From the human T2T-CHM13v2.0 reference genome, Homo sapiens: 64,000 bases of DNA. The DNA lies in the NCBI RefSeq assembly GCF_009914755.1, contig NC_060936.1. One strand, written 5' to 3'. The translations under genes were made by a program, and so were the position numbers. The notes under the pieces were generated by a model. It was not told the origin of the DNA, ran no database searches, and saw only the letters and a program-made list of their open reading frames with translations. Shown one piece after another: positions 1-64,000 of the stretch (positions are counted from its first letter, which is position 1; each line of letters begins with the position of its first letter).

Positions 1-732
1 ACTAAACCTGGAAGTACCGAATGTAGCCAGCAATGGATATAATGTCTTTGGAAAGAGTATGAGAACTTCACTTGTACAAAGGACAGTTTCAGCTTATTAG
101 GGCATGTGTGTATAGAAGGATATATAGAGAAGTTGGGTGGCCAAACAGATAGACTGTGCCAGTTATCAATGTATTGCCTCCCAACTCCAAATCCATCCCT
201 TCTTTTTCTGCTTTGTTATACTGGAGCTGGACCCTATGAACATTTCTCCTTTACCAGATGGCTTGATGTTACAACTTGTCAATAGTTAATACTAGGACAC
301 TGAGAGGCAATAGCAGAGAGAAAGGAATTCCTTCTGGTGTCCTAGTTTTTGGCGCAGCAGCTGGTTCTTTGGTTTTCAGGAGGCTTGGTAGCACCCACTC
401 ATGGACTGGCTCCTGCCTGCACCCTCTGGCAAGTTGCTCTGCTCCTACAGATTAGCTCTGACCCAGGAATTCTGCCAAGTTTTTTTAATCATCCAAGGCT
501 ACAGGTTTCTGTGGCAGCCACACATTCTTAGTGTGGCTAAGACTCTTTGTTCTCTCCCTCAGCCCTAGAGGTAAAAGCTGCTTTCTGAAATTGCTACTTC
601 TGGACAATTCTAAGTCTTCTTTTTACCATGTTAAGTAGTCAGCCACTTTTAACTAGTTAATGAGTCTTTGTATTAAAGTCTCAACATTCAAATTACTGTG
701 GTTTCTGTGCCTATTGATCCCTGACCAATAGA
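1..732 (+). mobile_element. ERVL-class LTR (LTR33/LTR41-like, ~156-732) preceded by probable ERVL internal 3' end
   Basis: Starts TGTGCCAGTTATCAATGTATTGCCTCCCAACTCCAAATCC and ends ...GTTTCTGTGCCTATTGATCCCTGACCAATAGA; resembles recalled LTR33/41 termini. Confidence 0.55.
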
Positions 733-1836
733 CCATCTCAGTAAGGGTCAGGACCCTTGCCATTGTCACTGCCTGGAACAATCTTCATCTAGACCATCAA
801 CTGTTCAAACCCAGCTGCTGACTGACAGCTGTTTCTGTCCAAACTTTCCTTCCTTTATGGTTAAACTGAAGCCTCTGAGGCAGCCTCCATTTATCCTTTG
901 AAACAAGATGGCACAGACCCAACCACTGGGGGCCATTGTCTGCAACCAGGATAAGCCCAGGAGAGTGGACATAAAAGTGTTACTTGTGACATAAACCAGA
1001 TGTTGAGTTTTGAGGTTTGACTCTCAATGAACATGCTTGAGAACAGTATTTCCACTACTTACAAGCCCTAGAAACATCAAGATTAACTGAGCGGTTGTGG
1101 TTATACTCTGTGTGCCCAAAAAGTGTTTGTCAAGTCCCTACTATGTATCAAAAACTGTTTATAGGCACTAGGTATACAGCAACACTTGGTTCTGATTCAC
1201 CCCTAAAATGTCCCACATCTCTGAGAGGCAATCCCTCTTTTAAATGACTACATAACTCCATGCGTGCATTGGGTAGACCCTCACCCGCATGGTGCCTGCT
1301 GGCCTTCCCACAATCTCAACTGCATTTCAAAAGGGAGACTCCAAGGGCCATGCACACAGTGGTGTAGGTAACTCAGTGCACAAAGATCCCCAGCTTAGGA
1401 TGAGTGTGGAAGGTGGCATCAAGCAGCTCTAACTGCTGAGTCTTGTGCCTGCTGGGGTTGTGTAAGTCCACACACACACAGTTGTAATTGTGTGCACAAC
1501 TGTACTGGGACCTCAAGTTTCACCTTGCTGAGCCTAAATGTACAACGGAATGCATCTATTCAGGACCACGAGTATTTTTGCAGGACTGGCCTGTGCAAGA
1601 GCTTTCTTATCCAGAGAGAAAGCACAGGAGCTGCTGCAGCAGCAGAGTGGTCTCAGTCTTGGACACTCTACTAAGACTTGCTCAGGCCTCTTGCAGTAAG
1701 CTGGGTTTGCTGCTGCAAGAAGTGAAGGAGGATTGTTTTCTGGGAGGAAAGAAAAGGATGTCTCCACACATGCCTAATGCTGAGATCGCTCAGCTTCCCT
1801 TGGCTCCTGTACCATTGCAGGGGCCCCAGAGTCACT

Positions 1837-2712
1837 GTGTTAGTTTTCTAATGCTGTGTAACAAATGTCCACAAACTTAGCAACTTAAACCAACATACAT
1901 ATATCATCTCACAGTTGATATGGGAGACCAATCATGGGTCCTTAGCCTGTGGCCTCACAAAGCTGTAATGAAGATATATTCCGGGTTATATTCTCATCTT
2001 GAGGCTTGACTGGGGAAGAATCCACTTCAAAATTTATTAAAATTTTTGGCAGAGGCTAGGCATGGTGGCTCGTGCCTGTAATTCCAGCACTTCAGGAGGC
2101 CAAGGCAGGTGGATCACCTGAGGTCAGGAGTTCAAGACCAGCCTGGCCAACATGGTGAAACCCCGTCTCTACTAAAAATACAAAAAAATTAGCTGGGCAT
2201 GGTGGCGGGCACCTGTAATCCCATCTACTAGGGGGGCTGAGGCAGGAGAATGGCTTGAACCTGGGAGGTGGAGGTTGCAGTGAGTTGACCATGCCATTGC
2301 ACTCCAGCCTGGGTGCCAAGAGCAAGACTCTGTCTCAAAAAAAAAAGTTGTTGGCAGAATCAATTCCTTTGCCGTCTATGACCAAGGTCTCCATTTACCT
2401 ACAGGCTGTCAGCTGGGGGCCACTCTCAGCTCTAAAAGGGTGCCTGCAATTCTTTGCCATGTATCTCCCTGCATTGGCCTTCTCATAACATGGCAACTTA
2501 CTTCCTAACAGCCAGCAAGGAAAACTTTTGCTCTGCCCTACTCAAATGGACTTCCACATAACATACTATGATCACAGGAGTGACGTCCTTTACCATACCC
2601 TATTAGTTAGAAGCAAGTCACAGTCTCTGTCTGCACGCAAAAGGAGAGGATTGCAATGGGGACACCAGGACACAGAAAATCACCAGGTCATCTTGAGGTG
2701 TATATGACTACA
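1837..2712 (-). mobile_element. MaLR LTR (MLT1C/D/E-like) interrupted by an Alu
   Basis: TGTGTTAGTTTTCTAATGCTGTGTAACAAATGTCCACAAACTTAG terminus; sequence resumes after the Alu. Confidence 0.7.
2054..2346 (+). mobile_element. AluS element
   Basis: Full dimeric Alu with A tail; TTGGCAGA repeated on both flanks. Confidence 0.95.
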
Positions 2713-3863
2713 CTAGGGGAAAATTTCTCTTCATTCAGGTGATCTGTGAACATCATGCTCACTTGAACAGCACAGACTGGATGCCCCTGCTCTACATCTC
2801 AACTTTAGCCCCTGGATGGAGCCCAAGCCTTGGGCACAGCATGGTCACTCAAACTACTTTTGAGGGTGATATGCCTAACACAGGATGAGGTGACTGACCA
2901 TACCTTCTCTGAAACATCCTCCTCATTCTAATCCCCAGCTTTGCCCATCTCTAAATGTGAAGAGATTTTGCCATGTCTAGTCAAACTCCCTTGTGCTTGC
3001 AAACACCAGGACTTGGCAGGGAGCCCCAAAGAGTAGTTAATAACGTAGTGTAGACCTGAGCTAGGCTGCAGCTTATCTCAAGATAGATGGGTCAGGTCTG
3101 GGAGCAAGTCACAGTTCTCAGTACGGTGAACCCCAGTGGGTTGCTTCCACTGACTCTCGTTCTAACCCCCTTGCCAGACCTAAGCCAATTTTCAGACTGG
3201 AGTCCCTTTGTTGAAGGGGTGGGACTTTCAGCATTGCCACAATATGTACAGTAAATATTCTTATAAAATGCCTCCTGTTCCCCAATGGTACTCATCCAGG
3301 TATATGTAGTCCTCACTGGAAACTCAAGTGAGGCATCAAGACTGAGGGCTCTCCTAAGAGTTTGGGGAATTAATTCCAAGAGGAAGAAGCAGGGTGACCC
3401 TACCCTGAAAGCACAGCTGAGAATTTTTCTCTGGGGAATAATGGCCTTCTCTGTATTTAAAACCAATGCTAGAGAGGCCAGAATACAAGTAAATCGATCT
3501 AAAGCTCTTTGTTCCAGGACTACAAGGACTCTTCTGGATTTGGAGACATTGGAAGAAAGCTTAGTGTCACAGGCTTCATGTGAGAATCAAATTAGACAGC
3601 CTACGTGAAAGAGCTCTGCAAGGTTCTCAACTGCATACCACCACCCGTATTCAGACAGCCTTAGCTTGGCTGTAGAGAGAGAAAACTCTTAATAGCACAG
3701 CAAATGTTTATTTTTTAAAGGAGAAAACCAAAGAAGGTTAGCAGGAGGAAGCCCTGCCCCAGACACAATATTTACAGGAACACAAGCGTTGTGTGAGGGA
3801 GAAAAGACTTTAAGTAAGAAAGGTGTTATCCCTCCCAAATTTCAATCATCCAAAACTTAGAAC

Positions 3864-4538
3864 TCAAAAGGCCCCTGAATGCATCATAAAGAGGATGGCC
3901 ATGCAGGACAAGGTGATGAGGGTGTGGATGGACATCTGATTCTCCAGGGTTACTCACCTCAGGCAGAGAGAGGGGCCAGGGCAGCCATCGGTGCTGTAGT
4001 GGTTATTGGCTTTGCTCACCACAGGCAGGCACTGAAACAGGAGAAGGAGCAGAAACACATGCTGGGTGCCAACCTGCAGGAGAAAGCACAGGAGGTGGAA
4101 AAGCAAAATCATCTTCTCTGGTGGAAGTTTAGGATGAATTTCTTTGGGGAGGTGGTGTGTTCCTGGATTCCCACCATGTAGCCCTCCTCCACTTCACCTG
4201 CTCCCAGCTCCACTCATTCCCCTTCATCTTGCTTATGCCAAAGCTGAGCCATGAATTCCATAAGGAAGAGTAGGACTGTGAAGAGGAAGAAGTACCAAAT
4301 TCCCATTATAGGATTGCCAAATTTTTTTTCAAAATACTCCATCAAGCAAGGATAGGTGATTTTGCCAGGGCACTGGGAATCTTCACGGGTGGTGGTCCAG
4401 GGCACATGGACCACGTACCCCACCACTCCATACATGGCAATTAAACCAAACCACAGCTGCTACCCAATGTAGTAGCCAGATGTTGCTGGCCACAGAGTAC
4501 AGTACAGGGATCAGTGCAGCCACTGCCGCTGCAGTCAT
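3864..4538 (-). pseudogene. Divergent connexin (gap junction protein)-like pseudogene, single coding exon
   Basis: Reconstruction: MTAAAVAALIPVLYSVA/ATSGYYIG*QLWFGLIAMYGVVGYVVHVPWTTTREDSQCPGKITYPCLMEYFEKKFGNPIMGIWYFFLFTVLLFLMEFMAQLWHKQ...EKMILLFHLLCFLLQVGTQHVFLLLLLFQCLPVVSKANNHYSTDGCPGPSLCLR*VTLENQMSIHTLITLSCMAILFMMHSGAF*. Four hydrophobic segments; EL1 C-x7-C-x3-[Y<-C]; EL2 [Y<-C]-x4-CP-x4-C-x6-EN. Splice acceptor at 4596-4597 upstream of the ATG; AATAAA at 3707-3712; 3 internal stops and at least 2 frameshifts. Confidence 0.75.
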
Positions 4539-5012
4539 CTCCTTTGACTCTTAGGGGACCAGTGGAATCTAAGACCAGGAGAACTCTGACAGTACCTTAG
4601 GAGAAAAAGAAAGGCAAAGAGAGTTCAAGGTCAGAAAGGGAGAGAAGTTGCCAAGAATCCTAAGCACGTCCAAGAAGGCTGCTCAAGTTTTAGATCCATC
4701 ACGGGCTCTCAGTTTCATATCTCTACAGCTAACCTAAGCAGGGAGTGTTTGTGTTCCCATGATGTGGTTCTTCCTCTCTCTCTGTTTCAGCCTGTGATAA
4801 AGGCTGTCCACCTCTGGACACCACACAGCTCAACTGTATTATAATTACATTTGTAGATCTTACCTCTCCTCTTCCTAAATATGAGGAATCAAGCCTTATT
4901 CACATGTACAATGCACATATCATCCAGCACAGAGCTTTCATCTAATAAGGAACTAATTATGCTTGACAAATGAATGAATGAATGAGAGAAGGAACAAATA
5001 CATGAATTTAAC

Positions 5013-9370
<4,358 letters not shown>

Positions 9371-11082
9371 CTTTTGGTTTTCATTGAATAATGATCTCAG
9401 CTAGTGCTGAAGAGTCTCTTTAAAAGCTACCTAAGACTCGGCATATTTTAAATTTACTCCCAAGGATCAGATCACATTCAAGCCGATCACAGGCGGAATC
9501 AAGGGGGCAGCCTCCAGAATGGGCTGGCTCTTGTTCCCTCTCCTCCTTAGGTCTCCTACTCAAAGGACAACCTCTCCCCTCCCACCAACTGCTCCACCCT
9601 GCAGAATCTTCCAAGCGGCCCCATGAGCTGAGCCTCCTGCCTGTCTCTAAGTCTCCACGAATCACCACGCTCAGAAAAGCAGGTGCAGGAGAGCCTGAAG
9701 GCCTAATCTCCAAGAGTTTAGAAGGCAGGTGTTTATGGGATCAGGGGCCTGCTCTGAAGACTGGGCGAAGGCCCTGGGGATGCTCTTGTTGGGACCTGTT
9801 TTTTTCTTCCATCTGCCCCTAGATTCAGATGTGCGGCAGTCTGACCTGGAATAGACCATCAGCAGGTCCCACAAGGGTATCAGCACTTTTTCCATTTCTT
9901 TCAAACCTCCAACTCCCCTCTCCCACACTCTCATCTCCTCTCATACTTTAAACTGAAAAAACAGAAACTGCCGGCCAGGAAGCGCCTGTTTTCTACCCTT
10001 CCAAACCCACAAACCTCCTTTTTCTTCCCCCTTGTCACAAGGCGGAAATACTGCAACTCATCTCTTTGAAGGCCCGTCCAGGGGGTGTTCCAGTTCTCAG
10101 CCCCAGACCTCCTCAGAGACCCTGCACCATTCGTCAGCCCCCTCCCTCTAAATTCTCAATTTCTACCTCTACAGTCTTCCCATCTGCAGCCAAAGAGTGT
10201 CTCCCATCTCACCACCCATCCCCACCACAACATACCCTCTCTCTCTGTCCTCTTCACAGCCAAGCCCCTTGGCAGAGCGGACACCAGCCTCCATGCTGCC
10301 TTCAGCTCCTCACCTCAGATTCACCCTCAACTGCTCCCACCTGGTGAGGTCTGACCGCCCTCTTCTTCAGGCAGGTGATGTGCTGCTGTAATTAAGCAAT
10401 GTGAATGACTAATTCACTGTTGTGCTTTGTTTTTATCTTGCCTGGAATAGCAGAGCTACATGGGTAGTTAGACTAATTCTATTACACTGGGTTCATGGTA
10501 CATTTCTTTTCCTTTCCCCATAGTTTTAATGGTTACTTTATAGTTTGATACCACAGATCATAGTATAAGCGACCATAAAGTCTTTGGAGCTAAAAGTTCT
10601 AGAAAGACAAGGAGAGACACACCTGGTTCAGTTTGTATTTAACTCAAAAAGCAATTTCAAGGCAATGATGATATAAATTATAGCCCAAAGTGTGAAAAAA
10701 CAATATGTAGCCATTTAATTCTAAATCCCCAGTGATGGGCATAGAGAAGCTCTCAATAAATGTTTGTCAAGTGTGTAAATGAATGATATAAAGTCAAAAG
10801 GGAAAACCACAGATGTTACATGCTTGACAAACAGCATGGCCAACTGTGCGTGCCTACCGACACATACCAGACACATGCACAGAGAGGCGAAACAGGTGAA
10901 GCATGGGATGAGGAGCTGCAGGCTGATATCCTTTTGTTGTTGTTGTTGTTTTTTGTTTCTTGTTTAATAGCATCACAGGGAATACAAGGTGGAGGGGGCA
11001 TGCCAGAGTGCTCTGCAATACAGTTCTACGCTCTGTGTGTTCCATTTGGTAGAAAACATGGTTTTGGTTCTCTATTCCCATA

Positions 11083-11910
11083 CCCCTTGATGGCAGGAGA
11101 GATAAGGTCTCCTTGCAAAACTCCTACCAGGCGGGAGCTGCGGGTATGGTCATCTTTGGAAACAGTCTGCCACTGGGGACTTTAAGGACGTTTCCTTCCT
11201 GAAGTTGCAGGAAATCCTATCAAGGCACTTCTGTGATGGTGGATTATTCCTAATGATTCATGGGCCAGCAGGTGGGGCTGCATCTGGCTGGCCTACTCTG
11301 TCCCACATAGCGTCAGCCTGGGTGTTCTTGAATGAAGTCCCAGTGGCCAGCAGCTGGGCTAAGCTGAGGATCACTCACACGATGCCTGCCTGGTCCATAC
11401 ACGTCCCCCCACCCCGACCCCTTGCCTGATTGCTCTGGCTGGGACTTTCAGTACTATGTTAAATAGGAGTGGTGAGAGTGGACACTTCCTAACTCAATCT
11501 CTTATCTTGAGTTTCTTCGTTGTGTGGCAACTGGTGTCCCCAGAGACAGGATTTCTGTCATGGCACGGCCTCAGAAGCCACTCAACCTCACTTCTGCAGT
11601 CTCAGACTCAGGGGAAGGGGAAGGGAAAGGGATGCTGACAGATGCTCCCCCTTGATAGGAGGAGAGATAAGATCTTCTTGCAAAAATCCTGCCAGATGGG
11701 AGCTGCAGGTATGGTCATCTTTGGAAACAGTCTGCTGCTGGGCCTTTAAGGACGTTTCCTTTCTGGACCTGCAGCAAAGCCTATTTCAAGGCACTCTTGC
11801 TTAGCAGGCAGCCTGGTGAGTAGACTCTAAGAACAGTTTCATGAAGCCCTGGGTGTTCTTTTTAAATATCTCAGTTGACATGAACACAAAAATGAGCAGC
11901 TGGGTCTGGA
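11083..11910. repeat. Local direct duplication (~11083-11360 vs ~11648-11910) with a 65-bp L1 fragment between the copies
   Basis: CCCTTGAT..GGAGAGATAAG...GGTATGGTCATCTTTGGAAACAGTCTG...TTTAAGGACGTTTCCTT...CAAGGCACT occurs twice; core ~80-85% identical. Confidence 0.85.
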
Positions 11911-12109
11911 GCAGGTGGAAGAGTAACCTGAGGCCATCTAGTGGCATTAAGACCAGCCATGGTGGGGACCTTTATGCGACCTGCCCACCATGGGCTCTGG
12001 AATCTTGACCACAGCCCCTAGCAGGGGACCCTGATCCATTTCTGTCTCTCTACAGTATTACCTGGGGGTTTTAGTTTTGTCACTTGGAATTGCATAAACA
12101 GTGTTTTAG

Positions 12110-12600
<491 letters not shown>

Positions 12601-13560
12601 TATTAAAAATGATTCATAAAGGAAAATTTATTCAGCCAGTACTTGAGCATCTGTTCTGGACCAGACGCTGTGCCAGGGACCACGATAAACAAAACTGTAG
12701 GCACAGCCAACCGTCTCCTGGAGCTCAGAGCCTAAAGCGGACAGAGAATCAGTGCGGTGAGGTAACCGTCAGGACAGGAGGAACAGGTGCCCCGTGGACA
12801 CATGAAGCCTGACCCAACTCCAAGAAAAGGCCCCAGAGGGTGGTGTGACTTGGAATCTGGGATCTGAAAAGTCAGTCCGGGGCAAGGATGTGGGAGCAAA
12901 CAGGAGTGGGCAGAGAAAGAGGCAGAGACCCAGGAGCATCTGAGTCTGAGGGTGAAACTTGTAGGTGAGTGGCAAGCACCCAGGCCAAGGGACATGGGGG
13001 TTAGAGTGGGTGGTGTCGGCCTTGTGAGCCTGTTAACAAGCTTGGGTTTATCTTAAAATCATAGAAGTCACTGAAACATTTCAAATAAGGAAGTGACAGG
13101 ATCTAGTCTACATTGTACATGATCAGCCTGTCTGTGGTGTGAGTGGATTTGAGTGGATAAAGGCAAAAGTTCAGGCAGGAAGCTATTGTTCACAGCCAAG
13201 CCATCAAGGACAGAGGCCTGAGCTCATTGACTAGCAGGGAAGGAGACAAGGCACAGTTGGTGGGGGGTGACTGAATCCAGGAAGTGAGAGAGAAGTTGGC
13301 ACTAAGGAAAGAAAGCCACAGGTAGTTATTAAACAGTGGATTCAAGCATAAATCCAGGTGCGGTGAAATATTGACGCTGTCGAGTGGGATCTGGTGCTCA
13401 TGTTCAGTTCTCTTCCAAGGACCTGGGGATATCTTGGTCTTTGGTCAGATTTTTCTTCATCAGCCTCATTCCCTGCAACCTGTTAGGCCTCCTGGATGAC
13501 GCATATCCAAAGAGTTACCATTTTCGGAGCATAATCTATGTCCTGTGAGCCTCAAAACAG

Positions 13561-13953
13561 TCTATAATGAATCGATTTGTGTCCCCCTAAAATTAACATA
13601 TGGAAACCCTGACCCTTAATATGACTACTTGAAGATAGGGGCTATAGGGAGGTATAAAGGTTAAATGAGGTTGTAAGCATGAGACCTTAATCTGACAGGA
13701 CTAGTGTCCTTACAGGAAAAGGAACAGATGTTACAGATGTCTTTCTCTGCGTGTACATAGAGAAGAGGCCACGTGAGGACACAGCAAGAAGGCAGCCATC
13801 CACAAGCCAGGAAGAGAGCCCTCCCCAGAAAACAACCCTGACAGCATCTGAATCTCAGACTTCCAGCCTCCAGAACTGGGAGAAAATGCATTTCTGTTAT
13901 TTAAGCTACCCAGTCTGTGATATTCAGTATGACAGCCCAAGCAAGCTATGCAC
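13561..13953 (+). mobile_element. MaLR LTR (MLT1A/B-like), followed by a MIR fragment (~13954-14060)
   Basis: TGTGTCCCCCTAAAATTAACATATGGAAACCCTGACCC...CTTCCAGCCTCCAGAACTGGGAGAAAATGCATTTCTGTT. Confidence 0.8.
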
Positions 13954-14817
13954 AGTCTTTAAGAGGTAGGCATTATCATCCCCGTTTATAGATGAGGAAA
14001 CAGGCTCAGAGAGATTGACTTGACTAAGATCCACAGGTGGTAAGCTGCTCATCCGCTGCCCTGCAGTGGAGTCTTCCTTATAGCAAGCCTTTTGTTTTTG
14101 CAGAGAACTTTGTAGGCATATCTTTGAAGAACCACCCATTTGACAACTCTATTTCTAAAGCTCCAGCAGTGGCTCTGCATTACAGCCTGCTGTGCAGATC
14201 CACACAACGATGGAACTACAGGGCCTGCTCTGCAAGATCACCCCAGAGATGGCTTCCCAGTCTTGGAGATGCAGAGATTTGCTGTACTTCTCTGTCCTCC
14301 TGCAATAGTGACAGATGTTTTCAGTCAGCTATACACTTTTCAGCTGGAAAAGCGTGACTTTGTGGCTATATAGGATTCCCCATGAGTCCCCTGCACCTCT
14401 CTTCTGTAACCGCGATGCTACAAAGTGTGCAGAGTAGCCCTGCGGCAGGGTTTCCAGTCACCTTCCTGTAAGCACCCTGCACTCCCAACCGTCTGGCTAC
14501 AAGTCCAGTGGGACATGAGCCTTACTGAAGCAAGCTTTGACGTTTTAGTTTGAACCAGATGAAATTATGATTTTTAGAGGTAAAAATGATCAAATATCAG
14601 CAATTTCATATGAATCAATGTAATCAATGCAGCTGGCCCTCACTCCTGCCCCCTCCCTCTCATTCAATCCTCTCAGGCTGCCCTCAGATCACCCCAGATC
14701 CCTGGCTTCCTCCTCCCACCCTCCCTGGCGGAGTCCCCGTGATGGACAGAGATGGACACCTGCGAGAGAAGTCCACAAAGGAAGAGAGAGGAAATGGTCA
14801 GAGAGGTAGGAGGACAG

Positions 14818-15035
14818 TGTCAGGGCCCAGAACCCATTACCCCAACATATGGCCCCTTGGCCTCCTGAGTATTTTCTATGGAAGCAGATGGAGAAAACGG
14901 CAGGAGCAAGAAGGTCACTCTCTGACCCACACTTCTCCTTTCTCCCCTGAGCATGGTCAGAAAGGAATTCTCCGACTTGCCTTGCCTGAAAGTAGGTCAG
15001 GAGACTCTCATTCCAGAGAGGTCCTGGCTCGGTCC
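14818..15035 (+). mobile_element. ERV1 LTR 5' fragment (MER34/MER39-like)
   Basis: ACCCCAACATATGGCCCCTTGGC...AGAAGGTCACTCTCTGACC...CTCTCATTCCAGAG. Confidence 0.5.
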
Positions 15036-16436
15036 CCATACCCCTTCTCCCCTCTGGCCTCATGAAGCTTCTGCTTAAGGAGGGCTCCATGTCCGTCTTT
15101 AGCATCTCAGGGTGAATTAAGTCCCTGCCCTCTAAGGGCATTTTCATGTGAAGCTTTGTTCTCTGTGACATAAGAGGAGAGGGATGTTTAGAGGAGTTGG
15201 GGGAGGAGACTCCAGGGGATTTTCTTGTCCCCACAGATACATCTCTCCACATAGCAAAATACATGCAAAGCACCCGGCACAGTGCCCAGCACACAGTCAG
15301 TGCTCATGAAGTGTCGGTTCCCTCTGCCCACTGCAGTGGGTACAAACAACACACAGGGTGCCAAGCTTCAGCTTGGTGAAGAGAAACATAGCCCGCGTTC
15401 CAGCTCCCGGGCCTTGTCCTCTGCGTCACAGCTCAAGGCTAAAGCAGCTGAGGCCCTGGCATTTCTTGTGGTGAGGATGGACCAGCAAGTCTGTTCCCCG
15501 TGGCCCCAGAAGTGCTGCTGCCTGCCTGCTGCTGCTCTGTGTCTCCAGCTCCTCCCTCCGTGCCTCACCAAAGCCCACTCCACCTCCCTCCCCTCCCAAT
15601 CCTCCTGGAGCTCCCACCTCTCATCTTTCCTTCCACTGTGGGGCAGGTGGCGATCTGTAGGCCGACCCGAGAAAGAACTGCCCCTACCCTGCCTGAGAGG
15701 CTCAAAGCCAGGGGCACTGATCCAGCTTTCAGCTCTGAGAGGATGGACCAGGATATTTCCCTGATGCCCTCAGGGGTCTGAGGGTAAAGTGGGTCAGAAG
15801 CAAGACAGAGGGAGGCACTGAGCTGAGCACAGATGGGAAAAGGAAGATCTTGTGGCCCAGAGCTAAAGAAGACACAACCCTGTGAGCAGAAGACCCTATC
15901 CCAGCAGGGAAAGGCACGTCCTGGTGTGGGAGAGTTGCAAACCCCTCTAGGTAGCTTCCTGCCTGTGCCTTTACTCTAGGGAGCTGGTGTCAGAATCAAG
16001 GGCACCATCAAAATAAGATGCCAGGGACATCTCAGCTGTGCCAAACAAATGCCCAAAGACCCTGCTATTGCAGCTGGGGGTGGGACAGCAGCCTCCTCAC
16101 AGGCCCACCCTGCCCTTTATGGCACAGCCCAGGACCCACTGTCAAAGCTGTCTCTTCCCAGTCTCAAAGCACTGTCTCGTCTGTCGCCTCATTTGTGACT
16201 CACTATAGGCCTCTGGGTCAGGCAGGACAAATGTCACTTCAATTTCATATAAAGGGAAACTAAGGCAAGGGGTGCACTAAGTGACTTGGACCAAGGGATA
16301 AGTGAATTGAGGTCAGGACTCAGATCTCCTTGGCTCCACACCAGACAACCTGCCACATGGAGGCCTCACCCTAATCTTAACACTTCCATGGATCCATGGC
16401 TTCATCAGCCACCACAGGAGTACAAGGCCACAGTAA

Positions 16437-16900
16437 TTGCATGCATGTCCGCATGTGTGTGCAGATGTGCACGTGTGTATGCATGTGTGCAGATGTGTAT
16501 GTGAGTGTGCATGTGTGCATGTATGTATGAGTGTGTGCAGATGTCCACGTGTGTGCGTGTGTGCAGATATGTACGTGTGTGTGCATGTGTGTATGTGTGC
16601 AGATGTGCATGTATGTGTGTGTGCAGGTGTGCAGGTGTGTGCGCACATGTGTACTGTGTGTGCATGTGTGTAGATGTCCACGTGTGTGCATGTGTGCATG
16701 TGTGCACGTGTGTACAGATGTGCACGTGTGTATGCGTGTTTGCACATGTGTGCATGTGTGCATGTGTGTATGCGTGTGTGCAGGTGTGTACCTGTTCGCA
16801 TGTGTGTAGCTGTGCACGTGTGTGCATGTGTGCAGATGTGTACGTGTGTGCACATGTGTGCAGATGTGCACGTGTGTGTGCGTGTCACATGTGTGCATGT
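16437..16900. repeat. Degenerate (TG)n/(TGTGCA)n alternating purine-pyrimidine satellite
   Basis: ~460 bp of TGTGTGCA/CACGTG/CAGATG units. Confidence 0.95.
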
Positions 16901-19900
16901 TTAATGCATTGCTTACTGAGGAAAGAGGAAAAGTGTTGGCAGTTCCTGATGTTTTTCTCCGTCTTGGATATTGTAGGTGTCACTTCCAGGAAAGCCAGAC
17001 AGCCATGGCATGTCAGGAGGGGGGTTGGGTCCCAGGACAAAACCTATGAAGTGAAGATGAACCCACAACATAGGAGTCCTGCAGTGAGCCCAGCCTGCTC
17101 TCCACAGAGATGTGAGCTGCCCTCTCCCAGCCAAGCCCTGGTGTGGGAACAGATGTGAGGAGGCAGGGGCAGGTCCCTGAGATCCCTCCTCTGGGCATAA
17201 TTTGCTGGAGAGGAGATCACAGAGAAAACATCTGCACAGCCTCTGTTATCTCCTTAGGGGAGCGGGAGCCCCCATCACACACACACACACACGCGCACGC
17301 ACACACACGCACACACGATGCTTTTTAGTTTGGGCTTTCCTGACCAGAAAAATTCCTTAACATTGTTTCTTAAACGTTTTAGGCTGTAACCAACAGTCAT
17401 AAAAATGTTTTCTGGTGAGATTCAGTGTACACATACATCTATTGACAATTACACAAGTGTTTCAAGACACTGCTTATAATAAAGCTGCCCAGAAGAGGGC
17501 ACTGGTGGCAAAGCCAGGCCTGAGATTTTTGTCCTTGCTGGAATTTTTGGAGGATTTTAGCTGCGGATCTAGATCCATTAGAAGGTGGTGACATCCATTT
17601 GGTCGGTTATGACTAACCCTTAGAAGAATAGCATAGCGCAGCACAGCACAACAGAAACTATCAGAATGCATCAAATGTCACAAAGGTAAGCACTGTGTTG
17701 GGAAACACTTGTTTCATTGCCAATAGATGTGTGTATCTGGGGGTCACCTTGTGAAACGTCTTATGACTGTGGGTGGCATTTACAGCAGTTTGAGACACAG
17801 TGTTTAGAAGCTTTCCTGAAAAGATGTCAGAGTGAGGAAGGACTAGCCTTGCAGACTTTTGAAGACAGGAAAGGTGTGGCTGGAGGTGGTGGGAGGGGAC
17901 ACCAGGTGCCCCACCCTGAGGAGTGTGGGGAGAGCGGCAGCCAGGCCAGCACAGCATGCGGCTTCCTGGGGTCCAGTGCTTTCTCCTCAGGAACTGGATG
18001 GGAAGAGTAGCAGAAGCACCTCTTTTTCCCCAGCATAGAAAGAAGAATCGAGTGAGTAAGGAAAAGCATGGAAAGAGTCCCAACCAGCGGCGCTTGACAA
18101 ATCACTCAACTGCCCTGTGCCTTCATGTCCCCATCAGCAAAATGGGGCGGTGGGGGTGACAGACCTTCTACTTTTCTGACTAAGTGAAACACAGTCAATA
18201 TAAAAAAGGGAAATACCCAAAGCTCCTTATGAGATAACAGTCTCTAAATTGATTTTTAGGGAATACAAATTAATACCTGACCACCTTCCCTAGAAATCAG
18301 GAAAAGCATATAATTTAACCTATGTTGGTTTTCTAGAGTGCTTGGTGCACCGAGGCACCTGCTAAATCATGCCTTAAGGAGATCCCACAAACTAGTAAAC
18401 TAAGAGGGTCTCAGGAGAGGAAGATAACACAGAGAGTTTCTCATTAATTGCCCTAGAGTGGCGGAACCCCGAAGGGTACAGGCATTCAGAGAAGGTTGAG
18501 GGCAGGGTGACCTTAGTAGGTACCATGCACAGGGTCAAATACTAGCTGGATCTGCAAGAGCCGGGGTGATTTGCATAAGAAGAAAATATAATAGGGAGGC
18601 CTTAGCTAGCTGAGAGTAAGAGCAAGTCTTGAAGGTATAAATACTGCGGTCTGCACTCTACCAGCCTTCCTGCACATCTATAAATCATCCAAGTCTCTGT
18701 GCTGTGCCATGAGCAGGCATGGAGTCACCCTCAGAGGTGTAGGGTGGCACCAGGGACCAGCAAGTCAGTGGTCTCATCTGGGAATGAGGTTGGAATGCAG
18801 CTGTGCTTCTTGAACTGCAGGCTGACCCAGCAGAGATTGTGAATCAAAATTTTAATAAAAATAGAACAGACTAAAGTGGACTGGGACTCACCAGGGTGCA
18901 ATGCATGCACTGAGGGTAAGCAAAGGGCATGAGGCTTCATTCCATCAGGTGTGTCTGTGCGTGATGAGAAGCTGTCAAATCTACTTCTCATCGAGTTTCC
19001 ATCAAAGGCCTGGAAGCCATAGACTAGATGCCCCATGAGGTCCCTCACAGCCCTGCTGTTCACCTACTGAGTGACCGTAGAGTGGTTGTAGGCAGCTGCT
19101 TATGTGCTCTTGCTGATGAGGGGGTGGCAGGGCGGGAGAAATCGGGGGACGGGCATAAGTTTGGGTGAAAGTTGAGGGTCACTGGGGAAAACAGCATCAG
19201 CTCATGCAAACACGGGAGCCAAGGCCATTCCCCAAAAGAACTTCATGGGCCTAGGATTCTTTCCGCTTTCTCAACACCTTTGACCCCAGAGTGCCTTCAC
19301 TGCCCCAAGTCAGAACTGCAGGCTTATGAGACAGGCTGCGGGTGAGGAGCTGGCCATTCCCACTGAGCAGGCCTGGAAGATGCCAGGGGCAGGCCAGAAC
19401 TTCTTGGGTAGGCAACTTCCCCAAACCTGCATGTAAGCACAAAGTGGGCGTCCCTTCACTAAGGATCAGAGCAAAGTGCTTTCTGGGGGTGCAGCTGCCC
19501 CTGTGGGTGGCCACTTCTCAGCCTCCAGGAACAAGCCCCATGAGCTCTCTGTTCCAGGCTCTCCTACCAGGATGACGAAAATCGGCAACTGATGCTCCCA
19601 GAGGAGGACAAGAGGGACATCCGGCAATCTCCAAAGAGGGGTTTCCTCCGCTCTGCCTCACTAGGTAAATGCACTGCTCGCTCTCTGGATGTGGTCGGTG
19701 GTTACTCCCTAGAGAACACTGGTCAGGGATGATTGGGAAATCGTTGTGGCCTGCCTCAAATCAGCCCCACACAGTGGGGGCATTTCCAAAGCAAGGAGAC
19801 AACATTCCAAAGGCAGGGTGTGCAGGGATGAGCCCTGGACACCAGAATACGTCTCAGACGAGGGGAGGGGAAAGGAGGAGTGTCTCGGGCCATAGTTACT

Positions 19901-22740
19901 GCTCCTGGCACCCCACCAGAGTGTGAATTGTCACAGGCCAGCGTCCTGTTTTCCTGCCCTGATCCTGGCTCTCTGGCTGGCTTTGCAGGTCAAAGAGCCT
20001 CCTTCCACCTGGAATGTCTGAAGTGACAGAAGGACCGAGGGGGAGACATCTCTCAGAAGACAGTCCTGCCCTTGCATCTGGTTCATCATCAGGTAGCTCA
20101 CACTTTTGGACAGGCCACTGTCACCTGCCAGCAGGCCAGACAGTCCCCAGGGTGATGGACAAATCCTGAAGACATCAGTGGGTCTTCCCTGTCTCGATGG
20201 CTGGCACGTCCAGGAGTCCAGGAGAAACAGGTCTTTCCATGCCCAAGTTGGTACCTTTTTGGGTGAGAACACTCTGAAAATGAAGACTCTGTAAGTTATT
20301 TTGAGCCACACAAGATCAGAGATAGCCATGTCCAAGCATATTTGTGTCTGTCCACAATTGCAGGCTTTTATTCATTTATTTCCATAATAAAAGTCGTGAG
20401 CTACATGAAGGGTCCAAGGAGACAATTCTCCATAGAGCCTATTTCTACAAAGGAATTACTCATAGCAAGAGTGCTATGTACAGAAGTCATCCAAAGGGAC
20501 GTGTAAAGTAACCAACCTTTGGATGGTTACTTTACACCATCCTTTACAATAGGCCTGACAATACACGCCCACCACTCCTAAAGGCAAAGAAATAGAACAA
20601 ATGTTTAGGAGAAGGATAGAGTGGAACCCTGGTCGTCGGGGTTTTTAACCTCATCAAACCATCATAGAAAAGGTGGCAAAGGAGGATGACGGCATCTCTG
20701 TCCCTAGAGGCCTAGAATAATTAAAATATATTTAGAAACAATTCAGCAAAGAGGCCACAAAAGGGGCCTGCTGATTCCCAGAAGACCTCTTTAAATCCCA
20801 AGGGAGGAAACTACTTGCTGATGGAGCCTGGGCCAATTTTGTTTTTTAAACAAGATCTGCCTCTGAGGCAAATGTCAGCACAGAGAGGACTGGGAGGAGA
20901 ATGGAGGCAAGAAAAGGGCATAGTTTGACTCCCTCTGTGTCTCTTCCCAGTTCATGGAGGGACGTGTTCAGCTCACTCACCTACAGTGACCAGTGTGGTG
21001 GAGCCGCTGACATCTCAAAGATCTATTTGGGAAGGTGAGAAGAGTACTCGTTCCATCTGGGGGTGTTGTCCCAGCCACGTCAGCCTAGCTGGTGGGATGT
21101 GGGGGTGTCTGCCGCCCTGTCCCCCCTCTGCTGATGTCCCTCCCCTCAGGCTGTCCAGGTGCCACCTGACACAGGCTGCTGTGCAAAGGCAGGCGGGGAA
21201 GCCCAAACCTCACTCCCAGGGAGGCCTCAGCCGCCAGAGTCCAGGTTCTCCAGAGGCTACGATTTGAAGAGGTTAAGGGGGAAGATAGGAGGGAAAGAAG
21301 AGTCCTACAACTGTCAGGAATGGGGCACCTTTCCCTGTAACTAAGCAAAGCTCCCTCTTCCCACTGCCCTCCCCAGCCCCAGCTCCCTGTCCTCCCCAAC
21401 ACCTAGTGAGAAAGACGGTGCGTGGAAGGGAGTCCCATGGGCAGATGCTTACACGGCCTCTTTGCGAAGCTTCTTCTGGGTTTAACTTCATTCATCAATT
21501 TATTTTTATGTCAAAGCAATGAAACGTTTCTTTCTGGAGCCAGATACCAATATAACAGGTGAACGGGTTTCTGCCACATCTCTACATTGACGGGGGATGC
21601 TTGAACCACCTCCCCAGGACACACACCGTTAAGGCCCAAGGGCTGGGGTTGAGCTCTAGATAAGGGAATTGCCTACACCTGGAAGGGTGGACACTGCGTA
21701 GACAAACATGGAGGGAGAACCAGAGTGACTTCCTTGTGTAAAAAATTGACTTTCTTGGGGGAGACGAAAACCCAGAAATAATACAAGGTCAACACATGCA
21801 ATACTAAATTCAATACTTACATGCTAGCAATAAATAACTGGAAATTTTAAATGTTGCAAAAATTACATTTATAATACTTCTGAAAAATGAAATTCTTAGG
21901 TATACAAGATTGTCTACTCTGAAAACTTAAAAAGTGCTATAAACAAAATCAAAGAAGGTCTAAATAAATGAAGAGATATTCACGGATGGGAAGATTCAAC
22001 ATAGTAAAAATTTCAATTCTCCCCAGATTGATCTGTAACTTAAATACAAATCCATCAAAATCCTAGCATAGGATATTTTGTCTATATAGACAAACTGATT
22101 TTTAAATTTATATGCAAAAGTGAAGGTAAAAAGATGAATTTAGTTTCATTTAGATGAAAATACTGTGCTACAGTATTTTAAGTCCTACTTTAATGCAAGA
22201 GTAATCACAATCATGTGGTTTATTGAAGGAATGGACACAGAGACCAATGGAACAGAATACAGAGTACAGAAATGAATCTACACAAATATGGCCAAGTGAT
22301 TTCTGACAAAGGTGCAAAAGTAACTCAATAGAGAAAGGGCATTTTTTCCACAAATGCTATGGGAATAATGGAATTTTCATGTGCAAAATTTGAACCTCAA
22401 CCTGAAATTCCTCCTAATATCAAAATTAGTTCCAAAGGGTCACAGATTTAAATGTAACATGCAAGACTATAAAACTTTTAGAAGAAAACATAGGAGAAAT
22501 ATTCAACATCTAGTTCTTAGACATGACACCAAAATAACAATTCATATGTGGAAAAACTTATAACATGGACTTCATCAAAATGTGGGACTCTTGATCTGTG
22601 AAGGATCCTATTAAGAGGATGAAAAGACATGCTACAGACTGAGTGAAAACATCTGCAAGCCATATAGCAGACAAAAGACTTATATCCAGAATCCATGAAG
22701 AACTCTCAAAACTCAACACATTTTAAAAAAAAACAATCTC

Positions 22741-23143
<403 letters not shown>

Positions 23144-23287
23144 TTAGGGGAATGGAAATTCAAGCCACATGAGCTATTGCTATGCCTGTTAGAATGGATA
23201 ACATCAAAAAAAAAAAAAATTAAAACACCAAATGCTAGCAAGAATGCTAAGAAACTGGACAGCTCATGCACCATTTGTGTGACTAGA

Positions 23288-23385
23288 CCTTCCCTTTCTT
23301 CCCTTCCCTTCCTTCCCTTCCTTCCCTTCCCTTCCTTCCCTTCCCTTCCCTTCCCTTCCCTTCCCTTCCCTTCCCTTCCCTTCCC
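23288..23385. repeat. (CTTCC)n simple repeat
   Basis: Polypyrimidine pentamer run; absent at the paralogous site ~40360. Confidence 0.95.
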
Positions 23386-23544
23386 ACAGCCACTGTGGAA
23401 AATATTTTGGCAGTTTCTTATAAAACCAAACATACACTTGCCATGTGACTCAGCAATTGTACTCTTTGGCATTTACCCCAAAGAAGGAAAATTTCTTTCT
23501 CCCTATTTAAGGAAAAGACCACTTAGCGTCTTTGAAGAATGTTC

Positions 23545-26500
23545 TTTTTCTTTTCTTTCTTTCTTTCTTTTTTTTTTTTTAACAGATCTCACTCTGACGC
23601 CCAGGCTGGAGTGCCGTGGTGTGATCTCACTCACTACAACCTCTGCCTCCAGGGTTTGAGTAATTCTCCCATCTCAACCTCCCGAGTAGCTGGGACTACA
23701 GGCATGCTCCACCATGCCTGGCTAATTTTTTTATTATTTTTTTTATTATACTTTAAGTTCTGGAATACATGTGCAGAACGTGCAGGTTTGTTACAAAGGT
23801 ATACACATGCCATGGTGGTTTGCTGCACCCATTAACCTGTCATCTACATTAGGTATTTCTCATAATGGTATCCCTTCTTTAGCTCCCCCACCCCCAGACT
23901 GGCCCCGTGTGTGATGTTCCTCTCCCCGTGTCCATGTGTTCTCATTGTTCAACTCCCGCTTGTGAGTGAGAACATGCGGTGTTTGGTTTTTTGTTCCTGT
24001 GTTAGTTTGCTGAAAATGATGGCTTCCAGCTTCATCCATGTCCCTGCAAAGGACATTAACTCATCCTTTTTTATGGCTACATAGTATTTTAAAGTGTACA
24101 TGTGCCACATTGTCTTTATCCAGTCTATCATACATGGGCATTTGGGTTGGTTCCAAGTCTTTGCTATTGTGAATAGTGCTGCAATAAACATACGTGTGCA
24201 TGTGTCTTTAAAGTAGAATGATTTATAATCCTTTGGGTATATACTCAGTAACGGGATTACTGGGTCAAATGGTATTTCTGGTTCTAGATCCTTGAGGAAT
24301 CGCCACACTGTTTTCCACAATGGTTGAACGAATTTACACTCCCACCAACAGTGTAAAAGTGTTCCTATTTCTCCACATCCTCTCCAGCATCTGTTGTTTC
24401 CTGACTTTTTAATGATCACCACTCTAACTGGAGTGAGATGGTATCTCATTGTGGTTTTGATTTCCATTTATCTAATGGCCCATGATGATGAGCTTTTTTT
24501 CATATGTTTGTTGGCCACATAAATGTCTTCTTTTGAGAACTGTCTATTCATATTCTTCACCCACTTTTTGATGGGGTTATTTGTTTTTTTCTTGTAAATT
24601 TGTTTAAGTTCTTTGTAGATTCTGGATATTAGCCCTTTGTCAGATGGATAGATAGCAAAAATTTTCTCCCATTCTGTAGGTTTCTTGTTCACTCTGATGA
24701 TAGTTTCTTTTGCTGTGCAGAAGCTCTTTAGTTTAATTAGATCCCATTGGTCAATTTTGGCTTTTGTTGCCATTGCTTTTAGTGTTTTAGTCATGAAGTC
24801 TTTGCCCATGCCTATGTCCTTAATGGTATTGCCTAGGTTTTCTTCTATGGTTTTTATAGTTTTAGGTATTAAGTTTAAGTCTTTAATCAGTCTTGAGTTA
24901 ATTTTTGTATAAGGTGTAAGGAAGGGATCCAGTTTCTGTTTTCGGCATAGGGCTAGCCAGTTTTCCCAACATCATTTATTAAATAGTGAATCCTTTCCCC
25001 ATTTCTTGTTTTTGTCAGGTTTCTCAAAGATCAGATGGTTGTAAATGTATGATGTTACTTCTGAGGCCTCTGTTCTGTTCCACTGGTCTATATATCTGTT
25101 TTGGTACCGGTACCATGCTGTTTTGGTTACTGTAGACTTGTAATATAATTTGAAGTCGGGTAGCATGATGCCTCTAGCTTTGTTCTTTTTGCTTAGGATT
25201 GTCTTGGCTATATGGGCTCTTTTTTGGTTCCATATGAAATTTGAAGTAGTTTTTTCTAATTCTGTGAAGAAAGTCAATGGTAGCTTGATGGGGATAGCAT
25301 TGTCTATAAATTACTTTGGGCAGTATGGCCATTTTCACGATATTGATTCCTCCTATCCATGAGCATGGAATGTTTTCCCATTTGTTTGTGTCCTCTCTTA
25401 TTTCCTTGAGCAGTGGTTTGTAGTTCTCCTTGAAGAGGTCCTTCCCATCCCTTGTAAGTTGTATTCGTAGATATTTTATTCTCTTTGTAGCAATTGTGAA
25501 TGGGAATTCACTCATGATTTGGCTCTCTGTTTGTCTATTATTGGTGTATAGGAATGCTTGATTTTTGTACCCTGATTTTGTATGCAGAGATTTTGCTGAA
25601 GTTGCTTATCAGCTTAAGAAGTTTTTGGGCTGAGATGATGGGGGTTTCTAAATATAGAATCATGTCATCTGCAAACAGAGACAATTTGACTTCCTTTCCT
25701 CCCATCTGAATACCCTTTATTTCTTTCTCTTGCCTGATTGCCCTGGCCAGAACTTCCAATACTATCTTGAAAAGGAGTGGTGAGAGAGGGCATCCTTGTC
25801 TTGTGCCAGTTTTCAGAGGGAATGCTTCCAGTTTTTGCCCATTCAGTATGATATTGGCTGTGGGTTTGTCATAAATAGCTCTTAATTATTTTGAGATACA
25901 TTCCATCGATACCTAGTTTATTTAGAGTTTTTAGCATGAAGGGATGTTGAATTTTATCAAAGGCCTTTTCTGCATCTATTGAGATAATCATGTGGCTTTT
26001 GTCATTGGTTCTCTCTATGTGATGGATTACGTTTATTGATTTGCATATGTTGAACCAGCCTTGCATCCCAGGGATGAAGCCAACTTGATCCTGGTGGATA
26101 AGCTTTTTGATGTCCTGCTGGATTCGGTTTGCCAGTATTTTATTGAGGATTTTTGCATCGATGTTCATCAGGGATATTGGCCTGAAATTTTTTTTTTTGT
26201 TGTGTCTCTGCCAGGTTTTGGTATCAGGATGATGCTGGCCTCATAAAATGAGTTAGGGAGGATTCCCTCTTTTTCTATTGTTTGGAATAGTTTCAGAAGG
26301 AATGGTACCAGCTCCTCTTTGTACCTCTGGTAGAATTCAGCTGTGAATCCTTGTGGTCCTGGGCTTTTTTTGATTAGTAGGCTATTAATTACTGCCTCGA
26401 TTTCAGAACTTGATATTCAGAATTTCAGAAGGAATTAGACTTCTTCCTGGTTTAGTCTTGGGAGGGCGTATGCGTCCAGGAATTTATCCATTTCTTCTAG

Positions 26501-28492
26501 ATTTTCTAGTTTATTTGCATAGAGATTTTTATAGTAATATATGATGGTAGTTTGTATTTCTGTGGGATCAGTGGTGATATCCCCTTTATCATTTTTTATT
26601 GTGTCTTTTTTATTCTTCTCTCTTTTCTTCTTTATTAGTCTGGCTAGTGATCTATCTATTTTGTTAACCTTTTCAAAAAACCAGCTCCTGGTGGCTGGCA
26701 AGATGGCAGAATAGAAACAGCTCCGGTTTGCAGCTCCCAGCGACATCAAGGCAGAAGGCTGGTGATTTCTGCATTTCCAACTGAGGTACCTGGCTCATCT
26801 CATTGGGACTGGTTAGACAGTGAGTGCAGCCCCCGGACAGCCAGCCAAAGTAGGGTGGGGCATCGCCTCATCCAGGAAGCTCAAGGGGTCAGGGAACTAC
26901 CTCCCCTAGCCAAGGAAAGCAGTGAGGGACTGTGTCTTGAGGAACAGTGCACTCCAGCCCAGATACTGTGCCTTTCCCACTGTCTTTGCAACCCACAGAG
27001 CAGGAGATTCCCTCGGGTGCCTACGCCACCAGGGCCCAGGGTTTGAAGCACAAAACTGGGCAGCTGTTTGGAGAGACATCGAGTTAGCTGCAGGAGTTTT
27101 TTTTCTTACCCAAGTGGCACCCAGAACGCAAGCGAGACAGAACCGTTCACTTCCCTGGAAAGGGGGCTGAAGCCAGGGAGCCAAGTGGTCTAGCTTAGCA
27201 GATCCCACCTCCATGGAGACCAGCAGGCTAAGGTCCACTGGCTTGAAATTCTCGTTGCCAGAACAGCAGTCTGAAGTCGACCTGGGATGCTTGAGCTTGG
27301 TGGGGGAGGGGTATCCTCTAACCTTTTCTCAGCGTTCTTAGTTTCCTTGCCTCCGCCGCGCTGCAGTGGATTCCACCCAGTTCGAACTTCCCGGAAGCTT
27401 TGTTTACACTGTGTAGAACTCTAGAGCTGTGCTTGGAGATCCGCTGCTCTTTTCCGAGCCAGCAGGCAGGAACATTTAAGTCTGCTGAAGCTGTGCCTAC
27501 AGCCACTCCTCCCCCCAGGTGCTCTGTCCCAGGGAGATGGGAGTTTTATCTATAAGCCCCTGACTGGGGCTGCTGCCTTTCTTTCAAAGATGCCCTGCCC
27601 AGAGAGGAAGAATCTAGAGAGGCAGTCCGGCTACAGTGGCTTTGCCACACTGCAGTGAATTCCACCCAATTCGAACTTCCTGGAAGCCCTGTGAGGTGAA
27701 AACTGCCTACTCAAGCCTCAGTAATGGCAGATACCCCTCCCCCACCAAGCTCAAGCATCCCAGGTCGACTTCAGACTGCTGTTCTGGCAGTGAGAATTTC
27801 AAGCCAGTGGACCTTAGCCTGCTGGTCTCCATGGAGGTGGGATCTGCTAAGCTAGACCACTTGGCTCCCTGGCTTCAGCCCCCTTTCCAGGGAAGTGAAC
27901 GGTTCTGTCTCGCTTGTGTTCCAGGAGCCACTGGGGTATGAAAAAACACTCCTGCAGCTAATTCGGTGTCTGCCCAAATGGTCACCCAGTTTTGTGCTTG
28001 AAAGCCAGGGTACTGGTGGTGTAGGCACCCAAGGGAATCTCCTGGTCAGCAGGTTGTGAAGACTGTGGGAAAGGCATAGTATCTGGGCCGGAGTACACCA
28101 TTTCTGAAGACACAGTCCCCCACGGCTTCCCTTGGCTAGGGCAGGGAGTTCTCCGGCCTCTTGAGCTTCCCAGGTGAGGTGACGCCTCACCCTGCTTCTG
28201 TTCACCCTCCGTTGGCAGCACCCACTGTCTAACCAGTCCCAATGAGATAAGCTGGGTACCTCAGTTGGAAATGCAGAAATCACCTGCCTTCTATGCTGAT
28301 CTCATTGGGAGCTGCAGACCAGAGCTCTTCTTACTCAGCCATCTTGCCCGCAAATAATTTTTTTTTAATTTTTATTAGAGACAGGTTTTCACCATGCTGG
28401 CCAGGCTGGTCTTGAACTCCTGATCTCAGATGATCTGCCTGCCTCAACCTCCCAAACTGCTGGGATTATAGGTGTGAGCCACTGCGCACCTC
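23545..28492 (-). mobile_element. AluJ-like element split by an L1 insertion (arms 23545-23725 and 28355-28492)
   Basis: Right and left arms flank the L1; outer TSD AATGTTC(C)TTTT. Confidence 0.85.
23726..28350 (-). mobile_element. L1PA7/8-like element with both termini; ORF1/EN region largely replaced by an inverted 5'UTR copy (26690-27315, +)
   Basis: 3'UTR at 23726; ORF2 RT and C-terminal fragments 23949-26690; 5' end (GCAAGATGGCTGAG) at ~28350; second 5'UTR start GGCAAGATGGCAGAATAG at 26697 on +; TSD TAATTTTTT. Confidence 0.9.
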
Positions 28493-30149
28493 CAAATGTT
28501 CCTTTTTGATGAGACTTGAGCATTGAGGGAAAATTGTTTTTCTGCTTTTGCCAGACAAGTAAACAAAACAACAACCAAAACAAAACAAAAATGTGAGACT
28601 GAGGGAAGCGCAAATGGGCCATTGAGGAAGTTGGGGTAGAAAACAGCGTCTTTTGGGGGCCTGAATAGAATGTTGTAGGTCTGCCAAGCCAGATCATGTT
28701 AGATCATCACCTCTTCGATTCCATGCTTCTGGTCAACCTACCCTGTGAGCTAACATGCCCTAACCCAACTTCTCTAACTCTACAGCAGATGCAAGAAGAA
28801 AATTAGCTTTTATGGAACACAGGAAATCTTCACAAGTATCCCCCAGACTTAAAACACACATGAAACTATATGAAGATGAGATTCCCAGCTCTACTTTCCC
28901 CTTCCCAATCCCCTTTAGCATAACCATTGTCAAGGCCAGGTGCTGACCAGGTGTGATTTCCTCCAGCTGTTCTTCCCTTTTGTTCCCCATGACCTGTCTA
29001 ACCAGAGAAATACAGCTGACATAGCCACAGCCTTCCAGTACAGAGGAGAGTGCATGCCAGCCCCTTTCATGTCTTCTTCCCATATGCCTAGTTCACAGAC
29101 CTCATGAATGAAGAAAGAGCTTTAGGCCCTAGGTCCTGGGAAGTTAACATTTTTCTCAGGACCCAAGATGAGATTTCAGTGATCAGCAGATAACCAAGAG
29201 GAAATCAGGTTTGCAGCTGCTGGCCTTAACAGGAAGATTTAAACAGTCAGGACATCCAAATACCAACTCCATCCGCCAACTGTCCCCTGTATCATCATTC
29301 CCTTTCCATGATGGCCAATGACCTTGCATGGAAATCCTTCTTGAGTTGAAGGAAAAAGCTATAACCAGACCAAGTCCTCAAGCTATACCTGAGTCCTCCA
29401 TTAGTCTGATGGGATGCTTCCTTGCATGGCTTCAGCTCTGCAGGAATTCAGAAGAAAGGTGCCCCCTCTGGTCAGAGCAGAGAAAGCTTCCCCTAAAGAG
29501 CCACTCCTGGCTGTGATGCCCACTGCAACAGGTAAAGAGCTACACTTTCTCTTCCCCTGCCTCCAGCTCCCCTGCTTTCCCACATCACTCCTGCTTTTCA
29601 GCTATGTCCTCTGCCTCCTGAATTACCCTGTACCCGAGTACCATTCTTCCTGGGCCCCAGCCCTGTTAAAGCCCTTCACATGCCTTTTTCCCAGTCTCCA
29701 TATTTTCATATCTCACTCTCCATTCAAATACTTTTACTACCCAAACTTCCTTCCAAATTTTTCCTAACTTAAAAAAATCTTTCAGTGGTTCTCTTTTCTT
29801 CAGTTTAATCTTCACTCAAACTTCCTGACAGTCTAGTCCCCTTTAAATCCGCCAGTTCTCAACGTCCCCAGTCGCTTAAAACCCATTTATTTCCTCCTTT
29901 GCCCCTACCGATGGTCTGGTTACTCCTTTTTTGCTCCAACATTCTCCAAAACTTTCTCAAGCACAGATATCGTTCCTTCGTCATCCCCAAATCTCCTGTC
30001 ACGCTTTTGTCCCCAAGCGTCTTCTCACCCCTTCACGCCACATCACCCCGGTCCTTTAGACTCCTGCGCATTCTATTTCCCCGTTTCCTTCTCACACCCA
30101 CTTTCTTCCCTGGCTCCCACCACAGCAGTGCCCATCTGCTCCTCCCCGC

Positions 30150-30970
30150 TCACTCAGGTCTCCTGCTCAGGACGCCCTTGCCGAGGGCGCGGGGCATTTG
30201 TACTGAAGAAGGGCTGCAGGAGAGTCGGTGACCCCTCCTTCTACTTGTATGTAGCGGCCCCAAGTGTCCCGGGAGCTGGTGGGGCGCTTGGGCTGTATGA
30301 GCCCGGCAGCCAGGAGGCTGGGGCTGCGCCAGGAGCTGTCCGTGGTGCTTAAGCGGCGTCGCTCGGGCGCGGGGTGTGGCGCGGCGGGTGAGCGCTGTCC
30401 CTGGTCCTGGAGAGGTTCCTGGCCCCCAGTGGCAACGGTGAGAGCAGTGGCCCAGAAGGCCAGTACCGGGAACGACGATGGCGGGCACAAGGGTGGGCTT
30501 GCAGCAGCTGCTGCTGGTGCTCCCACAGGCTGCGGTTCTCCGCGCTCAGCTCATCCAGCCGCCGCTCCTGCTCGTCGATGCGCTGGCGCTGGATGTGGAC
30601 GAGGCTCTGCTGGTTCTGCACGATGGATGGCCCAGAGCCCTTGAGGTACAGCACGGCGCGCACCGGGTTTTCCAGCAGGCTCTCGATGCCACCCACCGCC
30701 GCCTGCGCCCTGCCTGCCCCTGGGCTGGCGCCTGGGAGCGCGAGGGCGCGGGAACCCAGCAGCCCAGCGGTCCTCTCCCACGGGCCCAGCCTCCCTCCCG
30801 CCGCCAGCGCCGCGTCACCGCCACCCCGATTGTCACACACTCACCACGGGGAGAGGCCGCGGCCCAGAGCACCCCTTCCTGTCTCTTGGCGTCCAGAGGA
30901 GGCTCTGCCTCCCGCTGGGCAGAGAGGAGAGGGAGGGGGCCAGCGAGAGGGAGCCTGTGTCGGGGCGTGG
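30150..30970. promoter_or_regulatory. CpG island (duplicated IQSEC3 promoter/exon 1)
   Basis: GC-rich and CpG-dense relative to the CpG-depleted flanks. Confidence 0.75.
30154..30687 (-). pseudogene. IQSEC3P1: Unprocessed pseudogene copy of IQSEC3 first coding exon
   Basis: [23 protein letters not shown]...[18 protein letters not shown] / [18 protein letters not shown] / HHGQLL...ALGKGVLSRRPE, spread over frameshifted frames. ATG mutated to ATC (30685-30687); GTGAG donor retained at 30153. Symbol assigned from recalled locus order. Confidence 0.9.
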
Positions 30971-32629
30971 GAGGGAAGCAGGATAACGCAGGCGACCCGA
31001 GAAGGACGGTGAATCTGACTGGCAAGACGGGAAAGTAGGCGAAGGGGAAGAGGTGATACAGGGAAGGTGCGGTGGGGCCGGTAGGAGAAGAGAAGCAGAA
31101 AAAAAAGGAAGAGAAGGGGAGAAGCTGGCAGAGAGGAAGAAGAAAAGGGGAAGGTGGGGGCAAAGAAAGAGAGAAATGAGCTGGAGAAGAGGAAGGCGTG
31201 GGTCCCTGAAGGGGCGCAAATTCTTTTCCCAGGCCCAGGCCTTCCAGGGGCTGGAATCCATCTAGAGACCCGCTGAGGAGAGCCCACACTCGCCTCTTGC
31301 TCGCAGCAATCTATTGTTCTGGGGAATTCCCTGGAACACAAGGATCCTGGAGCTCTAAGCGACCTTAAAGAGCATCTGGTCCTGCTCCTTCCTTCAGCCA
31401 TGATAAAACTTGGGGTGGGAAGACTGTTCATGCTGGGTTTTCTCTGGGAGTGAGACCTCAGGACGGTTTTGGCTGTTTCTACTAGGAACACAAACTAAAT
31501 AAACCAGGCCCTCTGTAGCAAGGGCTAATTCTTCCAGAAACTTCTGAATAAATCATTCTATTTGACAAACATTTATGAACTACAGGAGGAAGTGACTCTT
31601 AAAGTGAGAAAAGTTTTCCAGAAAGGAAGGGCAGCATGAGCAAAAGCTCAGAGATACTAATCAGCATCAACCAAATCATTCATTTCTATAATAATTTTAT
31701 GTAAAGTACCTGCCAGATGCATATGTGCAAAGTAATGTACTAGGATCTCCACCAGGCATAGATAAGAAATTATTGTTTCTGTAATCTAATTGATTCCAGT
31801 ATAGTAGAGTAGATATGTCATGCACATGAATCAGTAAAATATAAGTCAAGATCTCTGTAAGAGCTCTTCAAGCCAAGTGCCACAGAGCTTAAGGGAGGGA
31901 GAGGCTTCATTTGACTATGATGATCTGATAAGGTTTGATGGAGGTGTTATTCAAGCTGGACCATGAAGAATGAGAAGGATTTCAACAGGTAGAGACAACA
32001 GTGGGCCACAGATGGGGAAGATACAGCAGATAGCAGGAAAAGACTAACAAACAGAAACAGAGCAGTATGGTTTAATCTAATTTGGCAGGGAAATTACCCT
32101 CTCTTCCCTTTTATAGGAGCAGGGTAGGAAGAAGGCTGGGATGTGGGTGTTAGCATATTTGTTGTTATGCTGTTGCATTCTTTACACAGGTGGCCCATCA
32201 GGCTCCTGTTGACCTCCTGCTCTTCCAGGATAGGCATATTTGTGGGTACCATGTGCCCAATGAGCTGGGCCACCCAACCCCTTCTAGTGCCAGACTTGCA
32301 TGACCTTATAGGAAGTTATTCGTGCTATGAAAATACAATGACTTCTCTGCAGTTCTGATGTGTTTTTATTTTGCTTCTATCCCATGTACCTTCTTAGCAA
32401 AATTCCTTTTGTAAAGAATGAATGAAGGAAGCTTATCCACAGCTGAGCCCACGGTTGGGGGAAACAGCACCCTGGAGGATGCTTTGGTAGTGACCAGCAT
32501 TCCATCTAAAGAATGGAGGTTGGGGGATGGAACTAGGACACACAAAACCTCAAACTCTTTTCTTCTGAACTTTCTTTGCTTGCCTATTTGGTTTGTTGCC
32601 CAGGATTGTGTGCTGATAGAGACAAATAC

Positions 32630-32760
32630 TATAAGTGAAACAGCCTGCAGCATAATTATACATGGGGGTTGTTGAAAATGCAAATTTCTGGGCCCTGTAT
32701 CAGTCCTGCTGTATTGGAATCACTAAGAATGAGGACCAAGAACTTTCATTTTTTAACTTC
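32630..32760. mobile_element. MER5A-like hAT DNA transposon fragment
   Basis: GTTGAAAATGCAAATTTCTGGGCCC...GGAATCACTAAGAATGAGGACCAAGAACTTTCATTTTTAAC. Confidence 0.55.
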
Positions 32761-33234
32761 TTGCTGTTATTTTTTAAAAATCAACTTTACTGACTTACAA
32801 TTTATATCCAGTAATAGGCACTCATCTTGATTGCACAGTTCAATGAATTTTGACAAATATATACATCTCCGTAGTCACCACTACAATCAAAATTTCCATT
32901 ATTGCAAAAAGTAACCTCATGCCCCATTGCAGTCAATCCTCCCCTCCTCAGCACCAGTTAACCACTGATCTGCTTTCCATCAATATATGTTATTTGTGCC
33001 TCTTATGGAATTTCACATAAATGGAAATCATACAGCATGTACTACTTCATGTCTTTCTTTTTTGCTCAGCATAGTGCTTTTGAGGCTTAATCATTCTGTT
33101 ATGGGAATCTCTCGTTTGTTCCTTTTATTTTTGAGTCGTATTCACAATAGATATACCATCACTTATGTATTCACCTGTTGATGAACATTTTGGTTGTTTC
33201 CAAGTTCTGGTTATTTTTAATAAAGTGGCTGTGA

Positions 33235-33539
<305 letters not shown>

Positions 33540-33647
33540 TGATTATTAATGGACAAGTCTTTGTGTGGACATATTTCATCTGTTTTATCAAGACTAAAAT
33601 TATAGAACTGAAATTGCTGGATTACATAAAAATATGTATTTAACTGA

Positions 33648-34043
<396 letters not shown>

Positions 34044-34244
34044 TAACATTTGGTATTTTCATCCCTTTTTTATTTAATGCATTTGAGTGGGCAAGTAGTT
34101 GCATATGAATATGGTTTTAATAAGTGTTTTCCTGGTGACTAACACCATTGAGTATCTTCACATGTGTTTTATTGTTTACTTGTGTATCTCCTTTGCCCAC
34201 TGTTTCTATTGAATTGTCTGCCTTCTTATTTTTGAGTTGTAAGA

Positions 34245-34649
34245 TGTGTTAGGACATTCTTGTATTGCTATAAAGAAATACTTGAGATTGGGCAATTTAT
34301 AAACAAAAGGGGTTTAATTGGCAAGGTTCTGCAACCTGTACAGGAAGCATGGTGCCAGCATCTGCGTGCCTTCTGAAAAGGCCTCACAGAACTTTTACTC
34401 ATGGCGGAAGGCAAAGCGGGAGTCAGCACATCAAATGGCAAAGGCAGGAGCAAGAGAGAGTGAGGGGGGAGGTGCTACACACATTTCAACAACCAGATCT
34501 CACAGGAACTCATCACCATCCTGAAGACAGCACCAAGCCACGAGGGAACCGCCCCCAAGACTCAAACACCCTATCAGGCCCCACCTCCAACACTGGGGAT
34601 TACAATGCAACATGAAATTTGGGCGGGGCCAAATATTTAAACTATATCA
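34245..34649 (-). mobile_element. MST (MSTB-like) solo LTR
   Basis: TGTGTTAGGACATTCTTGTATTGCTATAAAGAAATAC...AACTATATCA; 5-bp TSD TAAGA. Confidence 0.85.
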
Positions 34650-35138
34650 TAAGACTTTTTACTACATTCTGGAAAGCAGTCTTTGTCAGATGTATGTATG
34701 GCAAATATTTTCTTCCAGCCTGTGGTTTTCCTTTTCATTGTCTTAATATCTGTTGAAGAGCAAAGATTTTTATTTTGATGGAAAATATACTGATTTTTAT
34801 TCTATGCTTCATGCTTTTTGTGTCCTATCAAAAATTCTTTGCCTATTCAGGGTTATAAGCATGCTCTCTTGTTTGTTTGTTTGTTTGTTTGTTTTGCTGG
34901 AGGTTTTATAGTTTTTGCTTTCAAGTTTAGGTCTATGATCCATTCCACGTTAACTTTTGTGTTCAATGTGAAGAGTTAAGGTTCATTTCTTTCTTAAGTG
35001 TTTGACAGAACGAAGCCATGTCTGCCCAGAGGTCTATTTGTGGGAAGATTTTTAAACTACACGTTCAGGTTTTTTAATAGGTACAGGACTATTCAGGTAT
35101 TCTATTTCTTTGTCTATCCATTTTGGTATTTGCCTCTC

Positions 35139-36877
35139 TGGTAGGCAGAATGACCTCCCAAGGATGCCCATATCTTTGTCCCCTGAACCTATAAATGTGT
35201 TACTGTACATGACAAAAGGCACTTTAAAAATGTTATTAAAGTAAAGGTCTGGAGATGAGAAGTTCATCCTGGATTATATGGGTGGATCCAAAGTAATCAC
35301 AAGTCTTTGTAAGAGGGAGGCAGGGCCTATTCAACAAATGATGCTGGGATAATTGGCAAGCCACATGTAGGAGAATAAAACTGGATCCTCATCCCTCACC
35401 TTACACAAAAATCCACTCAAGATGGATCAAGGACTTAAATCTAAGACCTGAAAAAATAAAAATTTTAGAAGATAACACTGGAAAAACCCTTCTAGACATT
35501 GGCTTAGGCAAAGATTTCATGACCAAGAACCCAAAAGCAAATGCAACAAAAACAAAGAGAAACAGGTGGGACTTACTTAAACTAAAAAACTTTTGCACGG
35601 CAAAAGAAACAATCAGCAGAGTAAAAAGACAATCCAGAGTGGGAGAAAATCTTCACAATCTATACATCCAACAAAAGACTAATATCCAGAATCTACAAGG
35701 AACACAAACAAATTAGCAAGAAAAAAGCAAACAATCCCATCAAAAAGTGAGCTAAGGACATGAATAGACAATTCTCAAAAGAAGATATACAAATGGCCAA
35801 CAAACATGAGAACACGAGTAACATCACTAACGATCAGGGAAATGCAAATCAAAATCACAGTGTGATACCACCTTACTCCTATAAGAATGGCCATTATCAA
35901 AAAATCCAAAAGTAATAGATGTTGGCATGGATGCAGTGAAAAGGGAAAATTTCTAACTGCTGGTGGGAATGTAAACTAGTACAACCATGATTGAAAGCAG
36001 TGAGGAAATTCCTTAAAGAACTAAAAGTAGAACTGTCATTTGATCCATCAATCCCACTAAGGGACATATACCCAGAAGAAAATAAGTCATCATATGAAAA
36101 AGATACTTGCACACGCATGTTTATAGCAGCGCAATTCGCAATTGCAAAAATGTGGAGCCAGTCCAAATGCCCCTCAATCAATGAGTGGATAAAAAAAACT
36201 GTGGTATATGTATGATGGAATACTACTCAGCCATAAACAGGAATGAATTAATGGCATCCACAGCAACTGGATGGAACTGGAGACTATTACTCTAAGTGAA
36301 GTAACTCAGGAATGGAAAACCAAACATCGTATGTTCTCACTCCTAAGTGGGAGCTAAGTTAAGAGGATGCAGAGGCATAAGAAGGATAAAATGGACTTCA
36401 GGGGCTCAGGGGGAAAGGGTGGGAGGGGATGATGGACAAAAGACTACAAATTGGGTTCAGTGTATACTGCTTGGGTGATGGATGCATCAGAATCTCACAA
36501 ATCGCCACTAAAGACCTTACTCATGTAACCAAATACCACCTGTTCCCCCAAAACCTATGGAAGTAAAAAATTAAAAAAAAAAAAAAACAAGCCAGAGATG
36601 GGATGTGACCAGAGAAGCAGAGGTCGGAGTGATGTGATTGCTGCTGCGAGCCAGAAGCCAAGGAATGCTGGCAGCCGGAGGATGCTGGGAAAGGACAGAA
36701 ACAGATTCTCCCCTGGAGCCTGCAGAAGGAGCACAGTGCTGTCAATACCTCTATTTCAGCCAGATGAAGCCCAGTTTAGACTCTTGGCTTCTGAAACTGT
36801 AAGATACTAAATCTGTGTAGTTTTGGGTCACTGTGTTTGTGGTAATTTATTACAGCTGCAAATGGAAACTAAACTAG
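35139..36877 (+). mobile_element. MLT1D-like LTR interrupted by an L1PB
   Basis: TGGTAGGCAGAATGACCTCCCAAGGATG... resumes at ~36590 with AGATTCTCCCCTGGAGCCTGCAGAAGG. Confidence 0.75.
35326..36590 (+). mobile_element. 5'-truncated L1PB
   Basis: ORF2 C-terminal fragments; 3'UTR ending AAAACCTATGGAAGTAAAAAATT plus A tail. Confidence 0.9.
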
Positions 36878-37164
36878 GTTTCTAAGGTGGAAACTTAGAG
36901 TATTAATTTTAGACTTTTCTTCTTTATTAATTTAAGCACTTAGAGCTGTAAAGTTCCTACCAAGCACTGCTTTTGCTGGAGCTCACAAATTTTGTTTTCA
37001 TTTTCATTCAGCGCAAAATATTTTGTAATTTCCTTTGTTATTTAAAAGTGGGCACGAAAGGTGGACTTTGGTGCTTGTGCCTCGGTTGACCTTGTTAAGA
37101 AGAGTGACTGAGACATGTCTCAATCAATTCCAGGTTTAATTAGCCAAATTTGAGGATGTGCTGA

Positions 37165-40777
<3,613 letters not shown>

Positions 40778-42519
40778 AGGTTCACAAAAACCTGTACATG
40801 CATGTTCCTAAGAACTTTATTCCTCACAGTGGAAACCACCCAAATATCTTTCAATGGTGAAGGAGTCAACAAACTCTAGGATATCCACACAAGAGTAAAA
40901 ATAAATAAACTACTGATACAGGCAACGGCGTGGAGGATCATAAGAGCAGGAAGCTTGGTGAAAAAGGCCAGTCTTACAGAAGGTTACACACTACGCGCTT
41001 CCATGTACATAACATCCTCCATATGACAAAACTAGAGATGGAGGAGAACAGAGAAGGGATTTGTGGCTGCCAAGGACACACGGGCAATGTGTGGGGATGA
41101 GGCTCAAAAGGAGAATCACAAGGGAGGTGAGTTCCACTCGGTGACGAGACAGTTCTATGGCAATGGCAGGGGTGGAGATGGTTACAAGATACTACACATG
41201 AGATCACCTTGCGTAGAATACACACACAGCGCATACAGACACTGAAAGCTGCATAAGGTCCATAGTCTAACAAGGTCCGTAGTCTTAACAATAGCCAACC
41301 GATGCCAATGCCCTGGTTTTCTCTCTACTACTTTTGCAACTAACTGTGAATCCACAATTATATCCAAAAAAAAGTTAAGAAGAGAACTAGCAGATAGTAG
41401 CAACATGATCATTGATTAGAGTCAGCCCAATGCCCATCCATAGGGGACTGATCAAATAAACTAGAGTCCATCCACACCATGTATGCAACAATAAAAAATA
41501 AGGAATATATTTGCCACCTGGTGTGCATAAGTGATAAAAGCAAGATTCAGAGCACTTGGAGAGACTGCACTACCTACTGTGTGAGAAAAAAAGGGAAATC
41601 AGAATGTACCAGAAACACACATTTGCTTCTTTCCACAATAAAAATGGCAAGGACAAATCAGAAGCCAATGAATATGGTTCTCCCTAGGGGTGACTGAGGA
41701 ACAGGTTAAGAGGATCCAGATAGGAGCAAAACTACTCTGAGTACAACTGTAGTTGTAACTTTTTAATTATGTAAATCTTTACATCACCAATATCTTCTAT
41801 TAAGAAAGGAGAACAGAAATTCTAAAATTTAACACCAATTTTAAAATCTAAATTATATCAATTTCATGCTGTAACCACACAGAAAACGATTACCTCAGTA
41901 ACTTCTGAACAAAATACTCTGTCTGTACCCCTGAGTGATCTCAATTCTGACAACAAAAGAACTGCAAAGAAAACTGAAGCTTCATGTGGTAAGTGGGGAA
42001 CAGGGTAATCAAGAGAAGGCCAGAATATCACATTGACCTTAGCATAAAGTGAGCCAAATCTCTAAAAACACAGCCAAGCCAATTTAAACATAGGCAAACT
42101 GCCTGAACCTGAACTTCAACCCTTTGAGCCAAGTACTTTATAAACATTGTCTCACTCAGTTGCAGAACAGCTGCATAAACCAGGTACTACTGTTCTCCCA
42201 TTTTCCCAGAGAAATTGAAGTAGGGAGAAGTGGCATAAGTCCCCAAGGCCACACAGCTAACAGGAGAACCAGGCTCTGGACCTGGAGGGTAGGGAAGTGC
42301 AGAGCCCATGCTTCTAACCTTTAATTCCTTGGAGGGAGCAGAGAGGAGGTGGCCACAGCCCTAGCTAAAGAGCAGAAGGAAGAAGGGAAAATTCTCCTCC
42401 AAGGGAGCAGACCAACATTGCTTAGACCCTAACCCTGATAACACTTCTCTCAAAGTTCTGTGCCCAAGCTTCATCCTCAGGTTGATCTCTTTTCCCGCCC
42501 TTGACTGCTCTGTTCTCAG

Positions 42520-42973
42520 CTCTACAGGGTTGACAAAATTCATGTCGACCTAAACCCCAGAAGGTGACCTTGTTTGGAAAGAGGGTCTTTGCAGATGAGA
42601 TCAAGGTAAGGGGAGCTCACAGTGGATTAGAGTGGGCCCTACCTAGTACAATAACTGCTGTCCTTATTAGGAAGAGAACACACACACACATCACACACAT
42701 CACAGACACACACACACGAGAATGTGCCCTGTGCAAATGGAGGCAGAGCTTTGAGTGATGTGTCTACAAGGCCCGGAACAGAGGGTGCCAGGAACTAGCA
42801 GAAGCCAGGAGAGAGCCATGGAGCTGATCTGCCTCAGAACCTCCAGTAGGACTCACCCTGACAACACCTTGACTTTGAACTTCTAGTCTTCACAACTGAG
42901 ACAATAAACACCTGATGTTTAAAGCCAGCCAGCTATGGCGTGTTATTATGAGAACCCTAGGAACCCAATACAC
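42520..42973 (+). mobile_element. MaLR LTR (MLT1B/C-like)
   Basis: GTGACCTTGTTTGGAAAGAGGGTCTTTGCAGATGAG...CCCTAGGAACCCAATACA. Confidence 0.8.
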
Positions 42974-43864
42974 CGACTTTCAAGGGCCTTATCCCACTGA
43001 CCTCCAAGCAGGCCTGGATCAGTGTGTCTCAGTTCTGGGAGCTCCCACGAGCCTGCAGAGAGACCGTGGGGACTTCCTGAACAGTGACTGAGGAGGAAAG
43101 AGGGACTCAGAGTATTGCCTCAATACTGCCCCTTCCTCCTCCTAAACTCTGCTGGGCTCTTTCTCTCCCCCAGGAAGGCTTCCCTGCTAAATTCTGCCCT
43201 GCAACTTGTCCCATACATTTCCAAGTGCTGCCTTCCTGCTGTGAACTTGAATGGAGTCCTCTGTTTTTTGCACAAAAGCACAAATGTCTGCTTGGGATAT
43301 AGCTCATCCTACTGGGTTGAGACTTCCCTGACAGATTCCCCCAGCCCTGCGTTCCCCACACCCTAGGCTGTGCTCATTCTGGGGCTCTGCTCCTGGTGCG
43401 TGCTGCTTGGGTCAGTAGCGATGACTAGGAGGTCCCTGGCACCAGGGAAGAAAGAAGGCCGGCCTGGCCATCTGCAGGGCAATCACAAACGCCAGGACAG
43501 GGCATTTCTCCCGCTTGCCCTTTCATGAATAATGTGGACCTGCCCAGAAAAAGTGAGTATTTGCCTTTAAACCAAAACCTTATCAAGAAAGTAGGCGATA
43601 TGCCTGGAAGGTCTCCTACAAGATACTTGTGGGCCCGAAAAATGGCAAGAAGCGTGAAAGAAAAGGAAAGACCACACTCTGCAGAACGAAGTCCTCAAAA
43701 GAAACCCAACTCCAGATTAAAGCCAATCTTGCTGGGCAGCCAGGATTCCCAGCCTGCCCCAAATACGAGGAAGCCCTGTCAAACGCCCACCCACCACCAC
43801 CAGAACCACACGAAGCCAACAGTCCCTGAAGAAACCAAACTCTTTCATAAACAGTAGAACATTC

Positions 43865-44192
43865 TGTTTCAAAAAATTCTTCTTAATATCCTCAAAGAAA
43901 TCCAAGAAACTATAGCATCAATAAAATGGAACAACCAGTCAAGATAAAGGAATACTCAGAGAGCAGGAAAGAGTTCCTAGGAGGAAAACAGAAGAATGCA
44001 GATGAACACACAAACCCTGCCCTCCCTTGTTTCAAAAAATTCTTCTTAATATCCTCAAAGAAATCCAAGCAACTATAGCATCAATAAAATGGAACAACCA
44101 GTCAAGATAAAGGAATACTCAGAGAGCAGGAAAGAGTTCCTAGGAGGAAAACAGAAGAATGCAGATGAAGACACGAACCCCCTGCCCTCCCT
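43865..44192. repeat. 163-bp tandem duplication
   Basis: 43865-44027 vs 44028-44192; about 3 substitutions and one 2-bp indel. Confidence 0.95.
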
Positions 44193-44342
44193 CCAGGAAA
44201 CCCTGGTGGCCCTGCAGGAAAGGGACTCAGTCTCCTACCCCTGGGTTCCCTGCAGTGGCTCACCCATGGGCCTTGAGGAAAGTCATGTCTGTACCTTCCA
44301 GCCTGGATTCAGCTGTATGACAGCTATAAAGGGAGCGAGTCA

Positions 44343-44625
44343 GCCGGGCACGGTGGCTCACACCTGTAATCCCAGCACTCTGGGAGGCCAAGGTGGGAGG
44401 ATCACGAGGTCAGGAGATCCAGACCATCCTGGCCAACATGGTGAAACCCCGTCTCTACTAAAAATACAAAAAATTAGCTGGGTGTGGTGGCACATGCCTG
44501 TAATCCCAGCTACTCAGGAGGCTGAGGCAGGAGAATCACTTGAACCCAGGAGGCAGAGGTTGCAGTGAGCCGAGATCACGCCACTGCACTCCAGCCTGGG
44601 CAACAGAGCAAGACTCCATCTCAAA

Positions 44626-44670
<45 letters not shown>
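44343..44670 (+). mobile_element. AluSc-like element with (AAT)n tail
   Basis: Dimeric Alu. Confidence 0.95.
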
Positions 44671-45463
44671 GAAATAAATAAAGGGAGGGAGTCAGTGTCC
44701 ACCTTTGGGCCAGATATTCCAGGGGCACAGTGATCATCAATGAGTGCCCCGTGGAAGAATGATAATCTCCTGGGTGGAGGAGAGGCTGCCTCACCTAGCA
44801 GCCCTTCCTCTGATGAGGCCTTCCTTTTTGTTTTTCTTAGAGATGACAAGAGGGCCTTACATAAAACTTCCAAGCCTACAGCCTCCCACCCTCTCAAAAA
44901 CAACAACAGTTGACAGCCTTCAAAGAGCTCTTTACCACACTGGCCTGTCCCTCTGTGGATCTGGACTCCTCCTTCTGCATCACCTCTGACGGGGGCAGGC
45001 AGAGCATGCTCCAGTAGCAGGTGAGAAGCAGCTTTGTTCTACTATCCAGCTCAGAGAGCGACAGGAACTTCCTAAGATCTGGGATGAGACAGAGGTGTGA
45101 CCAGAGAGCAGAGCCCAGGAATGCCACTGAGGAGAGGGGACTTCATATTATAGAGAGGGATGCCAGAGGCCAAGGGATAGGCAGGGGCCAGACACGGGTG
45201 CGTCTGGTTCAAAGCCCACACTCTTCCGGGGTCCTCCACCCACAAGAAGAGACGGGAGCCACAGGACTCTGGACTGCATGTCTGCCCAGCATGGAGTGTG
45301 GCCCACATGAGCAGATCCACCCAGATGACGTTCCAGAGGGACAGAGAGGCTGCTCCCCTCCTCACCCAGAGGAAGATTCATCCCTCAGCTTGGAACTCCA
45401 TCCCTTCCACAGTCAGCCCCACAGCCCAGCCCCACTTCTCCTCCCTTTCAAACAAGCCCTCAC

Positions 45464-45623
45464 CCTCCAGGATCTGCAACATCTTGGGAACCTCCCACAT
45501 CCACAGCTGGCCCACATTTGACTTGATGACGGGGTGCAGGGAGGCAATGGGATGCGGAGCATATAACAGCTTTAGGGTGTTTTTTCCAAATGCCTTTTCT
45601 CTGTAGGGCTTCAGGGAGAACAA
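45464..45623 (-). pseudogene. MROH-like exon LFSLKPYREKAFGKNTLKLLYAPHPIASLHPVIKSNVGQLWMWEVPKMLQILE
   Basis: ttcag|...|gtgagg, 160 nt; cf. MROH1 VVSSSPYLGDGRGAAALRLLSVLHPNIHPLLGQHWETTVPLLLGYLD. Confidence 0.82.
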
Positions 45624-45905
45624 CTGAACAGCCAGAGAAGCAAATGGGAGGCAGAGAAGAATGAAGGCAAAGAAGAAAATTAGAACAAACCCATGGAATG
45701 GTAGAGCTGAAGCTGAGCCCTCCCATTCTTTTCCACCTGCTGAACAAGTTCCCCAAAATGCCCTCAGATGCCACCTCCTCTGTGACGCCCTCCGTGACTC
45801 CTGGAGGCCAAGTTATCCATTGCTCTGCTAAGATCCCATTGCACTTGTTAGTACCTCTGTCACCTTTAACTGTGGGTGGTGAGGTTACTCCCAGGTTTGT
45901 CTCCC

Positions 45906-46612
45906 TCACTAGCACTGTGAACCCCTCAAAGCCAGGTGTATATCCTGTCTCTCCACTAGCACTGTGAACCCCTCGAAGCCAGGTGTATATCCTGTCTCTC
46001 CACTAGCACTGTGAACCCCTCGAAGCCAGGTGTATATCCTGTCTCTCCACTAGCACTGTGAACCCCTCGAAGCCAGGTGCACATCCTGTCTCTCCACTAG
46101 CACTGTGAACCCCTCGAAGCCAGGTGCACATCCTGTCTCTCCACTAGCACTGTGAACCCCTCGAAGCCAGGTGCACATCCTGTCTCTCCACTAGCACTGT
46201 GAACCCCTCAAAGCCAGGTGTATATCCTGTCTCTCCACTAGCACTGTGAACCCCTGAAGCCAGGTGTATATCCTGTCTCTCCACTAGCACTGTGAACCCC
46301 TGAAGCCAGGTGTATATCCTGTCTCTCCACTAGCACTGTGAACCCCTCGAAGCCAGGTGTATATCCTGTCTCTCCACTAGCACTGTGAACCCCTCGAAGC
46401 CAGGTGTATATCCTGTCTCTCCACTAGCACTGTGAACCCCTCGAAGCCAGGTGTATATCCTGTCTCTCCACTAGCACTGTGAACCCCTCGAAGCCAGGTG
46501 TATATCCTGTCTCTCCACTAGCACTGTGAACCCCTCGAAGCCAGGTGCACATCCTGTCTCTCCACTAGCACTGTGAACCCCTCGAAGCCAGGTGCACATC
46601 CTGTCTCTCCAC
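45906..46612. repeat. 47-bp minisatellite, ~15 copies
   Basis: CCACTAGCACTGTGAACCCCTCGAAGCCAGGTG(TATA/CACA)TCCTGTCTCT. Confidence 0.97.
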
Positions 46613-46984
46613 GTGTTCTTTATGTCTGTCACAGCACTGGGAAAATTAAGAAACTCAAAACATGCTTGCTGAGAAAAGGAGGTCCAGAAAGGCAGGGGGA
46701 CTTGTCCCAGGTCAACAGAGAGAAGCTCACAACAAGGCCACACAGAGAAGACAGCCAGGCCCTCCCTATGTCCTCTGCCTCCCCCTGTTCCAGTCCTACC
46801 ACTACGTGCCCAGGGCCCCACCTCCAAGCCCGTTGGCCTGAGGCGCCTCTTCCCAGGACCCCCGTGACCCTCGGCCCTCCCTCCTCACTCCATATCTGGC
46901 ATCAGGCCTGGAATGGAATGGCCCTGGGCTACTGTGAACTGATTGGATGGATGACACCATGTCCATCTCAGCACCACTATCCAC

Positions 46985-47025
46985 AAGGTGGGTCAGTAGT
47001 CTTTGTGGGGAGATGACCTTTGAGG
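46985..47025 (-). pseudogene. MROH-like exon PSKVISPQRLLTHL (acceptor lost)
   Basis: Polypyrimidine tract ends in CAC rather than CAG; cf. MROH1 ASLPSPYAVTGRLL. Confidence 0.65.
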
Positions 47026-47195
47026 GTGAGTTAAAGAGAGGGCAACAGAAGAAGACACAGTAAGGGTGAGCTCCCGGGAGCCCACCTCCAGCCCCCACTG
47101 GCATCCCCCATCAGTTCTTCAGAGCAGGAGTACAGGCAAAGAGGAAATGAGCATCAGTGTCCATGCCGAGGCCTTGTGACATCTCCACTCAGCCT

Positions 47196-47231
47196 AAAGA
47201 CCACCACTGCATGTTCCAATCACCTCGTGCT

Positions 47232-47264
<33 letters not shown>

Positions 47265-47870
47265 TTTTAGTCATTAACTTCTATATTACAAATGCTAAAT
47301 CAATAGATTTTGTATATTCATTAGTATTATCTATGTAAACACTCAAGTTACCTGCAGGTAGAGAAATATTTATTTTTTCCATTCCAAATTATTATGCTTT
47401 TATTCCTTTTTCTTGCTTTATTCTAATGCCTGGGACCTTCAGAATAGAAGTGATAGGGGAGTGCATTCTTGCCATGTTCATAAAGTTATGAAAACAATAT
47501 TCAGTCTTTCATTATGCACTATAGGGTAAGCTTTAGAATTTTGTCATTTCCAGAATTTTATATGATTTTAAATGATTGTCATTTCCAGAATTTTATAGAA
47601 ATCTAATTATGAAACATGTGCTCTTTTTTGTCTTATTTTTCTACAGAGCATCATTATTTTGAGATTCATCAATGTTGCTATGTATAATTAATTCATTTAT
47701 TTATATTTCTCAGTATGTTGCTCATTTCCTTATATTGTTCACTATGTTGCACAGATATAATGGAACATTTCACCTGTTCACCTCTTGATAGACATTTGGT
47801 TTACTTCCAGTTTGGGCTACTACAAATAAAGCAGCTATAAAAAAAAAAAAAAAAAAGACCACCACTGCAT
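47196..47870 (+). mobile_element. L1-mediated retro-insertion of a polyadenylated non-autonomous RNA (orphan transduction-like)
   Basis: Perfect 17-bp TSD AAAGACCACCACTGCAT (47196-47212, 47854-47870); AATAAA at 47825-47830; poly(A). Body is (TA)n plus antisense ancient L1M-like sequence. Confidence 0.85.
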
Positions 47871-48380
47871 CTTCAGCTTTAACAACAGTGACCACACCAC
47901 TGAGGAAGTGCTGAACAGACACCCTCACCGCTTCTCTAGCCCCACTGGGTTTAGAGGTCAAGGATGGGACAAGTATAGAGCCAGGCTCAGAGTGGGGCAA
48001 AAAGAGGACAAAGGAGCAGGACTGTCAGTGCAGCCATGAGTTTGTAATTAACAAGAGTGCTTTTCCACCTGGATGCCAGTGTTGTGAAAAGAGGACTAAA
48101 GGTGACAAGGAACTGGTTCTACGGTGGCTCCCTTCCAAAGGAGGCTCCCTTTCTCCACTGCCAGGGGCTAATTGCCTCAGGCTGCTCCCTGACCTTTGAC
48201 CTTCCCCTTCTCATCCTGGCCCTGGCTCAATCTGTGGCCTCATCCCCACCGCAGAGCTGTACCCTCTCCCCATCTCACACCCGTGCAGGGCCTCAGCCTG
48301 CCCCCACTGCCCTCCATGCCTGCAGCAGCTGGAGCCTTCCTGGCTGCCCCTCCCCATAGACCACCCAGCCTTGTACTCAC

Positions 48381-48525
48381 GCCTGCCATGGAAGCTGCTG
48401 AGGTAAGGGTGCGGCCCCAGGGAGTGGGCCTGCAGAGCCACCTTCCTGGCTGCCTTGCTGAGGACCACGAAGGCCGAGATGTGGCTTGGTTGGCATAGAA
48501 GGTTTATGAGTACCGGCAGGGACAC
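48381..48525 (-). pseudogene. MROH-like exon VSLPVLINLLCQPSHISAFVVLSKAARKVALQAHSLGPHPYLSSFHGR
   Basis: ccag|...|gtgagt, 145 nt; same 48-residue length as MROH1 VLWPYLLQFLTP...IQYDAH. Confidence 0.8.
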
Positions 48526-48766
48526 CTGGCAGGCGACACGCAAGGACCTCAACTCCAAGCCCAAATCAGTCCCCGTCATGAGTTCTCCAACCCCACAACC
48601 CTGGATCCCTTTCCTGGAGGGGCAGTAGAGGCCTGGACACACAGCCCGCTCTTCCCATGTGCTCACAGAGTCTCTGACTCCATCTCTGACTCTCCCTCTC
48701 TCGCTCTCTCCTCTCTTACCCCTTATTGCTAAAAGGTAACCAAGGTCCTTATGAAAATCACTATAG

Positions 48767-49170
48767 GCTGGATAAAGAAAATGTGGCACATATACATAAT
48801 GGAATACTATGCAGCCATAAAAAAGGATGAGTTCATGTCCTTTGCAGGGACATGGATGAAGCTGGAAACCATCATTCTCAGCAAACTAACACAAGAACAG
48901 AAAACCAAACACTACATGTTCTCACTCATAAGTGGGAGTTGAACAATGACAACACATGGACACAGGGAGGAGAACATCACACACCAGGGCCTGTCGGGGA
49001 GTGGGGGGCTAGGGGAGGGATAGCATTAGGAGAAATACCTAATGTAGATGACGAGTTGATGGGTGCAGCAAACCAACATGGCACATGTATACCTATGTAA
49101 CAAACCTGCACGTTCTGCACATGTACCCCAGAACTTAAAGTATAATAAAATAAATAAATAAATAAAAGAA
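48767..49170 (+). mobile_element. L1PA 3' end (5'-truncated)
   Basis: WIKKMWHIY...ISGS*; 3'UTR; A-rich tail; flanks GAAAATCAC. Confidence 0.93.
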
Positions 49171-49386
49171 AATCACACTAGGAAGGACGTGTTTAAACAG
49201 AGGGGCTTCTTAAAATTTGAAATTGTGCGACTTGTTATCGCCTTCACTGGGGAACATTCCAGAGAAGAGGAAATGTTAAAGGTCAGGAGACAGGGCTTGC
49301 TTGGAGGGAGAGCAGTTGTGCCTCCAGGAGGAGAGGAATTCACAGTCCTCCTACAGAAGGGGCAAGTGCAGCCCAGAGAGCAATGT

Positions 49387-49630
49387 ACTCAAGGGTCCAC
49401 AGCTAGAAACTGACCGAGGGACTCAAGGGTCCACAGCTAGAAACTGACCTAGAGACTCAAGGGTCCACAGCTAGAAACTGACCTACAGACTCAAGGGTCC
49501 ACAGCTAGAAACTGGCCGAGGAACTCAAGGGTCCATAACTAGAAACTGGCCGAGGGACTCAAGGGTCCACAGCTAGAAACTGGCCGAGGGACTCAAGGGT
49601 CCACAGCTAGAAACTGGCCGAGGGACTCAA
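49387..49630. repeat. 34-bp minisatellite (~7 copies) inside a MIR-like core
   Basis: ACTCAAGGGTCCACAGCTAGAAACTG(A/G)CCGAGGG. Confidence 0.95.
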
Positions 49631-49866
49631 ACTCAGGTCTCCAGAGTTACCTTCAATGCCCGTCTTTCGCTCCACTGAGTCACGTCTCAGAAGAGACCCC
49701 GACCTTTGAGCAGAAACAGATGGAGATCAGAAGGGGAGGAAGAGACACTACAAGGGGCTAGATGGAGGGGAGGGAGGAAGAAGGCAGTCTAAGGGGGCAG
49801 AATAGTGATCTTGGGAGGCAGGGGAGGAGGAAATGGAGAGGCCTCTTTGGCCCTACCTGTATGTAC

Positions 49867-49911
49867 CATTTGTAGAATCTTGGCACACATCTGCTGGGTA
49901 TCTTCTTCATT
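49867..49911 (-). pseudogene. MROH-like exon NEEDTQQMCAKILQM
   Basis: Strong polypyrimidine tract ccag|...|gtacat, 45 nt (an out-of-frame alternative donor lies at 49856). Confidence 0.7.
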
Positions 49912-50138
49912 CTGGAGAAACAAAAGAAAGGATCAAGACATGGAACCAATGCCAACTGAATCTCCCAGGTATTGGCCTCCCCTGGCCCACTGATCAGGGG
50001 TGTGGATGCCAAAGCACCTCCCTGTCAGGCCAGCCAGGCCCCTATTCTGTGTCTCTGCTCCCACCCCTTCCCTTCTCTGTCCCCTGCCCCTGGCTCACTC
50101 CACCCTCGGTCCCCTCACTTGCACCAGGTCCTGCTCAC

Positions 50139-50255
50139 TGAGGGCTCTGGCTGGCTGAGCCCAACAAGGTGGTGGATGATGATGTTCCCCTGGGGCAGAG
50201 TCATGTAGCTGTGCTGCCCCAGCGTCTTGATGAAGCTCAGCAGGGGCATGTGTAC
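50139..50255 (-). pseudogene. MROH-like exon VHMPLLSFIKTLGQHSYMTLPQGNIIIHHLVGLSQPEPS
   Basis: aag|...|gtgagc, 117 nt; cf. MROH1 VKRAVVQVISAMAHHGYLEQPGGEAMIEYIVQQCALPPEQE. Confidence 0.82.
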
Positions 50256-51201
50256 CTTTGGGTCACAGACCATCACATGCATGACAGGAAGGGGCTGCAG
50301 GATGGCCTCTTGTTCCAGGTGAGCACACAGTGGACCAGAGCAGGTCAGGGAGGTCTTCAAGGACCTCAGGCCTCCTGACTCCAAGTCCACTGTGACTCTT
50401 CAGTGGGTGCTGTGGCTGTGACAGACCACCCGTGACTGGACCTGCCCACTTCTGTCCTCTGCTCTGAAGTTCCGATCCACTCCAGCTCTGTCATCCTCCT
50501 GGAGAACTCCAAGAACTTACTTCCCATACTTCATATGCCCGCAGATACTGAAATTGGCAGGAGTGTTGGTGGAGGGGAATCCAAGTGAAGGAAAGGTCTC
50601 ATGTTTTGGCCTCTGTAGGGAAAGCCAGGAAGCAATCTGGCAAGTCCTGAGGGCCCAGCCCTCAAGAGCCCAGCCTCCTGTGACCCTTCTGGAAATTGGG
50701 CCCTTGTTTTTCAGGCTGATGCATTGTTCTCTATTTAACACTCAAAACCAGCATGCCCTGCTGCAGCTATCCCAACGCACTGTCCTACACCATCCAGAGC
50801 TGGGAGTCTCTGCTGCCTGCACCCCTGACTGCAGAGCTGCTTAAAAATACAGCTTCTCAGGTCCCACTCCAGCCATGAAGCCCAAGGCTTTCTCCTCCCA
50901 AGAAACCTGTGGGTTCTTGGGGCCTGAGTCAGTGTCATTTGGAGCCCTGAGGACACAACAGTGCCGCCCACAGAACAGGCTCAGAAGGGGGCATTTAGGC
51001 ACCACCTCTCCACTTCTCAAACTCTTCTCTGGTTTTAAAGAACCCAAATGGAACTGAAGGACAGGGGTCTGAGCCTGAATTGGCTTGATGAGGGTGCCTT
51101 CCTACTCATTCCCTATCTCCCTCTCCTCTCCATTTACATGACACCAGGGTCTCAAGAAAGCAATTGCCCTCCCAGCACAGACACACGGCCTCTATGCTCA
51201 C

Positions 51202-51275
51202 AGGTCTCAGATCTTTCTGTATCAGCAGAACCACTGAACTCATCACCTCCTTCTTCAAGGTCTCCCTCTGGGGCA
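51202..51275 (-). pseudogene. MROH-like exon PQRETLKKEVMSSVVLLIQKDLRP
   Basis: ttttctctag|...|gtgagc, 74 nt; cf. MROH1 AQMEDKKPFILSSMRLPLLDTNSK. Confidence 0.8.
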
Positions 51276-52253
51276 CTAGAGAAAACACAGGCGTGCAGCT
51301 GGAGGTCAGCCTCCACCCCGCCTCTGCTGCTTGGGGAGACATCAGATGACAGCCGGGCGGGAGGAACACCAGGTACAGTCCTGGCCGTCAAAGGCCAGGT
51401 GGAGTCTCCACAGGCATCTCAGCCATCCCTGTGCCTCCAACCACACTGAAACCCACCAGCCTGGCCAGTACTTTCCACAGGAGGGCATTTGAGCCCCAAC
51501 CCTCGCTGGTCTCCATGACTGCCCACACAAATCCGCCTCTCCAGCCAAGCTGTCCTCTCCTCTGTCCATCTCAACCTTTCCAACCTCAGCTGCTGCTCCT
51601 CTCCCCTGTGGCCTCCTTGTCCTGATCCATGGTCACAGGCTCCTCTCTACTTTTGGCCCATCCCCTCTGTAAAGCCCACCCCGGCTTCCCTGACCTCCTC
51701 CTGCTTGCCTTCCTGTCGGCATCGCCGCTCCCGTCTAAGCAGCCCAGTGCATGTTGTCCCGCACTGTCGCCATGTGGACAGCCTCGCCCCCTACCCTACA
51801 GTGAGCTCGCTAAGGGCAGGGGCTGTCTTCTGTATGTGTATTCTCCGTGCCTGTCACAGTGCTTAGTGCACAGCGAAAGCTTAACATCCATACCTGACTG
51901 GAGGTGAAGCCTGCTCTTCCAGGCGGTAATCACAGATAAACCACTATAAAACCAGCTGCAGAGCAGGCCCTGTTCTCAGCACCTCACATTTATTCACTCC
52001 ACCCTCACTAAAAATCCCTAAAGGTAACAATTATTTTTACCTCTGTTTTTCAAATGAGGAAATAGAGGCACAGACTAAAAGTCATTTGCTCTAGGCCACA
52101 TAGCTAGTGAGAAGCACAGCCAAGATCCCAACCCACTGAGATGACTGCATTTAAAATCGTGCTTCTAACTACTATACCAGACTGTCTCCAGAGAAAGGAG
52201 ATTTCCTGGGAACGATCAAGTCCTAGAACCCCAGGACCATGCCCCATTCCCAC

Positions 52254-52370
52254 TCCCTCTACAGGACACATCCCTGAAGACTTGCGGGGTTGTCACTGCC
52301 TTGGCAGACTCCTCGGGTTTGACGATGTTTTCCAGCAAAATCACCAGCTGATCCCTGCCATATAACTTGG
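52254..52370 (-). pseudogene. MROH-like exon (T)KLYGRDQLVILLENIVKPEESAKAVTTPQVFRDVSCRG
   Basis: tag|...|gtggga, 117 nt; cf. MROH1 ACSSPDRLLAFLLPRLDTSNERTRVGTLQVVRHVINSA. Confidence 0.8.
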
Positions 52371-52923
52371 CTATCAGAAGGATGTGAATACAGGGCAGTC
52401 AGGGGTATGTTTAAACGGGAGGTAATACCCAGGCTTAAATCATGCTCACAGCAAACCACTGACCATGACTTGGATGAAAGAAAAAGAAAGAGAACCAGGT
52501 CCACCCAGCATTTGCCATGTGCCGAGCATGTGCCAGGTGCCCCTCCTGCCCCACATACCTGCCCACAGGCAGCACACTGTGCCCATCAGTGCTGTCCTGT
52601 CATAAGCACCTTTCTGAAATAGGGATCATGCCAGGAGAAAGGGGAGTCAGCCCCAGGTGAGGCAGTGGGAACAATAGGGGTGGGGTGGGGCCATGGCTAT
52701 GCCCTTTCTGATTCACTCAATTTCAGGCAAAGTTCTCATTAATTACTTTGAATCTTGTCTCGGAGGTTGGAACCCCCACCTTCCCATAGGAACCTAGGCC
52801 CCAACTCCGGCCCAGGGAGAGACTAAAGGGGTCCTGAGTTCACATGTGGGCACACACACATGCATGCATGTGCACACACATATGCACACGCACACACATG
52901 GCTAGGAAAACATATGAACTTAC

Positions 52924-52999
52924 TCAGTATGTTGAAAGCCCTCAGAGCTAAGCTATGGTTCAGCATGGAGTAACAATCCGAGTAGTATTTGCCACTTAT
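52924..52999 (-). pseudogene. MROH-like exon ISGKYYSDCYSMLNHSLALRAFNIL
   Basis: tacag|...|gtaagt, 76 nt; cf. MROH1 ICVPVESSSPLVMSNQKEVLRCFTVL. Confidence 0.8.
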
Positions 53000-53563
53000 C
53001 TGTAGGGAGACCAAGGCCTTCAGGCCCAGGAGGATGGAAACCAGGGATCCTACATGTGGAGGAGGAAACTGAGGCATGAAGCCATGCAGTGCATGGCACC
53101 AGGCTGTAAGGAGAGCAGAAAAGTGGAGCCCAGGAATCCACTCCCGGCCCCAGAGGGAACAAGACAGAGGCCAGCCAATTAAATATAAGGAAGGCATCAT
53201 CCTTTTGCAAAATGTTCAATTGTCCTCTGCCTACTCCACAACACAGAAGACCTGGCACCTCCCACGGGCTGAAGGAGGGCCTTGAACCTTCTGCCTTTTC
53301 CCTAGAGTCCAGGGGGAGCCACAGAGGCTTGTCACCCCAGAAAGCACACAGGATGTATCCAAGTTACCTCATGGAAAACGTCCCACTCTGTGCCCAGAAT
53401 CCAGGCATTTGCCTGTTTCAGAGAAGCCTGCAATGTGTGCAGCAAAGGTCACCATGTCAAAGACCCCTGTACCGTCTGGAGATGGTGACCTGGTCTGAGG
53501 AAGTCATCACCACCAAAGAAGAGAGAGGGCAAGGACAGGATGCCTCCGGCCTGCCGCACCCAC

Positions 53564-53662
53564 CAGCTGGAACAGCACCCCTGTGATATTCCCCAGCTGG
53601 GACTCCAAGTTAACACCTCCACAGCCACTGAGAGCCAGAGTCTCGGCCAGCTGGCAAATGCA
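53564..53662 (-). pseudogene. MROH-like exon CICQLAETLALSGCGGVNLESQLGNITGVLFQL
   Basis: cag|...|gtgggt, 99 nt; cf. MROH1 SLGQILEAAVSVGSRTLETQLDALLAALHSQ. Confidence 0.8.
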
Positions 53663-54059
53663 CTGTGTGCACAAGGACAGAGTCAGGACAGGTCGTCCCA
53701 GCCCTTTCCACAGCCTCAAGGGAAGTACTCCTTCCTCATGTCTTCCAGGTTGGTCCAAGCCCTTATGATTTCACATGGCCCTCTCGAGCCTTCGAGGCAG
53801 GACCAGGGTGCAGCTCTCCCGTCACTCAACACAACCAGGACTGGACCCCTCACCCAAGACGCTGCACTTATTTTCAAAGAACCTCACTACTCCAAGAAAA
53901 CCTTAAGGGAATCCAACACTGCAAGTGTTGGGTGACCTGAAAGAAACAGGAGTCAATCTAAGCATCCATCAACAGACAAATGGATAAAGAAATTGTGGCA
54001 TATATTTAACAATGGAATATGATTTTAAAATGCAAATAAAAATCCTATAACATCGGCCT

Positions 54060-54430
54060 AACAGAGGCAGAATTCTGAGATGACCCCCAAAATTCCAGGG
54101 CCCTGGTATACACACATCTTCTGTCAGTTACTCAGTCACGCAGTAATCTCAGTGTTGATGGGAAGGGATTTTGCAGTTGACATTTATATAGGGGGATGAT
54201 CCCTGTGGGCTTGACCTAACCACATGAGCTGTTCTACATCTGGGCCTAGAGGTCAGAGGAAGGGAAGGCAGAGAGACTCAAGGGCAAGAGGGATCCAATG
54301 AGGAAGCATTGCTGGCTCCGAAGCTGGAGGGTGCCTCAGGGCAAGGAACATGAGTGGCCTCCTTGAGGTGAGAGTTGCCCCTGGCTGACATCCAGCTGGA
54401 AAACAGGGAATTCAGTCCTACAATCATGAA
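54060..54430 (+). mobile_element. MaLR LTR (MLT1F-like)
   Basis: GGCAGAATTCTGAGATGACCCCCAA...GGGAATTCAGTCCTACAATCATGAAG. Confidence 0.65.
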
Positions 54431-55759
54431 GAGTCCATATTTTGGTAATTTGTGACACATCAAGAGAAAACGGATGCAGCTCCACACTGTGCTTTCATGG
54501 CCATCCTCCTGACTGAGCCTCGTCCCACCCTTGGGAGGCGGGCGCGCTGTTACCATTTTACGGATGAGAAGGAGGCGGCTCCGGAAAGGCGAGGGATCGG
54601 CTCCAGGCCTCACCCCCAGTAAATACCACTTGAACGCCAGTGGTCTGCACAGGAAGCCTGGCCACACTGCCTCCTGTGCATGCTCCTTCCAGGACTGCTG
54701 TGAGGACAGAGGTGTAAGAGCACCGCACAAAGACCTGCGCGCAGGAAAGACGGCTCATCACTGAGTTAAGGCGGTGAGAGTTCTTAGCGAGTGCCTTGGG
54801 TCTCAGGGTCACCCTCCAGGAAATGGCCAAGTCGCACCAGGATTCATGACTGCTCCATGATTTGTCTCCCCGTCGTCTTCTGCAGTGACTGCTGAGAAAC
54901 GTAGCTTGCTTGTCCATCCAACACACAGGGCATGTCCTACGGAGATGCCCCAGAAACTTCTCCCCACGCACAGTGGCCTTTGACAAAGGGGGCAGGGCCA
55001 CTCAGGACACGTGCATTCTGACCAGCCTAGGCCTTGAGCCAGTGTGTCAAGGTCACACGGAGGTCTCCTGGGTCACACTGCTCTCTTTCTCTGTGCCTCT
55101 TCTTTCCTCAGAGCCCCTTCTCACATCCCTATTCCCCGCAGAAATCTGCACTCCCCATCACCCCAGCTAAACCTTGTTGTTAGTCATTCTTTCTCACTAA
55201 GGCATAAACTGCAGCAGCATAAAGAGGAGTTCTGCACCTGGGGATTAGGGATGAGTTTCACAGGGCCTGAGACTCTCCGGGATTGTGTGCAAAATCCTGT
55301 GCAAATGTGTCTTTCACCAGCTTCTCAAAGGGCCCTGAGTCTCCAAAGGGGTCCAAGAATCCCGGATAAACCATTTTCCCAAAGTTCACGCAACCTGGCT
55401 CTTCAGTGCTTCTGTGTGTTTTATAAAACATGACTGCATCGCAGTCCCCAGGCAGCAGTCATCGCAGGCTCTGCAGGACCACGCGACAGCAAGCATCCAT
55501 GAAATGGGAGGATGCTCCGGCCACGGGAGCATTTCCAGGGCATACAGAGGGCTTTTCTCTGCCCCTTGATTTCACTCCACGGAGTCAGCACCTTCTCATC
55601 TACCCAAAAGGTGGCCCCAACAGCTGGCCCTGCAGTGAAAAGGTTCTCCATGCTCATGCTGTTCCCTCTAATTGGTTTTTGTTTGTGAGCTGAGATTGCA
55701 CGACTGCCCTCCAGCCTGGCAGACAGAGTGAGACTCTGTCTCAAAAAAAGGAAAAAAGA

Positions 55760-57220
55760 AAAATTGGATATACTTTGGATATCATTTGGATATTTATGGT
55801 GCACAATGTAGTGTTTTTCAAATATGAGCACGCTGAGTTATGTAACATGCATGGCCTCACACACTTACCATTTTTTGTGGTGAGAACACTTCAAACCTAC
55901 TCTCTTCACAATTTTCCTGCCTGCACTGTGGTGTTGTTAACTCTAATCACCGTGTTATACAGCAGATCTCTGGAACTTCTTCCTCCTGCTTAACTCTGAC
56001 AAACATTTCCCCAACCTGCACCCCCAGCCCTTGATAACCACCATTCTACTCTCTGTTCCTATGAGTTCAACTTTTTCAGCTTCCACATGTAAGTGACACT
56101 GTGTGGTTTTGCTTTTCTGTGTGGTTTCTGGCTTATTTGCTTAATGTTATGAATGCCCTTCGTATTCATTCATGTCACAAATGTCCTTTTTTTTTTTTTT
56201 TTTTTTTGAGACGGAGTTTTGCTCTTGTTGCCCAGGCTGAAGTGCAATCTTGCAATCTCAGCTCACCACAACCTCCGCCTCCCCAGGTTCAAACAATTCT
56301 CCTGCCTCAATCTCCCAAGTAGCTGGGATTACAGGCATGCGCCACCATGCCTGGCTAATTTTGTATTTTTAGTAGAGACGGGGTTTCTCCATGTTGGTCA
56401 GGCTGGTCTCGAATTCCCAACCTCAGGTGATCCACCTGCCTCAGCCTCCCAAAGTGCTGGGACTACAGGTGTGAGTTACTGCATTCGGCCAGGATTTCCT
56501 TCTTTTTAAAGGCTAAATCATATTCCATTGTTATATATATGCCCCATTTCCTTTATCCATTCATCTGCTGATGTAGGCTTAGGTTGATTCCATTTCTCAG
56601 CTATTGTGAATAGTGCTGCAGTGCACCTGGGGGTACACATATCTTAGAGGAAAAGCTTACAACTTTATCCCATTCTGTATGATGTTAGCTTTGGGCTTGC
56701 CATATACAGCCTTATTGCATTGTGGTACAGTCTTTCTATATCAAATTTGTTGAGAGTTTTCATTATGATAGAATGTTGAATTTTGTCAAATGCTTTCTTT
56801 GCATCCACAGAGATGATCCTATGGTTTTAGTCCTCCATTCTATGACTGTAGCATGTCCTATTTATAGACTTGTGTACACTCAACCACGCTTGTATCCCTG
56901 AGATAACTCCCACTTGATCATGGTGAATGATCTTTTTAATGTGCTATTGAATTCGATTTACTAGTATTAGATTGAGGATTTTTGCATCTATGTTCATCAT
57001 GGATCTTGGCCTGTAATGTTCTTGTAGTGTCCTCCTCTGGTTTTGGCCTCATAATTTTCTCCCAGATTTTGGGAAAAGTTGGAGCAGGATTGTTATTAGT
57101 TCTTCTTGAAATGTTTGGTAGAATTCAGCAGTGAAGCCATCAGATCCTGGGCTTTTCTGTGATAGGAGACCTTTTATTACTGATTCAATCTCCTGGCTCG
57201 TTATGTAATGGTCTGTTATG
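55760..57220 (-). mobile_element. L1MA/MB fragments containing an AluSp-like element (56187-56490, -)
   Basis: Antisense L1 3'UTR and ORF2 fragment ([16 protein letters not shown]); Alu with GCTCTTGTTGCCC and TTTCTCCATGTTGGTCAGG. Confidence 0.85.
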
Positions 57221-57494
57221 TCTGCCTCATTCTTCAAGGTGCAATTCAAACCTGGCCTCTTCTGAGAAGCCTTCCTGAAATCCCTCCAGGCAGAACTAAT
57301 CCCTTCTTCTCTGGGCTCCAATAGCTGGTAATGCAGCCCTGCTGGTAATGCAGCACGTACCACGCCCAAGAACAGTTGTGAGGGTTTCCCTCCCCATAGA
57401 TAGAAAGCAGCTCCAAGACAAGCAGAGTGACTTGCACTTCCCTCTCTCCCTAGCCCTGTATAGGGAGCTATCCAGTCAATGTGGGATGATTGAC

Positions 57495-57705
57495 TCAGGG
57501 CTCAGCAAACTTTCTCGGTACAGGATCCAAGAGGAAGTAACTGAGGTTTTGTGAGCCATACATGGGGTCTCTGTAGCAATTGCTCAACTCTGCCTTGCCG
57601 CACAGAGGCAGCCCTGGATAATATGCAAACTATATGCAAATGAGCAGCCTGGCTGAATTCCAGTGAAAACTTACAGCATCAGGTGTCAGGCTGGAGTTGG
57701 CCTAA
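57495..57705. mobile_element. MER58A-like hAT MITE
   Basis: CAGGGCTCAGCAAACTTTCT...CTCAACTCTGCC. Confidence 0.65.
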
Positions 57706-57714
57706 GCTACAAAA

Positions 57715-58015
57715 GACAGGTTAGGGAGATGGACAATGGGTAGGAAAATACAGTTAGATAGAATGATTGCGATCTAGTGTTTGGTAGCACGATAAGGTGG
57801 CTGTAGTTAACAATATTATATATTTCAAAATAACTGACGGAGTGAAATTGGAATGTTCCTAACCCAAAGAATTGATGAATGTGTCAGGTGATGGATATCC
57901 CAATTGCTCTAATTTGATTATTACACATTGTATGCTTGCATCAAAATAGCACAGGTACCCTATAAATATGTACAACTAGTATGTATCCATATTAATTAAA
58001 TATAAAAAAATTAAG
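57715..58015 (+). mobile_element. L1MA 3' end
   Basis: L1MA 3'UTR; TSD AAGACAGGTTA. Confidence 0.8.
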
Positions 58016-58732
58016 ACAGGTTATAAAGAGCATAGATAACATTGTTTTAGACATATCCAATGATATGGATAATGGAGTTAGGTATATCCAGATTATACAG
58101 TTATGTATGTGTAAACCACATATATACACATATCTATACACATATGTATGTGTACATAGACAAAAACATATGAATGCACAGATAAAACTGAAAGGGCATA
58201 CATCAAAATGGTAACATATCCAGATGGTAGATTTAGATATAATTTTTCTTTTCTTCTAAGGGTTTTTTAATATATTCTGAAATATTTAATATATTCTGAA
58301 ATAAACATGTTACTTTGTCACTTTTAAAATGTTATTTTTAAGAATGTTCTCTTAAAAATGCATTTAAACTGACAAATTAGAAAGTGATCTAGTAAAAGCA
58401 AGGAGGCTTGTAGATAAATCCTAATTCTAGTGAGTACAACAAATATTTTTTAACAAATATTTTCCATATGCTGATATTTATAAGAGCATTTAAGATAAAT
58501 CTAGTATAAATGCTGAACTCAGAGTGAGTAAAAATGACAAATACTTATAGGACAATGCATGCAATATTATAGGTGCATACAATGCTCTGAAATGATACAG
58601 AGGAGGGCATAATTAACTCTGCAGGAGTTAGGAGGAGGTTCAAAGAAGAGGGCCTGGTGAGTACGGATTTTCAGAATGTAAAGGAATAGAGGGGATGATG
58701 TGAAAGGAGGAACCTCCCAAAACAAGACAGCA

Positions 58733-59205
<473 letters not shown>

Positions 59206-59713
59206 TTAAAGCATGCCAGGCACACCTGACCTTAGTGCCAGGAACTGGAGTGCTTGAAGTAGCTGCAGACAGATTAGCAGCTAGTAACCCATTAAAATGG
59301 ATAAAATCTCATTCCAGTAAACCCACAACCTTCCAGCGTGGGCCTCATGGCCATCACAAATATGTCACAGTGCTGCAGAGATTTTGTTTATGGCCAGTTC
59401 TGGGGCCAGTTTATGGCCAGATTTTGGGGCCTGTTCCCAACACTTCATCATGTTGGTCAGGCTGGTCTCAAACTCCTAGCTTCACGACCCGCTCTCCTTG
59501 GCCTCCCAAGTGCTGACGTGAGCCACTGTGCCTGGCCTAAGAACATACATGAATGTCCAATAAGCACATTAAAAAGCGCTCAACATCTCTAGTCACTAGG
59601 AAAATGTAAATTGATCCACAATGAGATGTCACTTCACACCCACTAGAACGACTATAACCAATCAGCAGATAACAGCGAGTGTTGGAGAGGATGTGGAGAA
59701 ATCAAAATCCTCA

Positions 59714-60649
<936 letters not shown>

Positions 60650-61166
60650 TCAAAATGTTAAAAACAGAATTGCCTTAAACCCAGCAACTTCACTTCTAAG
60701 TATGTACCCAGGGAAGATGAAAATGTATGTCCACACAAAGGCTTGTATGTGAATGTTCATGGCAGCACCATTCACAAGAACCAAAAGGTCAAGACAACCC
60801 AAATGCCCATCAACGGGCAAAGGGATTAAAACATGGAACATACAATGGAATACTGTTCAGCAATCAAAAGGAAGTTCTGGTGCATGCTACTACATTGATC
60901 AACCTCAACAATGCAATGCTTCATGAAAGAAGCCAGATGCAAAAGAACTCACATTGCCTGATTCAGTTTATATGAAATATCCAGAACAGCCTAATATAGA
61001 GACAGAAAGTAGACAACTTGTTGCCTAGGGCTGGGGATGAGAATGAAAAGTAACTCTGATGGGCACAAGTTTCTTTCTGGGATGATAGAATGTTCCAGAA
61101 GTAGATTTTGGTGATGGTTGCACAATTCTGTAAATATACCAAATATACTAAAAATCATTGAACTGG

Positions 61167-61380
61167 ACCAGTGTGGTGGTTCACATCATCAATCTCAGCA
61201 CTTTGGGAGGCTGAGGCAGGAGGGTCACTTGAGCCTAGTAGTTTGAGACCAGCCTTGGCAACATAGGGAGACCCCATCTTTCCAAATAATTGAGAAATTT
61301 GTTGGGCATGGTGACACACGCCTGTAGTCCCAGCTATTCCGTAGGCTGAGGCAGGAGGATGGCCTGAGCCCAGGAGGTCT
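61167..61380 (+). mobile_element. Partial AluJ
   Basis: Degenerate Alu, 3' truncated. Confidence 0.8.
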
Positions 61381-61609
61381 CAGGTCTTAGCATGGCCAAG
61401 GAGGACAGCCCTCCGTGATCCTCCCCCTTTCTGAGATCCTCCTCCTGCCCCCAGTGCTCTGTGTTCAAACCTGAGCGCACCCTGTAGCATCACACTCAGC
61501 CCCGACTCCCCTGCCTGGGGTGCCCTGCCTGGCCTAGGAACCGGAAAAACCTACCCGCTTCCAAGACTCAGCTCAAGCACCTCTTCCTGCTGGCTGTGTG
61601 GGGTATAGT

Positions 61610-61921
<312 letters not shown>

Positions 61922-62704
61922 TGATACCCCTCCTGGGAACCCCACACTCCCCTGAAGAGCCTTCTGCCCCAGCGCCTCGCCCCGCTGGTCCTGTATGTTT
62001 CCATGGCTGCCTCGCCCTCTTAGACCACAGCCTCCTGCAAAGTAGGGCCCCGTATCTCAGTTGGCTTTGCGCTCCCAGTGCCTGGCACAGAGCCTGGCTC
62101 CCATGAGCACTCAACGACCCTTGAAAATTGACCGGAATCCCGGACAGCGCCGAGGTAGCGCGGGGAACGGGAGCGTGATCTGCTGCCCTCTCCTGGCAAT
62201 GTGAAGCATTGTCCTAAGCACAGACACTTCCCTCTCCGCTGTACAAAAACAACTGCAGGATCGGGAAGCTGGAAAAGGAGCTGATGGAGGATGGGGGATA
62301 TGGATGCTGTCTAAGAGACAAACTGGATTGAGGGGTTGCTGAGACTCTGCCATCTCCCACACTTTTCCCACGTTCGTGGACGCAGGGGCGAGGTGAGTGC
62401 TTTCAAAGGAGGATGCATCCTCAGAGAGGCTCTCGCTCCCCCCATCAAACCCTATACTCTTGGATGAGATCTCGCTTGTCAATATATGCGGTTGCCATGT
62501 TGTAACTATCACTGCACCTTTAATTCACTTCAGTGAGCGATCACTGAGTTTTTTCCACCATTGTTGTAAAATTTGTTTTGCTCTTGTGTGTAAAAAGACT
62601 GTGAATTTAACCACTGGCTTCTCCTGATATTAACTCGGCTTTCTACGGCTGGGAGGTTGTCTCTGACATTCTGGGTTTCTCAGCCTTCTGTCAAAATCCA
62701 AATA

Positions 62705-62836
62705 CAGTCAGTCCGCAGTATACGTGGGGGACTGGCTCCAGGACCCTCCCTTGAAGATACTAACATCACAGGTGCTCAAGCCCCTGATACAGAATGGCAC
62801 AGCGTTTGCAGACAACCTATGCACACCCTGCAAGCT
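62705..62836 (+). mobile_element. MER2 (TcMar-Tigger) left part, interrupted by the CBX3 retrocopy
   Basis: CAGTCAGTCCGCAGTATACGTGGGGGACTGGCTCCAGGACCC...GCTCAAGCCCCTGATAC. Confidence 0.75.
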
Positions 62837-64000
62837 CTTTCTTTCTTTTTGAAGGAATATAAAACTATTTATTGACCACTGTTCACCAGTATTTACAATA
62901 AATTAAACAATATATAGTCGAATAACATTCTGCTTGCTACAGAGTTGTTTTTCCTGGCTTTTGCTGAACCAGTAAAGAAAATAGTCTACATGTAAGGAAT
63001 GAGTCGGGGTGTGGTAGCACTCCTCACACGGGGACACCAGCTGCAGGGGGTCTGTCCTTTGCAGACCTCTGACCCAGTGACAGATGAATGAAGTACACTG
63101 ACACTCAGATATTCTGCTTTGCCAGTCCAGCTGAGTGTCTCCGAGCCGCTTACAGACTCCAGCAGAGTCCTGTAAACAGTTGCGACTCAGCCCTGACCAG
63201 CTAGTGAGACTCACATTTATTGGTAAAGATTTATTGACAAAAGACTTGAGTCAATACCACTAGAGGGTAATTGACATTGTGGACTTCCCAAGTAGAAAGC
63301 ACTTAAGCACCCACCGTACATCAAAGGTTAATCTTAAGACCATATGAGTAAACAAGCTAGCTAGATAACTTCCCCACATTCTTTTGTTACTACTTTAATC
63401 TATTTAACTAAAGGTAAAGGGACCAGGCTGCCTTTAGCCAGATCTATTACCAAAATTATGCAAACTTCTCGGCCTTCCAAGAAGATTTCTGTCTATCTCT
63501 ATAACAATCCCTAATATTTTTCCCACCAGCCTGACTGAATCTCTACATTGGGGTAAAGAAGAAACATACAGGTCAATAGTTGAGATTACCAAAGGTTGTT
63601 CACACATTTATGGCAGCAGGTCCTAGACTGCCAATACCTCTAACCATCTCACTAGGTTTCTATGAGCCAAGTCTTACATATTCCATGAATCATGACTTTA
63701 AGTCAATATAGCAACAGAGATTTCAAAATGTTTTTAAGGAATGGCCCACTGGAGAAACTGTCACATGTTCACTTAACTCAGTTTTGTTTAGCTAATTAAA
63801 ACACACCGGGATGTGTCTTGTTTCCTCATCTGGATGGGGAAACCTCCAGTGATGGCAGTGATAAAATTTTTCCATTTAGGAATTTTGCAAACAAACCACT
63901 TCATTTATAGACATAGATGCTTTAAAATTAGCCGATTTAAATTGTCCTATTAAGTAGAATTACTTATTTCCCTTGAAATGTATGGCTTCAGGAAGCTTTT
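62837..64000 (-). pseudogene. CBX3P4: Processed CBX3 pseudogene, 3'UTR portion (CDS would lie beyond the window)
   Basis: Minus strand reads TTTACTGGTTCAGCAAAAGCCAGGAA...TTGTAAATACTGGTGAACAGTGGTCAATAAATAGTTTTATATTCC plus A-rich tail, matching the recalled CBX3 mRNA 3' end; AATAAA at 62868-62873. Confidence 0.8.
63011..63547 (-). mobile_element. LTR22-family (HML-5) LTR (63042-63547) plus tRNA-Met PBS (63021-63039)
   Basis: TGTAGAGATTCAGTCAGGCTGGTGGGAAAAA...CCCCCTGCA termini; PBS TGGTGTCCCCGTGTGAGGA; flanks TCGGGGT/TTGGGGT. Confidence 0.8.

What the first reader, a model, noticed from the sequence alone, without database searches (positions are those of the whole stretch)
45464..53662. Hidden nine-exon MROH-family gene remnant, almost intact
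Seen: nine minus-strand segments with phase-compatible boundaries join into ~290 codons without a stop: CICQLAETLALSGCGGVNLESQLGNITGVLFQL|ISGKYYSDCYSMLNHSLALRAFNILT|KLYGRDQLVILLENIVKPEESAKAVTTPQVFRDVSCRGM|PQRETLKKEVMSSVVLLIQKDLRP|VHMPLLSFIKTLGQHSYMTLPQGNIIIHHLVGLSQPEPS|NEEDTQQMCAKILQM|VSLPVLINLLCQPSHISAFVVLSKAARKVALQAHSLGPHPYLSSFHGRP|SKVISPQRLLTHL|LFSLKPYREKAFG...PKMLQILE. Eight have AG/GT ends; the 41-nt exon has CAC in place of CAG. Known (recalled): the order, phases and several lengths (74, 145, 41 nt) match consecutive MROH1 exons, at low amino-acid identity. Inference: an ancient distinct MROH paralogue, neither a retrocopy nor a recent duplicate, lost fairly recently. I do not recall it being annotated here.
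Basis: partly seen in the sequence, partly recalled or inferred. Interest (0 to 1): 0.85.

Follow-up and report, generated by a model that had tools for sequence, protein, structure and literature searches.

The report
Unannotated remnant of lost MROH gene
Between CACNA1C and FKBP4 the human genome keeps ten still-open exons of a HEAT-repeat (MROH-family) gene that many other placental mammals appear to retain, an ordinary kind of gene loss that is unusually well preserved and not in the RefSeq table given.

Summary
The nine minus-strand segments exist at the stated coordinates and join into 291 codons without a stop. A tenth exon (45078-44936) joins in frame, giving 1017 nt, or 339 open codons.

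A profile of 21 orthologues finds exactly these ten pieces, collinear, with E-values from 1.5e-23 to 0.053. Every other hit in the window has E of 14 or more.

Predicted 1400-1700 aa proteins of this lineage occur in carnivores, bats, camels, rodents, xenarthrans, manatee and strepsirrhine primates. No named haplorhine model was found. Human identity is 46-57% to most orthologues and 23% to MROH1. Intron positions and phases match human MROH1, including the 74, 145 and 41 nt exons.

"Almost intact" is wrong. Only about 21% of the coding length is here. The 5' part, about 240 internal codons and the 3' half are missing.

More decayed fragments of the same lineage lie at chr12:9.34 and 30.17-30.93 Mb.

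Verdict: an unannotated unitary-type pseudogene remnant. Its exon 6 acceptor is reused by ITFG2-AS1.

The parts
53564..53662 (-). Remnant exon 1 (99 nt, phase 0 to 0). Orthologue similarity continues upstream to about 53671.
   Evidence: coordinates, AG/GT; HMM 256-292, E=7.7e-13; tblastn reaches 53668.
52924..52999 (-). Remnant exon 2 (76 nt), one codon shorter than in the orthologues. The human MROH1 counterpart is 79 nt.
   Evidence: (HMM 298-320, E=0.053).
52254..52370 (-). Remnant exon 3 (117 nt), two single-codon insertions relative to the orthologues. The MROH1 counterpart is 114 nt.
   Evidence: (HMM 315-351, E=0.0071).
51202..51275 (-). Remnant exon 4 (74 nt). The MROH1 counterpart is also 74 nt.
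   Evidence: (HMM 350-382, E=3.2e-07).
50139..50255 (-). Remnant exon 5 (117 nt). The MROH1 counterpart is 123 nt.
   Evidence: (HMM 378-419, E=2.2e-09).
49867..49911 (-). Remnant exon 6 (45 nt). Its acceptor at 49911 is the acceptor of ITFG2-AS1 exon 49857-49911, which uses a donor 10 nt further on.
   Evidence: HMM 418-435, E=0.014; hub annotation table.
48381..48525 (-). Remnant exon 7 (145 nt). The MROH1 counterpart is also 145 nt.
   Evidence: (HMM 426-481, E=5.8e-16).
46985..47025 (-). Remnant exon 8 (41 nt). The acceptor is CAC instead of CAG, the only point lesion in the block. The MROH1 counterpart is also 41 nt.
   Evidence: (HMM 479-496, E=0.037).
45464..45623 (-). Remnant exon 9 (160 nt, ends in phase 1). 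It is the best conserved exon and on its own matches Pfam PF23210.
   Evidence: PF23210, E=0.007, 15.1 bits, below the cut-off of 27; 74% identity to felid proteins; E=1.5e-23.
45079..45463 (-). A 385 nt intron-like gap that stands where exons for about 240 codons (HMM 552-792) should be. It is a frame-preserving deletion junction.
   Evidence: no hit for HMM 552-792; no match to this part of the protein elsewhere in the genome at E<=1 apart from exon 10 and a weak chr8 paralogue hit.
44936..45078 (-). Remnant exon 10 (143 nt, AG/GT, starts in phase 1). It extends the open frame to 339 codons.
   Evidence: (HMM 793-850, E=2.3e-13).

Best explanation
This is the largest surviving piece of a lost (unitary-type) protein-coding gene. 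The gene is a member of the maestro HEAT-like repeat (MROH) family and is a separate, old paralogue of MROH1.

In many placental mammals the gene is predicted to encode a HEAT-repeat protein of about 1400-1700 aa. In the lineage leading to humans it was disabled mainly by structural damage. The exons for the first ~255 residues, ~240 internal residues and the last ~800 residues are no longer at the locus.

What remains is ten consecutive exons (window 53662-44936, minus strand), all inside the HEAT_Maestro_2 domain. They still form one 339-codon open frame, with one mutated acceptor (exon 8, CAC).

The locus is now transcribed only as non-coding RNA. ITFG2-AS1 reuses the acceptor of exon 6 with a shifted donor.

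Shown: the exon anatomy, the homology, the paralogue status, the single-copy status and the missing parts. Inferred: that the orthologue models are functional genes, that the loss happened on the haplorhine stem or later, and that the block is no longer translated.
For: Anatomy: nine exons, 874 nt, 0 stops; tenth exon, 1017 nt, 0 stops.

Homology:
- Exon 9 alone finds 15 predicted proteins of 1386-1700 aa in felids, hyena, hippopotamus and camels at 68-75% identity, with E down to 9e-16 against 5.8 billion sequences (16 of 16 candidates reported).
- tblastn with nine different orthologues hits the same exons in order.
- The profile search gives ten collinear hits and nothing else below E=14.

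Family:
- The orthologue Microcebus P0055 carries PF23210 (aa 235-872, 289 bits), PF21047 and PF23227.
- The human block maps to aa 265-555 and about 803-852 of that protein.

Distinct paralogue:
- The tree has 27 rows and 336 columns. The human sequence falls inside the orthologue clade (100/99 against MROH1 and MROH2B) and is sister to the strepsirrhines (79/64).
- Identity is 46-57% to 20 of 22 orthologues and 23% to MROH1.

Old DNA-level duplication: human MROH1 exons homologous to remnant exons 2-9 are 79, 114, 74, 123, 108, 145, 41 and 142 nt. The remnant exons are 76, 117, 74, 117, 45, 145, 41 and 160 nt. Every difference is a multiple of 3 and the phases are the same.

Single copy: window 50100-53700 matches only itself, apart from short low-complexity hits.

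Structural loss:
- No hit for HMM 1-255, 552-792 or 851-1652 in the window.
- No hit in the 9 kb between the window and FKBP4.

Relaxed constraint: the human sequence keeps 91 of 118 columns (77%) that are at least 90% conserved. Seven of eight orthologues tested keep 88-96%. The human end branch is 0.55 against 0.33-0.41 for the lemur paths.

Non-coding use:
- The ITFG2-AS1 exon 49857-49911 shares the exon 6 acceptor but not its donor (hub table).
- An ORF from an unnamed transcript record (P0016) covers 45794-45525 with non-ancestral exon edges.
Against: The block is better preserved than a long-dead pseudogene should be. It has 0 stops and 0 frameshifts in 1017 nt, and every length difference from the orthologues is a whole number of codons.

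A neutral simulation gives P(no stop)=0.20 at 5% divergence and 0.026 at 13%. Adding my assumed frameshift-indel rate, the joint probability is 0.066 at 2% and 0.0011 at 5%.

The dispersed fragments elsewhere on chr12 show 7 stops in 453 matched codons as the tool counts them. About 4 remain if only stops that split a profile-contiguous alignment are counted. Their identity to the profile consensus is nevertheless the same as the window's: 57.1% against 56.9%.

No named haplorhine model was found, so the structural break may be old. That is hard to square with an open frame unless the block stayed under selection for some time.

Orthology rests on sequence and the tree only. Synteny in other mammals could not be tested with the tools at hand. 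The orthologue proteins are automatic predictions, not verified proteins.
Confidence: 0.82

Rival explanations
1. The ten exons are still, or were until very recently, coding. After the gene lost its ends, a truncated MROH-like HEAT protein continued to be made from this block, possibly from an unannotated transcript.
For: - 339 codons are open across ten exons. 19 of 20 splice dinucleotides are canonical.
- The exon 9 to exon 10 junction across the deletion keeps the frame.
- All length changes against the orthologues are whole codons.
- Neutral drift of more than about 3% is improbable under my assumptions.
- The region is transcribed (hub table).
Against: - The exon 8 acceptor is CAC, and skipping this 41 nt exon shifts the frame.
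- No in-frame ATG lies upstream of exon 2 in the open stretch.
- The two transcripts seen do not follow the ancestral exon edges (hub table).
- 27 of 118 conserved positions are changed, about twice to six times the share in intact orthologues.
- The RefSeq table has no coding model here.
Confidence: 0.1
2. The block is not the gene's remains in place. It is a middle segment moved or copied here by the rearrangements that shaped 12p, and the ancestral locus lay elsewhere on 12p (near 9.3 Mb or 30-31 Mb). This rival concerns the history of the piece, not its pseudogene status.
For: - Both ends of the block lack the neighbouring exons.
- Fragments of the same lineage covering HMM 17-131, 841-868, 1012-1041, 1138-1234, 1356-1509 and 1541-1642 lie at chr12:9.335, 30.167, 30.178, 30.71, 30.91 and 30.93 Mb, in mixed orientations.
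- None of these fragments overlaps HMM 256-840.
- The hub table shows CACNA1C and IQSEC3 pseudogene fragments just downstream, so this interval is a patchwork.
- CHLR1/DDX11-related genes map to both 12p11 and 12p13 (PMC2705379, passages read).
- From recall only: mouse gene order differs from human exactly at CACNA1C|FKBP4.
Against: - The two copies of the N-terminal exon region (30.711 and 30.912 Mb) are only 74-78% identical over about 2.4 kb. At least some of the scattered pieces therefore come from a very old duplication and may be remains of older paralogous copies, not the missing parts of this copy.
- No DNA-level duplicate of the window block exists.
- No other species' gene order could be examined.
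Confidence: 0.25
3. It is a recent duplicate or a retrocopy of an annotated human MROH gene, or a chance string of open frames.
For: None beyond the weak Pfam hit of a single exon.
Against: - Introns are present in all ten positions.
- Identity to MROH1 is 23%.
- Whole-genome protein searches find only weak paralogue matches, with E from 1.4e-6 to 0.7 at chr1:54.57 Mb and chr8:142.6 Mb.
- The DNA is single copy.
- Profile E-values reach 1.5e-23.
Confidence: 0.01

Closest known systems
Predicted 'MROH1-like' genes of other placentals (for example Felis catus LOC101098061; models in Crocuta, Canis, Camelus, Castor, Dasypus, Trichechus, Microcebus, Otolemur)
   Same: Same lineage. Identity over the 336 shared columns is 46-57%. 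The order of the ten exons is the same, and the human sequence nests inside this clade next to the strepsirrhines.
   Different: Those models are full length (1386-1716 aa) with PF23210, PF21047 and PF23227. The human locus keeps only about 21% of that length and has no model. The names given by the sources (MROH1, MROH5, MROH7) are automatic and inconsistent.
MROH1 (HEATR7A), human chr8
   Same: Same Pfam domain (HEAT_Maestro_2). Intron positions and phases are the same across the eight exons compared. Exon lengths of 74, 145 and 41 nt are identical.
   Different: Only 23% amino-acid identity. It is on a different chromosome. MROH1 is intact and has invertebrate relatives (spider, starfish and sponge hits). 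The tree separates the two at 100/99.
MROH3P and MROH4P, the two named human MROH pseudogenes
   Same: MROH-family members that carry pseudogene symbols in humans (family list of 11 members in PMC5391009, Introduction passage read). They are a precedent for loss within this family.
   Different: They are named and catalogued, while this locus is not in the RefSeq table supplied. Whole-genome searches with lemur, galago, armadillo and cat protein parts gave their only strong matches on chr12, so this is not a copy of either. Their chromosomal places (chr1, chr8) are recalled, not tested.
lncRNA exons derived from dead coding exons (here ITFG2-AS1)
   Same: The ITFG2-AS1 exon 49857-49911 starts at the acceptor of ancestral coding exon 6 (hub table).
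   Different: It uses a donor 10 nt beyond the ancestral one and then skips exons 7-10, so it does not carry the old reading frame.

Membership tests
MROH (maestro HEAT-like repeat) family | Match to the family's Pfam domains (PF23210 HEAT_Maestro_2, PF21047 HEAT_Maestro, PF23227) | tested here: inconclusive
   Only single exons could be scanned. One of 7 (exon 9) hit PF23210, at E=0.007 and 15.1 bits, below the cut-off of 27. The orthologue P0055 passes with 289 bits, and the human block maps inside that domain. The spliced peptide itself could not be sent to Pfam.
MROH (maestro HEAT-like repeat) family | Significant sequence similarity to bona fide members | tested here: met
   Ten collinear profile hits with E down to 1.5e-23. 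The orthologues match true MROH1 at E=7.6e-25 and MROH2B at 1.8e-10.
MROH (maestro HEAT-like repeat) family | Shared gene structure with a family member (intron positions and phases) | tested here: met
   Eight exons were compared with human MROH1. All junction phases are equal, and three lengths are identical (74, 145, 41 nt).
Orthologue of MROH1 itself | Groups with MROH1 in a tree, with high identity | tested here: not met
   23% identity. MROH1 sequences form the outgroup clade, split off at 100/99.
Unitary pseudogene | Intact orthologue in other species | tested here: met
   Of the 75 hits, 69 belong to this lineage (E<=3.6e-48) and many are 1400-1700 aa. They are predictions only, and none was verified experimentally.
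Unitary pseudogene | Orthologue lies at the syntenic position | not testable with these tools
   No non-human mammalian genome was available. The contig lengths of the cat and dog models fit HSA12p-syntenic chromosomes only by recall.
Unitary pseudogene | No functional copy of the same gene in the genome | tested here: met
   Whole-genome protein searches found only decayed fragments on chr12 and weak paralogue hits. DNA of exons 1-5 is single copy. Searches used a stricter first look, so weak matches may be missing.
Unitary pseudogene | Disabling lesions | tested here: met
   About 79% of the coding length is missing from the locus, and the exon 8 acceptor is CAC. There are no stops or frameshifts in the retained exons.
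Processed pseudogene (retrocopy) | Intronless copy of an mRNA | tested here: not met
   Nine intron-like gaps of 385-1382 nt separate the ten exons.

The most novel reading that the evidence does not exclude
After losing both ends, the ten-exon block stayed under selection for an open reading frame through much of anthropoid evolution. It may still be translated in humans as a truncated HEAT-repeat protein from an unannotated transcript. The parent gene was broken up by the rearrangements that created the CACNA1C-FKBP4 junction on 12p.
Probability: 0.1. Interest if true: 0.7.

Novelty: new member of a known kind. Interest (0 to 1): 0.4.

Why it matters
It adds an uncatalogued lost gene to the human list. 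It also shows that placental mammals have an MROH-family member that current nomenclature hides under borrowed names (MROH1, MROH5, MROH7 "isoforms").

It gives ITFG2-AS1 an origin for one of its exons.

Its unusual state could be informative for how structural rearrangement kills genes and how long the leftover exons stay open. The ends are gone, ten exons remain open, and more decayed fragments are scattered over 28 Mb of 12p.

None of this changes what is known about MROH function, which is itself unknown (PMC5391009, passages read).

Tried and rejected
1. Pfam on 7 single exons: only exon 9 gave a family-relevant hit. Exon 3 gave a chance hit to a type III secretion family at E=0.021.

2. 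A recurrent plus-strand tblastn hit at 45186-45293 to the exon 9 part of the protein (E 0.2-4.4) suggested an inverted copy of exon 9 at the deletion junction. The DNA repeat search found only one 14 nt, 79% complementary pair. Rejected as chance.

3. A recurrent minus-strand hit at 17230-17129 to aa ~1146-1181 (E 1.7-5) might have been a decayed 3' exon. It has no profile hit, needs an 8-residue gap, and has no DNA similarity to the 30.178 Mb copy of that exon. Rejected.

4. A 9 kb DNA search of the genome was swamped by one high-copy repeat (window about 48763-49172; 6187 candidates, 40 scored). It was repeated with a repeat-poor 3.6 kb piece.

5. blastn of all fetched loci against the window gave only interspersed repeats.

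The part-protein genome searches found nothing there at E<=1.

8. Literature: 6 papers mention ITFG2-AS1 (listing and abstract starts only). Searches for a maestro HEAT-like pseudogene, unitary pseudogene plus MROH, and MROH gene loss in primates gave nothing on a chr12 MROH remnant.

Full report
**Observation**

On the minus strand I read the region and cut the nine segments by coordinate. They are 53662-53564, 52999-52924, 52370-52254, 51275-51202, 50255-50139, 49911-49867, 48525-48381, 47025-46985 and 45623-45464.

They are 99, 76, 117, 74, 117, 45, 145, 41 and 160 nt long. Together they give 874 nt and 291 codons without a stop, with compatible phases. Eight acceptors are AG and exon 8 has CAC. 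All nine donors are GT.

**Is it more than chance?**

Scanned alone, exon 9 gave a weak match to Pfam PF23210 (HEAT_Maestro_2): E=0.007, 15.1 bits, below the cut-off of 27. The other six exons long enough to scan gave nothing relevant.

A search of 5.8 billion proteins with exon 9 returned 16 of 16 candidates. Fifteen are predicted proteins of 1386-1700 aa from felids, spotted hyena, hippopotamus and camels, at 68-75% identity and E down to 9e-16.

tblastn of nine such proteins against the window hit the same exons in protein order.

I built a profile from 21 orthologues (1652 positions) and searched all 3723 six-frame ORF pieces of the window. Ten hits came out, all minus strand and collinear, at E=7.7e-13, 0.053, 0.0071, 3.2e-07, 2.2e-09, 0.014, 5.8e-16, 0.037, 1.5e-23 and 2.3e-13. 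The next hit had E=14.

**A tenth exon and an internal deletion**

The tenth hit (profile 793-850) is an exon at 45078-44936. It is 143 nt, with a ...cccag acceptor and a gtaaag donor.

It lies only 385 nt after exon 9, although about 240 residues of protein separate the two exons in the orthologues. Exon 9 ends in phase 1 and exon 10 starts in phase 1. The junction therefore keeps the frame, and the ten exons give 1017 nt, 339 codons and no stop.

A genome-wide search with that missing part of the protein found no copy of it elsewhere. It is probably deleted.

**What is missing**

The profile finds nothing for positions 1-255, 552-792 and 851-1652 in the 64 kb window. It also finds nothing in the 9 kb between the window and FKBP4.

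The window therefore holds about 354 of 1652 positions. "Almost intact" describes the block, not the gene.

**What the gene is**

With a cat protein (region 270-900) as query, 75 proteins passed E<=0.001 among 6696 candidates. Sixty-nine of them (E<=3.6e-48) belong to this lineage. They come from:
- Carnivora, bats, camels, hippopotamus, hedgehog, mole and shrew;
- armadillo, tamandua and manatee;
- squirrels, beaver, kangaroo rat and gopher;
- three strepsirrhines (Microcebus, Otolemur, Lemur).

The other six are true MROH1 (24% identity, E=7.6e-25), invertebrate MROH1, MROH2B and MROH2A.

A search for shorter models returned 43 proteins among 7999 scored. It added Eulemur and Nycticebus, horses, elephants, seals and a sloth. 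Again there was no named haplorhine, mouse or rat.

The source names are automatic and inconsistent (MROH1, MROH5, MROH7, "uncharacterized").

Pfam on the Microcebus protein gives PF23210 at aa 235-872 (289 bits), PF21047 at 895-1118 and PF23227 at 1346-1543. The human block maps to aa 265-555 and about 803-852, so it lies wholly inside HEAT_Maestro_2.

**Tree and divergence**

I chose 22 orthologues, about one per species, and left out isoforms and short models. I added four outgroups and the human peptide joined by script, for 27 rows and 336 columns.
- The orthologue clade separates from MROH1 and MROH2B at 100/99.
- The human sequence lies inside it, in a group of 11 rows (99/98), as sister to the two strepsirrhines (79/64, weak).
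- The human end branch is 0.55. The lemur paths from the same node are 0.33 and 0.41.

Human identity is 46-57% to 20 of the 22 orthologues, 43% to mole and 35% to shrew. It is 23% to MROH1. The gene evolves fast everywhere: Microcebus against cat is 63%.

At columns where at least 90% of orthologues agree, the human sequence keeps 91 of 118 (77%). In leave-one-out tests, seven of eight orthologues keep 88-96% and the shrew keeps 66%. The human copy has therefore drifted at conserved sites.

**Old paralogue, not a retrocopy or recent copy**

I located human MROH1 on chr8 with a part of a rodent MROH1 protein. I then read its exons from small fetched pieces.

| Exon | Human MROH1 (nt) | Remnant (nt) |
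|---|---|---|
| 2 | 79 | 76 |
| 3 | 114 | 117 |
| 4 | 74 | 74 |
| 5 | 123 | 117 |
| 6 | 108 | 45 |
| 7 | 145 | 145 |
| 8 | 41 | 41 |
| 9 | 142 | 160 |

Every difference is a multiple of three and the phases are equal.

The DNA of exons 1-5 (3.6 kb) is single copy in the T2T genome. The best paralogue matches elsewhere are weak: chr1:54.57 Mb at E=1.4e-6 and chr8:142.6 Mb at E=0.0066. By recall these are the MROH7 and MROH5 regions.

**Lesions inside the block**

The only point lesion is the CAC acceptor of exon 8.

Orthologue models have one more residue at the exon 8/9 junction (THLV|LFSL against human THL|LFSL). I leave this open.

The length differences from the orthologues are -1 codon (exon 2), +1 and +1 (exon 3) and -1 at the 8/9 junction. 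All are in frame.

**How old is the loss?**

The evidence pulls two ways.

For a recent loss of constraint on the block:
- A simulation on the 1017 nt gives P(no stop) of 0.72, 0.53, 0.37, 0.20, 0.088 and 0.026 at neutral divergences of 1, 2, 3, 5, 8 and 13%.
- I assumed a frameshift-indel rate of 0.12 indels per substitution, 85% of them out of frame. This is an assumption, not a result. With it, the joint probability of an intact frame is 0.066 at 2% and 0.0011 at 5%.

For an older event:
- No named haplorhine model exists in three searches.
- The human sequence has lost 23% of the conserved positions.

One way to reconcile these is that the ends were lost early while the block stayed under some selection for a time. 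I give that reading about 10%.

**Other fragments on chromosome 12**

The window's genome is searchable. Searches with lemur, galago, armadillo and cat proteins or parts of them, followed by my profile on 200 kb of fetched sequence, found further pieces of this lineage (45-68% identity):

| Position (chr12) | Profile positions and strand | Note |
|---|---|---|
| 9.335-9.336 Mb | 841-868 -, 1485-1509 -, 1012-1041 + | 841-868 is weak (E=0.63); the latter two abut |
| 30.167 Mb | 1581-1642 + | |
| 30.178-30.179 Mb | 1138-1197 and 1201-1234 + | the first is split by a TAG |
| 30.710-30.712 Mb | 17-38 +, 89-124 + | 17-38 is weak (E=0.38) |
| 30.911 Mb | 1392-1445 and 1446-1478 - | |
| 30.913 Mb | 72-131 + | with stops |
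| 30.914 Mb | 1356-1403 + | |
| 30.927 Mb | 1541-1598 + | E=0.015 |

None of these overlaps profile 256-840, the part kept in the window.

As the genome tool counts them, the matches hold 7 stops in 453 codons. About 4 remain if only stops that split a profile-contiguous alignment are counted. The window block has none in 339 codons. That gives a Poisson P(0) of about 0.005, or about 0.05 on the conservative count. This comparison is post hoc.

Identity to the profile consensus is equal: 278 of 487 (57.1%) for the fragments and 214 of 376 (56.9%) for the window.

The two copies of the N-terminal exon region (30.711 and 30.912 Mb) are collinear over about 2.4 kb at only 74-78% identity. This is a very old duplication.

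So the scattered pieces are one of two things:
- the missing parts of this gene, dispersed by rearrangement, which their complementarity favours; or
- the remains of older paralogous copies, which the old duplication and the stops favour.

I cannot decide this without other mammals' gene order.

CHLR1/DDX11-related genes are reported at both 12p11 and 12p13 (PMC2705379, passages read). This shows exchange between those two regions. My recollection that mouse gene order breaks exactly between Cacna1c and Fkbp4 is untested.

**Present-day use**

The hub table lists ITFG2-AS1 exon 49857-49911. Its acceptor is that of ancestral exon 6, but its donor is 10 nt beyond the ancestral one. The next listed exon is at 20110-20273, so the lncRNA does not carry the old frame.

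P0016 is a 177 aa ORF from an unnamed 1028 nt record. It matches window 45794-45525 at 97% identity. It starts in the intron before exon 9 and leaves from inside exon 9, which again does not follow the ancestral structure.

**Comparison with what is known**

The MROH family is listed with 11 members, including the pseudogene symbols MROH3P and MROH4P (PMC5391009, Introduction passage). Their functions are stated there to be unknown.

I found no paper that describes an MROH remnant on 12p13.33:
- ITFG2-AS1: 6 papers, listing and abstract starts only.
- "maestro heat-like repeat" plus pseudogene: 14 papers, listing only.
- MROH3P, MROH4P, MROH2B, MROH9: 2 papers.
- "unitary pseudogene" plus MROH: 1 paper, whose passages concern MROH5.
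- MROH gene loss in primates: none relevant.

Supplements were not consulted. Catalogues of unitary pseudogenes in supplementary tables could list it. Annotation sets other than the RefSeq table supplied could not be checked.

**Verdict**

This is a real, unannotated remnant of a lost MROH-family paralogue. It is a known kind of thing, and the family already has named human pseudogenes. It is notable for a 339-codon open frame across ten exons and for the scattered state of the rest of the gene. Interest 0.4.

Noticed in passing
window 45898-46612: A 47 nt minisatellite, 15.2 copies at 98% matches, in the intron between remnant exons 8 and 9.
   Followed up: no
window 49387-49630: A 34 nt tandem repeat, 7.2 copies at 93% matches, in the intron between remnant exons 6 and 7.
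   Followed up: no
window about 48763-49172: A high-copy interspersed repeat in the exon 6-7 intron. The genome search found 6187 candidates, and the 39 scored matches other than the self-match were 92-95% identical. By recall it looks like the 3' end of a young L1.
   Followed up: partly
chr12:9,335,185-9,336,097 (locus L040): Three fragments of the same MROH lineage (profile 841-868, 1485-1509 and 1012-1041) in mixed orientation. Two of them abut within a few bases.
   Followed up: partly
chr12:30,166,643-30,179,380; 30,709,603-30,712,364; 30,911,425-30,927,486 (loci L012-L031): Scattered, stop-bearing exon fragments of the same lineage covering the N-terminal and C-terminal parts of the protein. 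They are non-collinear and on both strands.
   Followed up: partly
chr12:30,711,171-30,713,583 versus 30,912,418-30,913,900: Two collinear copies of about 2.4 kb around the exon for profile 72-131, only 74-78% identical. This is a very old duplication.
   Followed up: partly
window 45525-45794: A 177 aa ORF from an unnamed 1028 nt public record (P0016) matches here at 97%. Its exon edges are not the ancestral ones, and its other exons were not found in the window.
   Followed up: partly
window 19542-20290 and 30123-30792: According to the hub table, the last ITFG2-AS1 exon (20110-20273) lies inside a CACNA1C pseudogene fragment, and an IQSEC3 pseudogene fragment lies 10 kb away. The interval below the remnant is a patchwork of pieces of other 12p13.33 genes.
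   Followed up: no
chr8:145,359,117-145,408,537: Human MROH1 exons were read here for comparison. In the longer tblastn alignment the exon homologous to remnant exon 7 is followed in frame by intronic sequence, which explains the TAG that the genome tool reported inside its match.
   Followed up: yes
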